Positions 1 to 64,000 of a stretch of 64,000 nucleotides of DNA are shown here, piece after piece. Origin of the DNA: Elusimicrobiota bacterium. GTDB lineage: Bacteria > Elusimicrobiota > Elusimicrobia > UBA1565 > JACRDR01. Position numbers and translations under genes: made by a program. The notes beneath the pieces are model-generated. The model worked only from the letters and a program-made list of their open reading frames with translations. It searched no databases and was not told where the DNA came from. The DNA lies in contig JBGFSC010000049.1 in assembly GCA_041694815.1 (NCBI GenBank), positions 32,001 to 96,000 of the forward strand, read 5' to 3'. How positions within the stretch are numbered: the stretch's first letter is position 1; each line of letters begins with the position of its first letter.

Positions 1-702
1 CGCGTCGCCGATCGCCAAGTGCATCTGGGGTTCGCAGGCCTCGCGCAGGGGCGCCGGCAGCTTATCTATTTCCTTGGAAAGCAGGTGCCTGCGGGCCTTA
101 AGCCCTCCCTCCTCGGCGTAGACGGGAGTGTCGAGCACGTTGAGCGCGTGCAGGCGCGCGCCGAAGGCCTGGGCGACCCGTGCCCCGAAGCGCAACGCCT
201 CCAAGGCGTACGGCTCGAAGTTGACGGGCACCAGCACCGAACGCACGTGCGTCTGGGGGCCCCGGGCCACCCAGACGGGGATCGAGGAATGCCGCAGCAT
301 CGCCTCGGCGATGGAGCCCTTAAGCAGCCTTTCTAAGCCCTTGCGCCCGTGCGTGCCCATGACCAAGAGATCGTACCCCGGCTGGCGTTCCCAGGAGAGT
401 ATGTTCTCCTCGATGGAGCCGGAGGCCACGCGCAGCTGCGCGTCCGGCCCCAGGCGCCCTTTCAAGTTCTCCAGCGCCTCGCTGCTGGCATGGGCCGTCA
501 AGTAGGGCTCCCCCACCCCAAGCCCCATCATCGAATACACCCATTGCTGGACATAAAGCCCCTCGACCTTCGCGCCGAACTTGGCCGAAAGGCTGCGCGC
601 CTGGTTCCAGGCGAATACCGAGGCCTCCGACACGTCCAATGGAACCAAGATTTTCTTGGGCGGGAAAAGGAGAGGCGGCACTTCTTTCTTGAATTGATCC
701 AT
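1..702 (-). CDS. universal stress protein (tandem UspA domains), 3' end runs off the window
   Basis: Translated by hand because it is not in the ORF track: MDQFKKEVPPLLFPPKKILVPLDVSEAS...YDLLVMGTHGRKGLERLLKGSIAEAMLRHSSIPVWVAR (Usp signature), then a second 'VLVPVNF' domain. SD AGGAGGT at 707-713. Confidence 0.85.
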   Translation of the reverse strand, partial: MDQFKKEVPPLLFPPKKILVPLDVSEASVFAWNQARSLSAKFGAKVEGLYVQQWVYSMMGLGVGEPYLTAHASSEALENLKGRLGPDAQLRVASGSIEENILSWERQPGYDLLVMGTHGRKGLERLLKGSIAEAMLRHSSIPVWVARGPQTHVRSVLVPVNFEPYALEALRFGARVAQAFGARLHALNVLDTPVYAEEGGLKARRHLLSKEIDKLPAPLREACEPQMHLAIGDA

Positions 703-768
703 GGCGACCTCCTGGCCGGACGATCCGCCATATTTATTGTGCTACGGGGATGTTTAGGCTCTGTGACG

Positions 769-925
769 AACGGCGGCTGCTTGGGAATAGACATTTACGC
801 GCCTCGGGCGCGTGACTCGTCGCGCTTGACGTTTGCACGGTGCCAGGGATTGACTTTCGCCTAGGCGAAAGTCAATCCCTGGCACCATCTTCGCGAGTAT
901 TCCGCGCTCAAAGGGCGTAAAAGCT
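769..925. repeat. intergenic modular repeat, long form copy 1, containing a perfect 48-bp palindrome (839-886)
   Basis: ggtgccagggattgactttcgcct|aggcgaaagtcaatccctggcacc. About 115 bp are near-identical to 55828-55941. Confidence 0.9.
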
Positions 926-929
926 AGAT

Positions 930-2801
930 TTAATGCAGAACGGCCGTCTCAAGCAAAATCAGTATCAACCCGATGATCGACCCCCCGGCGATCCCGCCGG
1001 CGCAAAGGGTCTCGGAATTCTCGACGAAGACGCGATAGGACCAACTCGTCTTCTCGCGCAGGGACTTGGAGGCCCACCACACGAGAATCGAGCCCAGTCC
1101 CATCGCGAGCGAGTCGGGAAACTGCAGGACGAAGGCCAGGCCGATCCCCACGCCGGAGACCGGAAAACGGCCGTGCGTCTTAATATTGGCGATCTCGATG
1201 GCGACGCCCAAAACGGCGCCGATCACGATGGCCGCACGGGCCGTCGGGTGCAGGAAGCTTAAGCCCTTCGTCAGCACCTCGGCGACGGCCCGCCATACCT
1301 GCGCGCCCGGCATGGGGAGGGTGTCGGACATGAGCAGCGAGAGATCGCCGTGGATCATGAAATAGAAGACGGGAATCGAGGCGGCCGCTCCGGCGAAGAT
1401 CCCCAGCACGTGCCCGACGGCCTGGTGCCGGGGCTTGCCCCCCAACATATAGCCAGGCTTGATATCCATGAGCAGGTTGGCCGCGCTGGAGGTCACCTCG
1501 CCGGTGATGCCCGCCGTCATGAGATTGGTGGTCACGTTGCCCGGGGCCAGCACGCTATAAGTAAGCTGGGTCAGCTTTCCCATGGCGCCGAGCGGGGTGA
1601 TCGAGGTGAGGCCGGTCGAATTCACCGCGATCAAGGTGAAAACGAAGACCAGGGGGATGGCGACCAATCCCAGCCACCATTTGATCCCGAAAAAGGCGTG
1701 CCCGGTCCAAATCGTGATGAGGCCCAGCAGGGGAATCCCGATGACGAACAGCCTCATCGGAAGCTCGATGTCCTTGAGCACGTCGACCTGCTTGGAGCGG
1801 CCGAGCATGCCCCGGAAGGAATCCAGGATGACCTTCGGCTTGGCAAGGAAGGAATATAAGGAGGCGGTCGTCATCATCGCGACCCCTCCCCACAGAGCCC
1901 ACATGGTAATGTTTTTGAACCCGGTGCCGGCGATCACGCCTTTTTGGATCATCCAAGGCGCCAGGAAGCAGTAATTGATCACTGCGCCCAAAAGCAGCGA
2001 CACCCCGGTTTTGACCCCCATGAGCCCGCCTGCCGCGACCATCACGATAGAGGAGTCGAATTGGACGTTCAAGTCCCGCAGGGGCGTGCCAAAAATCCTG
2101 GGCGTCCACCAGCGGTAGATCATATCGTCCCAATACTCGGGCAGGGCGGCCCATTTGAGCCGCAGCGCGCCCATCACCTTCTCGCTGCGCATGGTCTGTA
2201 TCAGGGCCGAGGCGGCCGCACCCGCGGCGAGTATCTTCGCCTTAAAAAGCCCTTCCTTGCCTTCGCTGGTATGGAGATTGTCCATGACGATTCCAGCGGC
2301 GAAACCCTCGGGAAAGGGCAATTGCTCGTCGTTGATGAAGCGTTTCTTAAGCGGGAAGGCGAAGAGCACGCCCAGGATGCCGAGCTCGATGACCCAGATC
2401 ATGGTCTGCTGCCACGGGATCATTTGCCCCGTAACGGCCATATAGGCGGCCAACGAGGTTATCAAGGGAGAAGTCATATACCCGGCGCTGGTCGCGATGG
2501 ACTGCATGGCGTTATTCTCGAGCACCGTCATCTCGCTACCCAATTTGAGCTTGGAGAGCAGCTTGAACAGCGCGAAGGAAAGGATGACGGAGGTCACGCC
2601 CACGCCGAGGGTCCAACCGGTGCGGATGCCGACGTAGAGGTTCGTGAGGCTCAGCACCCCGCCGAGAACCATGCCCGTCAAGGCCGAGCGGATCGTCAAC
2701 TGGGGCATGTCGCCGCGGTAGACGTTCTCAAGCCACCAGCGGTCCTTCTCTTCCAGGGTCCAGTTGCGGATCTGCTCGGGGGTCAATTCATGGATGGCCA
2801 T
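930..2801 (-). CDS. OPT family oligopeptide transporter
   Basis: 623 aa polytopic membrane protein with motifs QLTIRS, NLYVGIRTG, LENNAMQSIATS, LPFPEG, LMDIKPGYMLG. Confidence 0.9.
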   Translation of the reverse strand: MAIHELTPEQIRNWTLEEKDRWWLENVYRGDMPQLTIRSALTGMVLGGVLSLTNLYVGIRTGWTLGVGVTSVILSFALFKLLSKLKLGSEMTVLENNAMQSIATSAGYMTSPLITSLAAYMAVTGQMIPWQQTMIWVIELGILGVLFAFPLKKRFINDEQLPFPEGFAAGIVMDNLHTSEGKEGLFKAKILAAGAAASALIQTMRSEKVMGALRLKWAALPEYWDDMIYRWWTPRIFGTPLRDLNVQFDSSIVMVAAGGLMGVKTGVSLLLGAVINYCFLAPWMIQKGVIAGTGFKNITMWALWGGVAMMTTASLYSFLAKPKVILDSFRGMLGRSKQVDVLKDIELPMRLFVIGIPLLGLITIWTGHAFFGIKWWLGLVAIPLVFVFTLIAVNSTGLTSITPLGAMGKLTQLTYSVLAPGNVTTNLMTAGITGEVTSSAANLLMDIKPGYMLGGKPRHQAVGHVLGIFAGAAASIPVFYFMIHGDLSLLMSDTLPMPGAQVWRAVAEVLTKGLSFLHPTARAAIVIGAVLGVAIEIANIKTHGRFPVSGVGIGLAFVLQFPDSLAMGLGSILVWWASKSLREKTSWSYRVFVENSETLCAGGIAGGSIIGLILILLETAVLH

Positions 2802-2820
2802 GGGGGGATTATATCGCTTT

Positions 2821-2896
2821 AACGGCAGCTTTTACGCGCCCGAGGCGCGTAAAAGCCGCCGTTTACGCCGCGAGCCCGGCTTAATGCCGGGCTCGC
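2821..2896. repeat. intergenic repeat, short REP-like hairpin form plus a second hairpin
   Basis: aacggcagcttttacgcgcc-cga-ggcgcgtaaaagccgccgtt (2821-2863) has the same core as 793-813 and 33127-33160. It is followed by gcgagcccggc-ttaat-gccgggctcgc. Confidence 0.75.
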
Positions 2897-2918
2897 TCAA
2901 CGGATGCGACGAGACGGT

Positions 2919-3176
2919 TTATTTCAGGTGCTTGGCGACGAGCTTCGTCATCTCGAACATGTTGACGGTGCCCTTGCCGCCGAAAACGGCCTTGAGATTC
3001 CCATCGGCATTGATGTTGCGCTTGTTCTTGGAATCCTGCAGCTTGTTCTTCTTGATGTAGGCCCAGAGCTTCTTGGTGACCTCGGTGCGCGGCAGCGGCT
3101 TGCTGCCGACAACCTTCGCCAACGCGTCGCTGGGCTTCAACTCCTTCATGAAAGCAGCATTCGCCTTTCTAGCCAT
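2919..3176 (-). CDS. SWIB/MDM2 domain protein
   Basis: PSDALAKVVGSKPLPRTEVTKKLWAYIKKNKLQD...VNMFEMTKLVAKHL; SD AGGAGG. Confidence 0.92.
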   Translation of the reverse strand: MARKANAAFMKELKPSDALAKVVGSKPLPRTEVTKKLWAYIKKNKLQDSKNKRNINADGNLKAVFGGKGTVNMFEMTKLVAKHLK

Positions 3177-3287
3177 GAATTCCAGCCTCCTTTTATACGC
3201 CCAGCGGCCGCACCCAAAGCCGCTTAGGGTGCGATATTCTACAACAATAATTTATCGCCCGCGCAAGGGCTCGGCGCGGGTCCCGGG

Positions 3288-3848
3288 TTAATGGAATGCC
3301 ACGGGAACGTCTTCCCGATGGGCCGCGGCCACCTGGAACATCTCCTGTGGCTTGAGGCGCAATAGCAGCGCCACGAACAGGTCGGGGATGGTCCGGATGC
3401 GTATGTTGTAGGTGTTGACCGTATCGTTGTAGAACTCGCGCCGATCCGCGATCTGAGATTCCAGGCCCGTAATCCTAGATTGCAGCTGCTGGAAGGAGGC
3501 CTGGGCCTTGAGGTCCGGATAATTCTCGGCCAAGGCGAAGAGCTGCCGCAACGCCCCTTGCAGCCCCCCTTCGGCCTGGCCCTTGGCTCCCGGCCCCTGG
3601 GCCAGCATCAAGGCCTCGCGCGCCTTCATCACGCGGTCGAAAACGGCCTTCTCATGGGTCATGTAGCCCTGGCAGGCGGCCACTAGCTTGGGGAGCTCGT
3701 CGTAGCGCTGCTTGAGCAGCACGTCGATATTGGACCATGCCTTCTGGATGTTACTGGAGACGACGACGAGCCCGTTGTAGATCACGATCCCGTAGGAAAG
3801 CAGCGCGAACGCGACGAGCGCGGCGACTACCAAGCCAACCAGTCCCAT
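3288..3848 (-). CDS. lemA: LemA family protein
   Basis: N-terminal TM helix; AWSNIDVLLKQRYD, ENYPDLKA, RREFYNDTV. Confidence 0.92.
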   Translation of the reverse strand: MGLVGLVVAALVAFALLSYGIVIYNGLVVVSSNIQKAWSNIDVLLKQRYDELPKLVAACQGYMTHEKAVFDRVMKAREALMLAQGPGAKGQAEGGLQGALRQLFALAENYPDLKAQASFQQLQSRITGLESQIADRREFYNDTVNTYNIRIRTIPDLFVALLLRLKPQEMFQVAAAHREDVPVAFH

Positions 3849-4813
3849 GAATTCCTCCTCTGCCTTTCTTTAAACAGCACTATCGCCACCCCGAGCACGA
3901 ATCCCCCCAGAGCCATCTCGGCGGTCGTCGCGTGGGAAAAGCCCCTGGAAAGCGCGGCATGCGCCCCAAAGGCGCTGACGGCGATGCCCCCGAGGATCCC
4001 GACCAGCGACCTCCACCCGAACAGCCGCGCCATCTCGCTGCCGGACTCCGTATCGTCTAAGAGCATACGGTGATCGGCGCCTTTGCGCAACACCAATCGA
4101 TCCTCCTCGGGAACGCGCTCCTCCATGGCCCTCTCGTCTTCCCAAAATCTGGCTTCCTCGCGGCGGCGGAACTCGTCCCACGCCTGCAGGTCGTAACTGC
4201 CGTCGGGCTTAAGCCCCGTCTCGGCGCCGCGCTGCGGGTCCTTCTTGGCCGCCTCGATGCGCGCCGCCAGCCTCGCCTTCGCCGTGGCCGCAATCGGCGA
4301 GACCCGCGCCAGCTCCCCGACCGCGTAGAGGGGCGCGTAGGGATGCACGGCCCACTCCCTGACCCGGAGCCTGCGCCCCCCGAGCCACCCGAAAGAGCTC
4401 ACACCCCAGGAGCCCACGAGGGTTTGAAGGCGGGCGTCACTGACGTCTACGGGGATGATGCGCTCCTCCACGTGCAGCTCGGCGCCCCGGGCGTCGACGG
4501 TGACGCGCCCCGTGTCGTCTTCCAGGTAGAAGAGCTGCTTGGAGTCGACCTCGCGGATCACGCACCAGCGCGAGTTCTTTTCCCCCTTGAGTTCTTCGAC
4601 GGCGCAGCGCCACCAGCAGGCGGGAAGCTCCGAGGCCGGGGCTTTGAGCTCCTCCCGAGGCATGGAGTTCCCCGAAAGCGCGACGAGGCCCAATGCCGCC
4701 GAGCGCACCTTGGACACGGGTATATTCTCCAGATGCCTCTTTTTCTTGAGCTCGAGCAGGCCCCAGGAGAGCATCGCTGGGCCGGCGATGAGCGCGTAGA
4801 GGGCGTGCGCCAT
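3827..4813 (-). CDS. GIDE-domain (MUL1-like) membrane protein
   Basis: N-terminal TM, IPVSKVRSAALGLVALSG, FYLEDDTGRVTVD, C-terminal TM pair; overlaps lemA. Confidence 0.65.
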   Translation of the reverse strand: MAHALYALIAGPAMLSWGLLELKKKRHLENIPVSKVRSAALGLVALSGNSMPREELKAPASELPACWWRCAVEELKGEKNSRWCVIREVDSKQLFYLEDDTGRVTVDARGAELHVEERIIPVDVSDARLQTLVGSWGVSSFGWLGGRRLRVREWAVHPYAPLYAVGELARVSPIAATAKARLAARIEAAKKDPQRGAETGLKPDGSYDLQAWDEFRRREEARFWEDERAMEERVPEEDRLVLRKGADHRMLLDDTESGSEMARLFGWRSLVGILGGIAVSAFGAHAALSRGFSHATTAEMALGGFVLGVAIVLFKERQRRNSWDWLAW

Positions 4814-4816
4814 GCG

Positions 4817-5551
4817 CTAGGATTTGGAGTCGATAAGCTCGGCGAGCTCCATGTACCCACGCCTGCGGGCGATGCCGGCGGCGCTCTCGCCGGTGAGATC
4901 CGTGAGCCGGGTGTCGGCGCCGGCATCCAGCAGCATGCGCACGGCATCGGCGTTGCCGTGATGCGCCGCCCACATCAGCGCGCTGTAGCCGAAGCGCCCC
5001 TGGACGTTAAGGTCGGGCTTCTTGGAGAGAAGGAAAAGCAGCGGCGCCGTGGGCTTGAGGCGAACGACTCTCATCAACGGAGTGAACCCGTTGGAGTCCC
5101 GGGCGTTGACGTCGGCCCCGTGGCGGAGCAGCGCCTGGGCGGCCTCTTCGTAGCCGGCGATGGCGGCATACATGAACGCGGTCATCCCGTGTCCATCCTT
5201 GGCGTCGACCTTGGCGCCACTCTGCGCCAGGAGCTCGAGAATATCCGCCTTCGCGTTCTTGGCCGCCTCGATAACCGCCAGGAAGGAGGGGGCCCCCTCG
5301 GGCTTGATCTTCGCGCCGCGCTCGAGCAGCAGCTTCACGGTCTCGGCGTTTCCGTGCCCGACGGCCCACATGAAGGCGGAATATCCGCGCGAGTCCTTGG
5401 CATGTAGATCCGCGCCTTGATCCAGCAGCGATTTGACCTCATCCACCTTACCGCCCTTGGCGGCTTCGATGAGCGAATTATTTAGGTCCGCCGCGCGGGC
5501 GGATACCGCAAAAAGAAGGAAAAATAAGGATAAACGCGCCGGTTTCTTCAT
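4817..5551 (-). CDS. secreted ankyrin repeat protein
   Basis: Signal peptide followed by about 6 ankyrin repeats (GYSAFMWA, GMTAFMYA, GFTPLMR, GYSALMWA). Confidence 0.9.
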   Translation of the reverse strand: MKKPARLSLFFLLFAVSARAADLNNSLIEAAKGGKVDEVKSLLDQGADLHAKDSRGYSAFMWAVGHGNAETVKLLLERGAKIKPEGAPSFLAVIEAAKNAKADILELLAQSGAKVDAKDGHGMTAFMYAAIAGYEEAAQALLRHGADVNARDSNGFTPLMRVVRLKPTAPLLFLLSKKPDLNVQGRFGYSALMWAAHHGNADAVRMLLDAGADTRLTDLTGESAAGIARRRGYMELAELIDSKS

Positions 5552-5600
5552 GGATTCCTCGAGAGGGGCGCATTAAGTATAGACCCGGTTCCGGCGCTCG

Positions 5601-6338
5601 TCAAGGGCAACAACAATCGAATCGATAGGTGTATTCAATGTCGGGGGGGCATGTCAGCGTCTCGGGAGGGGGTTGGTAGCACTCCCCATATGGGTTTGTC
5701 GGGGTGATGCACCATGTGGTACCAACGTGTTCGCCATTGTCGCACATAAACAATGCGTAACCGCATCGCGAGGCGGACGTTGCCGTCGGCGTGCAGCTCC
5801 TCGAGCAGGGCTGACCGCAATCGTCAACGCCCCACGCATCCGGTGATGGGCAGGGTGCTGGGGCGGCGCTGCAGGCATTAGGATCCGAAACGCAGCCCAA
5901 GGGACCCATAGCTGCGGCGGCCGGGCACGCGGAGCAGCTACCCGTTGCGCTCAGCTCGCCCACCTTGCCGGAGGCTGACATGCAGAAACCGGTGCTCGTG
6001 TCGCGACGCATGGCCTTGGCGACAACGCAGCCTCCATCGTCAGCGCCATAATAGACGTAGGGCGCCCTTTCCCAGTCTGGTCCCGAGAGTTTCTCTTCGG
6101 CCACCAAGACACTGGCCTCGTTGACCACGCCGACCGCATAGGCCTTGCCTGAGAGTTTCCGCGCCCGATTGGCGGCCGCTATGCTCGCCATGATGGTCTT
6201 GGCGTTATCAGCGCGCCATTGCTCGATAACCTTCTGGAAATGCGCCGCGCCCAGAAAGGCTAGCACTCCTACAATGACGGCGGCGAACAAGAGTTCGATC
6301 AAGGCAAGGCCGGTTTCCTCCGTCGACGCTAAAAACAC
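5601..6338 (-). CDS. type IV pilin-like protein with Cys-rich C-terminal extension
   Basis: Prepilin-like G|LALIELLFAAVIVGVLAFLG; many Cys in the C-terminal half; paralog of the next gene. Confidence 0.75.
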   Translation of the reverse strand: MFLASTEETGLALIELLFAAVIVGVLAFLGAAHFQKVIEQWRADNAKTIMASIAAANRARKLSGKAYAVGVVNEASVLVAEEKLSGPDWERAPYVYYGADDGGCVVAKAMRRDTSTGFCMSASGKVGELSATGSCSACPAAAAMGPLGCVSDPNACSAAPAPCPSPDAWGVDDCGQPCSRSCTPTATSASRCGYALFMCDNGEHVGTTWCITPTNPYGECYQPPPETLTCPPDIEYTYRFDCCCP

Positions 6339-6360
6339 CGAAGGAATTAGCCGCCCAACG

Positions 6361-6933
6361 CTAAAAGCACTCCAAAGTCATCGTGCAGGGCAGGCCACAA
6401 TCGTCGGTACCGGAATTCGTCTGGCCGCATTGGGTTGGCATGGGAGCGCTGCAGTTCGTGGGCTTGCATGCAGGGGCCGAAACCAATACCCCCTCGCAGG
6501 CCGAGCAATTGCCGGCCTCATCGATGGTGCCAATCTTTCCGGTGATAGAGGCGCAAAAAAAATTGCCGGCATAAGGCATCTTAAGCGTTCCCCCTGGGCC
6601 GAACCATCGGCGCTTGGCAACCGCCATCACGCAGTTTCCGTCGGTACCGGCGAAAAGGTACGACGACCGATCCCAATCGGTCCCAGCGATCTTATCCTCG
6701 ATGACTAAGGGACTGTTCTCGTCAATGGGCCCGGCGACGACCGGCTTGCGCGCCGCCAACCTGGCGCGATTGGCGGCCGAGATGCTCGCGAGTATCGCCG
6801 TAGCGTTGTCAGCCCGCTGCTGTTCGACGAGCTTTTGAAATTGGGCAAGTCCTAGCATGGCCAAGATGGCGATGATCAAAACCGCGACCGTGAGTTCGAT
6901 CATCGTGTATCCGGGACATTCAAAATTTCTCAT
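6361..6933 (-). CDS. type IV pilin-like protein with Cys-rich tail
   Basis: Prepilin motif G|YTMIELTVAVLIIAILAMLG; tail GTDDCGLPC. Confidence 0.8.
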   Translation of the reverse strand: MRNFECPGYTMIELTVAVLIIAILAMLGLAQFQKLVEQQRADNATAILASISAANRARLAARKPVVAGPIDENSPLVIEDKIAGTDWDRSSYLFAGTDGNCVMAVAKRRWFGPGGTLKMPYAGNFFCASITGKIGTIDEAGNCSACEGVLVSAPACKPTNCSAPMPTQCGQTNSGTDDCGLPCTMTLECF

Positions 6934-6954
6934 GCCGCTTGCATGATTAAGTCA

Positions 6955-7986
6955 CTAACCGCGGATCACCGCTGTAGAGGCGGGGGTCTTTACTTCAAAT
7001 TTATTGGAAGTGAAAAGCTTATTAATATGGAGCCACGTTCGGGAAAGACTCCCAATCGCTCGATCGACCAAATTGCCCGATTCTAGCGGCTGCAGCGTAA
7101 AGGCGGTGCCGGCTTGTAGCTCCATAGTGCTCCCGTCAAAGCGCATTACCATCACCCGATCACCATAATCCATATAAAGGACCCAATTCTTATGCTCATC
7201 TTTCATTCCAGCCGGGAGGACATACATCAGGCCGTCCGATAATACCGCCTTGACATGGCAATTCGTACAGTTCATGGTATTCGTCTTGCTGCCGGATGTA
7301 TCTGTTGTGCCCGCGGAACTGTCCGTCGTGCTACCGGAATCGATCACGTTACCATCGGCCGTCTCCGAGTCAGCGGTCGCGGAACTATCCGTCGTAGCGC
7401 CGGAATCGATCACGTTGCCATCGGCCGTTCCCGAATCAGCGGTCGCGTTGGGATCGATAAAATCGAGGGTAGCTTCATTCCATACGAAGCCGCTACCGGA
7501 GGTATCGGTGGTACTGCCAGAGCCGTCCGTCGTGCTGCAGGGATCAATCACGTTGCCATCGTAGGTGCTGCCGGAGCTGTCCGTCGTACTGCCGGAGCCG
7601 TCCGTGATGCCGGGGTCGATCACGTTGCCATCGTACGTGCTGCCGGAGCTGTCCGTCGTACTGCCGGAGCCGTCCGTGATGCCGGGGTCGATCACGTTGC
7701 CATCGTACGTACTGCCGGAGCTGTCCGTCGTACTGCCGGAGCCGTCCGTGATGCCGGGATCGATCACGTTGCCATCGTATGCTGGCTCCGAATCAGCAGT
7801 CGCGTTGGGATCGATAAAATCGAGGGTGGCTTCATTCCATACAAGACCGCTGTCATCGGTCGTAGGGGCTGGGTCAATGGGATCGACATACCAGCTCCCG
7901 TCATCGGTCTCATAGGTAAGCGCCGCGTAGGCGCTCGAAGCCAAGCAAGCCGATAACAAACAGATCGCAATGAATTTCGTTTTCAT
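6955..7986 (-). CDS. secreted acidic repeat protein with a single CxxCH motif and a FecR-like C-terminal segment
   Basis: Signal peptide; 20-aa repeats YDGNVIDPGITDGSGSTTDSSGST-like; CTNCH; ends FEVKTPASTAVIRG. Confidence 0.7.
   Translation of the reverse strand: MKTKFIAICLLSACLASSAYAALTYETDDGSWYVDPIDPAPTTDDSGLVWNEATLDFIDPNATADSEPAYDGNVIDPGITDGSGSTTDSSGSTYDGNVIDPGITDGSGSTTDSSGSTYDGNVIDPGITDGSGSTTDSSGSTYDGNVIDPCSTTDGSGSTTDTSGSGFVWNEATLDFIDPNATADSGTADGNVIDSGATTDSSATADSETADGNVIDSGSTTDSSAGTTDTSGSKTNTMNCTNCHVKAVLSDGLMYVLPAGMKDEHKNWVLYMDYGDRVMVMRFDGSTMELQAGTAFTLQPLESGNLVDRAIGSLSRTWLHINKLFTSNKFEVKTPASTAVIRG
7330..7842. repeat. intragenic tandem repeats (about 72-bp units, three near-identical, plus degenerate units and a duplicated WNEATLDFIDPNATADS block)
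   Basis: gatcacgttgccatcgtacgtgctgccggagctgtccgtcgtactgccggagccgtccgtgatgccggggtc recurs in frame within the CDS. Confidence 0.85.
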
Positions 7987-8165
7987 ATCTTAAGGCTAGC
8001 CGGTTGTAGTTGCAAATTGGCAACAGCCAGTATATAAGGACAATGGCACTACCCGCAAGCCCTAAAAAATGATTATATTTAAATGCCTTCTTGAGATTAA
8101 CCCTGTTAATACATTGACTCAAATCCCATTTACTCCTAAGATGTAGATGCATTTTTAAAAATTCC

Positions 8166-8879
8166 TTGCTCAATAAGCCAACCGCCCTATTTTGGACCGC
8201 GATCGGGGTCCTGTATCTGGCCTGCATGGGCCTGGGTTGGCTTTTGTTTCAATTTGCCTCCCCCCGGGACGTCCAACAGGTATTGATGGCGCTAGCTGGA
8301 AATGCCAAGGCGCAATATATCCAGGGAGTGCGTTACGAGAAGTGGGGCCTGGCGCCCGATCCCAGGACGGCTGTGAGCTTTTATGAAAAATCCGCACGGC
8401 AGGGCTTCGCGCCGGCACAACATCGATTGGCCATAGCGTATCTTAAAGGGATAGGCGGCCTCACGGCCAATCCACAGGCGGCCTTCGAGTGGGAAAAAAA
8501 AGCCGCCGAGCAGGGATTCGCGCCCGCTCAAAACGAACTGGGTCTTCTCTATCAGGTAGGTCGCGGGGTTGCGAAGGATTACAAGCAGGCGGCCGCTTGG
8601 CATCGGAAGGCCGCGGAAAGGAATTTTCCCCAGGCCATGCATTATCTGGGGCTTCTGCATAAAACCGGCCGCGGCGTGGGCCCTCCAAATATCGTCCTCG
8701 CCTATCAATGGCACGCCGCCGAGCGGATGCGCTCCCGACGCCCGTGCACGGACTCGGCCTTTCTGCGGAAATTGCTTAAGCCACAGCAGATTTCGGCCGC
8801 CGAAAAGGCGGCGGCTGCCTTCCTAAAAAAGCATCCCGCCCCCAAGGCGAGTCCCTCGGAAGCTTTTGACCCCGATTAG
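8166..8879 (+). CDS. SEL1-like repeat protein, membrane-anchored
   Basis: AEQGFAPAQNELGLLYQVGRGVAKDYKQAAAWHRKAAE and related repeats; start is TTG and uncertain. Confidence 0.85.
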   Translation: MLNKPTALFWTAIGVLYLACMGLGWLLFQFASPRDVQQVLMALAGNAKAQYIQGVRYEKWGLAPDPRTAVSFYEKSARQGFAPAQHRLAIAYLKGIGGLTANPQAAFEWEKKAAEQGFAPAQNELGLLYQVGRGVAKDYKQAAAWHRKAAERNFPQAMHYLGLLHKTGRGVGPPNIVLAYQWHAAERMRSRRPCTDSAFLRKLLKPQQISAAEKAAAAFLKKHPAPKASPSEAFDPD

Positions 8880-8917
8880 CAAGAAAATTCGCATCAGAGC
8901 CTAACCACGATAGCCCT

Positions 8918-9808
8918 GTGAACGCTGTTTTTCGACTTGGCATCGACCTAGGCGGCACCAAGATCGAAGGAGTGGTGCTCGGGCCGCGCTTAAAGCAGCT
9001 TTTTCGGGAACGCATCCCGACGGAACAGGAGGGCGGCTACCGCCATATACTCTCGAATATCGCGCGCCTGTATGCGCGCATGCGGCGGGAGATCGGCGGA
9101 CGCACCCACGCGCTTGGGCTCGGCGCCCCGGGGACCGTCGATTACCGGACGGGGCGGGTCAAGAACTCGAACACGCTCTGCCTCAACGGCAAGCCGCTGC
9201 GCCGGGACCTGCGGGGCCTGCTGCGCCATCCCCTGGTGGTCGAAAATGACGCCAATTGCTTCGCATTGGCCGAGGCCCTGCTCGGCGCCGGACGGGGGCA
9301 TTCGATGGTCTTCGGAATCATCATGGGCACCGGCTGCGGCGGGGGCATCGTGCATCAAGGCCGGCTCTGGCGCGGCAGGCAGGGCATCGCCGGCGAGTGG
9401 GGCCATTCCTCGATAGACCCCAGGGGGCCCCTCTGTTACTGCGGGCAGAGGGGCTGCGTGGAAACCTTCATCAGCGGCGGCGGCCTCGAGCGGCTCTATC
9501 GGCTGCGCTACGGGCGGCGGCTAGCCCTCCCGGAGATCGTGGCCCGCTTCCGCAAGCGCGAAAGGAACGCGTCGCGGCTTATGACCGAGTTCTTCGCGCG
9601 TTTCGGCCGAGCCGCGGCCAACCTCATCGACCTGCTCGACCCGGATATTATCGTGCTCGGGGGAGGAGTCTCGAATATCCGGGAGATATACACCCGGGGA
9701 ATCCGGGAAGTCGCGCGGCGAGTCTTCAACGAGCGCCTGGAAACCCCGATCGTCCGCCACCAGCTCGGCGATTCGGCCGGCGTGCTGGGCGCCGCGATGA
9801 TCGCCTAG
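8918..9808 (+). CDS. ROK family sugar kinase (fructokinase/Mak-like)
   Basis: GIDLGGTKIE, VENDANCFALAE, GTGCGGG, GEWGH...CYCGQRGCVE. Confidence 0.92.
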   Translation: MNAVFRLGIDLGGTKIEGVVLGPRLKQLFRERIPTEQEGGYRHILSNIARLYARMRREIGGRTHALGLGAPGTVDYRTGRVKNSNTLCLNGKPLRRDLRGLLRHPLVVENDANCFALAEALLGAGRGHSMVFGIIMGTGCGGGIVHQGRLWRGRQGIAGEWGHSSIDPRGPLCYCGQRGCVETFISGGGLERLYRLRYGRRLALPEIVARFRKRERNASRLMTEFFARFGRAAANLIDLLDPDIIVLGGGVSNIREIYTRGIREVARRVFNERLETPIVRHQLGDSAGVLGAAMIA

Positions 9809-9813
9809 TCAAA

Positions 9814-10686
9814 TTAATCGACGATCTCGCCACCCTGCAGGGCCAAGGTCTCCCCGCTCACATAGCTTGAATCGGCCTCGGAGGCGAAAAAGACGAAGGC
9901 GGGTGCTATCTCCTCGGGCTGGGCGGGACGCCCCATGGGCGTTTGGCCCCCGAACTCAGAGACCTGCTCGGGAGGCCGGTCGGAGGGATTGAGCGGGGTC
10001 CATACCGGCCCCGGCGCCACGCTGTTGACGCGTACGCCGCGCTCGATCAAGTTCGCCGCCAAGGAACGGGTGAAGGCCTCGATGGCTCCCTTGGTCGACG
10101 AGTAGTCAAGCAAGTGCTTGCTGCCCCGCAGCGCGGCGACCGAGCTACAATTGATGATCGACGATCCCGGTCCCAGATGCTTGAGCGCCGCCTGTACCAT
10201 ATAGAAATAACCATAGATATTGGTCTTGAACGTCCTGTCCCATTGCTCCAGCGAAATATCCTCGGGGCGCTCCTGCGTGCGCTGGTAAGCGGCGTTGTTG
10301 ACTAGTATATGCAGCCCCCCGAGCTCCCGCACCGTGCGCTCCACCGCCTTGCGGCAGAAATCGGGGTCGCGCACGTCCCCGGGGATCCTCAAAGCCTTTC
10401 TTTTTTCCGCTTCGATCGCGCCGGCCGTTTCCCGGGCGTCGCTCTCTTCCTCATGCAGGTAGACGATCGCCACGTCGGCCCCTTCCTGGGCGTAGAGCAC
10501 TGCCACGGCCCTGCCGATCCCCGAGTCTCCCCCGGTCACCAAGGCCACCTTCCCGCGAAGCTTTCCGGCGGGGCGGTATTCCGGACCGCGGTATTGCGGC
10601 CTCGGTTTTAGCTTCGACTCGATGCCCGGTTTCTTCTGGTGCTGGGGCGGAAACGGCGGCTTGGGATAGGCGTGTTTTCGATTCAT
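9814..10686 (-). CDS. SDR family oxidoreductase (YhdF/YghA general-stress type)
   Basis: TGGDSGIGRAVA, NNAAYQ, YSSTKGAI, PMGRPAQPEE. Confidence 0.9.
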   Translation of the reverse strand: MNRKHAYPKPPFPPQHQKKPGIESKLKPRPQYRGPEYRPAGKLRGKVALVTGGDSGIGRAVAVLYAQEGADVAIVYLHEEESDARETAGAIEAEKRKALRIPGDVRDPDFCRKAVERTVRELGGLHILVNNAAYQRTQERPEDISLEQWDRTFKTNIYGYFYMVQAALKHLGPGSSIINCSSVAALRGSKHLLDYSSTKGAIEAFTRSLAANLIERGVRVNSVAPGPVWTPLNPSDRPPEQVSEFGGQTPMGRPAQPEEIAPAFVFFASEADSSYVSGETLALQGGEIVD

Positions 10687-11052
10687 GGCTGGACTTTAGC
10701 CTACTCCTTAAAGGGACGGCGACGGCGGAAGGGTAAAGCTTACTTGCCGAAGCTACGACGGCAAGCCTAGGCCGAGCGCCTAAGCCTGGATCCGGCGCTC
10801 TTGGGGCGTAGCGGGCGCAGGAACCAGTGGCGGGCATTACCGACGGAGCCGCTGTCCTTGCGCCAGAGATACGCTTGGGCGTTTAGGAAACGTCGCATAC
10901 CCCCACACTATAACTATTTTTTTAAACGATTTGGCAAGAGGCAGCCTGTATTTTAATATTACGCTCATTTTATAAGCATATTTTTCTTGAAAATTTCTTT
11001 CGAGGAACGGAGGAGGAATAGCAGCTATCCTATGGCGAAGCAGGAGGATCGA

Positions 11053-11910
11053 ATGAATATCGGAAAAGCGGCGATGATAGCGGCGGTGGCGGCCATGAGC
11101 CTCGATGCGGCCCAAGCGCAGGTGCCTATCGTTCCAGAAAGCCACATTCCTTACATTATAGATGCGGCACGACAGGCCAATATTGACCCCGCATTGATAG
11201 CGGCGACGGCCGCCAAAGAGTCCAATTTCGGGCCCAATGCTTTTCGAGAGGAGCCCGGCCTTGCTCGCGTCTCCTGGGAGGACTGGGTGCATTTCGATGG
11301 CTCATTAGGGCCGATGCAGGTTTTGCGTTCCAATTTTAAGGCCTACGGCATCCATTCGGACGCGCAAGCCATGGACCTGGCTACTAATTATCTAATCGGC
11401 GCACTCATCTTGCGCAGGAACCTCGATCGATGCGGCAGCATTTGGGGAGCCGCGACGGCTTACAATGGCGGCTCCTGCGCTGGATATACGACTCCAGGCT
11501 ACGCGGCGCATGTTGTATCGCTGTACCGGACCTACAAGACTCATTTAAATGCGATAAACGCCTCTCGCTGCCGTGTATCAGCGCAACATGTTCGGGATTG
11601 GTATGCGGAGTTCTTAGGGCGAAGCGCTGCTTGGGAGGAGATCAGCGGCCGTATCGGCCGGGATTGCGAGGCGGCGCGCGCCGAGATCATGGACTCCGTG
11701 GAAGCGATAAGACGCAAAGCTTATTTTGCCGAAGGATGCGCGGTGCGGCCCAATCACGTTATCGCCTGGTATAATCAGTTCCTCAGCCGCCCGCCAGAAA
11801 ACTGGGGCGCGATCGCGGGCAATCTGGAACGCGATTGCAACGCGGTGCGCCAGGATATCAAGAACTCAAGAGAGGCTCAATTGCTGGCGTTTAGTTTCGA
11901 CCGCTATTGA
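11053..11910 (+). CDS. secreted lytic transglycosylase (SLT) with two C-terminal repeats
   Basis: SD AGGAGG at 11042; signal peptide; IDPALIAATAAKESNF, GPMQV, AYNGG. Confidence 0.8.
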   Translation: MNIGKAAMIAAVAAMSLDAAQAQVPIVPESHIPYIIDAARQANIDPALIAATAAKESNFGPNAFREEPGLARVSWEDWVHFDGSLGPMQVLRSNFKAYGIHSDAQAMDLATNYLIGALILRRNLDRCGSIWGAATAYNGGSCAGYTTPGYAAHVVSLYRTYKTHLNAINASRCRVSAQHVRDWYAEFLGRSAAWEEISGRIGRDCEAARAEIMDSVEAIRRKAYFAEGCAVRPNHVIAWYNQFLSRPPENWGAIAGNLERDCNAVRQDIKNSREAQLLAFSFDRY

Positions 11911-11914
11911 GTGC

Positions 11915-12448
11915 TCAATTCCACCACTTCTTCCGCCAGGCCTTGTTCCACCACGATTTAAGGGGCACCATGGTCTGGGTATGCCAGCCGGATTGGTTCA
12001 ATTCCCAGACATGGGACCAGACCTCCTCCCAGCTCTTTCCCCCGTTCCAGACCAGATAATCCCAATCGCCCGGCACCGACGCCGCCGAGCTGGCCCAGGC
12101 CCATTTCCCGATGCTCTTAAGCTCGCCGTTCAAACGCGGGCTGCGCACCCAGACCCAGCTTCCGGCCGGCCATTCCCACCACCACTTCCCGTTTTTCATC
12201 CCCTTGAAGACGAAATGCGACGAGGTGGCCTTGACGCCCTTTTGGTTGCGAATCCAGGCGGCCTTCTTGTAGAGCTCTTCCCAATCCGGGGCGTCGACCC
12301 AGATCATCATGTCCCACGGGCCGGTGACGAGCCAGGCGCCGATTGCCTCCTCCCATCCCTGGGCTTGCTTCCATAGCTTTTCGCTGACTTCGCGATCCGC
12401 CTGGACCAACAAATAGGCGCTGCGCTTAGACCACTCCTTCGTTTTCAT
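11915..12448 (-). CDS. tryptophan-rich protein with tandem Lrp/AsnC ligand-binding (RAM)-like domains
   Basis: SD AGGAGG; motifs LVTGPWDMMIWV and SVPGDWDYLVW; 27 Trp in 177 aa; no HTH. Confidence 0.65.
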   Translation of the reverse strand: MKTKEWSKRSAYLLVQADREVSEKLWKQAQGWEEAIGAWLVTGPWDMMIWVDAPDWEELYKKAAWIRNQKGVKATSSHFVFKGMKNGKWWWEWPAGSWVWVRSPRLNGELKSIGKWAWASSAASVPGDWDYLVWNGGKSWEEVWSHVWELNQSGWHTQTMVPLKSWWNKAWRKKWWN

Positions 12449-12559
12449 GTCTCCTCCTGAATTTCGAGCAAGGTATGAATTTTTACGGGCAGCGTCAAAC
12501 TTTATTTGCCGGCCCGTCGTGGCCGGCCTTCGTCGTCGCGGCTATAATCCCCGTTTCCC

Positions 12560-15436
12560 ATGGACGCGACCCGACTGGCGAAAGAGCTCTCCGCGAACCT
12601 GCGGGGAGAGGTGCGCTTCGACGATGCCAGCCGCGCCCTCTACGCCACCGACGCCTCCAATTACCGCCAGACGCCGATCGGCGTCGTCCTCCCACGGGAC
12701 GCCGAGGACGTAGAGGCGGGGCTGGCCATCTGCAGGGCGCACGGCGCGCCCGTGCTGGCCCGGGGTGGGGGAACGAGCCTGGCCGGCCAATGCTGCAACG
12801 TCGCGGTGGTCTTCGACTTCTCCAGGCATATAGGGCGCGTCCTCGAGATAGACCCGGCCCGCCGGACGGCGCGGGTCCAGCCCGGAGTGGTTTTGGACCG
12901 GTTAAGGGCCGAGGCCGCTCCCTTCGGCCTCACCTTCGGCCCGGACCCGTCGACGCACGGGCAATGCACGATGGCCGGCATGATCGGCAACAACTCCTGC
13001 GGGGTGCATTCGCTGGCGGCCGGGCGCAGCTCCGACAACGTGCATGAGTTGGAGGTACTGACCTACGAGGGGGAGCGCTTCAAGGTCGCCGCCACCGACG
13101 CGGCGTCCTACGAGAAGATCCTCGCGCAGGGAGGCCACCGCTCGGAGATCTACCGTAGGCTGCGGCGGATCGCCGAGGTCCACGGGCCTCTTATCCGCAG
13201 CCGCTTTCCCAAGATCCCGCGACGGGTCTCGGGCTACAATCTCGACGAGCTGCTTCCCGAAAACGGCTTCCACGTCGCCCGCTCCTTGAGCGGCAGCGAG
13301 GGCACCTGCGTGATCATGCTCGAGGCCCTCGTGCGGCTCATCCCCGACCCCCCGTTCAAAGCCCTGCTCGTGCTCGGCTATCCCGACATATTCTCCGCGG
13401 CCGACCATGTCCCCGAGATACTGCGGCACGAGGCCCACGGCCTGGAAGCCATCGACGAGGCGCTGATCGCGGATCTCAAGAGGAAAAGGCTCGCGGCCGC
13501 GCACGCCGCGCTGTTTCCTCCGGGCCGCGGCTGGCTGCTAGTGGAGTTCGGCGGCTGGAGCCGGCCGGAGGCGGAAGGTCGCGCTCAAGGCCTGATGCGG
13601 CGGCTTCGGGAGTCGCCGGAGGCACCGTCGATGCGCCTATACGACGACCCGGCCCAAGCGCGGCAGGTATGGAAGGTGCGGGAATCCGGGCTCGGTGCGA
13701 CGGCCCGGGTGCCCGGCCAAAAAGACGCCTGGGAAGGCTGGGAGGACTCCGCCGTGCCTCCCGACAGGCTCGGGCGTTACCTTCGAGAATTCCAGGCCCT
13801 CCTGAAGAAGCATGGCTATCGTTCCGCGCTCTACGGGCATTTCGGGCAGGGCTGCGTGCACTGCCGGATCGACTTCGACTTGACGACCCGCGAGGGCCTG
13901 CGCCGTTACCGGGCCTTCGCGGAGGCCGCGGCCGATCTCGTCGTCCGGCACGGCGGCTCGCTTTCCGGCGAGCACGGCGATGGGCAGGCCAGGGCGGAGC
14001 TATTGCCCAAGATGTTCGGCCAGGAACTGCTTTCCGTCTTCCGGGAGTTCAAGGCGGCCTGGGACCCGGGCAACAAGATGAATCCCGGGAAGCTGGTCGA
14101 CGCCTATCGTCTCGATGAAAATCTCCGACTCGGCGCCGACTACGCGCCTTTGGCGCCGGCGACGATCCTCCGCTTCCCGGAGGACGACGGCAGCTTCGCC
14201 CGCGCGGCCCTGCGCTGCGTGGGCGTGGGAGACTGCCGCAAGGAGAAAGGCGGCGTCATGTGCCCCAGCTACCGGGCCACACTGGAGGAAAGGCACAGCA
14301 CGCGCGGCCGGGCGCACCTGCTCTTCGAGATGCTGCGCGGCTCGCTTCCGCTCTGGGGCGAACCCGTGCACGAGGCGCTCGACCTCTGCCTTTCCTGCAA
14401 GGGATGCAAGAGCGATTGCCCGATGAGCGTGGATATGGCCGCCTACAAGGCGGAATTCCTTTCGCACTACTACCGTGGCCGGCTGCGGCCGCGCTCGGCC
14501 TATTCGATGGGCTGGGTCCACCGTTGGGCGGCCCTGGCCGCGAAGGCGCCCCGGGCCGCGAACGCCCTGGCCTCGATGCCGCTTCTGTCATCGGCGATCA
14601 AATGGGCGGCGGGGATCGCTCCCCAGCGCCGGCTCCCGCGTTTCTCCGAGCGCAGCTTTCGCGCCTGGATGGCCGAACGCCGCCCCCATGCCGCGGCCGG
14701 CGCGGAGCCCGTCATCCTATGGCCCGACACCTTCACGAACTACTTTCACCCGGAAGTCGGCCGCGCCGCCGCGGAATTGTTGGAAGCCGCCGGCTGTCTG
14801 CTGGAAATCCCGCCCGCCGGCCTTTGCTGCGGCAGGCCCCTCTACGACTACGGCATGCTGGGCGAGGCCCGCCGCCTGCTCCAACGGGTCCTGGAATCCC
14901 TCCGCCCCCGCATCCGCGCCGGAGCACCCCTCATCGCCCTGGAGCCCGGCTGCCTGTCCGTCTTCCGAGACGAGCTCGCGCAGCTTTTCCCGCAGGACCA
15001 AGACGCGCGCCGCCTAAGCGAGCAGAGCTTCTCGCTGGACGAATTCCTATGCAAGAGGCGCCCGGGATTTAATCCCGGGGAGCTGCAAAAGAGGGCCCTG
15101 GTGCACGGCCATTGCCATCAGAAGGCGCTCGTCGGCATGTCCTTCGAGGAAAGCCTGCTGCGCAAGGCGGGCCTGCAGATCGAGACGCTCGACGCCGGCT
15201 GCTGCGGCATGGCGGGCGCCTTCGGCTTCGAGAAGGCGCATTACGAGGTCTCGCAGAGATGCGGCGAGCTGGGCCTGTTTCCGGCCGTGCGCGCGGCCGC
15301 TCCGGATACGCTGCTCGTCGCCGATGGCTTCAGCTGCCGCGAGCAGATACTGCAGGCCACGGGCCGGCGCGCGTTGCACCTAGCCCAGGTGCTGCGCCTG
15401 GCCCTCGATCACGGCGGAGCGGATTACATATACTGA
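12560..15436 (+). CDS. FAD-linked and Fe-S-binding oxidoreductase (YdiJ / GlcD-GlcF fusion type)
   Basis: RGGGTSLAGQ, SGEHGDG, CVGVGDC, CLSCKGCKSDCP, CCG motifs. Confidence 0.9.
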   Translation: MDATRLAKELSANLRGEVRFDDASRALYATDASNYRQTPIGVVLPRDAEDVEAGLAICRAHGAPVLARGGGTSLAGQCCNVAVVFDFSRHIGRVLEIDPARRTARVQPGVVLDRLRAEAAPFGLTFGPDPSTHGQCTMAGMIGNNSCGVHSLAAGRSSDNVHELEVLTYEGERFKVAATDAASYEKILAQGGHRSEIYRRLRRIAEVHGPLIRSRFPKIPRRVSGYNLDELLPENGFHVARSLSGSEGTCVIMLEALVRLIPDPPFKALLVLGYPDIFSAADHVPEILRHEAHGLEAIDEALIADLKRKRLAAAHAALFPPGRGWLLVEFGGWSRPEAEGRAQGLMRRLRESPEAPSMRLYDDPAQARQVWKVRESGLGATARVPGQKDAWEGWEDSAVPPDRLGRYLREFQALLKKHGYRSALYGHFGQGCVHCRIDFDLTTREGLRRYRAFAEAAADLVVRHGGSLSGEHGDGQARAELLPKMFGQELLSVFREFKAAWDPGNKMNPGKLVDAYRLDENLRLGADYAPLAPATILRFPEDDGSFARAALRCVGVGDCRKEKGGVMCPSYRATLEERHSTRGRAHLLFEMLRGSLPLWGEPVHEALDLCLSCKGCKSDCPMSVDMAAYKAEFLSHYYRGRLRPRSAYSMGWVHRWAALAAKAPRAANALASMPLLSSAIKWAAGIAPQRRLPRFSERSFRAWMAERRPHAAAGAEPVILWPDTFTNYFHPEVGRAAAELLEAAGCLLEIPPAGLCCGRPLYDYGMLGEARRLLQRVLESLRPRIRAGAPLIALEPGCLSVFRDELAQLFPQDQDARRLSEQSFSLDEFLCKRRPGFNPGELQKRALVHGHCHQKALVGMSFEESLLRKAGLQIETLDAGCCGMAGAFGFEKAHYEVSQRCGELGLFPAVRAAAPDTLLVADGFSCREQILQATGRRALHLAQVLRLALDHGGADYIY

Positions 15437-15442
15437 CGGCCG

Positions 15443-17728
15443 ATGCCTTCACCCAGGCGTGCGGCGGCCGCCAGCCTGCTGGCGCTCGCGGCGGCGGCCG
15501 CGTTCTTGCTGCGCGAGAGCCTTTTCGGCGGAAGCGCGCTGGCACCCGCCGAATCGCTGCTGGCCCTGCCCCCCTGGAACGGCGTTTATCCGCCCGGGGG
15601 AGGCAATCCCCTGCTCTCCGATATTTACCTGGTCTTTACGCCGTTGCGCCATTTCCTCCACGAAAGCGTTTTAAACGGCTATTTCCCGCTTTGGAATCCG
15701 AACATCGCCTGCGGCGCTCCCTTCCTGGGAGCGATCCAGGCCGCCGCCCTCTATCCGGTGAATCTCCTTTTGGCCTTTGTGCACCCGTTTTACGCCGCGG
15801 GCTGGGCGGCCTTCCTCAAGCTGCTGATCGCGGGGTTCTTCACGTGGCTCTACCTCCGGCGCCTGCGCGCCAGCGCGGAGGCCGCGCTTTTCTCCGCCCT
15901 GAGCTTCGCCTTTTGCGGGTTCCTCATCGCCTGGCTGGGGCATCCTCAGTCCAACGCGGCCTGCCTGCTGCCGGCCCTGGCTTATTTCCTGGAGTCCGGC
16001 CATTGGACCGGCCTGGCGCTCGCCTATGCCGCCATGATCTTGGGAGGACACCCGCCCACCGCCGTGCACACGAGCCTTTGGCTTATTTTTTACGCGGCGG
16101 CGCGATTCCGGGACAAGCCGAGGTCCCGGCCGGCGTTTGCGACGGCGATCGCGCTGGGAACACTGCTCGCCTCCCCGCAGCTGCTCCCCTATCTCGAGTA
16201 TTGCCGGCTCGGCTCGCAGGGCGCGGCCTCCGAGGCCCTGCGGCGCTGGGATCACTCCCTGTCTCCGGCGACCTGGACTCATTTTTTCGCTCCGCACATT
16301 TCCGGCAATTACTCGCGCGGCTTCGAGCAGCTCCGCGTGCTGCTCGCCCTCGCACCGCACGAGAACTTCAACGAGCGCACGGGCTTCGTCGGCGTGCTCG
16401 CGCTGCTGTTGGCCTCCTTCGCCGCCGTCTACCGACGCAGGGAGGCGCCCGTCCGCTTCCATATCGGAGCCGCTCTGCTCTGCGCGGCGGCGGTTTACGG
16501 GCTTGCCCCCTTCCCGCGGCTTCTCGGGATCGTGCCGGTGATCAACTCGATCAACCCGACGCGGCTTTTGCTCGTCATCTGCTTCTCGCTGTCTGTCTTG
16601 GCGGGTCTCGGCATGGATCGGCTCGGCAAGGTCAAAAGACCGGGCCATTCCCGGGTCCTCCTGGCCTCGCTCGGCCTCATCGCCGCGTCGCTGGGGTTTT
16701 GGCTCTGGCATCTATTTTCTCCCGCCTGGGGCGAGATGACGCCGGGGGAGATCCGCTTCGTGCTGCGGCAATTGCCGGCGATGGCCCTTCCCTTCGCGGT
16801 CGCGGGGATTCTCGCCGCGCTGCGCCTGTCGCCTCGCGTCCGCGCGCTTCTTTGCATCGGCTGCGCCGCCGTCGAGCTGATCCATTTCGCCGATGGGGTG
16901 CATCCGATGGTCTCCCGATCCCGCTATTACCCGAGCACTCCGGCCATCGAGCGGCTGCGCGCGGACCCGTCCCCTCTCCGCGTCCTGGGCCTCGATTGGA
17001 CCCTGCCACCGAACACGGGCTCCCTCTACGGTCTGCAGGACGCGCGGGGAGTCGATTATGTGAGCCTCAAACGCTACGAGGAACTTGTCACCGGGCGGGC
17101 GGGGAATTTCGATTTTTATTTGAAAGCGGCGGAGCTCCCGGCGGCCCTCCCGGCCTTGGGCGTCAAGTACCTGCTCTCATCGCGCCGGGAGCCGCCCAAG
17201 GGCTTTAAGCCCGTCTACCGCGGCGAGATGTCGATATTCGAATCCGTGCGGCAGGCCGAGCGGGCCCTGATCGTCCATCGGCATCGGGTGCTGCCGAAAG
17301 AGGAAATCCTCAGGATCATGCGCTCAGGCCGCTTCGACCCGAGTATCGAGCTCTTATTGGAAGAAAATCCGCCGATCCCCCCCTCTCCCGCGGGCGTCAT
17401 CGAGCAAGAAAGGGTCGGCGTCAGGGATACGGCGCACATCGTTCGATATCTCCCCAACGAACTCGAAGTGGAATGCCGCTCTTTAAGGCCCGCCTTCCTG
17501 TTGCTGCTGGATTCTTATTACCCCGGCTGGAAGGCCTCGGTCAACGGCAGGCCGGCGGATATCTTGAGGGCCGATTATAATTTCCGCGGGGTGCCAATCC
17601 CCGCTGGGCCCTCGAGCGTCCGTTTCGTCTATCGGCCGATCAGCTTTTATGCGGGACTGTCATTGGCTGCGCTAGCGGCGCTCTTGCTGCTCTACTGCGT
17701 CCGGACGCAGTGGAACACGCGATCCTGA
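15443..17728 (+). CDS. YfhO family membrane protein (GT-C-like glycosyltransferase)
   Basis: PLWNPNIACGAPF, multiple TMs, C-terminal DSYYPGWKASVNG...ADYNFRGV. Confidence 0.85.
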   Translation: MPSPRRAAAASLLALAAAAAFLLRESLFGGSALAPAESLLALPPWNGVYPPGGGNPLLSDIYLVFTPLRHFLHESVLNGYFPLWNPNIACGAPFLGAIQAAALYPVNLLLAFVHPFYAAGWAAFLKLLIAGFFTWLYLRRLRASAEAALFSALSFAFCGFLIAWLGHPQSNAACLLPALAYFLESGHWTGLALAYAAMILGGHPPTAVHTSLWLIFYAAARFRDKPRSRPAFATAIALGTLLASPQLLPYLEYCRLGSQGAASEALRRWDHSLSPATWTHFFAPHISGNYSRGFEQLRVLLALAPHENFNERTGFVGVLALLLASFAAVYRRREAPVRFHIGAALLCAAAVYGLAPFPRLLGIVPVINSINPTRLLLVICFSLSVLAGLGMDRLGKVKRPGHSRVLLASLGLIAASLGFWLWHLFSPAWGEMTPGEIRFVLRQLPAMALPFAVAGILAALRLSPRVRALLCIGCAAVELIHFADGVHPMVSRSRYYPSTPAIERLRADPSPLRVLGLDWTLPPNTGSLYGLQDARGVDYVSLKRYEELVTGRAGNFDFYLKAAELPAALPALGVKYLLSSRREPPKGFKPVYRGEMSIFESVRQAERALIVHRHRVLPKEEILRIMRSGRFDPSIELLLEENPPIPPSPAGVIEQERVGVRDTAHIVRYLPNELEVECRSLRPAFLLLLDSYYPGWKASVNGRPADILRADYNFRGVPIPAGPSSVRFVYRPISFYAGLSLAALAALLLLYCVRTQWNTRS

Positions 17729-18280
17729 TCAGCGCTTATATAAGCCGATGACCTCGGCCTGGCCGAGTATACGCCCCTTCATCGCCTGGACCAACGCGGT
17801 CTTGGTGGCGTTGGCGGGAAGCCCAAGCTTCTTGTCCAAGGCGTAGAGCTTGAAGAAATAGCGATGAGGTTTTCCGGGCGGCGGCATCGGGCCGTAATAG
17901 CCGATCCGCTCGTAGCTCGATACGCCCCAGCAGGCGCCCTGCTTGGAGCCGTCCGGCAGCTCCTCCTTCTTTTCCACTCCCTCCGGCAGGCCCGTGGCAT
18001 CGGCCGGGATATCGTAGATGAGCCAGTGCACCCAGGTGCCCGGAGGGGCGTCGGGGTCATCCATGATCAGGGCGAAGCTTTTGGTCCCGGCGGGGACGCT
18101 CGACCAGCGCAGCTGCGGGGAGACGTCCTCGCCTTCACCGGTGTGCTTCTTCGGAATCAAGGCGTTAGGCTTAAAGGCGGTGCTTGAGATCTCAAAGGGC
18201 ATTTTTTTCCTCCGTGCGGCGTCGGCCGAAGCGAGGGGAAGCATAAAAGCGATAAGCAGTAGGCCTAGGCGTCGTTGCAT
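17729..18280 (-). CDS. YbhB/YbcL family (PEBP) protein, secreted
   Basis: DDPDAP, WVHW, GPMPPPGKPHRYFFKLYALD. Start placed at the ATG 7 nt after TATAAT. Confidence 0.9.
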   Translation of the reverse strand: MQRRLGLLLIAFMLPLASADAARRKKMPFEISSTAFKPNALIPKKHTGEGEDVSPQLRWSSVPAGTKSFALIMDDPDAPPGTWVHWLIYDIPADATGLPEGVEKKEELPDGSKQGACWGVSSYERIGYYGPMPPPGKPHRYFFKLYALDKKLGLPANATKTALVQAMKGRILGQAEVIGLYKR

Positions 18281-18379
18281 GGGCGCCATTATACAACAGA
18301 AGGACGCCGCTAGGGCCTATGGGGAAAATAGGCCCAAAGCCCCTTTTTACTTTCAAGCCGAACGCCCATCATATTACCG

Positions 18380-19552
18380 ATGGATCCCTTCCCCTTCGCC
18401 TTTTTTTGCTCCGCCAAATCGGCGGCGCAAAAAATACGGTCAGCACGGATCTCGTGGGTCTTAATACTGCTTGCATTCGCTCCGTTAACGACGAACGCCC
18501 AATACGGCCTGCTGCCGGATTCCCCAGAATCATTGCAAGTCGAAGCGACTAAGACGCTCGACGTTTGCGTCGATAAATACCTCCACTTCGCGATTTCCGG
18601 GAAAGTGCTTTTCACTCAATGCCATGAAAAGTTCGCCGCCTGGGATTGGATGACGGGCAAACGGTTATGGAGCTATTCCGCGCCCGACAACCTTATGCGG
18701 CTCGCGGTCAGCCCTAACGGCGAGAAGGTCGCCGCGGGCGTTGGAAACGGCGACGAGAAAGGAACGCTCATCCTATTGGACGCCCGGACAGGGACTCCGA
18801 CCGAGACCTTGAAGAAGCCCGGACATTATTTCAACGGGATCGAATTTAGCCCGGATTCCTCCCGCATCGTAAGCGTCGGCGGCGGAGAGGCCTATCTATG
18901 GCTTCTCGACAGCAAGACAATCGTACCGCTCGGAGAGCGCGGTGTCGTCAATGCGGGATTTAGCATCGATGGCGCATTCGCTTTTACGGTCCAAGACGAG
19001 AACTCTTTCTCGGTCTGGGATGGGCGCAGTGGTGAGCGCGCGCAACTATCTCAATGGACCGGAAGGGCCGGCTCGGATCATGAAAGCCTGGGCTGGGCCA
19101 TCAGCGCGGACGGCTCGAGATTCGCGCAGCTCGCCGAGGACGCCCCGCACGCCACGGTCATCCGAGACATGCGCAGCCGCAAGGAGCTGGCCCGAATCTC
19201 TTTCGAATGCCCGCATTACCCGAGAATGATGTTCAGCCGGGACGCCACGAAACTGCTTTTAGGATGCTATGACAAAGGCGCCGTAATTTTCGACACACGT
19301 ACCGTGAAACCGTTGCTGACGATCCGTGACAACGTTGATTACGCTTCGTTTACCCCGGACGATTCCAGCCTTATTCTTTCCAGCGAACACGATGGGAAGC
19401 TACGGATACTCAAAATCGATTCCTCGGGAGACCTCTCGCGGCTCAGAGAGGCGTTAAAGAACAAGGCTTCAACAGCCGACCTCCCATTTGCCGACGGCGA
19501 AACCGCCGAAGAGCGCTTCAAGCTGCCCTGGTCGCTCTTTCAGACGCGATAG
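18380..19552 (+). CDS. secreted WD40-like beta-propeller protein with C-terminal AEERFKL tag
   Basis: Repeats VSPNG/FSPDS/ISADG/FTPDD; hydrophobic signal-like stretch; start uncertain. Confidence 0.75.
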   Translation: MDPFPFAFFCSAKSAAQKIRSARISWVLILLAFAPLTTNAQYGLLPDSPESLQVEATKTLDVCVDKYLHFAISGKVLFTQCHEKFAAWDWMTGKRLWSYSAPDNLMRLAVSPNGEKVAAGVGNGDEKGTLILLDARTGTPTETLKKPGHYFNGIEFSPDSSRIVSVGGGEAYLWLLDSKTIVPLGERGVVNAGFSIDGAFAFTVQDENSFSVWDGRSGERAQLSQWTGRAGSDHESLGWAISADGSRFAQLAEDAPHATVIRDMRSRKELARISFECPHYPRMMFSRDATKLLLGCYDKGAVIFDTRTVKPLLTIRDNVDYASFTPDDSSLILSSEHDGKLRILKIDSSGDLSRLREALKNKASTADLPFADGETAEERFKLPWSLFQTR

Positions 19553-19554
19553 AT

Positions 19555-20367
19555 TCAGCGCGACAGCAATCCGGCGTCGATGATAAACGGCGAGCCCGTG
19601 ATGTAGCGCGCCTTCTCCGAGGCCAGATACACGACGGCCTGGGCCACGTCCTCCGGCTCGATCCAAGGCACGGGCAATAGATTTCCCGCCGAACGCTCGG
19701 CGATCTCGCGGGGGCTTAAGCCCTCCATTTCCGCCAGGCCGTCGTTCATCGGCGTGTTGACCCCGGTCGGGTGCAGCGAGACGACGCGGATGCCGTAGGG
19801 TGCCAGCTCGATCGCCCAGGACTTGGTCAGCCCCGTCAGGCCCCATTTGGAGGCGGCGTAATGGCTGAGCCTTCCCATGCCGCGCAGTCCGCCGACGGAG
19901 GAGTTATTGATGATCACGCCGGATTTCTGCGCGATCATGAGGGGAATCACCCGGCGCGCCACGAGCCAGGCGCCTTTAAGGTTGATGTCCAGCATCATGT
20001 CCCACTGCTCTTCCGTGAGCTCATGGGCGAGCCCGTAGGCGCAGATCCCGGCGTTGTTGAACAAGAGATCGATGCGGCCGAATCTCTTGCGCGCCGAATC
20101 GACCGCGCGTCCGACGGCTTTGTCATCGCGCACGTCGGCCTCGAAAGTCAGGCATCGCGCGCCCAAGGAGGCGCAGGCCTTGGCGAGTGATTTCAGATCC
20201 TCTGGCGATCCTAGCTTGTACGCCGGATACTTGAGCGCTCGCGCCACGTCCAGGGCCACGATGTCCATGCCCTCCGCGGCCAGGGCGAGGGCGGCCGCTC
20301 GGCCCTGCCCGTGAGCCGCGCCCGTGACAAGGCCGACCTTACCGCCCAGCTCTTTCTTTCTTGCCAT
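19555..20367 (-). CDS. SDR oxidoreductase, mycofactocin-coupled/carveol dehydrogenase-like subfamily
   Basis: TGAAHGQGR with the insert DVARALKYPAYKLGSPEDL, YAASK, HPTGVNTPM, NLLPVPWIEPEDV. Confidence 0.8.
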   Translation of the reverse strand: MARKKELGGKVGLVTGAAHGQGRAAALALAAEGMDIVALDVARALKYPAYKLGSPEDLKSLAKACASLGARCLTFEADVRDDKAVGRAVDSARKRFGRIDLLFNNAGICAYGLAHELTEEQWDMMLDINLKGAWLVARRVIPLMIAQKSGVIINNSSVGGLRGMGRLSHYAASKWGLTGLTKSWAIELAPYGIRVVSLHPTGVNTPMNDGLAEMEGLSPREIAERSAGNLLPVPWIEPEDVAQAVVYLASEKARYITGSPFIIDAGLLSR

Positions 20368-20893
20368 CGGGAGCGCAGTAGGGCTGCAGGTATTCGTCGA
20401 GGTCCACGCGAAGCGCGTTGTTGAAGACGTTGGTCGCGATCATCATGCCGCCGAAGGCGGTCAGAGCCACGATCTCGGCAGGCTTCAGGAACCGGGCCAG
20501 CCGGGCGTAAAGCTCATCGTTTACCCCATTGGAATCCTTGGCCAATTGCCGGCCGTAATCGACCACGGCCTCTTCTTTCTCGTCGAGCTTGAGCGAACCC
20601 GGATCCTCCCCGGAGTCGATGAGGATGCGGCGGAAGAACGTGGAGCAGATGAGGCAGTCGGTCTGCGAGGAGATGGCGTGCACGAACAGGGTGGCTGCCC
20701 GCTCGCCGAGAAATCCCGCGACCTCGGCCTGCAAGGGATACCATTGCATCAGGGCCGCGAGCGCCGTCGGGCTATGCCCGAGCGTACGTTTCATATTGGT
20801 GACCCGGCCGTGCGCCGCCTTCTGCCGGTCGTATTCGGCGCGCGAGGCCGCGCCCGCGCTCTCGTATTCGAGGGGAGGGATGCGCGCCGTCAC
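20339..20893 (-). CDS. carboxymuconolactone decarboxylase/AhpD-like protein
   Basis: HSPTALAA, ISSQTDCLICS (CxxC), MIATNVFNNAL. Confidence 0.75.
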   Translation of the reverse strand: MTARIPPLEYESAGAASRAEYDRQKAAHGRVTNMKRTLGHSPTALAALMQWYPLQAEVAGFLGERAATLFVHAISSQTDCLICSTFFRRILIDSGEDPGSLKLDEKEEAVVDYGRQLAKDSNGVNDELYARLARFLKPAEIVALTAFGGMMIATNVFNNALRVDLDEYLQPYCAPDGKKERAGR

Positions 20894-21945
20894 TGCAGCA
20901 TGCGCCGGCGGACCAGCTCGAGCACCTTCTGGTAGCCGCCCAGGAATTGATCCAAGGTGTGCACGGAGGCGCCGTAGCGCACGAACTCCTCTGGCTTCAT
21001 CCCGTTTTCGTCGTAAGCCTTTCTAAAATCGGCGAAGCCGTTCTCGAGCGCGGCGAGCACGCGGGGTTCGACGGGTTGCTCGAGCGTCCGGGAGACCGGA
21101 ATCGAGGAGTCGTTGAACTGCTTCCACCAGGCGTAGGGGATCGACTGGACTATCCCCTCGCCGATGAGCTCCGACCAATGCAGGTGATGCCGATAGGCGG
21201 CGACCAGGAGCTTGGCGCGGAACTTGCGGCGCTTAAACACTTGCCGGGCCTTCTTGAACACCGCGATGCCGGCCCAATTGAGGAAGCCCGGGTCTATGGA
21301 GACCTTCTCCCGCTCCATGATGCGCTTTAGATGATCGTCCAACCGTCCGACCATGAGCGTTACATAAGGCTGCGGCGGGACCTTGGCCCTCTTGAGGCCG
21401 CGCTCCATGGCCTCGGCGCAGGCGACGGCCTGCGGGAGCGTGAAGCTCACCGTCGCGTTGACCGGCACGCCTTCTGCGGTGAGCGCCTCGATGGCCTCCA
21501 ATCCCTCCGCCGTCGCGGGGGCCTTGATGGCGATATTGGGCGCTAGCCCCGCCAGATGGCGGCCATGCTCGAGCATGCGCTCGGGACTGCGGTAATATTT
21601 CGGGCTCACCTGCACCGAGAGATAGCCCTTCTCCCCCCCGGTCTTCTGGTGGACGGGCGCCAAGAGCGCCGCCGCGTCCACGGCTACTCGTTCGATAAGC
21701 TTCCAGGCGATCTCATCCTCGCTGTCCTTGGGGTTCTTGCGGATGATTTCCGAGAGCGTCGGCATCCAGGTCTCGGGGTCGTTTTCCAGCGCCGAGCCCA
21801 CGATCACCGGGTTGGAGGTGGCGCCGACGGCCCCCTGCTCTACCGCGTCGCGCAGCTCTTTTAGGTGGCAGGAATCGTTCCAAAAATCGACCCCCAATGC
21901 CTGGGTCCCTCCCAACGGCGTCGCCTTCTTCGTCTTTGTCAGCAT
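20890..21945 (-). CDS. transaldolase family protein
   Basis: FWNDS, GATSNP, SVQVSP, NIAIKAP (Schiff-base Lys), VNATVSF, MVGRLDD. Start at MLTKTKK with SD. Confidence 0.85.
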   Translation of the reverse strand: MLTKTKKATPLGGTQALGVDFWNDSCHLKELRDAVEQGAVGATSNPVIVGSALENDPETWMPTLSEIIRKNPKDSEDEIAWKLIERVAVDAAALLAPVHQKTGGEKGYLSVQVSPKYYRSPERMLEHGRHLAGLAPNIAIKAPATAEGLEAIEALTAEGVPVNATVSFTLPQAVACAEAMERGLKRAKVPPQPYVTLMVGRLDDHLKRIMEREKVSIDPGFLNWAGIAVFKKARQVFKRRKFRAKLLVAAYRHHLHWSELIGEGIVQSIPYAWWKQFNDSSIPVSRTLEQPVEPRVLAALENGFADFRKAYDENGMKPEEFVRYGASVHTLDQFLGGYQKVLELVRRRMLQ

Positions 21946-22817
21946 CCGATGGCCTTCCTGAGATATTCTCGGCCCTTGCGGGCGTACTCCAAGGGGTTGG
22001 CTTTCGCTGGGTCCTGCTCGGCCTCCACCACCAGCCAACCCTCATAATCCTTCTTTTTGAGCAGTTCGAAAATGGGGCGGTAATCGATGCACCCGTCGCC
22101 GGGCACCGTGAATACGCCCTCGCGCACCGCCTGCTCGAAGCTATAGCCCCGCGCGCGGGCCCTCTCGGCCACCTCCGGGCGCACGTCCTTTAAATGGACA
22201 TGGACGACCCGGTCCAAATGCCGCCCGATGACCGAGACCGGATCCATGCCGGCGAAGGCCATATGCCCGGTGTCGGCGAGCAGGCGCAGCTTCCTCGTCA
22301 TGGACATCAGACGGTCGAGCTCGGCCTCGTTCTGAATCACCGTGCCCATATGGTGGTGGTAGGCCGTCTGAAGGCCGAGGCCCTCTCCCAATTTCGCCAG
22401 GCGCTCGAGCCCCGAGGCGAGGCGCTCCCATTGCTCTTGCGTCAAGGGTTGCGCGTCGAAGCGCAGCGGGACCCCGCTGCGCTCGTAGACGCGCCCGCTA
22501 CACTCGGCCACGATGGCCACGCGGCTTCCCATCTCCGTGAGCAAGCGCGCGTGCTCGAGGAATCTTTTTCCCTCTTCTTCTACGCTTTTCGAAAGCAGGT
22601 AGCAGCTATGCCAGCCAGAAGCAAGCGCAAGCCGGTGTTGCGATAAAAGGGCCTTGAGCGCGGAGGGCTGCCTCGGGAATTTATGGCCCAATTCGGTGCC
22701 CGCGTAGCCGGCCTCGCGCATCTCGCTCAAGCATTGCTCGAGCGGGATCGAGCCGCCGAGATCCCGGAAGTCGTCGTTGCTCCAACCGATCGGCTGGGCC
22801 GCTATCCGAACCTTCAT
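21939..22817 (-). CDS. iolE: myo-inosose-2 dehydratase
   Basis: PIGWSNDD, YHHHMGT, DTGH, HVHLKDVR, FTVPGDG, VVEAEQDP. Confidence 0.93.
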   Translation of the reverse strand: MKVRIAAQPIGWSNDDFRDLGGSIPLEQCLSEMREAGYAGTELGHKFPRQPSALKALLSQHRLALASGWHSCYLLSKSVEEEGKRFLEHARLLTEMGSRVAIVAECSGRVYERSGVPLRFDAQPLTQEQWERLASGLERLAKLGEGLGLQTAYHHHMGTVIQNEAELDRLMSMTRKLRLLADTGHMAFAGMDPVSVIGRHLDRVVHVHLKDVRPEVAERARARGYSFEQAVREGVFTVPGDGCIDYRPIFELLKKKDYEGWLVVEAEQDPAKANPLEYARKGREYLRKAIGC

Positions 22818-22818
22818 C

Positions 22819-24684
22819 TCAGTAATAAAACCTCTGGCGTTTCGCCTTAGCGACGTAATCCGCGCGCGAGCGCCGCACCGAGGCGGGCCTGGAGACCTCG
22901 GCCACCGGGACATCCCACCAGGAAAAGCCCGGCACGAAGCGGTCGGGGTCGACGGGGACGTGGATGAGGGCCGTGCGCGGCTGCTCGCGCGCCTCGCGCA
23001 GGGCGTGGGCCAGCGAGTCGCGGTCCTTGGCCGACCAAGTCGCGGCCCCTAGGCTCGCCGCGTTGGAGACGAAGTCGAGCGCGAGGGTCGGCCCGGTCAA
23101 TCGGCCGGTCGCGGCCTCGCGGTGGCGGAACTCGTTGCCGAAGCCGGGCCCCGCCGTGTGCCGCTGCAGGTTGTGTATGCACTGGTAGCCGTGATTGTCG
23201 AGCAGCACGATCGTGATCTTGAGGCCCTCCTGCACCGCGGTCGCGATCTCGTGGTTGAGCATCAGGTAGCTGCCGTCCCCAACGGCGGCGTAGACCTCGC
23301 GGTCGGGCCGGGCCATCTTGATCCCCAGGGCCCCGGCGATCTCGTAACCCATGCAGGAATAGCCGTATTCCGAATGGTAGTCCCCGGGCGCCTTCGAGCG
23401 CCACAGCTTATGCAGGTCTCCCGGCAATCCGCCGGCGGCGTGCACGAGGATCGAGTTCTCATCGAGCGCCTCGTTGAGTACCGAGATCACCTCGGCCTGC
23501 GACATCCGCGCGCCTGCGGGAGGCTTTACGATCGCGGCATAGCGGCGCTCCCAGTCCTCCTTGGCCGCGCGGATCTCCGCCGCGTAGGCTCGCGGGATTT
23601 TATGCCCTTGCAGTGCCCGACCCAAGGATTCGAGCGTGGCCTTGGCGTCCGCGGCGATGGGCAGCGCCCCGTGCTTACGGGCGTCGAAGGCGTTAAGATT
23701 AATATTGATGAAGCGGACGCCTGGTTCCTGGAACTGCGTCTTGGAGGCCGTGGTAAAATCGGAGTACCGGTGGCCCACCGACAGGACGAGATCGGCCTTA
23801 AGGGCGAGGCGGTTGGCGGCCGAATTGCCCGTCGCGCCGACGGCGCCGATGCAGAGCGGATGCGAATCCGGCAGAGCACCCTTGCCCGCCTGGGTGCATG
23901 CCACCGGGATGCCCAGGCGCTCGGCGAAGGCGCGCAGGGCCTCGGTCGCCTCCGAATAGTGAACACCACCGCCCGCGATGATGAGGGGCCGCCGCGCCGA
24001 GCGCAGCCAGCGCGCCGCCTCCCGAAGGGCCTCGCGCGAGGGCTGCGGACGAGGCACCGCGTAGACCCTTTTTTCGAAGAAGGCCGCCGGATAGTCGAAG
24101 GCCTCGGCCTGCACGTCCTCGGGAAGGCAGAGCGTCACCGCCCCGGTCTCGGCGGGGTCGGCCAGCACGCGCATGGCCTCGGGCAGCGCCGCTAGGATCT
24201 GCTCGGGACGGTTGATTCGGTCCCAATATCGCGAGACGGGCTTAAAGCAATCATTGACGCTTACATCCATGCTCTGCGGGAACTCGAGCTGCTGGAGCAC
24301 CGGATTGGGCCGGCGATTGGCGAAGATATCTCCGGGCAGTAGGAGGACCGGGATGCGGTTGATGGTCGCACCCGCCGCGCCGGTGACCATGTTGGTCGCG
24401 CCGGGGCCGACCGAGCTGGTGCAGGCCATGGCGCCGAGGCGGTGCAGGGTTTTCGAGTACGCCGCCGCGGCATGCACCATCGCCTGCTCGTTTTTCGGCT
24501 GGAAATAGGGAAGCTCCCGGCCGCCGCGCTCCTCCAAGGCCTGGCCGAGGCCCGCCACGTTGCCGTGGCCGAAAATCCCGAATACCCCGCGGATGAGCCG
24601 ATGCTCCGCGCCGTCGCGCGAGACGTATTGCCGCTTGAGGAACTCCACCATGGCCTGGCCCATCGTCAGGCGGATCGTCCTCAT
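22819..24684 (-). CDS. iolD: 3D-(3,5/4)-trihydroxycyclohexane-1,2-dione acylhydrolase (TPP-dependent)
   Basis: TIRLTMGQA, IFGHGNVAG, EYGYSCMGYE, GDGSYLM, WWDVPVAEVS. Confidence 0.95.
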   Translation of the reverse strand: MRTIRLTMGQAMVEFLKRQYVSRDGAEHRLIRGVFGIFGHGNVAGLGQALEERGGRELPYFQPKNEQAMVHAAAAYSKTLHRLGAMACTSSVGPGATNMVTGAAGATINRIPVLLLPGDIFANRRPNPVLQQLEFPQSMDVSVNDCFKPVSRYWDRINRPEQILAALPEAMRVLADPAETGAVTLCLPEDVQAEAFDYPAAFFEKRVYAVPRPQPSREALREAARWLRSARRPLIIAGGGVHYSEATEALRAFAERLGIPVACTQAGKGALPDSHPLCIGAVGATGNSAANRLALKADLVLSVGHRYSDFTTASKTQFQEPGVRFININLNAFDARKHGALPIAADAKATLESLGRALQGHKIPRAYAAEIRAAKEDWERRYAAIVKPPAGARMSQAEVISVLNEALDENSILVHAAGGLPGDLHKLWRSKAPGDYHSEYGYSCMGYEIAGALGIKMARPDREVYAAVGDGSYLMLNHEIATAVQEGLKITIVLLDNHGYQCIHNLQRHTAGPGFGNEFRHREAATGRLTGPTLALDFVSNAASLGAATWSAKDRDSLAHALREAREQPRTALIHVPVDPDRFVPGFSWWDVPVAEVSRPASVRRSRADYVAKAKRQRFYY

Positions 24685-25487
24685 AACGGCGGCCGCCACC
24701 CCTGCTTCTTGGGATCGAGCGTCCATTCATGCTCGGGAAGGAACTTAAAGCCCCGGTACGGGTTGTCCTTAAGATGGCGCACCACCCAGAGATACCACAT
24801 CCCGTAGCCCGGGGCGGCGACCTGCGCATGGCCGACGCAGTTCAATATCTTGAGCGTGTCGCGCTGGCGCACCTTGTAGACTTCCTCGCCGAGCTCGCCG
24901 TGCCCATAGCCCTGCGGCTCGGTGAAGCGGTAATGGTAGATCTCGGCCTGCGGGTGCGTGTGGGGCGGGTAGCTCGACCAGCGCCCCGGATAGTTGACCA
25001 CCTCGCCCAGGACGAGATTGGCCTGGGGCCGGTTGTTCCAATCGAAGATGAGTCGGACATTGCGCAGCGCGGCCTCCTGGACCAAGCCCTTACCGCGGTA
25101 CTCGGACTCAAGCCCTTCGGGCAGGAACAGCTTGGGCTCGAAGCGTCGGCTGTTTTCCGCGCGCATCAGCGCCCATTCCACATCGCCCAACGCCTTAATA
25201 CACACGGGCGTCGACGGCCCCACGTGTAGAGCGGTCGGCTGCTCCTCGAACAGCGAGCGGCGCGACAGGCGGCTCCGGATGCCTCCCGCCTCGACCTCCA
25301 CCTCGCCGCCTAAGAGCAGCCAAGCCGATTCCTTGGGGTGCGTCTCGGAAATCGTATCGCCGGCCTTTAGCTTCCAAAAGCCGAGGTCCATGCCCGTGTC
25401 GCATTCCCGTTCGCCCTCCTCGGTCACCGCCGTGAATCCCGGAGGGAAGCCATCACGGAACCGGGTGATATGCGCCGGGCTATTCAC
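24681..25487 (-). CDS. iolB: 5-deoxy-glucuronate isomerase
   Basis: GEVVNYPGRWSSYPPHTHPQAEIYHY, HAQVAAPGYGMWY. Confidence 0.9.
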   Translation of the reverse strand: MNSPAHITRFRDGFPPGFTAVTEEGERECDTGMDLGFWKLKAGDTISETHPKESAWLLLGGEVEVEAGGIRSRLSRRSLFEEQPTALHVGPSTPVCIKALGDVEWALMRAENSRRFEPKLFLPEGLESEYRGKGLVQEAALRNVRLIFDWNNRPQANLVLGEVVNYPGRWSSYPPHTHPQAEIYHYRFTEPQGYGHGELGEEVYKVRQRDTLKILNCVGHAQVAAPGYGMWYLWVVRHLKDNPYRGFKFLPEHEWTLDPKKQGWRPPL

Positions 25488-26491
25488 GCCAGCTCCGACA
25501 GGCGCACGGGGCGCTTCTCCTGGAACGATTTCTTGGCCGCCAGCCCTAGCAGCACGGCCTGGAGCCCATCCTCGCCGCCAACGGGCGGCGCGGCCTTGTC
25601 CCGAAGGGAGTCGACAAAGGCCTGCATCTCGTCACGATAGGCCTGGGCATAGCGTTCGATGAAGAAATGATGCGGCGGGTCCTTGCGCGAGCCCTCGGGC
25701 CCCCAATGCTCGACGCCGTTGGGCCCGACGTTGGAGGACTTAGCGCAGCCTCCCGAGCCGAACACCTCCACGCGCTGGTCATAGCCGTAAGCCGCTCTTC
25801 GCGAATTATCGATGGCGCCGATGGCCCCTCCCTTGTAGCGGAGGGTGATGAGCGCCGTGTCCACGTCTCCCAAGCGCCCGATCTCGGGATCGACGAGCAC
25901 GGCTCCCGCGGCATAGACCTCCTCGATTTCGTCTTGGATCACGAAGCGGGCCATGTCGAAGTCATGGATGGCCATATCCAGAAACAGCCCTCCGGACACC
26001 CGGATATATTCCGAGGGCGGTGGCTGCGGGTCACGGCTGGTGATGCGCACCAGCTGCGGCGAGCCGACCTCGCCACGGCGCACCAGCTCGGCCACGCGCT
26101 TGAATTGCGCGTCGAATCGCCGGTTGAAGCCCACCTGCAGGCGGACTCCATGCCTGTCGACCGCGGCGAGGGCCCGGCGGATGGCGGAAATCTCGAGGTC
26201 GATGGGCTTTTCGCAGAAGACGTGCTTTCCCGCCGCGGCGGCCTCCTCGATGAGCCGGGCGTGGGTGTCCGTGGAGGAACAGATGACGATCGCCTCGATC
26301 TTGCCGTCCCCTAGCATCGGGCGATGATCGGCCAACGCTTGCGCCCCCCCGGCCTCCGAGGCAAGCGCGCGGGCGGCCTCCAGGTTGATGTCCGAGACGG
26401 CCTGAAGGCGGGCGCCCCCGACGCTCCGGAAAAGGTTCAAGGCATGGACCCGGCCGATGCGCCCGGCGCCGATGACGCCGATGCCGATCAT
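25484..26491 (-). CDS. iolG: inositol 2-dehydrogenase
   Basis: GAGRIGRVH, CEKP, VGFNRRFD, DMAIHDFD, GYDQRVEVFG. Confidence 0.92.
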   Translation of the reverse strand: MIGIGVIGAGRIGRVHALNLFRSVGGARLQAVSDINLEAARALASEAGGAQALADHRPMLGDGKIEAIVICSSTDTHARLIEEAAAAGKHVFCEKPIDLEISAIRRALAAVDRHGVRLQVGFNRRFDAQFKRVAELVRRGEVGSPQLVRITSRDPQPPPSEYIRVSGGLFLDMAIHDFDMARFVIQDEIEEVYAAGAVLVDPEIGRLGDVDTALITLRYKGGAIGAIDNSRRAAYGYDQRVEVFGSGGCAKSSNVGPNGVEHWGPEGSRKDPPHHFFIERYAQAYRDEMQAFVDSLRDKAAPPVGGEDGLQAVLLGLAAKKSFQEKRPVRLSELA

Positions 26492-26620
26492 GCGCGCATT
26501 GTAACATTCTCCACCCGCGAGCATCCTAGGCCGAAGGGCTCGTATCGACCTGGGTCCTGCGCCTCATCCATGCTCGAAACCCTCTCTGCTACAATCGCTT
26601 CACTCGCCGATACCAATCCG

Positions 26621-27955
26621 ATGTTGACTCTATTTGCCGTTTTAGCGAGCAGCGGCGTGCTCAAGAGCACGCCGGCAGCCATAGCTCCGCCCGTCGTCCA
26701 CGCGGAGGCAGCGGCGGAGCAGGGCTCGCCCTACCGGGAATTCGAGCGCAAACTCCGCCGATGGGAGCCGATCGAGGGCGCCGAGGCCTTGGACGCCTTC
26801 TACGACGGCTCCGCCTCCAAATCGCCATGGGGAGACCCGGTCGCCGGGCACAAACTGCGCATGATGTCGGAGCAGGCCTCTCCGGGGGACCCCGGCAAGG
26901 CCCTGGCCAAGCTTTTCGACGCCATCCTTCGACAAATAAAGACCGTTTACAGCCGCGGACTCTGGTCCTCCGAGGTCCAAGCCGTCGAGGGGGTGTTCGC
27001 GCAGGCCAGCGCGCGATACGAGGAATGGAAAAAGAACGGGGGAAACGGCACCCTCGATGAGAAATTCCGCGCCCTCAAGGAGGCCATGTCCTACCTGTCG
27101 GAGGTCTCGGCCACGCTGGAGGCGCTCGAAAATAAAGACAGCATAGAGCCGGAAAAAATCCGCATCCTGGACCAGCAGCTCAAGGCCCTGGCCATCGCCG
27201 TGGGCATTCCCCCGGTCGAGGCCCAGACCCTGGTGGCCGCGGCGATTTCCCGCGTGGCTCCTCCCCAAGAGATCCAAGGCGACATCCTCGGTCAGATCAG
27301 CGCCGCCCGCGGCTTCATGCGTCAGAATCAGCTACTCCAAAAATACTCGGACCGCCTGACCGCGCTCGAGACGGCGCTGCGCCTGGGCATGTTCAAGGAC
27401 GCGCGCGCCATGGCCGAGCATTTCTTCGACGGCGCCAACCTCATCGACCAGTTCATGTTTCATCCGGCGGTCATCGTGATGAGCGATCTGCTCGAGCAAC
27501 TTAATCCCTTCGGCAACACCAACGGCATCTTCCTTTCCAACATCCAGATCCTCTCCTTGGAGCTGCATGCCTTCGGCGACATCAAGACGCCCGAGGATTT
27601 CGAGAGGCGGCGTCGGGACCTGGCGCGTGGCCTCGAGACGATCGGCGCCGTCGTGCCGTTGTCGGAGGCCGACGCCAAGCTCCTTGCCTCCGGCAGGGAT
27701 TGGCAGCGCAACGGGGGCCTGATCCAGAGCATAGGCAATTTCACCGGCATGCTAGCGCCTACGGCCCTGTGGCTCAAGGGGCCGCTGCTCACGGTCGTGG
27801 GCCTGGGTGGGATTCTGCCGTTTTTCGGGAAATTCATCTACGGCTGGGGCAACCACCAGGAGCGCATCGCGCGAGGCGACGATAGCCGCCCGGCGAAAAA
27901 CCCCAAGCTCTGGGGCGAGCTGATCCGCAATCTCGCCCGCCGCTTCTTCCGCTAA
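26621..27955 (+). CDS. hypothetical secreted helical protein with C-terminal membrane hairpin
   Basis: Long ORF with coding-like codon use; AFYDGS and HFFDGA motifs; hydrophobic C-terminal pair. Start uncertain. Confidence 0.65.
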   Translation: MLTLFAVLASSGVLKSTPAAIAPPVVHAEAAAEQGSPYREFERKLRRWEPIEGAEALDAFYDGSASKSPWGDPVAGHKLRMMSEQASPGDPGKALAKLFDAILRQIKTVYSRGLWSSEVQAVEGVFAQASARYEEWKKNGGNGTLDEKFRALKEAMSYLSEVSATLEALENKDSIEPEKIRILDQQLKALAIAVGIPPVEAQTLVAAAISRVAPPQEIQGDILGQISAARGFMRQNQLLQKYSDRLTALETALRLGMFKDARAMAEHFFDGANLIDQFMFHPAVIVMSDLLEQLNPFGNTNGIFLSNIQILSLELHAFGDIKTPEDFERRRRDLARGLETIGAVVPLSEADAKLLASGRDWQRNGGLIQSIGNFTGMLAPTALWLKGPLLTVVGLGGILPFFGKFIYGWGNHQERIARGDDSRPAKNPKLWGELIRNLARRFFR

Positions 27956-28869
27956 TTAGCGCCGAGCGGGAGCTCCACGAGCTCCGCGTCGGCCATCGTT
28001 TCCCGGACACCCGCCTGAAGCCGCGTCCGCGCCTCGATCGCCTCGCGGCGCAGCATCGCCAGGGCCAAGGGGCCGCCGAGCTTGGGCGAGTCGACGACGC
28101 TGGTGACTCGGCCGACCTCCTTGCCCCCCATAAACACCGCCGAGCCGGCGGCGACGTGGCGCGATAGGCGCAAGCCGGCGAGCCCGCGGTTGACGTGTCC
28201 GAAATTCTTGATTCGGGCCGTGGTCTCCTGACCCATGTAGCAGCCCTTGGTGAAGCTGATCGCGGATTCGAGATTCGCCTCGAGAGGCAGCGTCTCGGCG
28301 TCCGCGTCGACGCCGAAGGCGGGGATGCCGGCCTCCACTCGCAGTGTTTCCAAGGCCTCCGTGCCTGCCGCCATCCCGCCATGATCCGTGAGCGCCGACT
28401 CCAGCGCCTTGCCGAGGGCCTCGTCGCCGAGCAGTACCTTTCCTGAAAGGCCGAAGTCAGGATAATCCAGGACATGCGCCGCCGCCCTCCCGCACGCGTG
28501 CGCGATCTCGGCGGCCTTCGGTCCGCCGATGAAGTATTTCCGCCAACGAACGCTCGAGTCCTCCATCACCGTGTCGCTGAGGATCAGCGGCTTCGACAAG
28601 GCGTCCATGACCGGCTTCGTCGCGGCGGGACGCTGCAGGGTCAGGAACTGCGAGCCCAGCTCGTAGAGCCACAGGTCGCCGACGAGCTTGCCCTTGGGGG
28701 TGAGCACGCAGGTCTTGAGGGCCCCCCCCGCCGCCATGGAGGCGACATCGTTGCTCATGAGCCCCTGCAGGAAGCGCTGGCGGTCCGGACCCTTGAAGGA
28801 GAGCACGCCCAGCTCGGGCTCGGCCAAAACGGCGCTCCGGCGGGCCGCGCGGTAGGCGGCTTCTTCCAT
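27952..28869 (-). CDS. YgfZ/GcvT family folate-binding protein
   Basis: GPDRQRFLQG, LTPKGK, KGCYMGQE signature. Confidence 0.9.
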   Translation of the reverse strand: MEEAAYRAARRSAVLAEPELGVLSFKGPDRQRFLQGLMSNDVASMAAGGALKTCVLTPKGKLVGDLWLYELGSQFLTLQRPAATKPVMDALSKPLILSDTVMEDSSVRWRKYFIGGPKAAEIAHACGRAAAHVLDYPDFGLSGKVLLGDEALGKALESALTDHGGMAAGTEALETLRVEAGIPAFGVDADAETLPLEANLESAISFTKGCYMGQETTARIKNFGHVNRGLAGLRLSRHVAAGSAVFMGGKEVGRVTSVVDSPKLGGPLALAMLRREAIEARTRLQAGVRETMADAELVELPLGAN

Positions 28870-29300
28870 CAGACGGGCTTCTGGGGTTTGGGCTCGCGCA
28901 GGGGAGCGCGGGTCTTGAGCGCCTTGTGCAGAGCGGCCAGGAGCTTTTCCTGGTTGATGGGCTTCGAGAGTATCTCGACGACGTTGGGGTCCTGCTCGAC
29001 CTGCTTGATGGCCGGGTCGCTGGCGTAGGCGGTGACGATGATGATGGGGATGGCCGGGCGCTTGGACTCGCGAATGCGCCTGAGCACCTCGAAGCCGGTG
29101 GTACCCCCAGGCAACATCAGGTCGAGCAGCAAGGCGTGGGGATTGCGCTCGAGGCGGCTTAAGGCGCGCTCGCCCGTCGCCGCGGTGTCCACCTTGAAGC
29201 CGTCGCGCTTGACGAGTATTTCGAGCAGGTTCAGGATCGACTCGTCGTCATCTACGATCAAGACGGTCTTGTTCTTCGGGTCGCCCGCGTCTTCAGCCAT
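28869..29300 (-). CDS. stand-alone response regulator receiver protein
   Basis: VLIVDDD, LLDLMLP, IIVTAY, KP. Confidence 0.88.
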   Translation of the reverse strand: MAEDAGDPKNKTVLIVDDDESILNLLEILVKRDGFKVDTAATGERALSRLERNPHALLLDLMLPGGTTGFEVLRRIRESKRPAIPIIIVTAYASDPAIKQVEQDPNVVEILSKPINQEKLLAALHKALKTRAPLREPKPQKPV

Positions 29301-29332
29301 GGCGCGCATTGTAGCAACAATGGGTGCCATGT

Positions 29333-29403
29333 ATCCACTTTCTACACTTTCTTCACTTTCTCGATGAGAATCCGAGAATTTCAACAAAGTGGAGAAAGTG
29401 GAT
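29333..29403. promoter_or_regulatory. inverted repeat built from 9-bp CACTTTCTN units upstream of the receiver gene
   Basis: atccactttcta-cactttctt-cactttctc ... aaagtg-gagaaagtggat. Confidence 0.45.
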
Positions 29404-29413
29404 GCCTGGCACC

Positions 29414-30157
29414 CTAAAGAAGCGATTCGAGGGCGTCGGTGAGCTCGTTGGAGAGGGGGTCGGTCTCGGGGCCGAAGCGCCCGGCCACTCGCCCGTCGCG
29501 AGCGACGAGGAACTTGGAGAAATTCCACGGTATCGCGCCGTTGTGGCCGGACTCCTGCGTGAGGAACGCGTAAAGCGGATGCTGTTGAGGCCCCTTCACC
29601 GGGATCTTGGAGAAGAGCTCGAAGGAGACGTTATAGCGCGTCGAGCAAAACTGCTTGATCTCGGCATCGGCGCCCGGCTCCTGCGCGCCGAAATCGTTGG
29701 ACGGGAAGGCCAGCACGCGCAGCCCCTTGTCCTTGTATTTGGCGTGCAGCATCTGCAGGGACGCGTATTGGGGCGTGAAGCCGCATTCCGAGGCCGTGTT
29801 CACGATAAGCAGGACCTGGCCCTTGTATTCCGCCATCGACTTAGCAGCGCCCTCGATAGTCTTCACCTCATAGGAATAAATTTTTCCTGGAGCCGCCGTT
29901 TTCGTATCCATTCCTAATGTCTCCTTAATAAAGCGCCGCCAGCGCTCACGCAGGCCGAAGATGGCCCTGCCCACGGCCAGCCCCAGCCCGCCGGAGGCCT
30001 TGGCCGTGATCTCCCGCTCCAGGCAGCCGCGGCAGAGGCAGCCTTCTTGGGCCTCTAGTGGCATCGCCTTTGGCAGCTCGGCGCACCAGCATTTCGCCTC
30101 CTGGCGCCCGCATTCGAAGGCATCGCCGCAACGAACGCATTTCTCGCTGATCGCCAC
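29414..30157 (-). CDS. glutathione peroxidase (Cys type) with in-frame N-terminal Cys-rich CWC domain; internal start at 29911
   Basis: CVRCGDAFECG...CWCAELP...CLCRGCL, then NTASECGFTPQY, FPSNDFGAQEPG, WNFSKFLV. SD AAGGAG precedes MDTK. Confidence 0.85.
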   Translation of the reverse strand: MAISEKCVRCGDAFECGRQEAKCWCAELPKAMPLEAQEGCLCRGCLEREITAKASGGLGLAVGRAIFGLRERWRRFIKETLGMDTKTAAPGKIYSYEVKTIEGAAKSMAEYKGQVLLIVNTASECGFTPQYASLQMLHAKYKDKGLRVLAFPSNDFGAQEPGADAEIKQFCSTRYNVSFELFSKIPVKGPQQHPLYAFLTQESGHNGAIPWNFSKFLVARDGRVAGRFGPETDPLSNELTDALESLL

Positions 30158-30361
30158 GGCTCCATTATATACGAGAGCCGACACGGCCCGAAAGGCCCAA
30201 GCCCATCCAAGTTGGAACTCAGGACTGCAAAAATGGATAAAAATGGCCTATTTTACATTCTATGACTCAATTTTTACGTATTTTTGACGCCTTTCGGTTG
30301 CAAAAATGCCTCAAAAGGGCTATTCTATGCAGGTCGTGCATATTTGCCGCGAGGGGGAAAC

Positions 30362-32554
30362 ATGGCTCTACCGGAACGCAGCTTCGTCGAGGAAACGATC
30401 AAGACCCTGGCCAACGGGGGCGCGTTGAAAAACGGCGGCGGCGCGCATGAGGCGCGCACGCTGGCAGAGACATTCGGCAGCGCCACCTTCAGCAAGAAGG
30501 TGATGGCCAAGCATCTGAGCAAATCGGTTTACGAGAAGCTTCTCGATACGATCGAGAATAACGAGAAGCTCGACGTCGAGATCGCCGACGAGGTTGCCCA
30601 CGCCATGAAGGAGTGGGCCATTAGCCACGGCGCCACCCATTTCTGCCATTGGTTCCAGCCCCAGCGCGGCGTGACGGCCGAGAAACACGACGCTTTCTTA
30701 AGCATCGACCGCAACGGCGCCCCCATCCAGCGCTTCTCGGGCCGGCAGCTCATCCAGGGCGAGCCCGACGCCTCCTCCTTCCCCTCGGGAGGCATGCGGA
30801 GCACCTTCGAGGCGCGCGGCTACACGGCCTGGGACCCCACCTCGGCCGCCTTCCTCCTGCGTACCGGGAAAGCCGTGACCCTCGTCATCCCCAGCGTCTA
30901 TCTCTCTTATACGGGAGAGGTGCTCGACATGAAGACGCCGCTTCTGCGCTCGCTGCACGCCATCGAGGAGCGCGCCTTGCGCGTGCTCAAGCTCTTCGGC
31001 AACCGCACGGCGAAGTACGTGCGCGTCACCGTGGGCCCGGAGCAGGAATACTTCCTCATCCCCAAGGAGCTCTACGCGCGGCGGCCCGACCTCATCTACT
31101 CGGGGCGTACGCTATTCGGCGCCAGCTCGGCCAAGCACCAACAGATGGAGGACCACTATTTCGGCTCGATCAAGCCTCGGGTGCTCGATTTCATGGCCGA
31201 CGTCGACGCGGCGCTATTTGAGCGCGGCATCCCGGCCAAGACCCGGCATAACGAGGTCGCGCCCAACCAGTTCGAGATCGCGCCTATCTTCGAGGAGGCC
31301 AACCTCGCCATCGACCACAACCTCCAAGCGATGGAAATCATGCGCAAGATCGCCGACGACCACGGCTTGGCACTACTCTTGCACGAGAAGCCCTTCGCGG
31401 GCATCAACGGCAGCGGCAAGCACCTCAACTGGTCGATGATGGATTCCGACGGCAACAACCTGCTCGAGCCCGGGGCCGCCCCCAAGAAGAATATCCAGTT
31501 CCTTGTCTTCCTGTCGGCGATACTGGCCGGCGTGGAGAAATACGGCGCCCTACTGCGCACGGCGGTGGCCGACGCCGGCAACGACCATCGGCTCGGGGCC
31601 AACGAGGCGCCGCCGGCCATCATGTCGGTGTACCTGGGCTCGTACCTCGACCGCCTCCTGGGGGAAATCGAGAAGGGCAGCTTCACCTCCGACACGGCCA
31701 AGGCCGCGCTGGATTTGGGCATCAAGCGCCTGCCCTCGGTGGTCTTCGATAATTCCGATCGAAACCGCACCTCCCCCATCGCCTTCACGGGCAACAAGTT
31801 CGAGTTCCGCGCGGTCGGCGCCTCCCAGAACTGCTCGGAGCCGGCCACCGCCTTGAACCTGGTGGTCGCCTACGGGCTCGACGTCGTCTTGCAGAAGCTC
31901 GAAAAGGGCCTAGGCGAGGGCGACGTAACCGACAAGGCCCTCTCCGTCATCAAGGAAGTGGTGCGCGACACCAAGCGCGTGCGCTTCGAGGGCAACAATT
32001 ACTCGGCCGAATGGCACAGGGAAGCCGCCAAGCGCGGGCTTTCCGCGGCCAAGAACACGCCGGCGGCCTTAGAGACCCTCGTCGAAAAGGACGTGGTGGC
32101 GCTCTACGAGAAGTACAAGGTGCTTACCAGCGGCGAGGTGCACGCCAAATACGAGATCAAGCTCGAGGCCTACGCCAAGACCAAGGAGATCGAGCTGAAA
32201 TTGCTCAAGGAGCTTAGCACGACCTACGCCTTGCCGGCCCTGGCGCGCTATATCAGCGAGCTCGGCCGGGCCGCCGAGGCGCTGGAGTCGGCCTCCAAGG
32301 GCGGCGGGAAATTGCTCAAGGCCAAGATCCAATACGGCGGCAAGCTGTTGGCGGCAATCGAGGATGGCGTCCGCTCGGTGGACTCGGTGTTGGAGAGCGA
32401 CGAGACAAGCCTCGAGAAAAAGGCGAAGCTACTGGCCTCCAAGGGCGTCGACGCGCTTGCCGTGCTGCGCTCGGCCTGCGACCACGCCGAGGAATTCGTC
32501 GAGCATCAGCTCTGGCCGCTGCCGAAGTATCGCGAGATGCTCTGTCTATTATAA
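30362..32554 (+). CDS. glnN: glutamine synthetase type III
   Basis: THFCHWFQP, AEKHDAF, QGEPDASSFPSGG, HEKPFAGINGSGKH, DRNRTSP, WPLPKYREML. Confidence 0.93.
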   Translation: MALPERSFVEETIKTLANGGALKNGGGAHEARTLAETFGSATFSKKVMAKHLSKSVYEKLLDTIENNEKLDVEIADEVAHAMKEWAISHGATHFCHWFQPQRGVTAEKHDAFLSIDRNGAPIQRFSGRQLIQGEPDASSFPSGGMRSTFEARGYTAWDPTSAAFLLRTGKAVTLVIPSVYLSYTGEVLDMKTPLLRSLHAIEERALRVLKLFGNRTAKYVRVTVGPEQEYFLIPKELYARRPDLIYSGRTLFGASSAKHQQMEDHYFGSIKPRVLDFMADVDAALFERGIPAKTRHNEVAPNQFEIAPIFEEANLAIDHNLQAMEIMRKIADDHGLALLLHEKPFAGINGSGKHLNWSMMDSDGNNLLEPGAAPKKNIQFLVFLSAILAGVEKYGALLRTAVADAGNDHRLGANEAPPAIMSVYLGSYLDRLLGEIEKGSFTSDTAKAALDLGIKRLPSVVFDNSDRNRTSPIAFTGNKFEFRAVGASQNCSEPATALNLVVAYGLDVVLQKLEKGLGEGDVTDKALSVIKEVVRDTKRVRFEGNNYSAEWHREAAKRGLSAAKNTPAALETLVEKDVVALYEKYKVLTSGEVHAKYEIKLEAYAKTKEIELKLLKELSTTYALPALARYISELGRAAEALESASKGGGKLLKAKIQYGGKLLAAIEDGVRSVDSVLESDETSLEKKAKLLASKGVDALAVLRSACDHAEEFVEHQLWPLPKYREMLCLL

Positions 32555-32561
32555 AAAGTCT

Positions 32562-32600
32562 AAAGAAAACGCCCGGAGCCAAGCTTCGGGCGTTTTCTTT
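32562..32600. terminator. bidirectional intrinsic terminator
   Basis: aaagaaaacgcccggagc-caa-gcttcgggcgttttcttt between convergent genes. Confidence 0.8.
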
Positions 32601-32978
32601 TCACCCGCCCTTGCAGCGGACTTTACGGCGGCATTCGGCTTCGATTTGGGATGCGAACGGCGCCGCCCCCGGCCTCATGCGCGCATCAACGCAGGCACGG
32701 ACGGAGTCGACTATGCTTCCAGATCCTCCCGCGTATCCGTCCGCGTAACAAATCGGTATGCCCTTAGGCGCCTTAACTTCCCGAGAACATTCGGCCCTGC
32801 GCATGCCTAAAAAAGGCCCGCTCCCTGGCATGGAGCTGGCATCCACGCAAGCATTGATTGCTTCTTCAATAGAGCCGCCCGCATAGCCTTTAGCCGTATA
32901 CACTCGAAAACCTTGCCGGGCGTCTGCAATGCCGCCCATCAGGAAGATTCCAAATACGATTGCTTTTTTTATCGCCAT
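32601..32978 (-). CDS. small secreted Cys-containing protein with internal duplication
   Basis: SD GGAGG; signal peptide; two units GYAGGS..(E/D)A/S..ACVDA..PG..PF.....EC.R.V. Confidence 0.65.
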   Translation of the reverse strand: MAIKKAIVFGIFLMGGIADARQGFRVYTAKGYAGGSIEEAINACVDASSMPGSGPFLGMRRAECSREVKAPKGIPICYADGYAGGSGSIVDSVRACVDARMRPGAAPFASQIEAECRRKVRCKGG

Positions 32979-33114
32979 CCCCACCTCCACCAAATTTAAT
33001 CCTACTATAGAACGTCTCTGCTTTTTCAAAAAGAGGCTTAAGGCCTAATGCCTACAGTCTTTCGACCTAGGCCAAAAGGCCTAGACGCGTGAATATGCCC
33101 TTTTTAACGACTAA

Positions 33115-33161
33115 TGGGAATAGACATTTACGCGCTTCGGGCGCGTAAAAGCTGCCGTTAA
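33115..33161. repeat. intergenic repeat, short form
   Basis: tgggaatagacatttacgcgcttcgggcgcgtaaaagctgccgtta matches 782-813 on the left and the 2821 copy on the right. Confidence 0.8.
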
Positions 33162-33700
33162 CCGTTAGGATTATTGTCCGAGTCTTCGCCCTTGCGGCGC
33201 TCCTGCAGCGAATGCAGGATGAGGCCGACGAGCACGGTGCCGAGCACGCCAACCACGGCGATGGTCAAGAGGCCCGCCCCCAATACGGCTCCGACGGCGG
33301 GCCCGAAGACGGCGCCCCCGATGCCGGTGACGCCTAAAATGACGGCGAGCGCCCCCCCGACGGCCATGGCCGCGGCGAGCTTGGGATGCCGCTTATGGAA
33401 TGGCTCCTTCTTTTCCCCATCGCCGCCGTCAGGGGGCGGCGCGGGCGGCTCTTCCCCGCCGGCCTCTCCCTCGCAGAATACCGCCGGCATGGGCGAAGCC
33501 TTCCGTTGTTTTACCGGAGAAACGGAGAGCGGGGGCGTGCGCTTTAAACCGAAGTCCGAGGCCGGCGCGGCGCTCTCGGGCGCGGGGCGGCCTTCTCCGA
33601 ACCGCAGCCCGGCGCCGTATTTAAGGGCCTCCGCGGACGGCTCGGCGGCGGCCGCCGTGGAAAGGAGCGCCGCGCTCAATAGGGCATAAAGTCTATGCAT
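33158..33700 (-). CDS. hypothetical secreted protein (RFGEG motif, Pro-rich linker, Gly-rich TM helices)
   Basis: Signal peptide, GLRFGEG, C-terminal glycine-zipper-like helices. Confidence 0.7.
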   Translation of the reverse strand: MHRLYALLSAALLSTAAAAEPSAEALKYGAGLRFGEGRPAPESAAPASDFGLKRTPPLSVSPVKQRKASPMPAVFCEGEAGGEEPPAPPPDGGDGEKKEPFHKRHPKLAAAMAVGGALAVILGVTGIGGAVFGPAVGAVLGAGLLTIAVVGVLGTVLVGLILHSLQERRKGEDSDNNPNG

Positions 33701-33785
33701 CGACACTTTCTCCGAGTCTCATTGTATCGCAAAGGCTCAAAAACGTCATGGGCTGATGGTCCCACGCCCGGACAGGGCCTTCGGA

Positions 33786-34961
33786 CTACAGTTTAAACCT
33801 CTCCTCGGCGCTGTCGGAGCGCCCGTTTTCGGGCTTGGCCGCCTCCGCGGCCGGGGCCGACAGCACCCGTTTGAGCTTCTCCATGGCCGCCCGATTGACC
33901 TCCTGGATGCCGATTCTCCAAACCCGGACCGTCGTGTCATCGCTGGCGGTCACCAGCTGGGAGCCGTCCCGGCTGAAGGCGGCCGACCAAACGGTGCCCT
34001 CGTGCCCTTCGAAGCTTTCGAGCAGGGCCGCCGTCTTCGCGTCCCAGACCAGCACCCGGGCGTCCGCCCCGGCCGTCACGATCCACTCTCCTTTGGGATC
34101 GAATCGGGCGCTTGTGACGGGGCCGGAATGCCCGCGCAGGGTTTGGAAGGGCTTTCCCGACTCGGCGTCCCAAACGATCGCCAGCTGATCCGCGCCGGCG
34201 GTGACGATCCTGGTCCCATCGGGGCTGAAAGAGGCGAAGTTGACGAAATCCGCATGGCCCTTGAATTCGCGGATCTTTTGCCCCGTCTGTGCGTCCCAGA
34301 GCGCCGCGGTTTTATCCCAACTGGCCGTGAGAACCTTCGCACCGTCCGGGCTAAAGCAGGCGTAGCGTACGGGAGCCTTATGGCCCTTAAGCTCCAGTTT
34401 CTTCTGCGCCCCGGGCATCCAAATCACCGCCTTGTGATTAGACTGGGCCAACACGATCTTGGTTCCGTCGGGGCTGAACTCGGCCGAATGGACTGTGATC
34501 GGAGATGACAATATTCCTTTTTGAACGAGCGATCTCTTTGAGAGCGACGCCCAGAGGTATTGCAACTTGTCCCATACTACGACTTGCCCATCATCGGTGG
34601 CCGCCACCAGCTCTCCGGTACTCATGCCGATGTGGAGAATTTTCCCCCTAAAGCCATTGCGTTCATAGTTCGAAGCGCCGCCGCCTCGAAGGTCTCTCCT
34701 ATGAATGGAGTTGCCCTGCACAAACAACAGTTCAGCCCCATCCGGTGTCAAGATGGCCGAATATACGGGCGCCCCCCGGCCGACGTTGCTCTTGATGACT
34801 TGCACCCTCGGGAGTTGCCCCGTCAGCGCCTCATCCAAGGCGCCCTGATGAGAAGCCGCCAAACGCGCGCGATTGTCGAAAAGCGAGGCCAGCTCCTCCG
34901 GCGAGCTCAGATCGTCCGCGAAGGCGCTCGCCGAAAAGAGCCAAAGGAGAAGCGCGATCAT
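33786..34961 (-). CDS. secreted WD40 repeat protein with C-terminal AEERFKL tag
   Basis: Canonical LKGH...FSPDG...TASWDKTAALWD repeats; ATGA overlap with the upstream gene. Confidence 0.88.
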   Translation of the reverse strand: MIALLLWLFSASAFADDLSSPEELASLFDNRARLAASHQGALDEALTGQLPRVQVIKSNVGRGAPVYSAILTPDGAELLFVQGNSIHRRDLRGGGASNYERNGFRGKILHIGMSTGELVAATDDGQVVVWDKLQYLWASLSKRSLVQKGILSSPITVHSAEFSPDGTKIVLAQSNHKAVIWMPGAQKKLELKGHKAPVRYACFSPDGAKVLTASWDKTAALWDAQTGQKIREFKGHADFVNFASFSPDGTRIVTAGADQLAIVWDAESGKPFQTLRGHSGPVTSARFDPKGEWIVTAGADARVLVWDAKTAALLESFEGHEGTVWSAAFSRDGSQLVTASDDTTVRVWRIGIQEVNRAAMEKLKRVLSAPAAEAAKPENGRSDSAEERFKL

Positions 34962-35680
34962 CGCCGATCCAGCCATCGCCCGAATTTTTGTCCCGCTTCG
35001 TATAGCACGGCGCTCAGGGGAAGCGCGGACATCAGACAAGCCCTTAAGAACATGAACTTAATCTGAGGAATAACGCGCCTGGCGTACTGAGCCTCAATGT
35101 ACAGACTCAAGTGCCGCCCCACCAAGGCGGTGACGACGGCACCTATAGCCAGATACGGCGCAGTTCCCACAAGGAGCTGCCCGCTGATCGGCGCGGCCGA
35201 ACCAGGACAGGTAGCCATTCCCGCAATGCCGCCAATGATGAGCGAAACGCCCAATTCGAAGGGGTCGTAGGGCTGCTTCCGAACTTTGCGGCTGATGCCC
35301 ATCATGGAGATAAACGTAGCGGCGACTCCGCAGGCCAACAGCACCCTAAGGATATCGCCGGTCGCGGGCATTACCGCGATCAGCACTGCAGCGGACGCGA
35401 TCCCGCCTAGTCCGGCCCCGAGCTTTGACCATCGATTTTCCTCCTTGGGCCATTCCCGCCGTCGGGTCGGCAGCGAGGGCGCGGGGACCGCGGCGGCCTT
35501 GGCGGCGATTACAGGAGCCGCCGTCGGCGCGGCGGCCAGAGCCACCGCGTCCACGCCTATCGCAGGGACTACCTGCCCTTCGCCGAACGCAGCGCCGGAG
35601 GCGACCTTAGCCTCCTCCAAAGAGCCGCAAACGCCGGCGGCGGGCAGCAGCAACGAGATCGCGAGAATAGGCGCCTTCAT
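34958..35680 (-). CDS. hypothetical secreted/membrane protein, paralog 3
   Basis: MKAPILAISLLLPAAGVCG-SLEEAKVASGAAFGEG...PSLPTRRREWPKEENRW...GRWLDRR; ATGA-coupled. Confidence 0.8.
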   Translation of the reverse strand: MKAPILAISLLLPAAGVCGSLEEAKVASGAAFGEGQVVPAIGVDAVALAAAPTAAPVIAAKAAAVPAPSLPTRRREWPKEENRWSKLGAGLGGIASAAVLIAVMPATGDILRVLLACGVAATFISMMGISRKVRKQPYDPFELGVSLIIGGIAGMATCPGSAAPISGQLLVGTAPYLAIGAVVTALVGRHLSLYIEAQYARRVIPQIKFMFLRACLMSALPLSAVLYEAGQKFGRWLDRR

Positions 35681-36450
35681 CTCGAATCCAACCAGCGGCC
35701 AAGCGCGGCGCCTAATTTCTTGCTGGCGACCGCCCCTGCGGCGGGCAGCGAAAAGACGCCGAACATCAAGCCCAACATCGGACCGAAGACGAGAAAGCCG
35801 AGCCCCGGTTTTACGGCTAGCCCCGTTCCCTGGACGGAGATACCCTTCAACAACAGGAAATTGATCCAGGCGGCGTTCGCCGCGCTGAACAAGAGGTACG
35901 CCGGCGGGATATCCAGACGGAAATGATTGATGATGACGAGACACGCCGCCCCTACGGCGCCGCTGGCGAGCGCATGCCAATAGCCGTAGCCGTGTTTGGT
36001 GCCGCTCACCGCGGCCGCGAAACCCCCGGCAAGGCCGCTCCATACGAAAATGCGGGTCCAGAGATCGAAACTAGGAACGGCCCCGATCATGGAAGCGGCG
36101 GCGAGCCCGGCCGCGACCGCTCCGAGCGCCGCCCCGAGCTTCTTTAAGCGGTTCTCCTCCTTGGGCCAGTCCCTCCGGCGGGTGGGCAAGGAGGGCGGCG
36201 GGACGCTGACGCGGGGCGCGATAACGACGGGAACCCTCCTGCGAAAAATGGCAAGGCGAGCGGAAGCCGGCAGGGACGCGAGCAATGCCTGCTTCCCGCC
36301 GGCCGCCAGCGCCGCCAACTCGATGGGAGCAGCTCCTACGCCCCGTTTGTCCCCGAAAAGAGCTCCCGACTCATCCTTCGCCCCCTCTAAGGAATCGCAA
36401 AAACCGGCGATCGGAACCCCCAGGAGCATGCCTAAAAGTAAAATTCTCAT
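35677..36450 (-). CDS. hypothetical secreted/membrane protein, paralog 2
   Basis: SLEGAKDESGALFGD...PSLPTRRRDWPKEENRL...LGRWLDSR. Confidence 0.8.
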   Translation of the reverse strand: MRILLLGMLLGVPIAGFCDSLEGAKDESGALFGDKRGVGAAPIELAALAAGGKQALLASLPASARLAIFRRRVPVVIAPRVSVPPPSLPTRRRDWPKEENRLKKLGAALGAVAAGLAAASMIGAVPSFDLWTRIFVWSGLAGGFAAAVSGTKHGYGYWHALASGAVGAACLVIINHFRLDIPPAYLLFSAANAAWINFLLLKGISVQGTGLAVKPGLGFLVFGPMLGLMFGVFSLPAAGAVASKKLGAALGRWLDSR

Positions 36451-37178
36451 CGGCGATCCAGCCAGCGTCCGAGGGCGGCTCCCAGTTTCTTGCCGACGCC
36501 CGCGCCCCCAGCTACGAGAAACGTAGATCCGAATATTAATCCGGTCATGGGACCGAGCAGGGCATACGCCAAACCGATACGATTTCCGTTGGAAGCAATC
36601 CGATTTAACAATAAGTGACTTACCCAGGCCGCGCTTGCGGCCGCAAGTAAAACTCCTATAGGTGGGAATTCAAGATATAAGGCTCCCGCTACCGCAAGGG
36701 CGGCGCTCAAGCTCATGTTCAATTTAGATTGGCTCGAGAGCACAATCCTAACGAAGCCGGCGGCAAACCCGCTCCATGCCAGGACCCCCGCCAATGTTAG
36801 AAAGCTCGGGACGTTAGCGAGCAGGAAAAGGGTGGGGGCGAGGGCCGCGCCAGCCCCAAGGGTCGCGACTATTTTTCCCCAACGCCCTTCCTCCTTAGGC
36901 CATTCCCTACGGCGTGTGGGCAAGGAGGGTTGGGGAATGGCGGCACGACCCGTCGCGATGATCACCGGGAGCGTATTGGCCGTTGCGAGCGCCGCCGACA
37001 CGGCTGTAAGCTCCTCCCCGGCGCTCTTAGCCGCAGTAGCGCTCTGGCCGGCCGCAGAAGCCCCTGGAACCCCTTCGCCAAATGAACGGCCGGATTCGGC
37101 TTTATCCTGCTCGTGGGACGCGCGCGCGGGATGCGCGGTGGCGGCCGCAAGGAGCAAGGCGATAAGCGCTGGACGCAT
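36447..37178 (-). CDS. hypothetical secreted/membrane protein, paralog 1
   Basis: SD AAGGA; SHEQDKAESGRSFGEG...PSLPTRRREWPKEEGRW...LGRWLDRR. Confidence 0.8.
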   Translation of the reverse strand: MRPALIALLLAAATAHPARASHEQDKAESGRSFGEGVPGASAAGQSATAAKSAGEELTAVSAALATANTLPVIIATGRAAIPQPSLPTRRREWPKEEGRWGKIVATLGAGAALAPTLFLLANVPSFLTLAGVLAWSGFAAGFVRIVLSSQSKLNMSLSAALAVAGALYLEFPPIGVLLAAASAAWVSHLLLNRIASNGNRIGLAYALLGPMTGLIFGSTFLVAGGAGVGKKLGAALGRWLDRR

Positions 37179-37278
37179 GGTTTCCTTAAAGAGTGGCACG
37201 CGTCACGCGCAAGCACCTGAGGCATAGGGCCTATGGGAACACGGACAATAGACCTAAGGTGGGGTGGGACTTTAGGGC

Positions 37279-37716
37279 TTAGCGCCCTATGTCCTCGTTC
37301 CAGAGCTCGGGCTTCTCGGCGATGAGGCGGCGCATCAGTGCGATGCAGTCGGCGTCCTGCAGCTCGACGAGCTCGACGCCGTGGCCGGCCAGGAAATTCT
37401 TGGCGCCGGCAAAGGTGGTCGACTCCCCCGCCACCACCTTCGGGATGCCGAACTGAACGACCGCGCCGGCGCAGAGGTAGCAGGGCATCAGCGTCGAATA
37501 GAGGACGGTATCGGCGTAGGCGCCGATGCGTCCGGCCTGGCGCAGGCAGTCGATCTCGGCGTGCGCCATGGGGTCGCCCTGCTGCACCCGCCGGTTATGC
37601 CCGCGGCCTATGATCTTTCCCTCGCGGACAAGAACCGAGCCGATGGGGATGCCCCCTTCCTCCCAACCCCGCCGTGCCTCCTCGAGGGCCGCTTCCAGGA
37701 AGGGGTCGCGCTTCAT
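37279..37716 (-). CDS. nucleoside/cytosine deaminase (Zn-dependent, FCY1-like)
   Basis: GGIPIGSVL, HAE, PCYLC, WNEDIG. Confidence 0.9.
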   Translation of the reverse strand: MKRDPFLEAALEEARRGWEEGGIPIGSVLVREGKIIGRGHNRRVQQGDPMAHAEIDCLRQAGRIGAYADTVLYSTLMPCYLCAGAVVQFGIPKVVAGESTTFAGAKNFLAGHGVELVELQDADCIALMRRLIAEKPELWNEDIGR

Positions 37717-38231
37717 GCCTGGATCAGCTCGGCGCCGTCCTGCCAGGCGGCCAGCACGATCTGCGCGCAGGCCTCGGCGTCGGAGAGGGGCTCGTGATGA
37801 TTGAGCTTTACGCCCAGGTAGCGGCTGACGTGCGCGAGGGTCGTCGGCCGCAGATTCCAGACCCGCCGAGCCAGCTGGACCGTGCACAGAAATCGCGCGC
37901 GCGGGGGCCTAAGTCCCGCCGCCCGGCAGCAGGCTTCCAGCACGTTGCGGTCGAAGGAGGCGTTATGCGCCGCGATGAAATCGACGCCATGGAGGGTCTC
38001 GAGCAGCTCGGGATAGATCTCGCGGAAGCTCGGCTCGCTCTGCACATGCCTCCATTCGATGCCGTGGATATGCGTAAACAGCATGCTCGGCCGCGGCGGC
38101 CGGATTAGCCGCCGGTGGCGGCGCACGATGCGCCCGTCGACCGAGCGGACGGCTCCCACGGCGCAGGCGCTGTCGGGGAAGGTGTCGGCCGTCTCGAAGT
38201 CGAGGGCGACGAAGGTGGGGGCTAGGCGCAT
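37713..38231 (-). CDS. DEDDh 3'-5' exonuclease (DnaQ-like)
   Basis: ALDFETA, AHNASFD, HHEPLSDAEAC. Confidence 0.88.
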   Translation of the reverse strand: MRLAPTFVALDFETADTFPDSACAVGAVRSVDGRIVRRHRRLIRPPRPSMLFTHIHGIEWRHVQSEPSFREIYPELLETLHGVDFIAAHNASFDRNVLEACCRAAGLRPPRARFLCTVQLARRVWNLRPTTLAHVSRYLGVKLNHHEPLSDAEACAQIVLAAWQDGAELIQA

Positions 38232-38665
38232 CAGCGCAGCATTGCTTCTTTAAGCAGGGCCGGCAGGCGCTGCGCGAATTCCTTGTCGGACGGAAACATC
38301 TCTTCGGTGGGGATCTTGTCGACATCGGCCCAGAAAAGATCGAGGACGTCGTCGCCGTTGCCGCCGCGGCGCAGTTCTCCGGCACCGCGCTCCACGAGCC
38401 AAAAGAGGCTGACGATCTGCATCGGGAAATGGCTCGAGACGTGCAGGCCCTCGCTGGCGTAGAGCACGCGCACGGGCCGTATCTCGATGCCCGTCTCCTC
38501 GGCGTATTCGCGCCGCAGGGCCTCCAGGGGCGACTCGCCCAGCTCGACCCCCCCGCCGGGGAAATTGACGAATTCCTTGTCGATGAAGCGGCTGCGGGTC
38601 AACAATACCCTCTCGCCGTCCTGCAGGACTCCGTAGATCCGGCAACTGAATCGCTCCGGACGCAT
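38231..38665 (-). CDS. NUDIX hydrolase
   Basis: Nudix box PGGGVELGESPLEALRREYAEETG. Confidence 0.9.
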   Translation of the reverse strand: MRPERFSCRIYGVLQDGERVLLTRSRFIDKEFVNFPGGGVELGESPLEALRREYAEETGIEIRPVRVLYASEGLHVSSHFPMQIVSLFWLVERGAGELRRGGNGDDVLDLFWADVDKIPTEEMFPSDKEFAQRLPALLKEAMLR

Positions 38666-38775
38666 GCGCCAAGCGTAGCAGGTTTTTTCGGCCTTGCCAA
38701 TGGAACCACAGGACCTACGGGCCTCTGGGCCCTTTGCCTCAGGCAAACCGCTGTTCCGGGGTCCAAAATGTAGGA

Positions 38776-39750
38776 ATGAGATGTCTATTTGGCTGGCTAT
38801 TCCTCACGACGGTTGGCGTCTGGGCCCAAGGCGGTTTGCTGACCGAGATGCGAACGGCGATGAGCCAAACCCAAGACTTCATGCTCAACAGCGGATGGGT
38901 GAGCTGCCTCGCCTTTAGTCCTGACGGATCTAAAATCGTGACGGTGCAATGGGAATCCCGCAAGGCTCAGGCTTGGGACGCTCTTACGGGCCGCCGGCTC
39001 CAAACCTTCGTCTTGCCCGGTCTCGTCGGAGCGGATTTCAGCCCGGACGGCTCGAAAGTATTGGTCATTGATGTCAATAACACCGCCATCCTTTGGGATG
39101 CACGCACTTTTAAGAAACTTCTGACCCTGGGAGAGGGTCGGCATGATTTTTCATCAGGGTCCTTTAGCTACGACGGTTCAAAAATAATTACCACCCACTC
39201 CGGCACGCTTCCGGAAGCCGTCATTTGGGACGTCTCCACGGGCAAGAGCGTGACAAGGCTTCGCGGACATTATGGCGTCATCATGGACGCGCACTTTAAT
39301 CCCGACGGCACTCGCGTCGTCACGGCCAGCAACGATGGGACCTCCCTTATCTGGGACACGGTCACCGGGGAACCGTTGAAAGCCATGCGTCATCCGAGTG
39401 CGGTGCTTTCGGCCGCTTTCAATCATGACGGGACAAGGGTAATCACACTGTCGAATGACATGGTTCTTGTCTTCGATCCCGAAACAAAGGAAATCTTCCA
39501 AACCCTGGATGTTTCCGTAGATTCCCGGAATCCTTACGACAGAGCCCTCTATGCGGCGCTTAACCGGAAGGGAAATCCGGTCACGGTGAACCATTACGGC
39601 CTGGTCCGCACCTGGAGAAACCCGAAACAAATAAAGGCGATTGAACGACGGTATTTATCGCGAAGGGCGGAACATCCGAAACCAACCAGAAACGAGTTGG
39701 CGGAGGATCGGTTTAAACTCAATTTCTTTTTGCAGACCCTTTCCCAATAA
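38776..39750 (+). CDS. secreted WD40 repeat protein with C-terminal AEDRFKL tag
   Basis: Signal peptide; FSPDGSK repeats; LRGH...TASNDGT. Confidence 0.85.
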   Translation: MRCLFGWLFLTTVGVWAQGGLLTEMRTAMSQTQDFMLNSGWVSCLAFSPDGSKIVTVQWESRKAQAWDALTGRRLQTFVLPGLVGADFSPDGSKVLVIDVNNTAILWDARTFKKLLTLGEGRHDFSSGSFSYDGSKIITTHSGTLPEAVIWDVSTGKSVTRLRGHYGVIMDAHFNPDGTRVVTASNDGTSLIWDTVTGEPLKAMRHPSAVLSAAFNHDGTRVITLSNDMVLVFDPETKEIFQTLDVSVDSRNPYDRALYAALNRKGNPVTVNHYGLVRTWRNPKQIKAIERRYLSRRAEHPKPTRNELAEDRFKLNFFLQTLSQ

Positions 39751-39753
39751 CGC

Positions 39754-40713
39754 ATGCCCCTCTTTTTCTATTTTTTATCGCTGTTCGCCTGCAACGCCGC
39801 CGCCGGATTGCTGAGCGATATGAAAGCGGAACTCCAAAAGCCGCTCAAAACCCTCGATCTCGGCGTGCGATGGGTCAGTGAAATGACTTTCAGCCCCGAC
39901 GGCTCGAAAATCATCGCCCTGTATTGGGACACGAGAAGGGCTGAATTGCGCGACGCGCTCACGGGCGAGCTGCTGCAGGCCTTCGTCTCCGCTGAAGAAT
40001 TTAGGCAGGCCGCCTTCAGCCCCGACGGCTCTAAGATCCTGACGATCGGCTTCGATAAGACGGCGACCCTTTGGAACGCGCGAAACGGCTCCCGGGTCAT
40101 GCGTTTGGGCGGAGACCGAAAGGATTTCGAGTTTGCGTCGTTTAGCCGAGACGGGCTCAAGATCGTCACGAGCAACTATCATACGAGAGGTGACGCGATC
40201 ATCTGGGACGCGTCGACGGGCAAGAAGCTCACGCTGCTGAGGGGTCATCTCGGGGCCGTCCTGGCGGCGCAATTTAGCCCGGACGCCTCGCGTGTGGTCA
40301 CGGCCAGCTGGGACAGCACCACCATCGTCTGGAACGCGCTAACGGGTAAGCGTCCCTCCCGGTGCATGCGTCATCCCGGCCCGGTTTTTTCGGCCGCATT
40401 CAGCCCCGACGGCAAGAAGGTGATTACCGTATCGGACGACCGCGACACCGTCGCGATCTTCGACGTGAAAACCGAAAAAGTCCTACAAATAATCAAACTT
40501 CCTTCCCAGGCGACCTACGCTTCGTTTACCTCGGATGGGAAAAATGCCATCACGGGCGGCCATGACGGCCGCATCCACACATGGAGAAACCCGGAGCAAA
40601 TAGAGGCGCTCCAAAAAAAGCGGCTTCTCTCCGACAAGGCCTCGAGGCCCAGGCCGCTGGCAGGCCGGGAACTCGCCGAGGACAGGTTTCGATTCGACCT
40701 CATCCAGTTCTGA
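39754..40713 (+). CDS. secreted WD40 repeat protein with C-terminal AEDRFRF tag (tandem paralog)
   Basis: Collinear with the previous gene; LRGH...TASWDST. Confidence 0.85.
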   Translation: MPLFFYFLSLFACNAAAGLLSDMKAELQKPLKTLDLGVRWVSEMTFSPDGSKIIALYWDTRRAELRDALTGELLQAFVSAEEFRQAAFSPDGSKILTIGFDKTATLWNARNGSRVMRLGGDRKDFEFASFSRDGLKIVTSNYHTRGDAIIWDASTGKKLTLLRGHLGAVLAAQFSPDASRVVTASWDSTTIVWNALTGKRPSRCMRHPGPVFSAAFSPDGKKVITVSDDRDTVAIFDVKTEKVLQIIKLPSQATYASFTSDGKNAITGGHDGRIHTWRNPEQIEALQKKRLLSDKASRPRPLAGRELAEDRFRFDLIQF

Positions 40714-40829
40714 TTTCAGGACCGAAAGGCCCAACCGGCCCTAGGCCCAATGACGCCACGTGCGTAGGCCTCTCGGCTCAGGCGCGGCCAAGCCCGAGCC
40801 CGTATAATGGAAACGGTAGGAGGAGGAAC

Positions 40830-41417
40830 ATGAAAAAGTTATCGGATCTTGCCGTATTAGCCGCCTTAATATTGTCCTTGACGCTTCCCGCGAGCGCCAG
40901 AGCCGAAGAGGGCTTCGCCGGAGCGCCCGAGGAACAGTCGGCCAACGCCCGACAACCATTCGACGGAAGCGCCGCCGGCAATTCTGCCCCCGCAGCCGGG
41001 GTATCCGCTGGCGCTCCCGGCGCCAAAGACGCCGCTGTAGGCATCAAGAAAGCCGAAGGGAAGATCGTGAAGAAAACGGCGGTACCTGCCCCCGCGAGTT
41101 CGGAAGGCGAGCCTCTCAGCACCGGCACGAAGGCCATGGTCGCATTCGGAACGCTTGCTGGAACCATGGCCGGCGCGGTGTTGCTCCTTCTTAATCCTTT
41201 GCTATTTGGTGGGATGGTTCTCGGGGGCATAGGAGCGGGGGTTCTTACCGCCATTAATAAAAACGACCCCCTGGAAAGCAAGAAGTTGAATCTGCTTGAA
41301 CTCGGTTGGCATGCCATATTCGGCGCCATGGGGGGCGTCTCCGCCTTTACCTCCGCTGGCGCGCTCGCCGGACGGATGGTCGGAAGGGGCCTGGAAAAGC
41401 TGTTTGCGAAGAAATAA
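40830..41417 (+). CDS. hypothetical secreted protein (PFDGS motif, Ala/Pro linker, Gly-rich TM helices)
   Basis: TATAAT at 40803 and SD AGGAGG; signal peptide; ends GRMVGRGLEKLFAKK. Confidence 0.75.
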   Translation: MKKLSDLAVLAALILSLTLPASARAEEGFAGAPEEQSANARQPFDGSAAGNSAPAAGVSAGAPGAKDAAVGIKKAEGKIVKKTAVPAPASSEGEPLSTGTKAMVAFGTLAGTMAGAVLLLLNPLLFGGMVLGGIGAGVLTAINKNDPLESKKLNLLELGWHAIFGAMGGVSAFTSAGALAGRMVGRGLEKLFAKK

Positions 41418-41430
41418 GGATTGGAGGGAT

Positions 41431-41459
41431 ATAACCCCGGCGACAAACGCCGGGGTTAT
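41431..41459. terminator. hairpin between convergent genes
   Basis: ataaccccggcg-acaaa-cgccggggttat. Confidence 0.65.
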
Positions 41460-42091
41460 TTCTTGTAGGCCAAGGTCAGCCCGTCGCGCACGGTGAGCAT
41501 CACCGACTCGACGCGGCGGTCTCCCTGCACGTGATCGCCGAAGGCGGCCAAGGCTTTGTCGCTTTCTTCCTTAGGGTGCAGCACCCCGCCCCCCCAGAGC
41601 ACGTTGTCGGCCACCAGCAGGCCGCCCTTGCGCACCTTGGGCATGCAGGCTTCCCAGTAGCGGATATAATTGAGCTTGTCGGCGTCGATGAATACCATGT
41701 CGAAGGGCCCGCGCAGCTTCTTGAGCGTCTCGGCCGCCGGCCCCAGCTTGAGCTCGATCTTGCTGCCATGCGGGCTGCGCGCCCAAAAACGCCTGGCGAT
41801 GGCGGTGGCCTTGGGGTCGATGTCGCAGGTGACCAGCTTGCCCGACGGCGGCAAGGCCTCGGCCATGACCAGGGCGCTGTAGCCTGTGAAGGTCCCGATC
41901 TCGAGCACCCGCTTGGCGCGCGTCAGGCGCACCAGCAGGCGCAGGAAGGCGCCCTCGAGCCGTCCCACCTGCATCTGGGGCAATTCGGTCGAGGCGTAGG
42001 TCTCGCGCACGAGCTCCTGGAGCAGCGGAGACTCGGCCGCGCTGTGCTCGACGGCATATTGCTCGATCGCCTCGGGGACTAGGGCCAGCAT
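41456..42091 (-). CDS. class I SAM-dependent O-methyltransferase (CCoAOMT/COMT-like)
   Basis: VLEIGTFTGYSAL, FIDADK, DNVLWGG, DGLTL. Confidence 0.9.
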   Translation of the reverse strand: MLALVPEAIEQYAVEHSAAESPLLQELVRETYASTELPQMQVGRLEGAFLRLLVRLTRAKRVLEIGTFTGYSALVMAEALPPSGKLVTCDIDPKATAIARRFWARSPHGSKIELKLGPAAETLKKLRGPFDMVFIDADKLNYIRYWEACMPKVRKGGLLVADNVLWGGGVLHPKEESDKALAAFGDHVQGDRRVESVMLTVRDGLTLAYKK

Positions 42092-42180
42092 CGCCACACA
42101 TTACCAATCTCGAGCGCCTTCAAGCAAACGTCGCATGTCTTGGACTAGGGCTTCATCTTCACCCGTTACAATGACGCTCC

Positions 42181-42825
42181 ATGGCCGCGGCGGCTCTCGC
42201 CGTTCTGCTGCCCCTACTCCTTGCCGCAACCTCGGAGGCCGGGCCGCGCCGCGCCCGCAAGCCGCCCAGCCAGTCCATCGGCCTGCCCTATGAGGGCAGG
42301 CTGCGCCACCCGGCCGCGTTGCCGCCCTCCGGGCTCGGCTTCGAGCTTTCCCCGCGATGCCGGCACCGATTCGGCACCGACGACCTGGTGGCCGGCCTCA
42401 AGGAATTGGCGCAGGCCTTAAAGCGGAACGATCCCGCGAGCGCCCCGCTTAAGATCTGCGCCCTCTCGGCCCCGTGGGGAGGCCCGCTGGAGGAGCATCG
42501 TTCCCATCAGAACGGACGCGACGCCGATCTCGCCTTCTTCTGGCGCGACGACGGGCGCCTCGACGTCGAGCGCAATTGGGCCCTGGTCCGCGCGCTGCTA
42601 GAGAGCCCGCGGCTGGGAGGGCGCATCGCCTATCTCTTCGTGCGCAGGGAGATACGGGCGGTTCTGCTGCGGCACGGCGCGGCCCGAGGTGAAAGCCCGA
42701 CATTGCTCAATCGCGCCGCGGCCGCGCTTAAGCCCCCCTCCGAGCCCGTGGGCGGCCACGACGATCATTTCCATCTGCGAATAGCCTGCTCCAAGCTAGA
42801 GAAGCGGCTCGGGTGCCGGGATTAG
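42181..42825 (+). CDS. penicillin-insensitive murein endopeptidase (MepA-like)
   Basis: SIGLPYEGRL, HRSHQNGRDAD, HDDHFHLRIAC. Confidence 0.85.
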   Translation: MAAAALAVLLPLLLAATSEAGPRRARKPPSQSIGLPYEGRLRHPAALPPSGLGFELSPRCRHRFGTDDLVAGLKELAQALKRNDPASAPLKICALSAPWGGPLEEHRSHQNGRDADLAFFWRDDGRLDVERNWALVRALLESPRLGGRIAYLFVRREIRAVLLRHGAARGESPTLLNRAAAALKPPSEPVGGHDDHFHLRIACSKLEKRLGCRD

Positions 42826-42828
42826 CGC

Positions 42829-42940
42829 GAGCGCGGAATACTCGCGAGAAACCTCGAACTTCGTCGCGCGAAGCGCGACGAAGTCCGGCGCCGACACACC
42901 GGTCGGCGCCGCGTCCGTTGTTTTTTGCCGTAGTACGGCA
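42829..42940. repeat. variant of the intergenic repeat family plus stacked hairpins
   Basis: gagcgcggaatactcgcga is the reverse complement of 891-909, and aagcgcgacga is the reverse complement of 818-828. Three hairpins follow. Confidence 0.65.
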
Positions 42941-42942
42941 GG

Positions 42943-45900
42943 CTAGACGGCGTACCCCACGGCCTCGAGCAGGGCCGGCATCTCCTGAAGGGCGATCGAG
43001 ATCCATTCGGGGCGGCGGTTGAGCTCGAAATTTAATTCCTCGACCGCCTTCTCCCCCAGGAAGGCGCCTAAGAGAAGATCGAACTCCTCGAGGGTCTCGG
43101 GCATGAAGGGCGCTCCCTTAATATCAGCCAGATATCCTTGCAGGAACGCGCCGCAGACCCAGCGCCGCCAATAGCGGCTCCAGGGCAGCAGCGCGCCGCG
43201 ATCCTCCGGCCGCAGCGCCACGCCGGGCGCGCGCCCGGCCAGTGCCGAGGCGGCGGCGTAGTGGAAGGAGCGCAGCATCGCCGCGACATCCTTGAGCGGC
43301 GACTGCTTAGAGCGTCGGTCGCTGAAGCCCGTGATGATGAAATCCTTACCCGTATAGAGCACGTGCCCCAAATGGTAATCCCCATGGCAACGGATGCGGC
43401 GCCCCGTGAGCTTGCGGTCCATCACCGCCCTGAAGCGCTTGAGGGCCTCCTCCTCCAGGGCGATGACCCGCTCGGCGTCGGCGCGCACCGGATCGTTTAA
43501 GTGCCGGAGGCTGCGGCGCAGCACCTGCGAGACCTGTCGCGTCATCGTCCGCATCGACTGGTAGGTCTCGCGCCGGTCGAGCGCCGAGAAGGGTTCGGCG
43601 ACAAAGGCAGGCCCGTCGCCCGATGCCAAGGCGCGGTGCAACTGCGCGCTGCGTGAGCCCAAGAGCCGCGCCTCCTCGAGAAAGGGGCCGATGAGGTCCA
43701 CCGCTTGGGCGGAAAACTCCTGGGTGGCCAGGCGCAGCACCGTCCCGTCGGAGGAGGGGGCGGCGGCCGGAGCACCCGGCGAACGCAGGGTCAGCACGCG
43801 CTCGAAATAGCGGCCCAGGGAATCCAAGGCGTGCTCCCAGGCGCTGCGAGGGGCCGGGACGAAGGCGTAGAGCGCTCCCAAGGGAAGCCGTGCGCCCCGA
43901 TGCGGCCGGTATTCCAGGGTGCCTAAAACGGGGCGTATATGGGCGAAGCCTTTTTGGGCCAAATAACGCGTGACATCCGCCTCGGCGTCCGCCCCCGGCT
44001 CGGGGTTCGCGTAGAGCTTGAGCAGGTAGCGGTCCTTGAATACGAACCGGGAACCCTTGGTGCCGACGCGCGCCGCCGGCTCCAAGGAGGCGTCCTCAGG
44101 GCGCCAATGCCCGGCGAAGGCCTGCTCGCCGGCGGCCTCCGCGCGCCCCCATTCGCCGGCGAACTCGGGACCGACCGCGAAGGATTTAAGCAGCGAGACC
44201 GCGAATTCCGGCTGGGCCGAGGCATCGCAGAGCCAACCCTCGCCCTTCGCCGTCTTGAGCGGGGCGATAAATAATTGGGACTGCTCCGGGCGCGCCTCGG
44301 CGCGGCCCGGAGCGCAAAAGCCGATCGGCAACAACAGCGGCTCGCGCCTGCCGTCCGGATGGCGCAATTCCAACAACAAGAGCGCCGAATGCGCGCTCAC
44401 CCTCAACACCTCGACGATGCGGACCGACAACTCTTGGCGGCCCGGCAGCCGGCCGCTTTCCGACAAGTAGGCCGCCAGGGTCTCCTCCAGGGCCGAGCGC
44501 TCGGGCTGCTCGAAAACGGCGTCCCACTCGCCCGCCGTCTCGAGCGCCGGCAGGGGGGGCCTGGCCTCCGCCGCGGCGGCCGCGGGCACGAGGGAGAACC
44601 AGTGGAAGGAGTGCGGCCCCAGGGTCAAGGGATACGGCCGCTCCGAGGCGGCCGGCAGCTGCGTGCGGCCGAACATCTCCCTTAAGGCGCGGCCCGCGAA
44701 GGCCGATAGGTCCAGCTCGACGTACTGCGTCAGGCGCGAGAGATTGGCCACGACGAGCAGGTCCTGGCCCTCATGCCGGCGCAGGAAGGCCAGTATCTTA
44801 GGGTTATCGGGAGCGAGCATCTCCAGGGTTCCGCGGCCGAAGGCGCCGGCGAAGCGCTTGCGCAGGGCGATCAAGCGCTTCATCCACCAGAGCAGCGACT
44901 GGGCGTTGTTCTGCTGGACCTCCACGTTGAGCGCCTCGTAATGGTACTCCGGATCGATGACGACGGGCAGGTAAAGACGCTGCGAGTTGGCCTTGGAGAA
45001 GCCGGCGTTGCGGTCCGCGTTCCACTGCATGGGGGTACGCACGCCGTTACGGTCCCCCAGGTACATGTTGTCCCCCATGCCGATTTCGTCGCCGTAGTAG
45101 AGCACGGGCGTCCCCGGCAGCGAGAACAGCAGGCCCATCATCAGTTCGATGCGGCGTCGATCGTTGCCCAACAGCGGCGCCAGACGCCGCCGGATGCCCA
45201 GATTGAGCCGGGCCTGCGGGTCCTGGGCGTAGAAGCGGTACATGTAGTCCCGCTCCACGTCGGTAACCATCTCGAGCGTCAATTCGTCGTGGTTGCGCAA
45301 GAAGAGCATCCATTGCCCGGCCTCCGGCAAGGAGGGGGTCTGCTCGAGTATGTCGACGACGGGAAAACGGTCCTCGGTAAGCAGGGCAGTGAACAGGCGA
45401 GGCATGAGCGGGAAGTGGAAGGCGGCGTGGCATTCGTCCCCGGCGCCGGAGCCGAAATAGGCGGCGGCGTCCTCCGGCCATTGGTTGGCCTCGGCCAGGA
45501 GCATGCGCTGGCCATATTTCTCGTCGACGTGCTTGCGCAGCGTCTTGAGGAAGGCGTGCGTTTCCGGAAGGTTCTCGCAGTTGCTACCCTCGCGCTCGTA
45601 GAGGTACGGCACGGCGTCCAAGCGCAGGCCGTCGACCCCCATGCCTAGCCAGAAATCCACGATGCCCCGCATCGCCTCCCGGACCTGGGGGTTGTCGAAA
45701 TTGAGGTCCGGCTGGTGGCTGTAGAATCGGTGCCAGAAATAGGCCTTGGCTACCGGGTCCCAGGTCCAGTTGGACGGCTCGAAATCCTTGAAGATGATGC
45801 GGGCCTCACGGTATTTCTCCGGAGTATCGCTCCATACGTAGAAGTCCCGCCACGGGCTGCCGGGCGCGGCGCGGCGCGAGCGCTGGAACCAGGGGTGCTG

Positions 45901-46215
45901 GTCCGAGGTATGGTTGAGCACGAGCTCCGTGACGACGCGCAGTCCCCGCCGATGGGCCGCCTCCAGAAACCTCTTGAAATCGTCGAGCGTGCCGTAGAAC
46001 GGGTGCACGCCCATGTAATCGGCGATGTCGTAGCCATCGTCGCGCAGGGGCGAGGGATAGAAGGGAAGCAGCCAGAGAGCCGTGACGCCCAAATCCTTGA
46101 GGTAGTCGAGCTTGGAGGCGAGCCCAGGGAAATCCCCGATCCCGTCGCCGTCGGAGTCGGAGAAGGAGCGCACGTGCAGCTCGTAGAGGACCGCGTCCTT
46201 GTACCAATGCGCCAT
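42943..46215 (-). CDS. treS: trehalose synthase (maltose alpha-D-glucosyltransferase) fused to a maltokinase-like domain
   Basis: WYKDAVLYELHVR, RDDGYDIADY, FLRNHDELTLE, GDRNGVRTPMQW; C-terminal RCHGDYHLG. Confidence 0.93.
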   Translation of the reverse strand: MAHWYKDAVLYELHVRSFSDSDGDGIGDFPGLASKLDYLKDLGVTALWLLPFYPSPLRDDGYDIADYMGVHPFYGTLDDFKRFLEAAHRRGLRVVTELVLNHTSDQHPWFQRSRRAAPGSPWRDFYVWSDTPEKYREARIIFKDFEPSNWTWDPVAKAYFWHRFYSHQPDLNFDNPQVREAMRGIVDFWLGMGVDGLRLDAVPYLYEREGSNCENLPETHAFLKTLRKHVDEKYGQRMLLAEANQWPEDAAAYFGSGAGDECHAAFHFPLMPRLFTALLTEDRFPVVDILEQTPSLPEAGQWMLFLRNHDELTLEMVTDVERDYMYRFYAQDPQARLNLGIRRRLAPLLGNDRRRIELMMGLLFSLPGTPVLYYGDEIGMGDNMYLGDRNGVRTPMQWNADRNAGFSKANSQRLYLPVVIDPEYHYEALNVEVQQNNAQSLLWWMKRLIALRKRFAGAFGRGTLEMLAPDNPKILAFLRRHEGQDLLVVANLSRLTQYVELDLSAFAGRALREMFGRTQLPAASERPYPLTLGPHSFHWFSLVPAAAAAEARPPLPALETAGEWDAVFEQPERSALEETLAAYLSESGRLPGRQELSVRIVEVLRVSAHSALLLLELRHPDGRREPLLLPIGFCAPGRAEARPEQSQLFIAPLKTAKGEGWLCDASAQPEFAVSLLKSFAVGPEFAGEWGRAEAAGEQAFAGHWRPEDASLEPAARVGTKGSRFVFKDRYLLKLYANPEPGADAEADVTRYLAQKGFAHIRPVLGTLEYRPHRGARLPLGALYAFVPAPRSAWEHALDSLGRYFERVLTLRSPGAPAAAPSSDGTVLRLATQEFSAQAVDLIGPFLEEARLLGSRSAQLHRALASGDGPAFVAEPFSALDRRETYQSMRTMTRQVSQVLRRSLRHLNDPVRADAERVIALEEEALKRFRAVMDRKLTGRRIRCHGDYHLGHVLYTGKDFIITGFSDRRSKQSPLKDVAAMLRSFHYAAASALAGRAPGVALRPEDRGALLPWSRYWRRWVCGAFLQGYLADIKGAPFMPETLEEFDLLLGAFLGEKAVEELNFELNRRPEWISIALQEMPALLEAVGYAV

Positions 46216-46217
46216 AA

Positions 46218-47741
46218 CTAACCCCTGCCGTAAGCCTCCGTCATTCGGCGCAGCCGCTGCGCGAGCGCGGCGCCGGGATCTCCGGGCTCAAGCCTCCAGC
46301 GCCAATTGGAGCGCGCCCGGCTGCCGGGCTGGTTCATCCGCGCGCGAGAGTCCAAGCCCAGCAGATCCTGCGCGGGCACGATCGCGACGTCCGCGCGCGA
46401 GCGCAGCGCCGCCCGGATCATGTCCCAATGGATCTCGGCGCCGTCGGAGCCGAGGTAAAATAAGGCGCGCTCCCTCTCGCGCCGGATCTCCTCGCGGCTG
46501 CGCGTGCTGCGCGCCGACCCCCGGTCCCTAAACCAGCCCACGATCGTGTCGTTGTCGTGGGTCCCCGTATAGGCCACGCAGCGGCGAGGGTGGTTGTGCG
46601 GCAGGTAATTTTTCGCCTCGGGATCCTTGCCGAAGGCGAACTGCAGCACGCGCATCCCCGGGAAGCCGAAGCGGTCCCGGAGGGCCTTTACGCCGCCGGT
46701 GACCACTCCCAGGTCCTCGGCGATGAGCTCCAGGCGCCCCCCCAACCTCCGGCCGACGACTTGGAAGAACTCGGCGCCGGGCCCCGGCGCCCAACGCCCC
46801 TCGCGCGCCGTCCTCGCGCCGGCGGGGATTTCCCAATAGTTGTGGAAGCCGATGAAATGGTCAAGCCGCACGGCGTCGAAAAGCTCGAAGCCGCGGCGCA
46901 GCCGCTCGACCCACCAGGCATAACCCCGCTCGCGCAGGCGATCCCAACGGTAGAGCGGATTGCCCCAAAGCTGCCCGTCCTTGCTGAAATAATCGGGAGG
47001 CACCCCGGCCACCTTCTCGGGACTGCCGTCCTCGCGCAGCCAAAAATATTCCGGATGGGCCCAAACGTCGGCGCAATCGCGGGCAACGAAGATCGGCACG
47101 TCGCCGATGAAGGAGATCCCTTTTCGGGCCGCGTAGGCCTTGAGCGCCGACCATTGCGAAAAAAACAGGTATTGCAGGAAGCTCTCGAAACGCGCTCGTT
47201 CCCGCAGACGCCGCTCGGCGGCGGCGAGCTCTCGCGGCTGTCGCGCGCGCAGGGGGGCGTCCCAGAGCCACCAAGGCCGGCCGCGGCTCTCGTGCCGCAG
47301 GGCCATGAACAGGGAATAGTCACGCAGCCAGGAACGGTTGCGGCGGCAAAAATCCGCGAATCGGCCGTGGGCGCCGCGCCGCTCGAAGGCATGGAAGGCT
47401 TCTTGGAAAGCCTCCTGTTTGGCCTCCCGGGCCGTTTCGAAATCCGCGGGACCCTGGGGCAGCGCGCGGACCTTTCCTCCGAGCAGCCCGTCCTGGACCA
47501 GGCACTCGAGGCTGATGAACAGCGGGTTGCCGGCGAAGGCCGAGAGCGCGTTATAGGGGGAGCCCAAGGGGTCGGGCGGGTTGACGGGCAGCATCTGCCA
47601 CCAGCGCTGGGAGGCCGCATATAAGAAATCGATGAAGCGGTAAGCCTCCGGCCCCAGGTCCCCGACGCCATGCGGCCCGGGCAGGGAGCTTAGATGCAGC
47701 AGGACGCCGCTGGAGCGTCGCGCGAGCGCGGAAGGCGCCAT
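46218..47741 (-). CDS. malQ: 4-alpha-glucanotransferase
   Basis: SGVLLHLSSLP, GVPPDYFS, RLDHF, IAEDLG, YTGTHDNDT. Confidence 0.93.
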   Translation of the reverse strand: MAPSALARRSSGVLLHLSSLPGPHGVGDLGPEAYRFIDFLYAASQRWWQMLPVNPPDPLGSPYNALSAFAGNPLFISLECLVQDGLLGGKVRALPQGPADFETAREAKQEAFQEAFHAFERRGAHGRFADFCRRNRSWLRDYSLFMALRHESRGRPWWLWDAPLRARQPRELAAAERRLRERARFESFLQYLFFSQWSALKAYAARKGISFIGDVPIFVARDCADVWAHPEYFWLREDGSPEKVAGVPPDYFSKDGQLWGNPLYRWDRLRERGYAWWVERLRRGFELFDAVRLDHFIGFHNYWEIPAGARTAREGRWAPGPGAEFFQVVGRRLGGRLELIAEDLGVVTGGVKALRDRFGFPGMRVLQFAFGKDPEAKNYLPHNHPRRCVAYTGTHDNDTIVGWFRDRGSARSTRSREEIRRERERALFYLGSDGAEIHWDMIRAALRSRADVAIVPAQDLLGLDSRARMNQPGSRARSNWRWRLEPGDPGAALAQRLRRMTEAYGRG

Positions 47742-47786
47742 CGTTCGAGAACTTAGCACAATCGAAAGCCATTGGCGAGGAAACGA

Positions 47787-47806
47787 ATGTGACGAAACCG
47801 TTACAT
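47787..47806. promoter_or_regulatory. imperfect palindromic operator between divergent malQ and a small ORF
   Basis: ATGTGAC-gaaacc-GTTACAT. Confidence 0.4.
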
Positions 47807-47884
47807 ATTCTTCACGCCCTTCCGCCAACGCCGTCTTATAATGGAATTGACGAAGAGGCTTGTGGCATTCATTAAGGAGGCGAT

Positions 47885-48052
47885 ATGGCCAGAAAACGTA
47901 CGACCAAGAAGCGGACCGCCCACGGCTCTCGGGGCGCACACACGCGCCGGCGCATGAACCCCCAGATCCCGGCGAGCGAAGGCGAGAGGGAGCGTGGAGG
48001 CCTGCGAAAATCGGAAGAGGAGATGTCCGGCGACGAGCCGGTGTTGAGCTAG
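47885..48052 (+). CDS. small basic/acidic 55-aa protein (below the ORF-track cutoff)
   Basis: SD AAGGAGG; MARKRTTKKRTAHGSRGAHTRRRMNPQIPASEGERERGGLRKSEEEMSGDEPVLS*. Confidence 0.55.
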   Translation: MARKRTTKKRTAHGSRGAHTRRRMNPQIPASEGERERGGLRKSEEEMSGDEPVLS

Positions 48053-48059
48053 TCCTGTA

Positions 48060-48419
48060 CTAGAGGGATTTAAGTCCCAGGCGGACCCAGCCCGCCAAGA
48101 GCGCGGCCTCGGCGGCAGCGTCTAGCAGATAGATGGGCGAGATGACCCTCCCCATGGCGTAGACGACGTCGACCCCCGCCAGGACGGCCGCCGAGGCCAT
48201 CGACAGGATCGCGATCTCCGGGACCGGGCGCTGGGCGAAGGCGGCCAAGGCCAGCGGCGCGCCGATGGAGGCGATCAAAAGCCCCACGGTCTTGACCAGC
48301 CACACGTCCGTCTTGGGCCCGGTGACCGCCTCGAAGCTCTTGTAGTTGAGCAGCGGCCACAGGCCCGTCAGGATATAGTAGAAGCCCTGCGTGAGCAATA
48401 GAATGGAAACGTCCCGCAC
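48060..48419 (-). CDS. small integral membrane protein
   Basis: About 4 TM helices; GLWPLL...FEAVTGPKTDVWLVKTVG...ISPIYLLDA. Confidence 0.75.
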   Translation of the reverse strand: MRDVSILLLTQGFYYILTGLWPLLNYKSFEAVTGPKTDVWLVKTVGLLIASIGAPLALAAFAQRPVPEIAILSMASAAVLAGVDVVYAMGRVISPIYLLDAAAEAALLAGWVRLGLKSL

Positions 48420-48554
48420 GCCGTCATTCTATTGGCGTGAAGCGGGGAAGTCCATGCGCCGGCGTTAAATAATTTTTGACGAACCCCTGTCCAAGGACCC
48501 AGACGGGCCATAAGCCGTTAGGCCCTCGCTGGAACAAGGGCGTGCCGGTACCCT

Positions 48555-51500
48555 ATGGCGATGCGTTTGGACAGTTCCTACGAACGCGAGCTGGGCGGCC
48601 CCGGCCTCGCGCGCGCCTCGCTGCGCCGGCCTATTACCGTTTTCGTGCTCGTTCTGGCGTTGGTGCTGGGCGCCGCAGTTTCGTTGCGTCGAATGCCGCG
48701 GGACATACTCCCGAGCCTGGGCACTCCCGTCCTCTACGTCGCCCAGCCGTATGGAGGGATGAGCCCCGCGCAGATGGAGGGATTTCTCACCTACTACTAC
48801 GAATATCACTTCCTATACGTCACCGGCATCGAGCATGTCGAATCCAAATCGATCCAGGGCGTGGCTCTCATCAAGCTGGAGTTCCATCCCGGCACCGATA
48901 TGGCCCAAGCGTTGGCCGAAACGATCAACTACGCCAACCGCGCCAGGGCTTTTATGCCTCCCGGGACCGTTCCTCCGTTCATCATGCGCTTCGACGCCGG
49001 CAGCGTGCCGGTAGGGAATCTGGTGCTCGCCAGTCCGTCGCGGACGGTCGGCCAACTGCAGGACTTAGCGCTCAACCGCGTGCGTCCTTTATTCGCGACG
49101 CTGCCGGGGGTCTCGGCGCCGCCGCCTTTCGGCGCGAGCGCCCGGGCGATCGTCGTGCGGCTCGACCCGGAGAAGCTGCGCCGCTTCCACGTCTCGCCGG
49201 ACCGGGTGGCGGAGGCGGTGGCCGCCGCGAACGTAATAACCCCGGCCGGCAATTTGCGCATCGGCGACCGTTATCCCTCGATCCCGAGCAACTCCGTGGT
49301 GCGCGACATCCGCGAACTGGAAAACGTGCCTCTCCGGCTGGGCACCTCACCCACCGTTTTTGTGCGGGACGTCGGCTCGGTCGCGGACGCGACGGATATC
49401 CCCACCGGGTTCGCGCTCGTCAACGGCAAGCGCACGGTCTATATCCCCGTGACGAAGCGCTCGGACGCCTCGACCCTTTCGGTGGTGGACTCGGTGCGGG
49501 CCAACATGGAGAAGTTCAGGTCCGTGCTGCCCGAGGACGTCTCGATCGATTACGAGTTCGACCAGTCCGGCTACGTGCGTCGGGCGATCCGCTCGCTGCT
49601 CACTGAGGGCGCGCTCGGGGCGGTATTGGCGGGGCTCATGATTCTCTTGTTCCTGGGCGACGCCCGCAGCTCCGCTATCGTGGCGCTGACGATCCCCTTG
49701 GCGGTGCTCGCGGCCGCCGTCGGACTGAACCTCGCCGGGCAGACGATCAACGTGATGACGCTCGGAGGTCTCGCTCTTGCGGTCGGCATCTTGGTGGACG
49801 AGGCAACCGTGACCATCGAGAATATACACGCCCACCGAGCGGCAGGGGCGTCGTTGGGCCAGGCCGCGCTGGCGGCAACGGAGGAAACGTCCATGCCCCG
49901 GCTTCTCGCGATGCTCGCGATCCTCGCCGTCTTCCTGCCGACCTTCGCTATGACGGGAGCCGCGAAGGCCCTCTTCGCGCCGCTGTCGCTGGCGGTCGGA
50001 TTCGCGATGCTGGCCTCCTATCTGCTTTCTAGCACCCTGGTCCCCGTGCTAGCCGCAGCGACCTTGGGAGCGGCGGCCCCGCATGCGGGGCCGCTCGACC
50101 GATCACTCGCCGCCTGGCGCTCGCGCTATGGCTGCGCGCTGGAACGGTTTATTCCGCGCCGCAGAGCGCTGCTCGCCGGCTATCTGGCGGGAGCGACGGC
50201 GGTCCTGGCCCTGGCCGGATCGAACCTGGGCCGCGAAATCTTTCCCGCGGCGGATTTCGACCAGTTCCAGATCCGGCTCCGCGCCCCGACGGGCACCGCG
50301 ATCGAGGAGACCGAACGCCTCGCGCGGCGTTCGCTCGAGGCGATCGATAAGGAGTCCGGAGGAGTGCGGGTCTCCGTCGGGTTCGTCGGCGTGCAGCCTC
50401 CGAGCTTTCCGATTAATTCGATCCACCTATGGACCGCCGGCCCGGAGGAAGCGGTATTCCAGGTCGCACTCCTCCGGCCGCCGGCGGACGGAATCCAGGC
50501 TTTCAAGCAGCGCCTGCGGGAGCGGCTCGCGCGCGAGCTTCCCGATCTTGCGGTGTCTTTCGAGGCCTCGGACGTCATCGGCCGGGTCATGAGCCAGGGC
50601 GCGCCCGCGCCGATCGAGGTGGCGGTGACCGGACCGGATTTTGCGGCCGCTCTAACGTTCGCCCGCGCGGCGCGCGAACGGCTGGCGCGCATCCAGGCGC
50701 TGCGCGACGTGAGGCTTTCCCCCGCCGTGGACTACCCGTCGATGGCCGTCGAGATCGACCGCGTCCAGGCGGGCCTCTCCGGCCTTACCGCGGCGAAGGT
50801 CGGCAGCGCCCTGACGGCCGCCACTTCGTCGAGCCGTTACGGCACGCCCGTTTACTGGGCCGATCCTAGAAGCGGCATCGCCTATCAGGTGCAGGTCGAG
50901 CTCCAGCGAGACAAGCTCGCCTCGGCGGATCGCCTGGCCTCGCTGCCGGTCTCCGTCAATGGCGGCTCGGTGCCGCTAGGACGCTTCGCGAAAATCGTGT
51001 CCACGACGACGGTCGCGGAATACGCCCGCTACAATATGCAGCGCATGGCGACGGTCGCCGCGAACATCCATGGCCAGGATCTTGGTCGCGCCGCCGCGCA
51101 GGTACGCGCGGCTCTCAAAGAACTCGAGACCCAGCGCCCGAAAGGCATCGGGATCGCGCTGCGCGGCCAGGTGAAGCCGATGGAGCAGATGTTCGACGGT
51201 CTCAAGAACGGCCTCCTTTTGACGATTGTCGCGCTGTTTTTGCTTCTGACGGCTAACTTCCAGTCTCCGCGGCTCGCAATCGTCGTGCTGACCCCCGTGC
51301 CGGCGGCTTTGGGCGGGGCTGCGACGGTGCTTTGGGCCACCGGAACCACGCTCAACGCCCAATCCTTCATGGGATCGATCATGGCGGTGGGCATCGCGAT
51401 CGCCAACTCGATCCTCCTGGTTAGCTTCGCCGAGCGCGCGCGGCTCGAGGGACTGCATGGCGCCGCGGCGATCCTCGACGCGGCCCAGGGGCGCCTGCGC

Positions 51501-51731
51501 CCGATTCTTATGACGAGCGGCGCGATGATCGCCGGCATGCTGCCGATGGCGCTAGGCCTGGGCGAAAGCGGAAGCCAGACGGCGCCGTTGGGCCGAGCCG
51601 TCGTCGGGGGACTCGGGGCGGCCACCCTCGCGACGCTGCTCGTGCTGCCCGTAGCCTATGCCGCCCTCAGGCGCGATCCCGCGCCCCGGCCCGTGGAGCA
51701 AGACCCCGACACCGTCGCGACCGTCGGATGA
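48555..51731 (+). CDS. RND efflux transporter permease subunit (AcrB/CusA superfamily)
   Basis: 1058 aa; GILVDEATVTIENI, ANSILLV, RLRPILMT. Confidence 0.92.
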   Translation: MAMRLDSSYERELGGPGLARASLRRPITVFVLVLALVLGAAVSLRRMPRDILPSLGTPVLYVAQPYGGMSPAQMEGFLTYYYEYHFLYVTGIEHVESKSIQGVALIKLEFHPGTDMAQALAETINYANRARAFMPPGTVPPFIMRFDAGSVPVGNLVLASPSRTVGQLQDLALNRVRPLFATLPGVSAPPPFGASARAIVVRLDPEKLRRFHVSPDRVAEAVAAANVITPAGNLRIGDRYPSIPSNSVVRDIRELENVPLRLGTSPTVFVRDVGSVADATDIPTGFALVNGKRTVYIPVTKRSDASTLSVVDSVRANMEKFRSVLPEDVSIDYEFDQSGYVRRAIRSLLTEGALGAVLAGLMILLFLGDARSSAIVALTIPLAVLAAAVGLNLAGQTINVMTLGGLALAVGILVDEATVTIENIHAHRAAGASLGQAALAATEETSMPRLLAMLAILAVFLPTFAMTGAAKALFAPLSLAVGFAMLASYLLSSTLVPVLAAATLGAAAPHAGPLDRSLAAWRSRYGCALERFIPRRRALLAGYLAGATAVLALAGSNLGREIFPAADFDQFQIRLRAPTGTAIEETERLARRSLEAIDKESGGVRVSVGFVGVQPPSFPINSIHLWTAGPEEAVFQVALLRPPADGIQAFKQRLRERLARELPDLAVSFEASDVIGRVMSQGAPAPIEVAVTGPDFAAALTFARAARERLARIQALRDVRLSPAVDYPSMAVEIDRVQAGLSGLTAAKVGSALTAATSSSRYGTPVYWADPRSGIAYQVQVELQRDKLASADRLASLPVSVNGGSVPLGRFAKIVSTTTVAEYARYNMQRMATVAANIHGQDLGRAAAQVRAALKELETQRPKGIGIALRGQVKPMEQMFDGLKNGLLLTIVALFLLLTANFQSPRLAIVVLTPVPAALGGAATVLWATGTTLNAQSFMGSIMAVGIAIANSILLVSFAERARLEGLHGAAAILDAAQGRLRPILMTSGAMIAGMLPMALGLGESGSQTAPLGRAVVGGLGAATLATLLVLPVAYAALRRDPAPRPVEQDPDTVATVG

Positions 51732-52969
51732 GGGGCGCCGCCCTCCTCCTTTTCGTCGCCGCCTCAGCGAGCGCCTCGGATCTGTCTCTCCTGGATGCCC
51801 TGCGGCGCGCCGAAGCCGCGAGCCCGGATATCCGCGCGGCCATAGCGCGCGAGGAACAGGCGCGTTCCGCCGAATCCGCGCGTCAGGCCGCCCTCTATCC
51901 AGCGCTCGAGCTGCACGCGATCCACAGCGGAGGTTTCATCGGCTCCAACGGCGCGCTATGGCTGGCCGGCTTGCCGGGCTCTCCTTTTCGCACGGGCCCC
52001 ACGGCCGCGCTGGTCGGCCGCCTCGATCTCTTTGACGCTCGCAATATCCGCGGCGTCACCGTCTCCTCCCGGCAATTGCGGGCCGCTCAGGCGCGCACGG
52101 CCCTGGTCCGCTATCGCGTCGATCTGGCGGCCGCGAACGCGTTCCTCGACTGCGCTCGTCAAAGGGGAGCGCGGGAACTCTGGATCGAGCTCGCCGAAGA
52201 GATGCGGGAGGTCTCGGCGGCGGTGCAACGCCTGGTGCGCGCCGGCCAACACAGCCCCGTCGAGCGCCTGCTGGTCGAAGATCAGGTTTTAGACGCGGAG
52301 GCCTCGGCCGCCATATTCGGGGTCCGCTACGAGGGAGCGCGGCGCCGGTTGGCGGCGCTTATCGGCGCGGGCGCGGATGAATTTTCCTCTCCTCCGGCAT
52401 GGTCCTTGTCCGAGGCGGACGCCGCCATGACGCCGGGAAACAATCCCTTGGAGGACGTGGCCGAGGCGGAGCTGGCCGCCGCGGAGGCCGGCGTGCTGGA
52501 ACGGCGCGCCTTCCGCTTCCCCCGCCTGACCGCCGTCGGCAGCGTCGGCGCCATGGAAGGCGCCCGGCTGGTGGAGAGGAAAAATTATTCCGGAGGGCTG
52601 GGCATTGTCTTCCCGCTCTTCGAAGGTTTTCGCCAGTCGGCGGAGATCGAACGGGCGCAACGATTTACCGAGGAACGACGACAGGAGCGCGCCTCGGTGC
52701 GGCTGATGATCGATCTCGAGCATTCCCGTTGGGACGAGCAATTGGAGACTTCTCGCGTCCGTCTGGCCGCTTTGCAACGACAGCTCTCTCAAGCGAGGGA
52801 GGCCTTGGTGCTCGCCAAACGCCGGTACCTATCCTTTCAAGGCCCTCTCGTGGACGTGCGGGAAGCCCTGCGAAACCTCGCGCGCATCCGCAGTCAGCAA
52901 AACGAGGCGTCGGCCGACCTGGTGCTGGCGGCGGCCGCCAATCAACTGCTACTCGGCGGCGTTCCTTAA
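51728..52969 (+). CDS. TolC family outer membrane protein
   Basis: Signal peptide, LYPALEL, FPLFEG; ATGA-coupled to the RND gene. Confidence 0.8.
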   Translation: MRGAALLLFVAASASASDLSLLDALRRAEAASPDIRAAIAREEQARSAESARQAALYPALELHAIHSGGFIGSNGALWLAGLPGSPFRTGPTAALVGRLDLFDARNIRGVTVSSRQLRAAQARTALVRYRVDLAAANAFLDCARQRGARELWIELAEEMREVSAAVQRLVRAGQHSPVERLLVEDQVLDAEASAAIFGVRYEGARRRLAALIGAGADEFSSPPAWSLSEADAAMTPGNNPLEDVAEAELAAAEAGVLERRAFRFPRLTAVGSVGAMEGARLVERKNYSGGLGIVFPLFEGFRQSAEIERAQRFTEERRQERASVRLMIDLEHSRWDEQLETSRVRLAALQRQLSQAREALVLAKRRYLSFQGPLVDVREALRNLARIRSQQNEASADLVLAAAANQLLLGGVP

Positions 52970-53057
52970 AGCGGTTTTACTGCTCCTTCTTCCAGATTGT
53001 TAAGCCGTTGTTAACGGCCTCTTCCTATCCTCCGCACTATTTCAAACATTGTGGGGC

Positions 53058-54872
53058 ATGGGCGCGCGACCCGCGACGATTCTTTGCGCCGTTCTGCTGC
53101 CTTTATGCGCCGGCTCGGCCTCGGCCGTCAACGACCGATTCGGCGTCGCCCAAATATACCCCACCGTCTCCGGAGGGAAGGAATGGTTCTCCCAATGGAC
53201 CGGCGCAGCCCGCAGCTTCACGTGGGGACAGGACCCGCGGGACCCCTGGTTCAACGGCAAGGGCGACGCGACCTACTCCGTGGACGGACAAGGCCAGATG
53301 GCCGTCTCCGGGCCGGTGCCGCGCCTCTACATCTTCGACCCGGCGCTGCAGAAGAGCTGGCGCAACGTGGAGATGACGGTCTACGCCAAGCGCGTCTCCG
53401 ATAGCGGCACCCCTTGGGGCGGCGTGGTCGGCGTGGCGCGTACCAATCACGGCGTCGTAGGCGGATCCGAGACCTCCAATCGCTGCGACTCCAGGGGCAA
53501 CGGGGCGCGCTTCCGTTACGACGGGCATATCGACTTCGAAAAGGAGACCAGCCACCCCAATTCCGTCCCTATCTTAAATAAGACCCAGTGGCCGGGCGGG
53601 CTTCCTTACAACCAATGGATCGGCTACAAGCTCGTCGTCTACGACCTTCCCAACGGCAATGTGAAGCTCGAATCCTGGTACGACGGCTCCGACGGCGCGG
53701 GGGGAGGCAAATGGGTCAAGATCAACGAGTTCGAAGACAACGGATCGAATTTCGGCGTCGGTGGTGTTCCCTGCGCGTCCGGGATCAATCCAGCCCTGCG
53801 CCTGACCAACAGCGATCAGCGTCCTGGCTCTCCGACCGCCAAGCCCAACATCGCCGTCTATTGGAGAAGCGACAACGTCGGAAGCAACGGGCTTATCTAC
53901 AAGAAAATGAGCGTGCGGGAGATCGATCCTGCCGCGCCGCCTCCACCGCCTCCGCCTCCACCGCCTCCACCGCCGCCACCTCCCCCACCGCCGCCACCTC
54001 CCCCACCGCCACCTCCCCCGCCAGCCCCCACTCCCGATCCCGCTCCGGCGCCGAACCCGACTCCTGAACCAGGGCCGCAGCCGGATCCTCAGCCGCCACC
54101 CGCTCCTACCCCGCAACCCGAACCCGCGCCTCCGAGCGCTCCCGGCAGCGGCCAGGGAGCGGGCGATAGCAGCTCGGCGACGGCAGCTATCGGCCCCTCG
54201 GGAGGATCCGTGTCCATCGCCCCCCCGTCCGGACCGGCCGATCTGCAGGTGCCTCCGGGAGCCTTCGCCCAAGACGTAAACGTCACCCTGACATCTCCCT
54301 CCACGTTTCCGGCAGCGCCGATTCCCGCCTCCCCGGGTATCGGGCTCCGCGCCATGGGCGTGGGCCTCGACGTCTCGCTGTCGCCGCCGCTTCAGCCCTC
54401 CGCCGAGATTCCGATCCGCATCTCGTACCGGGACTCGGATGTCGCCGGGCTAGACGAGGCCAGGCTGATCATCGCGCGCTTCGACCCGTGGCGCAACGCC
54501 TGGATCCCGCTCGATTCGACTCCGGACCCGGCCTTAAACCGCGTGAGCGCCGCCACGAATCACTTCTCCCTTTTCCAGATCATGCAGGCCAGCCCCGCCT
54601 CCGGGGTCTCCAACGCGCGGGTGTTTCCCAACCCGCTGCTCCCGGCCCAGGGGCATGCGCGCATGACCTTCCTCTCGCTGCCGGCCGGCGCCCGATTGCG
54701 CGTCTATGACCTCAAGGGCGTGTTGATCAAGGATTTGTCGGCCGACGCCGCGGGCATGGCCTCCTGGGATGGGACCAACGAGGCCGGCGCGCTGGTGGCC
54801 AGCGGCGTGTATTTTGTCTACGCGCAAGGCGGCGGGGAGCGCCGCACCTTCAAGGTAGCCATACAACGATGA
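53058..54872 (+). CDS. secreted protein: beta-rich N-terminal domain, polyproline stalk, ZU5-like domain, T9SS-like C-terminal sorting domain
   Basis: Signal peptide; 29 consecutive Pro (53937-54023); TNHFSLF; ARVFPNP...RVYDLKG...[14 protein letters not shown]...RTFKVAIQR. Confidence 0.8.
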
Positions 54873-55816
54873 GGCGAATGTGGACCCTCGCGGCCCTGCT
54901 GCTATGCGCCCCCGCCGCCCGCGCCGGCAGCTTTTCCTCCTCCTCCCGCGGCATAGCTGCGGCGCGATTTTTAGAGCTGGATGTCGGCGCCCGCGCCGTC
55001 TCCCTCGGCGGCGCCTTCGCCGCCCTGGCGGACGACTCGAGCGCGCTGTACTGGAACCCGGCGGGCCTCACGGGCATCGAGAGACGCTCGGCGGGCTTCA
55101 TGCACGCCTCCCACATCGACTCGAGTATTTTCAATTATGGCGCCTACGGGCAGAAATTGGGCCGGCGCGGCGCTTTCGGCGCCGGCTTCCAGTATTTCTC
55201 CGCCGGACCCATCGCGCAAACCGACGCGGCGGGCGCCGATATCGGGACCTTCTCGCCGTACGACCTGGCGCTGTCGATCGGCTACGCGCATGCCTTAGGC
55301 GGTGGATTCACGGCGCCCTTGGCCGGCTTTTCCGTGGGCGGCAGCGGCAAGTTCATCCAATCGAAAATACTCCGGGGGGCCCAGACCGCGGCCGTGGACC
55401 TGGGCCTGCTGTCGCCCTGGTATTTCAACCAGCGCTTCCGGTGGGCCCTGACCGCCGTCAACATGGGCGGGAAGCTGAAGTTCGATCAGGTCTCCCACGA
55501 GCTTCCCTTCGCCTTGAGGGCGGCCGGCGCCTTGCGGATCGACGAGCATTGGAGCGCCTCCGTAGACGCCGTCTTTCCGAAATTTGACCGGCCTTTCGCG
55601 GCCGTCGGCGTGGAATACCGGCTAGCGCCCATCGGGCCTTGGACCCTGGCCGCCCGTGGGGGATTCAGCTCCCAGACCATCGGCGGCATCGATGGATTCA
55701 GCGGGATTTCGATGGGCCTGGGTTTCCGCTACCGCGGGTATGGGATCGATTATGCGTTCTTACCCTATGGAGGGGTGGGGCAGACGCATAGGATATCTCT
55801 TAACTATAACTTCTGA
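54869..55816 (+). CDS. PorV/PorQ (UPF0164)-like outer membrane beta-barrel
   Basis: [24 protein letters not shown], ends [10 protein letters not shown]. Confidence 0.82.
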
Positions 55817-55995
55817 ACGGCGACTTATACGCGCCTCGGGCGCGTGACTCGTCGCGCTTGACGTTCGCGCGGTGCCAGGGATTGACTTTCGCCTAGGCGA
55901 AAGTCAATCCCTGGCACCATCTTCGCGAATATTCCGCGCTCGGCGCGGTCGTCTGCGCCGAGCCCACGCGCTTAAAGCGCGTAAAAATTGCCGTT
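55816..55995. repeat. intergenic modular repeat, long form copy 2, with the perfect 48-bp palindrome (55871-55918) and imperfect terminal inverted repeats
   Basis: Ends aacggcgacttatacgcgc ... gcgcgtaaaaattgccgtt; core near-identical to 796-909. Confidence 0.9.
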
Positions 55996-56023
55996 TACCT
56001 CGAAGCCGCGGCAAAAAATCCAT

Positions 56024-57493
56024 TCAACGAACCACCGCAAAGCTCCCGCTACGCCGCCTCCCTTGCGTATCCGAGATCAGGTACAGGTAAATCCCCGACG
56101 CCACCCTCTGCCCGGCGTCGTCCGTCAAATCCCAATGGCCGACCCCGGCCGGGGCGCTGATCGTCCTCACCCATCGGCCCGACATCGTGTAAATGCGCAC
56201 CTCGCTGCCGGGCGTCAGCTGGTCCACCGTGAGGGCGATCCCCGCGTGGGTGTCGGCGCGCCACGGGTTTGGAAACACCCTCGCGCCGCCCAGGTCGGCC
56301 GCCAGTGACGGATGCGGGTGAGGCGACGGGGCGATCGCGAAGGACAGAATGTTCGAGCGCCCGGAAGGGTCGAATACGCTGACGCGGGCCGTCCCGCTCG
56401 AGACGATGTCGGAGGCGGGAATGCCCGCCCGTATCGTCGAAGAGCTCGCAAAATGGGTCGGCCGCGGCTCACCGTTGAACTCCACCCGCGAATCGGTCGA
56501 AAAGCCCTGCCCGAATACGGTCAAGACGAATTCGGGCCCTCCCGCCGCCACCGAGCGGGGCTCCAGAAAGGTAAGCAGCGGGACGCTTTTTCCCGGCCCC
56601 TCAGAGGCTAAAGGCGGCTCGACGGCCGGCACGGAGGCCGTCTCGCTAGAACGCAACGGGCGGCAGCCCTCCCCGATGCCGTCGGCGCAATACTCATGCG
56701 TCGGCATCGGGGGCGTCGTTGGCGGTTGCGTTGACAGGACCACCTCGGGCGGCGGGGCGGCCTCCCCGGCGATCACCTGGGCGACGGTCCGCACCAGCGT
56801 CCCCCGCGGCTCGCGCTCCTTGAGCCAATCCAGGAACCCCGCCAAGGTGCCGGTGCTCAGGGCGAAGGGATCGCAACTCTCACAGAGCCGGTGAAGCACG
56901 AGAGGGACCCATCCGCCTCCAGCCTGCTCCGCGTCCAGGACGAGACGCTGCAACTCCCCGAGCGTCGTGTCAGGCCTGGCCGATCTGGGTGTGCGCACGA
57001 CGTACGGGTTCTCCGGCGGCACGGTCTCAGCCTTGGGGCAACTCGGGCAGGCCAGGCTCCCGACGACCCGAGCGCTCGAGTAGCCGCATTCGCGGACCGT
57101 CGCTTCGGCGGCCTCGCTCGAGGCGCCGAAGGGATAGGCGAAGGAGACGGCATCGAAGCCCCAGGAGCGTAGCTGCGAACGGTCCTCGCAGATCTCGCGC
57201 CGCCGCTCAGCCTCGGAAAGACGCGCCACGTTGAGGTGGTGCAAGGTATGCCCGGCGATCTCATGGCCCGCGGCCGAGATCGCGCGCAGATCGGAGAGAG
57301 TAAGGTAGAGCCCGCTCGCGCCGATGCGCGCGCTGTTGACGTAAAAGGTGCCTTTAAAGCCGCGTTCCTCCAGCATCCGGGCTCCCAGGAGATGATCGGC
57401 CGTCCCGTCGTCGAAGGTGAGGCTCACCAAGGTGCGGGCCGCGGCGGGCGAGGCGAACGCGAAAATAGCCACCAGGCAAAGCGCTTCCTTCAT
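56024..57493 (-). CDS. polysaccharide deacetylase + IPT/TIG domain + T9SS-like C-terminal sorting domain
   Basis: VSLTFDDG, HEIAGHTLHH, FAYPFG; IPT-like FVLTVFGQGF; ARVFPNPWR...WDLTDDAG..VASGIY...FAVVR. Confidence 0.85.
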   Translation of the reverse strand: MKEALCLVAIFAFASPAAARTLVSLTFDDGTADHLLGARMLEERGFKGTFYVNSARIGASGLYLTLSDLRAISAAGHEIAGHTLHHLNVARLSEAERRREICEDRSQLRSWGFDAVSFAYPFGASSEAAEATVRECGYSSARVVGSLACPSCPKAETVPPENPYVVRTPRSARPDTTLGELQRLVLDAEQAGGGWVPLVLHRLCESCDPFALSTGTLAGFLDWLKEREPRGTLVRTVAQVIAGEAAPPPEVVLSTQPPTTPPMPTHEYCADGIGEGCRPLRSSETASVPAVEPPLASEGPGKSVPLLTFLEPRSVAAGGPEFVLTVFGQGFSTDSRVEFNGEPRPTHFASSSTIRAGIPASDIVSSGTARVSVFDPSGRSNILSFAIAPSPHPHPSLAADLGGARVFPNPWRADTHAGIALTVDQLTPGSEVRIYTMSGRWVRTISAPAGVGHWDLTDDAGQRVASGIYLYLISDTQGRRRSGSFAVVR

Positions 57494-58401
57494 CGCTTCT
57501 GGCCCCCGCTTCCAAAGGAGAACAAGATCGAAAAGTATTGCGTCTGGCCGAGACGCCCCAAGGGCACCCATGCGTAGTCGAAGCTCTGGCCGTAGAGGTT
57601 GAGCCCGAGCCCGGCCGTGACACCGGAGAGCCCCGAGAGCTCGCGGGTCGGGTCCGTCCTATAGCCGGCGCGCAAAAAGACAAATGAAAAGGGCGACCAT
57701 TCGGCGCCGAGGCGGCCCGCCGGCAATCCCCCGCGGTCGTAAAAGCCGTCGGCGGCCAGGCGGACTCCGGCGGTGGGGTTCAAAAGTACCCCGACGCGGT
57801 AGCTGCGCGGCAGCTCGTCTCGCGCGTGGAGAAAGCGTATCCTCGAGCCGACGTTGGCGATCGCCGCCGCGACTTGCACCCGGGCGCTGATTCGGTATAG
57901 AGCCCCCGCGTCGCCGGCCGCAGCACCCGCGGACGCGTCGCCGATGCGGGCGTCGATCCACTTGACAGTCGCGCCGAAGGAAAGGGCCTTGCCGGCGCGG
58001 CGCCCATACGCGATGGAATAGGCCCCGTAATAGGAGGAAAAGCTTCCGATCTCCGCTCCGGAGGCGTCGCGCAAGGCCATCGGCTCGGGACGCAATAATT
58101 GCACCGAGCCTCCCAGCCCGCCTCCCCGGCGGAGGGGATGGACATAACTGATGAACTCGTAGCCGACCGATTCGAGATAACTCAGGTGCATGGCGGCCAA
58201 CTGCCGCCCGGGCAGCAGCCCCAGGCCCGCCGGGTTCCAGACCGGGGCGTAGGCGTCGGCCGCCAAGGCGCTGTAAGCCCCGCCGAGGGCCGCCGGGCGG
58301 CCGCCGACCGGTATGTCCAGGAAGGAGGCGGCTTCGACGCCCGAGGCTTCGGCCCGGACCGCTAGTACGGCGAGCAGCAAGGAAAGCTTCGCGCCGCTCA
58401 T
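57490..58401 (-). CDS. PorV/PorQ (UPF0164)-like outer membrane beta-barrel
   Basis: FLDIPVGGRPAALGGAY, WNPAGL, DYAWVPLGRLGQTQYFS. Confidence 0.82.
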   Translation of the reverse strand: MSGAKLSLLLAVLAVRAEASGVEAASFLDIPVGGRPAALGGAYSALAADAYAPVWNPAGLGLLPGRQLAAMHLSYLESVGYEFISYVHPLRRGGGLGGSVQLLRPEPMALRDASGAEIGSFSSYYGAYSIAYGRRAGKALSFGATVKWIDARIGDASAGAAAGDAGALYRISARVQVAAAIANVGSRIRFLHARDELPRSYRVGVLLNPTAGVRLAADGFYDRGGLPAGRLGAEWSPFSFVFLRAGYRTDPTRELSGLSGVTAGLGLNLYGQSFDYAWVPLGRLGQTQYFSILFSFGSGGQKR

Positions 58402-58437
58402 ACCGGCAAGCACTATAGCAGCGAGCGCGGGCTCGCC

Positions 58438-58485
58438 GAATAATCAGCGTGTAACCGTTCCTTGGCGGGGCGTCGTAATCCGCTT
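58438..58485. promoter_or_regulatory. conserved upstream element of PorV-like cassette (copy 1)
   Basis: GAATAATC-n3-GTGTAAC-n15-CGTCGTA, 37 nt from the cassette start codon. Confidence 0.6.
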
Positions 58486-58688
58486 CAGATCAAATAAAAT
58501 CGGAGCAGCCCCGTTACGAGCGGCTCTACGGAGAGGACGAACAGCAGGGCCTTCTTGGGCTGCCTCCGGATGAATTTCCAATGCCCCTTCATGACCCGAT
58601 AAACGAATCGAGTGGAACGGACCAGGACCTCAAGCCCCTCCTTCTTCTTGGGGCGCTCTAAGTCATGGTAGTCGTCGACCATCCTCAT
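58485..58688 (-). CDS. small hypothetical protein with C-terminal hydrophobic helix
   Basis: ATGA-coupled to the upstream small ORF. Confidence 0.45.
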   Translation of the reverse strand: MRMVDDYHDLERPKKKEGLEVLVRSTRFVYRVMKGHWKFIRRQPKKALLFVLSVEPLVTGLLRFYLI

Positions 58689-58927
58689 CGGTAGACGGGC
58701 TTCCACCCTTGGGAGGCCAGAACCTTCAGGTAATTGCGCATGTAGGGCTCGACGTATTCGTCGGAAACGCTGCCGGCGATCTCGGCCACGACAATGTCGT
58801 GCTTCTGCTTATCCCAATGCGCGCAGGGCTCCGGCGGGTTCTTCAGAGGCGACCTGGAAGAGGACAGAAAGACCTCCTTGAGCGTCAAATTCCGGAACTC
58901 GTAGATCTTGACGGCGTCCGAGCCCAT
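58685..58927 (-). CDS. small hypothetical protein
   Basis: 80 aa, coding-like codons, CATACT box 7 nt upstream. Confidence 0.6.
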   Translation of the reverse strand: MGSDAVKIYEFRNLTLKEVFLSSSRSPLKNPPEPCAHWDKQKHDIVVAEIAGSVSDEYVEPYMRNYLKVLASQGWKPVYR

Positions 58928-59031
58928 GGCGTCCAGTATGAGGAAAACGCGCGGGAGGGTCCACTCAAATCCTGATCAAATTTTTGTGACCTCATGAAAC
59001 GGCCGGGGAAGATGACATACAATAATCCGCC

Positions 59032-59703
59032 ATGAGAGCGCTCGCGCTGATACCGGCGTTGCTGTTTTCCTCGGTAGCGGCAGCCGCCGAATTCAGGTCC
59101 ACCGAGGATATGCAGTACTGGACTCCGACCTTCATCCACCTCCCGCGGCGCGGACGCCTCTCCGCTCTGCTCGAGATCAATCCGCGCGTCCGCGGCGATC
59201 TCGGCCGCCTCAACCATCTCTTGATACGGCCGTGGCTGGGCTGGTCCGTTTCCAAGGGCGTCGTCGCGCACGCGGGATACGCGTGGGTACGCAATGACTT
59301 GGGCGCCGTATCCCAGGAGCACAGGATCTGGCAACAGGGAACTTTCCTTAAGACCGTCATGGGCTCGACGCTGCTCGGCCGCGCGCGGCTGGAAGAGCGC
59401 TGGCTGGAAGGAGCGCGCGGCCTCTCTTGGCGCGGGCGCATCATGGGCCGCGTGGAACGGCCGATCGGCAACGGTCCTTGGTTCCTAGTAGGTTCCGACG
59501 AATTATTCCTCCATCTTCCATCGGCCCCGGGAGGCCCGGCCGAGGGATTCGATCAAAACCGCCTGTTTTTGGGCGTCGGCAGGATGCGCAGCGGCCGGCC
59601 TAAGGCGGAGTTCGGCTATCAGCATTGGAGGCTCAACCGCCCAAGCGGACCCGACAGCATATTCCACGTGCTGGTGTTGACGACGCATTGGACGATCGAT
59701 TAG
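59032..59703 (+). CDS. DUF2490-like outer membrane beta-barrel protein
   Basis: EHRIWQQ, RARLEERW, SDELF, FDQNRLFLGVG. Confidence 0.8.
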   Translation: MRALALIPALLFSSVAAAAEFRSTEDMQYWTPTFIHLPRRGRLSALLEINPRVRGDLGRLNHLLIRPWLGWSVSKGVVAHAGYAWVRNDLGAVSQEHRIWQQGTFLKTVMGSTLLGRARLEERWLEGARGLSWRGRIMGRVERPIGNGPWFLVGSDELFLHLPSAPGGPAEGFDQNRLFLGVGRMRSGRPKAEFGYQHWRLNRPSGPDSIFHVLVLTTHWTID

Positions 59704-60608
59704 AATCTCGCGGCGAAGGAAAATCGGTGCACACGGCCGAGCTCGCCGAAAGGCGTGATCGAATAATCCAGGCTGTAGCCGTATCCCACCAAGCCGAATC
59801 CCGCGGCAAGGCCTTGGATGCCAGCGATTCCCGTGCCTCCGGGCAAGGCCGCCGCCGAGGCGTATCCGGCCCGGAACATGAATCCTCCCACCAAGGCGTA
59901 TTCGGTCCCGAGATTAATTTCCGACGCCTTCGCGTACGGGCGATACCGGTAATCCAACCCGAAGATCAGACCGCCGGCCACTTTATATCCCAGGCCCGTT
60001 GTCCACGCCAGCGGCATGGGAAAACCCTGGTCTAGAAATTTCATCCCAGGGCCGATGTTTTGAACGGCGATCCCAAGTTGCACGTCGCCCGGCCCCCACC
60101 GTCCGGCCCGATAGAGCCCGCCGAGATCGATGCCGTAGCCGTTGGCCGAGGCCTCCGCGATGCGGCTAGTCACATACCGAATGCCGGTCCCCATCCTGAA
60201 ACGCTCGGAGAGCCGAAGGCCATAGGCGAGGTCGATACTGGTGTCATGAGCGACGAAGCTGCCGTTCGGCCGGCCCATGGAATCCCGCCCCTCGATCGCC
60301 CCCTGCCCCAGTCTCCGCAAGCCGGCCGCCAGGGTACCGACTCGAGTCGGCTGGGCGTAGCCGAGGAACTGATAGCGTGTGCTCCCTAAGGTCTCGGCGT
60401 GCATGAACCCAAATTCGCGCGAGGCGATCGCCGATAGCCCCGCCGGGTTCCACGCGACGGCGCTGACATCGTCGGCCACCGCCGTGTAGGCGCCCCCCAT
60501 GCCGAGCGCCCGCGCCCCTACCCCGATCTTAAGAAAGGTGGCCGACTCCTGCGACGAGGCAAAAACGGGCAGCAACAGGAGCGCGAGGACCAGCGCGAAG
60601 GCCGTCAT
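59700..60608 (-). CDS. PorV/PorQ (UPF0164)-like outer membrane beta-barrel
   Basis: FLKIGVGARALGMGGAY, WNPAGL, ends VHRFSFAARF. Confidence 0.85.
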   Translation of the reverse strand: MTAFALVLALLLLPVFASSQESATFLKIGVGARALGMGGAYTAVADDVSAVAWNPAGLSAIASREFGFMHAETLGSTRYQFLGYAQPTRVGTLAAGLRRLGQGAIEGRDSMGRPNGSFVAHDTSIDLAYGLRLSERFRMGTGIRYVTSRIAEASANGYGIDLGGLYRAGRWGPGDVQLGIAVQNIGPGMKFLDQGFPMPLAWTTGLGYKVAGGLIFGLDYRYRPYAKASEINLGTEYALVGGFMFRAGYASAAALPGGTGIAGIQGLAAGFGLVGYGYSLDYSITPFGELGRVHRFSFAARF

Positions 60609-61039
60609 TTGATTACCGCCACCTTTCCAGTCTTGCTGATCACGCCTTCCCCGGGCTTTTTGATCGTCACGGCATATATGTAGATCCCGGAGCCGACCCC
60701 ACTGACGTCCCACTCATAGTCGTAGGTGTATTGCGGCCCTTTCCCGTTGCCGTCGTCGAACACCCGAGGCGGCGAAAATTCGGCGCTATGCACGCGATGC
60801 CCCGCCACGTCGTAGATGTTGAGCAGCGCGGTTTCCGCGAGGCCGGTCTGCAGGCGTATGGTGACCGCCTGCCCTCGCCGAGACGGATTCGGGAAAGCGT
60901 AGAGCTGGCGCAAGGAGAGGGCGGGATCGACGAAGAAGCCACCCCCTGGAGCGAGGGCGGAAGGTGACTCTCTGAGCTCACGAGCGAAGGCGGGAGATGC
61001 CGTCGCGAGCGTCATGCACAGCGCCCAACCCAGCCTCAT
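60605..61039 (-). CDS. stand-alone T9SS-like C-terminal sorting domain protein
   Basis: Signal peptide, then LYAFPNP...NIYDVAG...WDVSGVGSGIY...KTGKVAVIK. Confidence 0.8.
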   Translation of the reverse strand: MRLGWALCMTLATASPAFARELRESPSALAPGGGFFVDPALSLRQLYAFPNPSRRGQAVTIRLQTGLAETALLNIYDVAGHRVHSAEFSPPRVFDDGNGKGPQYTYDYEWDVSGVGSGIYIYAVTIKKPGEGVISKTGKVAVIK

Positions 61040-61075
61040 GGTGGCTGGAAATATACCAGCACGGCGCCTTTAAGC

Positions 61076-61124
61076 GAATAATCGCGGTGTAACGATTCTT
61101 TGCTGGCGCGTCGTAGACGCGCTT
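61076..61124. promoter_or_regulatory. conserved upstream element of PorV-like cassette (copy 2)
   Basis: GAATAATC-n3-GTGTAAC-n15-CGTCGTA, 37 nt from the cassette start codon. Confidence 0.6.
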
Positions 61125-61154
61125 AGGAAAAATAAGAAGGAGACGACTCCGTAA

Positions 61155-61394
61155 CTACTTGGTCTTTTTAGGCGGCGTCGCCTTAGCTGCGGGGGCGGCC
61201 GGCGCGGCGGGGGCGGCGCTCTCCATCTGGGCCTGATCGCCTTTCAGCATGCACATCTTGCGCATCATGCAGCATTTGGCGGCGAAGAAACCAATCACGC
61301 CGCCAATGATCAGCATCACCAAGGCCTTCATGCCCTGGCAGACGCAGCAGCCGCAGCGAATCCCGCAACAGCCCCCTTCCTTTTTTTGTTCCAT
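61155..61394 (-). CDS. small Cys/Met-rich membrane protein
   Basis: SD AAGGAGG; GGCCGIRCGCCVC-TM helix-KCCMMRKMC. Confidence 0.7.
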   Translation of the reverse strand: MEQKKEGGCCGIRCGCCVCQGMKALVMLIIGGVIGFFAAKCCMMRKMCMLKGDQAQMESAAPAAPAAPAAKATPPKKTK

Positions 61395-61548
61395 GAAGCC
61401 TCCTTGTACCGCGAGTCCCATTATAACTGTTCTTCATTAGCTCGTCATAGGCCGCGATATCCCTCCACCAAGCCACCTCCCTCGTCGTTGACCACCGGCT
61501 CGGAAACCTCGTAAGATGCCGCCATGAAGGCATCGCCATAATCGGCTC

Positions 61549-62415
61549 ATGAGAAACGCCATCCTCGCTGTTTTGCTCTGCGCTTGCCCCACCTCGGCCG
61601 CCCTCGACGCGAGCCGGATGGAGGCGCTCATCGGCGTGAAGCCATCCGAGAAGGCCGGCGAGCTCAAGGTGTCGCTGCCCCAAACGGACCTGTCGGTGAA
61701 CGTCGACGGGTTCCCGATCACGCCGCCCATGGGGCTCACCTCCTGGGTGGCCTTCACGAGCCATGGCGGGCATGTGATGGCCATGGGGGACCTGGTTCTT
61801 CTTGAAGACGAGGTCGGACCGGTTCAACGCGCGGCGCTTAAGGCTGGCCTGACCGTGACCGCCCTCCACAATCATTTCCTCCGTGACAAGCCGAAGGTCA
61901 TGTTCATGCACGTCGGCGGCTCAGGCGAAATCGAGGAAGTCGGCGCCGCGGTCCGGGCGACGCTCGATGAGGCGCGCCGCGTCCGTTCCAAGAAACGCCT
62001 AAAGGCAAGCCAGCGCGTCGCCCGAAGCTCGTTTGATCCCTCGGAGATCGAAGGAATGCTCGGCCACAAGGGAGAACTCAAGGACGGCGTCTTCCGGGTC
62101 GTGATCGGGCGCCCGGATGTCTCTCTCAATGACATGGGCGCGCCCGTCAGCGCTTTCCTCGGCTTCAATACCTGGATGGCGTTCCAGGGCTCGAAGGGAC
62201 GGGCGGCCGTGTCGGGCGATTTCGCCATGCTGGAAAACGAGGTTGACGGCGTGGTGCGCGCGCTCGCCGGGCACGGCATCGAGGTCACGGCGATCCACAA
62301 TCACATGACGACCGAGAAGCCCCGCATCTTCTTCCTGCATTTCTGGGGCGCGGCGCCGGTCGCGGATCTCGCGCGCGGCCTGCGCGCGGCGCTCGACCAA
62401 ACGAACAAGCGCTGA
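61549..62415 (+). CDS. DUF1259 (LppY/LpqO-like) protein
   Basis: Two repeats MGDLVLLEDEV...TALHNH and SGDFAMLENEV...TAIHNH. Confidence 0.85.
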   Translation: MRNAILAVLLCACPTSAALDASRMEALIGVKPSEKAGELKVSLPQTDLSVNVDGFPITPPMGLTSWVAFTSHGGHVMAMGDLVLLEDEVGPVQRAALKAGLTVTALHNHFLRDKPKVMFMHVGGSGEIEEVGAAVRATLDEARRVRSKKRLKASQRVARSSFDPSEIEGMLGHKGELKDGVFRVVIGRPDVSLNDMGAPVSAFLGFNTWMAFQGSKGRAAVSGDFAMLENEVDGVVRALAGHGIEVTAIHNHMTTEKPRIFFLHFWGAAPVADLARGLRAALDQTNKR

Positions 62416-62426
62416 CGCTCGATTGG

Positions 62427-62460
62427 AAAGAAAAAACCCCGGTGCTTTGCACCGGGGTTT
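62427..62460 (-). terminator. intrinsic terminator downstream of the tRNA 3' end
   Basis: Minus strand reads aaaccccggtgc-aaa-gcaccggggttttttcttt. Confidence 0.75.
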
Positions 62461-62488
62461 CACTTTCTCCGTCGAGAAACTGCTGAAA

Positions 62489-62538
62489 TGGTTGCGGGGG
62501 CTGGATTTGAACCAGCGACCTCAAGGTTATGAGCCTCG
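62489..62538 (-). other. 3' fragment of tRNA-Met(CAT), probable att site
   Basis: Minus strand CGAGG-CTCATAA-CCTTG AGGTC GCTGG-TTCAAAT-CCAGC CCCCGCA ACCA. The 5' acceptor strand and D arm are absent. Confidence 0.85.
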
Positions 62539-62680
62539 GGTCCTCGGTTCAGGCCTCCTCCGTCGGAGGCCGCCCCTCCATCGCCCAAGGTTGTACTGCT
62601 AACCTTGGGGCTCTGTGAGAATTATAACAGAAGGACGCCAGAATTCAAGTCAATTTTGAGTTTTTGAGAACCAGTCGTTT

Positions 62681-63742
62681 TTAGGCGGCCGGCTGGTTTA
62701 GCGTGCGTTCTAACCGACCGACCGATGCCGTGATCTCATCGAACGAAGGGGTCGCTCCGAAGATCATTCCGGACATGCGCGAATAGTCTTCTTCCAAGCC
62801 CTTGCGCATCGCCGGTGTCGGCAGCAAAGCAAAGGTTCCCGGCTTCGCGCTGGAGAGATCAAAGTCTGGCCGATTGAAGAACATTCGGGCATGGCGGACG
62901 CATTCCGAGGCCAGCGGTAGATTGCCCGCGATCGCCTCGGCGTTCTTTCCGGCAAGCAAGCAATGCACGTCGTAATAGTGGCGGGAGACTCGCTGCCCCT
63001 CCTGCCGCAACTCGCCGCGAATCTCGAACCACCGGCGCAGGCCGTGAAGGATGACCACCTTATCCCAAAATGTGCGCGCCGGCTCGATCGTCCTGACGCC
63101 TTTGATGCCGAGCTGCTTCCCCGGCGCGTCAGCCGCAACGAAAGGCGATATAGTCGCCGCCACGTTCGGGTCCAGTGCCGACTTGGCGCCGGATTCGATC
63201 TTGATGGAGGGATGCACATAGGAGTCACCCGTCGTTACGGCGCTCGGGTATCGCACGAGTAGCGTTTGTCCATCTGGATCGGAATCATCGAGCAGCACGC
63301 CTGTGTCACCAGCGCCAATGCCGGCGGCCTTCATCGTCTCGGCGAGAACGCCTTGGAGTTGAGGCTGGAGAATATCCTTGATGTAATGTTGGCAGCCGTC
63401 CTTGATGGCGTCAAGCCAGGCCTGGCGTTTCTTGCCGGTCAGCTTTCCGAGTTCTTCGGGGGAAGATGATAGGCCCAGATCGGCCCGGAACACGGTAATA
63501 TCAATGTCCTCTGAAAAACGCTGGATCAGCCCGAACGCCTTGGAAAGGGAAGTCCCGCCCTTGAAGAGCAATCGGGGGCCGCCGGGAGCTAATTGATGAA
63601 ACAGCGCATCGAGAGTCCAGCACGCCCAAAAATCCTTTTCTACATTCTGTTCCGTGGTGCCGATCCGCCTGGCCGTCGCCGCAAAGAGCCCGCGCCGCTC
63701 GTCTTTGGACGCCGCAAGGATACCCGCATAGCCGGCATTCAT
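62681..63742 (-). CDS. nucleotidyltransferase AbiEii/AbiGii family toxin
   Basis: VEKDFW, LFKGGTSLSKAFGLIQRFSEDID, RTFWDK, SRHYYD. Confidence 0.92.
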   Translation of the reverse strand: MNAGYAGILAASKDERRGLFAATARRIGTTEQNVEKDFWACWTLDALFHQLAPGGPRLLFKGGTSLSKAFGLIQRFSEDIDITVFRADLGLSSSPEELGKLTGKKRQAWLDAIKDGCQHYIKDILQPQLQGVLAETMKAAGIGAGDTGVLLDDSDPDGQTLLVRYPSAVTTGDSYVHPSIKIESGAKSALDPNVAATISPFVAADAPGKQLGIKGVRTIEPARTFWDKVVILHGLRRWFEIRGELRQEGQRVSRHYYDVHCLLAGKNAEAIAGNLPLASECVRHARMFFNRPDFDLSSAKPGTFALLPTPAMRKGLEEDYSRMSGMIFGATPSFDEITASVGRLERTLNQPAA

Positions 63743-63999
63743 CGACGAACCCGCAACATGCGCTTGGCGGCGCGCGGCTGGCGGTCTTCTTGCCGCGTCG
63801 ACGCTCCTAAATCTAAGAGTTCGCGAACGACCGATTGCATCCAGCTCGGGAGAGTAGGAAGACCCGTGAGCAAGTCGCCGCGGAGTTCGGCGCCGTGCGA
63901 TGGATCGCCGATATTACGCCGAAGCCGTTTAATGATCGCCGTACGCTCGGGACCCAAGATATCCTGGAGCCAATAGAGCGCCTGGACGATGCGCATTGC
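63739..63999 (-). CDS. putative AbiEi-like/DUF6088-type antitoxin, C-terminal part (5' end outside the window)
   Basis: IVQALYWL...LPSWMQSVVREL; ATGA-coupled to the AbiEii gene. Confidence 0.7.
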   Translation of the reverse strand, partial: AMRIVQALYWLQDILGPERTAIIKRLRRNIGDPSHGAELRGDLLTGLPTLPSWMQSVVRELLDLGASTRQEDRQPRAAKRMLRVRR

Positions 64000-64000
64000 C

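Follow-up and report, generated by a model that had tools for sequence, protein, structure and literature searches.

Inositol breakdown in the Elusimicrobiota bacterium considered here likely includes an undescribed kinase-free route for a six-carbon sugar acid, judging from gene content and the comparison of genomes. The window (the whole stretch of DNA analysed, 64,000 nucleotides) contains seven minus-strand genes, overlapping or abutting, in the order iolG-iolB-iolD-iolE-transaldolase-AhpD-like-SDR. The fifth of these encodes a divergent member of the transaldolase (TAL) family that probably cleaves 2-deoxy-5-keto-D-gluconate (DKG) in its unphosphorylated form. An earlier interpretation made from the letters alone (the sequence-only reading) had proposed that the enzyme stands in for both IolC and IolJ, with unphosphorylated DKG as its substrate, a proposal now supported by the genome-wide absence of IolC, IolJ and DUF2090, by near-exclusion of IolC in Anaerolineae, and by gene position.

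The operon and its genome

Gene calls and profiles confirm the tight string from iolG to the SDR, without iolC, iolJ or iolA, that had been described from the window. The genes are as follows.

25484..26491, minus strand: iolG, inositol 2-dehydrogenase, 335 aa (TIGR04380, 461 bits; equivalog cut-off 355)
24681..25487, minus strand: iolB, 5-deoxy-glucuronate isomerase family, 268 aa (PF04962)
22819..24684, minus strand: iolD, ThDP-dependent trihydroxycyclohexanedione acylhydrolase, 621 aa (TIGR04377, 913 bits; equivalog cut-off 715)
21939..22817, minus strand: iolE, myo-inosose-2 dehydratase, 292 aa (TIGR04379, 389 bits; equivalog cut-off 290)
20890..21945, minus strand: divergent transaldolase/FSA-family enzyme, 351 aa, proposed to cleave DKG (PF00923)
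20339..20893, minus strand: AhpD/CMD-like protein with C80-x-x-C83, 184 aa (weak NF053654 and TIGR01926 matches)
19555..20367, minus strand: SDR, putatively mycofactocin-coupled (carveol dehydrogenase-like), 270 aa (TIGR03971)

The junctions, in gene order from iolG, measure -4, -4, +1, -7, -4 and -29 nt. The canonical upstream set of IolG, IolE, IolD and IolB is complete in the operon, IolB by Pfam alone: it passes the KduI/IolB family (178 vs 24 bits) and falls below the TIGR04378 cut-off (92 vs 205), and homologues of 43-70% identity are present in other iol-TAL loci. A promoter scan returned no sites and terminators were at chance level. Five query transporters gave no match to an inositol transporter, a point against the proposed pathway.

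The genome is 97.8% complete, so that absences from it are likely without being proven. A search for iolC and iolJ, put forward in the sequence-only reading as a check, found neither: no IolC exceeds the cut-off genome-wide (best 62-66 of 300 bits), and neither class II aldolase of the IolJ type (PF01116) nor DUF2090 has any match in the whole genome. IolA (MMSDH) is likewise not found over cut-off genome-wide (best 353 of 448.5 bits), nor is DhaK found there. A separate housekeeping transaldolase, over cut-off and 26% identical to the operon enzyme, lies on another contig (C51); GlpK is over cut-off, and the PfkA and class I aldolase genes are adjacent to each other. Kinase-free cleavage is proposed because IolC, class II FBA and DUF2090 are all missing from a genome of this completeness that has its own housekeeping TAL, although one PfkB kinase of no assigned role and a LacD-type aldolase, also present, count against it.

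Fold and active site of the transaldolase-family enzyme

The operon TAL scores 153 bits against PF00923 (cut-off 27) and lies below the cut-off of all 10 NCBIfam TAL/FSA models matched, with a best transaldolase score of 107 of 367 bits. Sequence search gave 3120 matches among 7998 candidates scored, a large family labelled just "transaldolase", and an atlas search returned "Transaldolase" clusters alone. Stigmatella aurantiaca has a homologue (WP_013377565.1). The predicted structure (pLDDT 96.6) best matches Neisseria transaldolase 3clm (Z 38.4, rmsd 2.2, 317 aligned). Residues D24, N45, Q112, K141, T165, M198, R201, A250, R252 and W257 are invariant in 108/108 clade members; of these, K141 (the Schiff-base Lys), D24, N45 and T165 align with identical residues in the housekeeping TAL, and T196 and N163 of the C1 pocket are also kept.

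The departures concern Glu96/Glu60, the acid/base residue of transaldolases, and the Phe178/Phe132 site. Throughout the clade the former is Gln (Q112) and the latter Met (M198), whereas the housekeeping TAL keeps Glu and Phe. A Gln at the acid/base site is of FSA type, according to the alignment and the titles of PDB entries 4rxg, 4xz9 and 4rz6, and the catalytic Tyr of FSA (Phe178/Tyr131 site) is the invariant Met. No substitute catalyst for the lost Glu was identified in the enzyme, which counts against a transaldolase reaction. The classical phosphate site consists of two Arg and one Ser in the accessible part of PMC3962226, where Tyr at the Phe178 site is also described as switching TalB to aldolase activity; in the operon enzyme R201 is kept, and A250/R252 correspond to Ser/Arg through an ungapped stretch that scores only 0.8 bits against Thermus TAL. 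The operon TAL belongs to a distinct clade of the TAL/FSA superfamily, with an active-site pair, as read from sequence, that is neither of the classical TAL nor of the FSA kind.

Neighbourhood of the clade and exchange with IolC

Co-occurrence with iol genes and anti-correlation with iolC, suggested earlier as a further check, are both borne out. Other genomes show the association too, with the genes in more than one order: iolB, iolD or iolE lies beside the clade TAL in 57/87 loci, and iolC in 2/87. All three genes accompany it in 23 loci, where iolC occurs in L017 alone, whose TAL is frameshifted. The 10 of 32 loci of at least 10 kb that have no iolB/D/E count against an iol-specific role. 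In a sample of 301 Anaerolineae, iolD is found in 23/28 genomes with the clade and in 46/273 without it; among these 69 iolD-bearing genomes IolC is present in 4/23 with the clade TAL vs 38/46 without, in a set whose Fisher p values count related genomes as independent cases and whose genome completeness is not reported. The two genes are also alike in position: TAL adjoins iolB or iolD in 15/15 Anaerolineae loci and IolC does so in 14/14.

The IolC-bearing Anaerolineae are mostly without an IolJ-type aldolase (class II FBA in 9/38), and DUF2090 gives one weak match in the 69 iolD genomes. Their IolC operons mostly show no aldolase gene; therefore the gene replaced by TAL is the kinase, and the clade tracks loss of kinase rather than loss of aldolase. 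Exceptions exist: IolC and the clade TAL share one operon or locus in G382, G396, L015 and L017, and are found together at the level of the genome in G359, G429 and G1056, the last a member of the Clostridia. An iolC-like match in L059 proved to be a ribokinase. No second lineage in which to repeat the exclusion test was found, the clade being present in 1/350 further Actinomycetota, 0/250 further genomes of the Pleomorphomonas order, 0/235 further Bacillota (three distant matches only) and 0/150 further genomes from the phylum of the window (a single distant match). Some paralogues of the clade lie directly beside a gene for D-mannonate oxidoreductase (over cut-off in 5 loci), others beside IolA or IolN/IolM, neighbours that suggest unphosphorylated 5-keto-hexonate substrates.

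Proposed pathway and competing explanations

IolG, IolE, IolD and IolB would convert myo-inositol to DKG. This compound, also 5-deoxy-D-fructuronate, is a ketose in open-chain form whose C1 hydroxyl is free and whose C3/C4 are D-threo, the donor geometry accepted by transaldolases. The TAL-family enzyme would cleave it through a Lys141 Schiff base, giving malonate semialdehyde, with Arg201 and Arg252 presumably binding the substrate carboxylate. The most likely fate of the dihydroxyacetone (DHA) unit would be transfer to glyceraldehyde-3-phosphate (GAP), so that fructose-6-phosphate (F6P) forms. We put cleavage with this transfer at a little short of an even chance, and favour it over release of free DHA because the genome has no DhaK, the enzyme has no Tyr at the FSA position, and both phosphate-site Arg are kept, R252 as mapped through the 0.8-bit stretch. 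F6P could return to triose phosphate via the adjacent PfkA and class I aldolase. As a precedent for transfer, SftT needs GAP or E4P in the accessible part of PMC7491151.

The reaction written out in the sequence-only reading, DKG + GAP to F6P + malonate semialdehyde, is a plausible one, but it does not stand apart from that of an FSA-type aldolase, equally kinase-free, which would release free DHA for phosphorylation by glycerol kinase or DhaK, or for reduction. Such an aldolase is possible but less likely. The invariant Gln, as in FSA, would suit it, as would the Ala in place of the phosphate-binding Ser (A250, mapped through the same 0.8-bit stretch) and the presence of GlpK, an enzyme able to phosphorylate DHA. 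DhaK is carried by 12/19 TAL-positive, IolC-negative Anaerolineae, an enrichment over 16/38 that is not significant (p 0.17), and is missing from the other 7/19 as it is from the window's genome; the recognised neighbour clusters of the 87 loci include no recurrent DHA kinase family. The fold, moreover, is of the long transaldolase type, and the Tyr that switches TalB, in the accessible part of PMC3962226, is Met in 108/108.

Substitution for IolJ alone, with DKG-6-phosphate supplied by IolC or an unrecognised kinase, would account for the iolC genes in the TAL operons of G382 and G396 and in the L015 locus, and could draw on the unassigned PfkB kinase of this genome or those near the operon in 5/87 loci. 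It is nonetheless improbable: an enzyme that works with IolC would be expected in the same genomes, the pattern is near-exclusion, and IolC genomes mostly get by with no aldolase in the operon. The C1 pocket residues T196 and N163 are kept, and the donors of TAL/FSA enzymes have their C1 hydroxyl free. Alternatively, the enzyme could be an ordinary or accessory transaldolase whose substrate is F6P/S7P or some other keto-acid (fructuronate, or what other inositol isomers give rise to), DKG being processed in a different way. This would fit the loci outside iolB/D/E and the four paralogues of G1056, one of them next to genes for PFK, a class II aldolase and transketolase; 8/46 clade-less iolD Anaerolineae also lack IolC, so that either a further route or incompleteness must exist. 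This explanation also seems improbable, as a housekeeping TAL is already present, the classical Glu/Phe pair is replaced, and the iol coupling in several gene orders and the exclusion of IolC would be left unexplained.

Fate of malonate semialdehyde

In the proposed kinase-free pathway, malonate semialdehyde would be removed by IolA in most relatives and here by the SDR or some aldehyde dehydrogenase of general function; one aldehyde dehydrogenase of this genome is encoded on contig C20. That the SDR or the AhpD-like protein disposes of it, as had been suggested from the window, gained no comparative support: IolA is the recurrent partner of the clade TAL (17/87 loci), the AhpD-like gene occurs in 0/87, and SDRs near other TAL copies are at most 36% identical to the operon SDR, the five scanned belonging to other subfamilies. 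Comparison of loci and genomes argues against the pair as a conserved module of TAL loci. Either may still dispose of the semialdehyde in this genome, which is without IolA.

The AhpD-like protein has no Pfam match and 3030 homologues (JGI name "alkylhydroperoxidase family enzyme"); a query of 80 genomes, run without a positive control, did not find it. Its gene is cotranscribed by position and lies outside the conserved module. The SDR scores 298.8 bits against TIGR03971 (cut-off 300) and best matches PDB 3oec (E 3e-60), while the best match to the mycofactocin gene MftC genome-wide stays below cut-off, at 89 of 265 bits. It is a possible semialdehyde reductase in this genome only.

Relation to known systems

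Bacillus subtilis IolC + IolJ and the IolC-DUF2090 fusions, as far as the accessible part of PMC9007349 describes them, have the same IolG, IolE, IolD and IolB upstream, the same C3+C3 cut of DKG and IolA as usual neighbour, with malonate semialdehyde predicted here also. The present operon differs in that a kinase is missing, as are aldolases of the class II and DUF2090 kinds; the Schiff-base enzyme with the TAL fold would, by prediction, cleave its substrate ahead of any phosphorylation. The same logic is found in the sulfo-TAL pathway of SftT/SqvA (accessible parts of PMC7491151 and PMC12890257; PDB 8bc2-8bc4), in which an isomerase is followed by a transaldolase in place of kinase and aldolase, an anion-tailed ketose is cleaved, and an aldehyde dehydrogenase follows. 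SftT, however, is a short TAL (~218 aa) of the sulfoquinovose cluster, whereas the operon TAL has 351 aa, an iol context and a predicted carboxylate tail on its substrate. The two share 23-24% identity (Z ~23 over 196-199 residues; 28 bits to BmSF-TAL) and belong to separate clades, so the relation is analogy, not orthology. With the classical long TAL (Neisseria 3clm, C. glutamicum 3r5e, E. coli TalB) the operon enzyme has in common the fold, the catalytic Asp, Asn, Lys and Thr, and Arg201, and it differs in falling below the NCBIfam cut-offs and in the changes Glu to Gln, Phe to Met and, as mapped through the 0.8-bit stretch, phosphate Ser to Ala. E. coli FsaA (1l6w), which works on unphosphorylated DHA, has the same Gln at the acid/base site, but the operon TAL lacks its catalytic Tyr and has a long fold (Z 21.4, 24% identity).

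Implications

A literature search covering main texts outside subscription found no assay and no paper that connects a transaldolase with the lower part of the iol pathway; neighbours of this kind might be named in the supplements of PMC9430895. The main texts of PMC9430895, PMC9007349 and PMC13617567 do not contain the word "transaldolase", and PMC7736159 and PMC12130570 name it as a pentose-phosphate enzyme only. Megamonas genomes are reported to have iolGEDB but no iolC (PMC13617567). A further lead, an apiose-pathway decarboxylase of the TAL family, found no support in the literature. In their accessible parts, surveys count IolC among the core, essential genes for inositol catabolism (PMC9430895) and annotation tools know IolJ or DUF2090 alone for the cleavage step (PMC9007349).

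If true, an ending without the kinase would account for many clusters that have no iolC, roughly a quarter of the iolD Anaerolineae sampled (19/69). It would save no ATP in full catabolism if F6P returns via ATP-dependent PfkA, the gain presumably being a direct supply of hexose phosphate. Neither side of the switch between transaldolase and FSA matches the invariant Gln/Met pair; one assay would therefore test pathway and mechanistic rule together, and an enzyme taking carboxylated, unphosphorylated ketoses would be of interest to biocatalysis. More broadly, and tentatively, the clade may represent a widespread and so far undescribed family of keto-uronate transaldolases in at least five phyla, with a new, Gln/Met kind of active site, that cleave unphosphorylated 5-keto-hexonates (DKG, and fructuronate-type acids in paralogues) and provide a kinase-free lower inositol pathway as the carboxylate counterpart of sulfo-TAL. 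A function would then be assigned to a large family that has carried only the name of transaldolase.

Operon and gene content of the genome

The seven-gene operon described in the sequence-only reading was borne out, with every gene on the minus strand and junctions of -4, -4, +1, -7, -4 and -29 nt. IolG, IolD and IolE reach NCBIfam equivalog cut-offs; IolB is KduI/IolB by Pfam and scores under the TIGR04378 cut-off. The fifth product, a divergent transaldolase (TAL enzyme), matches PF00923 at 153 bits and NCBIfam transaldolase models at no more than 107 of 367 bits. A WD40 protein and a protein of no known kind flank the operon, both on the opposite strand. Features of the window are:

19555..26491, minus strand: iolG-iolB-iolD-iolE-transaldolase-AhpD-like-SDR operon
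20890..21945, minus strand: TAL enzyme, 351 aa
19555..20893, minus strand: AhpD-like CxxC protein and mycofactocin-type SDR
18380..19552, 33786..35039, 39754..40713: WD40 beta-propeller proteins (N-termini signal-like in at least two)
7250..7915: repetitive stretch, plus-strand frames giving repeated peptide units
62681..63742: AbiEii-family nucleotidyltransferase (type IV toxin-antitoxin), close to the end of the window

What that reading saw in the window extends to the genome (G000; 2.77 Mb, 97.8% complete, 0.5% contaminated), in which no IolC above cut-off, no class II FBP aldolase and no DUF2090 protein was found. Of its three PfkB proteins, two are of heptose-kinase type and the third, which reaches 66 of 300 bits on IolC, is unassigned. 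DeoC and glycerol kinase (GlpK) are encoded, as is a LacD-type class I aldolase that adjoins a phosphofructokinase gene and is therefore probably the glycolytic aldolase. A housekeeping transaldolase above cut-off, on contig C51, is 26% identical to the TAL enzyme. The operon holds no inositol transporter, and five transporters of other iol loci, used as queries, matched the genome only weakly. None of its seven aldehyde dehydrogenase matches passes the cut-off for MMSDH/IolA (best 353 of 448.5). Both iolD and the TAL clade are absent from six genomes of the same order; the closest relative in the tree is an Elusimicrobia MAG carrying iolB-iolD-iolE-TAL.

The suggestion that the SDR or the AhpD-like protein disposes of the semialdehyde gained no support, the AhpD-like gene being absent from all 87 clade loci and not retrieved from 80 genomes when used as query; since IolA is absent, the two may still play such a role in this organism. 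Both belong to large families (more than 100 relatives each, at 68-81% identity). Of three distant plasmid relatives, two lie among non-iol genes and the third is in a record without annotation. The SDR resembles the mycofactocin-coupled type, scoring 298.8 bits on TIGR03971 against a cut-off of 300, although no MftC above cut-off was found in the genome (best 89 of 265 bits). One AhpD-like relative and one SDR relative are each recorded on an NCBI contig 50,048 nt long; this lone hint suggests that the two travel as their own pair, and they may be a separate redox pair.

Neighbourhoods of the clade

Of the 87 loci, seven come from species genomes; the others are the best 80 among 504 metagenome loci confirmed in a scan spanning 30 of 64 parts. 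They carry iolD in 44, iolE in 39, iolB in 35, iolG in 32, IolA in 17 and iolC in 2. At least one of iolB, iolD and iolE is present in 57/87 (22/32 among loci of at least 10 kb) and all three in 23, among which iolC occurs only in L017, a Pleomorphomonas locus with IolC-DUF2090 and a frameshifted TAL gene. Removing five partial or broken rows and collapsing the rest at 90% identity left 72 loci, 48 with iolB, iolD or iolE, 18 with all three and one with iolC. Several gene orders occur (E-tal, B-tal-D, tal-B-D, D-tal), a pattern that speaks for functional selection rather than one inherited block. Named records place the clade in Elusimicrobiota, Chloroflexota, Bacillota, Actinomycetota and Alphaproteobacteria; myxobacterial homologues (61-64% identity) come from sequence matches. 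Two copies are broken by decay or sequencing error: the frameshifted one (L017:10001-11043) and one with a stop (L130:9966-11200), in a genome without IolC (G308). A plasmid iol cluster (L176, NZ_CP021037.1) combines a clade transaldolase with a DeoC-type aldolase and a tautomerase-family gene, which we take to be a possible malonate semialdehyde decarboxylase.

Outside iolBDE, a D-mannonate oxidoreductase above cut-off directly adjoins the clade gene in L029, L030, L112 and L124 (two genes off in L042), MMSDH above cut-off is often near (L087, L112, L124, L136, and L148 of an outer branch), and a Thermotoga-type IolN with an IolM-like dehydrogenase lies beside it in L012 and L091, and by Pfam in L193. 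Unphosphorylated 5-keto-hexonates and semialdehydes are the products or substrates of such enzymes, and these contexts independently hint at the same class of substrate. Some clade paralogues may act on a substrate other than 2-deoxy-5-keto-D-gluconate (DKG). In L112:7734-11326 and L124:7313-10788 the mannonate-oxidoreductase SDR, TAL and IolA genes are consecutive without iolBDE, a candidate route for 2-deoxy-gluconate or fructuronate. Clostridia genome G1056 has four clade paralogues (L186, L193, L194, L195), one of them surrounded by genes for PFK, class II aldolase and transketolase.

Exchange with IolC

Among 301 Anaerolineae genomes, 50 had profile matches at E 1e-60 and 28 formed a core group below 1e-130, a threshold placed at a gap observed after the search. 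In the test that the sequence-only reading proposed, the clade co-occurs with iol genes there (iolD in 23/28 core genomes versus 46/273 others) and is anti-correlated with iolC: of 69 genomes with iolD, IolC passes cut-off in 4/23 with the TAL enzyme and 38/46 without (Fisher p 2e-7, a value that overstates significance since related genomes count as independent; genome completeness is not reported). Of the 38 with IolC and no TAL enzyme, just 9 have a class II aldolase and 29 lack it; nearly all lack DUF2090, weakly matched in 1/69 iolD genomes. Eighteen IolC regions, drawn from the 42 IolC genomes, mostly show B-C-D order without a recognisable aldolase; in one (L169) a LacD-type gene is confirmed. 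An iol operon without IolJ is thus ordinary in Anaerolineae. Presence of the TAL enzyme goes with loss of the kinase, an indication that its substrate is unphosphorylated. Counter-examples to exclusion are a tal-B-C-D order in G382 and G396, IolC elsewhere in the genome in G429 and G359, both genes in L015 and in G1056, and eight iolD Anaerolineae with neither. Further lineages searched offered none with enough clade copies for a second test.

Five Anaerolineae regions (L137, L138, L139, L141, L142; genomes G223, G241, G255, G313, G412) carry iolD-iolE(-iolG) without iolB, iolC or clade TAL, possibly a third lower route; three have a mannonate dehydratase, an enolase-family dehydratase and a PfkB kinase close by. 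In the IolC operons L156-L173, mostly without an aldolase gene, a candidate for the DKG-phosphate aldolase is the PRK12858 LacD-type protein, whose gene adjoins iol genes in L153 and L169.

Active site and predicted mechanism

The AlphaFold model of the TAL enzyme (pLDDT 96.6) best matches long transaldolases (3clm, Z 38.4, rmsd 2.2, 317 aligned), followed by TalB (Z 32.9), sulfofructose transaldolase (Z 23.1) and fructose-6-phosphate aldolase (FSA; Z 21.4). The 108 core sequences form a single branch (support 98, quick tree) with D24, S25, N45, Q112, K141, T165, M198, R201, A250, R252 and W257 invariant. Q112 aligns with the Glu, the acid/base residue of transaldolases, and M198 with the Phe of Neisseria and housekeeping enzymes; counting from the ends of the matched stretch puts them at residues 60 and 132 in the Thermoplasma enzyme, both of which are altered in its E60Q/F132Y variant. 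The clade has the Gln of FSA but not its Tyr. PMC3962226 describes TalB F178Y as an aldolase and the TalB phosphate site as two Arg and one Ser; the clade keeps R201 and, on a weak alignment anchor, appears to keep the second Arg (R252) and to have lost the Ser (A250). Such a site would fit a carboxylate-tailed donor.

DKG is 5-deoxy-D-fructuronate, in open-chain form with the donor geometry of fructose. It would form a Schiff base at K141, retro-aldol cleavage would release malonate semialdehyde, and the dihydroxyacetone unit would then pass to glyceraldehyde 3-phosphate or be hydrolysed off. That the TAL enzyme cleaves DKG without a kinase, in either form, we consider likely. Free release of the unit would suit the Gln at the acid/base site and the presence of GlpK, yet it seems rather unlikely; transfer is tentatively favoured because the FSA Tyr is missing and both arginines appear to be kept, because DhaK was not found in this genome and is not significantly enriched in Anaerolineae with the TAL enzyme but no IolC (12/19 versus 16/38), and because sulfofructose transaldolase offers a precedent (SftT; PMC7491151 and PMC12890257).

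Implications

In published accounts, iolB, C, D and E are the core genes (PMC9430895), DUF2090 is the only addition to the cleavage step (PMC9007349), and Megamonas is reported to have iolGEDB without iolC (PMC13617567). Literature searches, supplements aside, found no published link of a transaldolase to the lower inositol route. Predicted from sequence as it is, the iol-transaldolase route is a real and conserved variant of the textbook pathway.

Follow-up and report, generated by a model that had tools for sequence, protein, structure and literature searches.

In the genome of an uncultured Elusimicrobiota bacterium, the pairing of a gene for a protein with a T9SS-type C-terminal domain (CTD) and a gene for a PorV/PorQ-family barrel is a genome-wide rule rather than a local oddity. 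Three such pairs lie in the window, that is, the whole 64,000-nucleotide stretch of DNA analysed here. We interpret each of them, with a probability of about 0.55, as a secreted protein and its own carrier–anchor of the PorV/PorQ family, such that the cargo would leave through an SprA-like translocon and be displayed on the barrel.

Three cargo–barrel gene pairs in the window

The first-pass annotation had described three PorV-like barrel genes, each joined by an ATGA overlap to a gene for a signal-peptide protein with a CTD, in cargo–barrel order twice and barrel–cargo order once. The sequence and the NF033709 and TIGR04183 profiles bear out the pairs, cargo 1 being marginal (Table 1), and the order is present in the sequence, where the pairs run cargo–barrel, barrel–cargo and cargo–barrel. 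The 4-nt stop/start overlap joins cargo and barrel in all three: in pairs 1 and 3 the cargo comes first and its stop is overlapped by the ATG of the barrel, and in pair 2 barrel 2 lies upstream and its stop overlaps the ATG of cargo 2.

Table 1. Cargo and barrel genes of the three pairs, with positions counted along the window.
Feature	Position	Strand	Length (aa)	Profile scores and domain position
Cargo 1	53058..54872	+	604	TIGR04183 22.7 bits, just below the cut-off of 23
CTD of cargo 1	54603..54869	+		74.7 bits with a purpose-built CTD HMM
Barrel 1	54869..55816	+	315	PorV/PorQ family, NF033709 167.6 bits
Cargo 2	56024..57493	-	489	CTD at 56027-56296; TIGR04183 27.6 bits
Barrel 2	57490..58401	-	303	PorV/PorQ family, NF033709 137.9 bits
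Barrel 3	59700..60608	-	302	PorV/PorQ family, NF033709 172.8 bits
Cargo 3	60605..61039	-	144	CTD at 60608-60916; TIGR04183 24.3 bits

All three barrels exceed the curated cut-off of 90 bits of the PorV/PorQ family model of NCBIfam (NF033709), and the Pfam cut-offs for PorV and/or UPF0164 are also passed (barrel 2: UPF0164, 37.7 bits). Each scores higher on the PorQ model (NF033711; 103.1, 94.9 and 100.8 bits for barrels 1, 2 and 3, missing the cut-off of 220) than on the PorV model (NF033710; 72.6, 37.2 and 75.5 bits, missing the cut-off of 250). Barrels 1 and 3 also carry weak Toluene_X matches in Pfam. Profile searches for CHU_C/type-B domains and for PorP/SprF returned no match in the window cargos or barrels.

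The N-termini of the three cargos are signal-peptide-like, judged by eye from a hydrophobic stretch in the translations, and their CTDs reach the final residue on the profile for T9SS type-A CTDs (TIGR04183, cut-off 23 bits). Cargo 1 continues from its N-terminus with a domain of unknown family, a proline-rich linker (a run of about 32 prolines inside a longer proline-rich stretch), a second unknown domain and a type-A-like CTD; translation could alternatively begin at a TTG at 53049. When the N-terminal domain was searched against the Atlas, the matches were uncharacterised clusters and, weakly, a lead to polysaccharide lyases. Cargo 2 combines a CE4 polysaccharide deacetylase (Polysacc_deac_1, 64.6 bits) with an IPT/TIG (choice-of-anchor Z) domain (TIG, 27.1 bits; CoaZ repeat, 80 bits) ahead of its CTD, and cargo 3 consists of its N-terminus and a CTD with nearly no passenger, scoring 23.5 bits against Pfam PF18962, under the cut-off of 27. 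The C-terminus of PorZ is matched by the last ~90 aa of cargo 1 (43 bits) and by cargo 2 (49.7 bits).

Pairing across the genome and the order

The whole genome (2.77 Mb) holds 22 PorV/PorQ-family barrels and 20 proteins with a terminal CTD. Nineteen of these 20 are paired with a barrel, 18 directly abutting and one across a single ORF, against a chance expectation of 0.37 (22 barrels, ~2400 called genes; binomial P ~1e-29). The adjacency count that the first-pass annotation had proposed thus returned strong enrichment, rather than a canonical T9SS without it. Cargo precedes barrel in 14 cases and follows it in four, the remaining case being the one with the intervening ORF. A 4-nt NTGA overlap is possible at 13/18 junctions (loose genome baseline, 494/2053). 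The rule has exceptions: no barrel adjoins the gene for a CTD-bearing S8 peptidase of contig C28, four of the 22 barrels have no CTD neighbour, and barrel C12:71081-72064 has a CTD gene on both sides, so the pairing is not strictly 1:1. The cargos range from fn3, Kelch and beta-helix giants of up to 13,779 aa through peptidases (S8, M4), the deacetylase and an amidase-like domain to the CTD-only protein. The barrel paralogues are 26-34% identical; some have periplasmic extensions, of the TPR type and, in one case, LysM. Three other pairs (contigs C2, C41 and C50) consist of a CHU_C-like CTD and a PorP/SprF-like barrel.

The pairing extends order-wide. PorV-family matches number 9-40 per genome in all 21 genomes of the order, and in four related genomes 68/92 CTD matches adjoin a barrel and 62/75 barrels are paired. 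The closest relatives identified are MAGs of the Elusimicrobiota. In the 80 loci retrieved with barrel 3, a CTD ends just upstream of 73/88 barrels. At 36 of the related loci, the CTD upstream of the barrel-3 homologue is 48-59% identical to that of cargo 3 (33-39% at five further such loci); the same 36 proteins share 22-37% identity, over local alignments, with the CTDs of cargos 1 and 2.

Barrels and CTDs diverge together

The comparison of barrel and CTD divergence that had been suggested gave a clear correlation within the genome (Mantel r 0.656, 0/10000 permutations as high), with nearest neighbours concordant in 12/18 cases. The correlation persists with the type-B-like pairs removed (Mantel r 0.52, 0/10000 permutations) and among 40 class-3 pairs (Mantel r 0.66, 0/2000 permutations). 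Passengers of nearest-neighbour pairs in this genome share no similarity, or similarity confined to 96-174 aa. Among class-3 cargos, a module of ~100-250 aa beside the CTD is common to 78/91 pairs, and since it is so often shared, the conserved unit of this class may exceed the CTD alone. Simple inheritance of linked genes would also be expected to yield correlated divergence.

CTD class matches barrel class in 43/72 related-locus cases overall, and the mismatches are mostly near-ties or from distant phyla. At locus L032 of a related MAG, a p16-class barrel comes directly after a cargo whose CTD is of the p8 class (57% identity), and ~5 kb downstream a p8-class barrel (60% identity) comes after a cargo with a CTD of the p16 class (55% identity). 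Because these neighbours are class-swapped, adjacency is not always class-matched, and the specificity between barrel and CTD may not be strictly cognate. The earlier proposal of a dedicated barrel for each cargo therefore stands on the adjacency of 19/20, the co-divergence, the relatives, the agreement of CTD and barrel class at most related loci and the predicted complex described below, and falls short on strict cognate preference.

Predicted structure of pair 3

The AF2 model of barrel 3 (pLDDT 88.5) has 14 strands, and the two best Foldseek matches are PorV chains (8gl6_F, TMq 0.80; 6h3i_F, TMq 0.78). FadL, TodX and TbuX belong to the same fold family, the PorV chains ranking above FadL and TodX; as modelled, barrel 3 is a 14-strand FadL-type barrel nearest F. 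johnsoniae PorV in fold. The CTD of cargo 3 is modelled as a seven-strand beta-sandwich (pLDDT 88.2). Its fold matches are generic Ig-like sandwiches (E ~5e-4) in a search that does not discriminate, and include PorZ (5m11, 27% identity) and PorU (6za2_A, 23% identity).

Modelled together, barrel 3 (residues 20-302) and the CTD of cargo 3 reach a complex score of 0.91, against 0.00 for the best of three controls. The mark for this score is passed by 116/157 solved complexes and 2/215 mismatched pairs, a calibration that is only rough here, own alignments having been used. Three runs share 100% of contacts, with a partner pLDDT of at least 79. Contacts are predicted on all seven barrel loops assigned as extracellular from the strand order of the model, and those with the lowest predicted error include FPNP and the C-terminal strand, motifs common to the type-A-like CTDs of this genome. 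The prediction lends pair 3 support in silico, with a score that may partly reflect memory of the PorV–CTD complex that has already been solved (8GL6). The N-terminal segment of barrel 3, which we take by analogy with FadL to be a lumen-filling hatch, reaches the predicted extracellular interface. The correlated divergence, the fold and the predicted complex all speak for a joint function of barrel and CTD.

Other T9SS components

No SprA or PorKLMN gene lies within the window. The genome-wide search for T9SS components advised in the first-pass annotation turned up an SprA homologue, and by profile it found no PorU, GldL, GldM or GldN. The single SprA/Sov homologue lies outside the window (1829 aa; TIGR04189 142.5 bits, E 9e-42, below the curated cut-off of 200 bits). 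A profile built from nine Elusimicrobiota SprA-like copies has F. johnsoniae SprA (6h3i_A) as its sole PDB match (E 6e-34); the protein alone has no Pfam match, and no PDB match by single-sequence search. An SprA-like gene occurs in 96/101 sampled Elusimicrobiota genomes. With one profile (NF033707), no domain of PorU, the sortase that removes type-A CTDs with attachment to A-LPS, was found in the genome, which is an estimated 97.8% complete; the matches there are CTD-like tails only (model positions 955-1094), and the same profile detects a full PorU (464 bits) upstream of the barrel at L070, a locus from another phylum. The GldK profile matched only in its sulfatase-modifying-factor-like half (11 paralogues). 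The GldL, GldM and GldN profiles have no match in the genome, and GldM is also blank in four non-Elusimicrobiota MAGs and in every control genome; the GldM result says little, since MAGs labelled Bacteroidetes or Ignavibacteria are among those also blank.

A proposed carrier for each cargo, and alternatives

We envision that cargo and barrel, judging from their N-termini, would reach the periplasm by Sec, and that the ATGA overlap would couple their translation and yield roughly 1:1 amounts. The barrel would then enter the outer membrane and dock on the single SprA-like translocon, where its extracellular loops would bind the cargo CTD, as suggested by F. johnsoniae PorV and by the model of pair 3. 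The cargo would leave the pore bound to its own barrel. A PorU-type sortase that would cut off the CTD and free the carrier for reuse was not found by profile. The cargo therefore probably retains its CTD and would remain displayed non-covalently on the barrel, much as PorZ is on PorQ and type-B cargo on PorP/SprF. A carrier consumed once per cargo molecule would explain both the presence of a barrel gene for every cargo gene and the joint divergence of CTD and barrel. What the analysis shows directly is that the genes are paired, throughout the genome and the order, that barrel and CTD diverge in step, that the modelled fold is PorV-like and that an SprA homologue is present; the physical binding, the SprA dependence, the CTD retention and the specificity in this scheme are inferred.

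One of the known systems closest to this arrangement is found in P. gingivalis, where PorZ retains its CTD for binding to PorQ and, in PorQ–PorZ and PorV–PorU alike, a PorV-family barrel keeps its partner on the surface via an uncleaved CTD, as described in PMC10202324. The window barrels fit the PorQ model better than the PorV model, the CTDs of cargos 1 and 2 match the PorZ C-terminus, and the full porU at L070 lies directly upstream of a PorV-family barrel. In P. gingivalis, however, these are two special components of the machine, with ~30 cargos sharing PorV, whereas here 19/20 cargos are barrel-paired, the partners are enzymes and adhesin-like proteins rather than PorZ or PorU, the window barrels miss the equivalog cut-offs of PorQ and PorV proper (220 and 250 bits), and PorU was not found in the genome by its profile. 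The type-B systems (F. johnsoniae SprB–SprF; P. gingivalis PG1035–PorP–PorE) also have a carrier gene adjoining the cargo gene; according to PMC12618676 and PMC9143113, the carrier is required for secretion of its own cargo, which is anchored on its cognate PorP-like barrel by an intact CTD. Unlike these, the window CTDs are type-A-like and the window barrels belong to the PorV/PorQ family. With F. johnsoniae SprA–PorV (6H3I, 8GL6), in which carrier loops hold the CTD inside SprA according to PMC10994853, the window pairs share a 14-strand PorV-like barrel (TMq 0.78-0.80), an SprA homologue in the genome and a CTD predicted to sit on the extracellular loops of the barrel, as in the solved complex. 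They differ in having many carriers instead of one, no recognisable motor, hub or sortase, an SprA that is ~600 aa shorter (1829 vs 2403 aa), and a host in Elusimicrobiota rather than Bacteroidota. Whereas one PorV serves all type-A CTDs in the Bacteroidota as reported in PMC12618676, there is no single PorV shared by all cargos here, with 22 barrels for 20 CTD proteins.

That single PorV also lends something to the idea of interchangeable carriers within the same machinery, in which pairing and coupling would only supply one carrier per cargo, with no cognate recognition. The class-swapped neighbours at L032, the barrel between two CTD genes, the CTD protein without a barrel, and predicted contacts whose lowest errors fall on common motifs (FPNP, C-terminal strand) would all fit. 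We nevertheless consider this rather unlikely: CTD and barrel distances correlate within one genome, where all copies have the same descent history, the barrel paralogues are merely 26-34% identical, and the barrel-3 homologues of 36 loci adjoin CTDs of the cargo-3 type (48-59%, against 22-37% for those of cargos 1 and 2). Retention of the cargo on the barrel could likewise be questioned, as many type-A substrates in the Bacteroidota are released after PorV (described in PMC10202324 and PMC10994853) and several cargos here are enzymes able to act in solution (the deacetylase, S8 and M4 peptidases, the amidase-like domain). A shuttle of this kind, with the CTD removed by a protease, the cargo released or re-anchored and the barrel recycled, seems improbable, since a recycled carrier would need neither a gene per cargo nor translational coupling, the one profile used found no PorU catalytic domain in the genome, and the periplasmic TPR or LysM extensions of some barrels suggest a fixed position at the cell wall.

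The first-pass annotation had gone further and proposed a minimal two-gene system related to the T9SS but organised differently; in the strongest version of this idea, the system would be autonomous and the barrel itself would take the cargo through the outer membrane with no SprA involved. This part of the proposal does not hold up well, and we regard it as very improbable: the window does lack SprA and PorKLMN, and GldL, GldM and GldN profiles are blank in the genome, but an SprA homologue is present there and in 96/101 sampled genomes of the phylum, and the modelled PorV/FadL-type 14-strand fold is that of a carrier rather than a translocon. Cargos reach 13,779 aa in length, and with the lumen read, by analogy, as plugged by the hatch, the barrel would hardly give them a passage. 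Scarcely credible to us is a role in FadL-like uptake, in which the barrels would carry no protein and import small hydrophobic products of the neighbouring surface enzyme. The fold family does include FadL, TodX and TbuX, and the Toluene_X matches would agree with it, yet the partners are of many kinds, among them a CTD-only protein without an enzyme; the CTD, not the enzyme domain, varies together with the barrel; and by fold as well as by family profile the barrels match PorV/PorQ better than FadL.

We therefore favour the reading of each pair as a secreted protein with its own carrier–anchor. It would place such a system in the Elusimicrobiota, a phylum beyond the Bacteroidota/FCB range usually stated for the T9SS, and the near-universal pairing in this genome suggests a private carrier or anchor for each exported protein, as opposed to the shared one of known systems.

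Three barrel–cargo pairs in the window

The first-pass annotation had described three cassettes in the window, each joining one PorV-like barrel gene to one signal-peptide protein with a shared sorting domain, and profile scores and gene junctions bear this out in every detail. The three barrels (barrels 1–3) score far above the cut-off of the PorV/PorQ family profile NF033709 (90 bits) and lie above the Pfam cut-offs for PorV and/or UPF0164. For all three the PorQ model (95–103 bits) scores higher than the PorV model (37–76 bits), and none reaches the equivalog cut-off of either. [quoted passage not shown] In cargo 1, about 32 consecutive prolines lie inside a longer Pro/Ala/Thr-rich linker, the sole part of this protein matched in a phmmer search of the PDB; in the Atlas, its N-terminal domain matched uncharacterised clusters, with a weak lead to a polysaccharide lyase.

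Several neighbouring genes were also recorded. Directly upstream of pair 1, an RND efflux permease gene is followed, with a 4-nt overlap, by one for a TolC-like outer-membrane factor. Between pairs 2 and 3, a DUF2490 gene converges on the barrel 3 gene, the gene ends overlapping by 4 nt. An AbiEii-type nucleotidyltransferase toxin gene has its start overlapped by an ORF leaving the window end, which may encode its antitoxin. Beyond the window, the same contig (C54) carries a fourth pair: a 1221-aa fn3-rich CTD cargo and a 418-aa barrel, the stop of the first gene overlapping the start of the second (TAATG).

Features of the barrel–cargo pairs and their surroundings (C, contigs of the window's own genome; L, loci; G006–G016, relatives)
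Feature	Location	Strand	Remarks
Barrel 1	window 54869-55816	+	NF033709 167.6 bits
Barrel 2	window 57490-58401	-	NF033709 137.9 bits
Barrel 3	window 59700-60608	-	NF033709 172.8 bits
Cargo 1	window 53058-54872		TIGR04183 22.7 bits; unknown domains and proline-rich linker
Cargo 2	window 56024-57493		TIGR04183 27.6 bits; CE4 polysaccharide deacetylase and IPT/TIG ('choice-of-anchor Z') domain
Cargo 3 (CTD-only mini-protein)	window 60605-61039		TIGR04183 24.3 bits; 144 aa, CTD and little else
Linker of cargo 1	window ~53930-54150		
RND permease, TolC-like factor	window 48555-52969		permease AcrB family, 594 bits
DUF2490 protein	window 59032-59703	+	129 bits
AbiEii-type toxin	window 62681-63999	-	128 bits
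Fourth pair	C54:105436-110357		would be window 73436-78357
Barrel with TPR extension	C2:2129-3850 (L001)		
Barrel with TPR extension	C41:22172-24139 (L013)		
Barrel with TPR extension	C50:10731-12683 (L015)		
Barrel with TPR extension	C19:30363-32246 (L005)		
Barrel with TPR extension	C38:100534-102144 (L010)		
Giant CTD ORF	C38:58886-100225		tail in L010
SprA/Sov-like ORF	C19:8829-14318		1829 aa
SprA-like gene with lptG and lptF	C19:5669-14318 (L004)		
CTD-only mini-protein	G011:C6:12055-12321		
CTD-only mini-protein	G006:C1:45956-46222		
CTD-only mini-protein	G009:C27:34345-34620		
CTD-only mini-protein	G016:C13:3166-3462		
CTD-only mini-protein	G016:C15:154385-154669		
~1190-aa CTD protein and barrel	L068, L073, L082-L087		MAGs labelled Bacteroidetes and Ignavibacteria
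Two pairs, classes crossed	L032:989-12214		related MAG

Pairing across the genome

The one-to-one arrangement extends across the window's own genome (2.77 Mb, 54 contigs, 97.8% estimated completeness). NCBIfam profiles recover 21 barrel genes and 15 TIGR04183 CTDs there. Profiles of our own, seeded with the three window pairs and iterated over six-frame ORFs, recover 22 barrels and 20 C-terminal CTDs (CTD scores 51–88 bits), the next-best CTD matches being internal repeats at no more than 21.6 bits. Nineteen of the 20 CTD genes adjoin a barrel gene (14 cargo-then-barrel, 4 barrel-then-cargo and 1 across a 554-aa ORF), where 0.37 adjacent pairs would be expected by chance (P ~1e-29), and 18 of the 22 barrels have a CTD partner. 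An NTGA overlap is possible at 13 of 18 junctions, set against a generous genome baseline of 494/2053. Among the cargos are fn3/Kelch/beta-helix giants (3,522 and 13,779 aa), peptidases of the S8 and M4 types and an amidase-like protein. In the pairs on contigs C2, C41 and C50, the CTD is CHU_C-like (type-B-like) and the barrel matches PorP/SprF too.

Five barrels carry a C-terminal TPR extension of ~200–330 aa, to which the C2 barrel adds a LysM domain. In P. gingivalis the PorP barrel binds a separate periplasmic PorE with TPR and peptidoglycan-binding domains, according to PMC9143113, and the extensions may be fused equivalents of this PorP–PorE pair. On contig C38, a single 13,779-aa ORF ends in a CTD, with a barrel-TPR gene ~300 nt further on; giant ORFs with a terminal CTD also occur in two relatives (12,044 and 14,374 aa).

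Relatives and other phyla

Each of the order's 21 genomes has 9–40 PorV-family matches; in a phylum-wide sample of 61 genomes, the count runs from 0–5 in small genomes to at least 29 in larger ones. In four good relatives, 68 of 92 CTD hits adjoin a barrel, and 62 of 75 barrels have a CTD partner; several misses are internal repeats or lie at contig ends. The 80 loci with the highest similarity to barrel 3, a set gathered with that barrel alone as query and thus skewed to its class, come mainly from MAGs labelled Elusimicrobia/Elusimicrobiota, at identities of up to 56%, which makes this the most probable phylum of the window's own genome. For 73 of their 88 barrels, an upstream CTD ends between 60 nt inside and 600 nt before the barrel gene, a pattern that also appears in loci bearing other labels, among them Ignavibacteria, Bacteroidetes, WOR-3 and Calditrichaceae. 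In one non-Elusimicrobiota-labelled locus (L070), a full PorU (464 bits) stands upstream of the barrel, the porU–porV arrangement that is usual in Bacteroidota.

Two further protein types were seen beside barrels. In several FCB genomes, a PorV-family barrel is directly preceded by a conserved CTD protein of ~1190 aa, which belongs to no recognised family and is not PorU. CTD-only mini-proteins (frames of 128–149 aa) adjoin barrels in four relatives, and several of them follow another CTD protein of larger size; the mini-proteins may have a role similar to that of PG1035, proposed as a cap for PorP in PMC9143113.

A SprA homologue, and the search for sortase and motor

The first-pass annotation had recognised neither SprA nor the PorKLMN components in the window and had proposed a minimal two-gene system. 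The genome as a whole does hold a SprA/Sov-like ORF beside lptF/lptG (142.5 bits, E = 9e-42, below the cut-off of 200), and a SprA-like gene turned up in 96 of the 101 genomes sampled across the phylum. A profile built from nine Elusimicrobiota copies matched F. johnsoniae SprA alone in the PDB (E = 6e-34). The homology is visible solely with the NCBIfam profile and this nine-sequence profile; the protein has no Pfam match and no single-sequence PDB match. At this locus lptG and lptF are divergently transcribed, three FGE-sulfatase-family paralogues that match GldK/GldJ in part lie within a few kb, and for a 236-aa ORF upstream of the SprA-like gene, eight orthologous loci showed no counterpart within their short flanks.

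Over the whole genome, the PorU profile returned CTD-like tails only, the GldK profile matched only its sulfatase-modifying-factor-like half (11 paralogues), and the GldL, GldM and GldN profiles found no match. This negative carries little weight, since the GldM profile was equally blank in one relative and in four non-Elusimicrobiota MAGs, some labelled Bacteroidetes or Ignavibacteria.

Predicted structures

Barrel 3 is modelled as a 14-strand barrel (pLDDT 88.5) whose best fold matches in the PDB are PorV chains from the translocon of F. johnsoniae (8gl6_F, TMq 0.80; 6h3i_F, 0.78), with FadL and TodX behind. The cargo 3 CTD is predicted as a seven-strand sandwich (pLDDT 88.2) with generic fold matches, PorZ and PorU among them. 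The first-pass proposal that a cargo engages its barrel through the CTD gains some support from the predicted complex of barrel 3 with the cargo 3 CTD, which scored 0.91 against 0.00 for the best of three controls. Of 157 solved complexes, 116 attained this mark, as did 2 of 215 mismatched pairs, counts that hold only roughly here because our own alignments were used. Contacts agreed 100% between runs, with a partner pLDDT of at least 79, and on the barrel they fall on all seven outward loops, as assigned from strand order, and on the N-terminal segment. Since a PorV–CTD complex has been solved (8GL6), this result indicates likeness and may simply reproduce that known structure.

Do CTD and barrel match each other?

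The first-pass annotation had proposed a dedicated barrel for each cargo. Across the pairs of the genome, barrel and CTD divergences are correlated (Mantel r 0.656, reached by 0/10000 permutations; 0.52, again 0/10000, once the type-B-like pairs are left out), and in 12 of 18 pairs barrel and CTD have the same nearest neighbour. The barrel paralogues are just 26–34% identical and are therefore old lineages. Barrel-3 homologues in 36 related loci adjoin CTDs 48–59% identical to that of cargo 3; the CTDs of cargos 1 and 2 reach 22–37% over local alignments with the proteins beside these homologues. Against a reading as functional matching, linked genes co-inherit whatever their function. The passengers (cargo minus CTD) of nearest-neighbour pairs in the genome share nothing or 96–174 aa. 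A reading in which passengers are swapped freely while CTD and barrel stay together is weakened by the class of pair 3, where 78 of 91 pairs among 14 complete cargos show some passenger similarity, mainly in a ~100–250-aa module beside the CTD.

The correlated divergence favours cognate preference. Against it, CTD and barrel classes agree in 43 of 72 cases in the related loci, and one locus of a related MAG (L032) has two pairs in one cluster with the classes crossed. There, a 1671-aa cargo with a p8-class CTD precedes a p16-class barrel, and ~5 kb downstream a p8-class barrel follows a cargo of 364 aa whose CTD is of the p16 class. Either the genes were rearranged naturally here, or matched partners need not be neighbours in every case.

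A proposed carrier cycle

Observed here are the gene pattern, the folds and the homologies. We infer binding of CTD to barrel, dependence on SprA, retention of the CTD and specificity, and a carrier cycle like that of known T9SS with one carrier per cargo. Cargo and barrel would be made together; the barrel would dock on the single SprA-like pore, where its loops would capture the cargo CTD; the cargo would then exit the pore on its barrel and, with no sortase found, would stay displayed on it. If every cargo molecule uses up one carrier, this would account for the layout of one gene per cargo as well as for the translational coupling. PorZ retains its CTD to stay on PorQ (PMC10202324), and type-B cargos remain on cognate, often adjacent PorP/SprF-like barrels (PMC9143113, PMC12618676).

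A more far-reaching and tentative reading, to which we give a probability of roughly 0.3, is that free-living Elusimicrobiota may run a stripped-down T9SS with a short SprA-like pore and a private PorV-family carrier per cargo, lacking a sortase and perhaps also a motor of the GldKLMN type, each carrier being used once and becoming the permanent anchor of its cargo. The cognate cargo–carrier pair, with traces in porU–porV, PorQ–PorZ and PorP/type-B, would then be the older design, and the shared, recycled PorV and sortase of Bacteroidota a later economy.

The protein families are already known, as is the principle of a private, adjacent carrier for type-B CTDs; private carriers are known for type-B substrates only. 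Descriptions of T9SS present it as a system of Bacteroidota (or FCB) with one PorV carrier for all type-A substrates, and abstracts restrict it to Bacteroidetes or the FCB superphylum. Compared with that system, nearly the whole CTD secretome here has private carriers, and a SprA homologue occurs with no recognisable sortase. What appears to be new is that the principle reaches type-A-like CTDs and PorV/PorQ-family barrels, that it spans almost the whole CTD secretome, and that the host phylum lies beyond the usual T9SS range. The literature searched, which leaves out most subscription journals, so that a precedent in print is possible, yielded no report of type 9 components in Elusimicrobia or of one-to-one type-A CTD/PorV-family pairs.

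The Elusimicrobiota pairs offer a natural test of whether the carrier serves transport only or transport and anchoring. They bear on the need for energy and sortase components in release from the translocon, and on the evolution of the system with a shared carrier. The two-gene modules of tail and barrel would be candidates for surface display, provided that their SprA dependence and specificity can be worked out.
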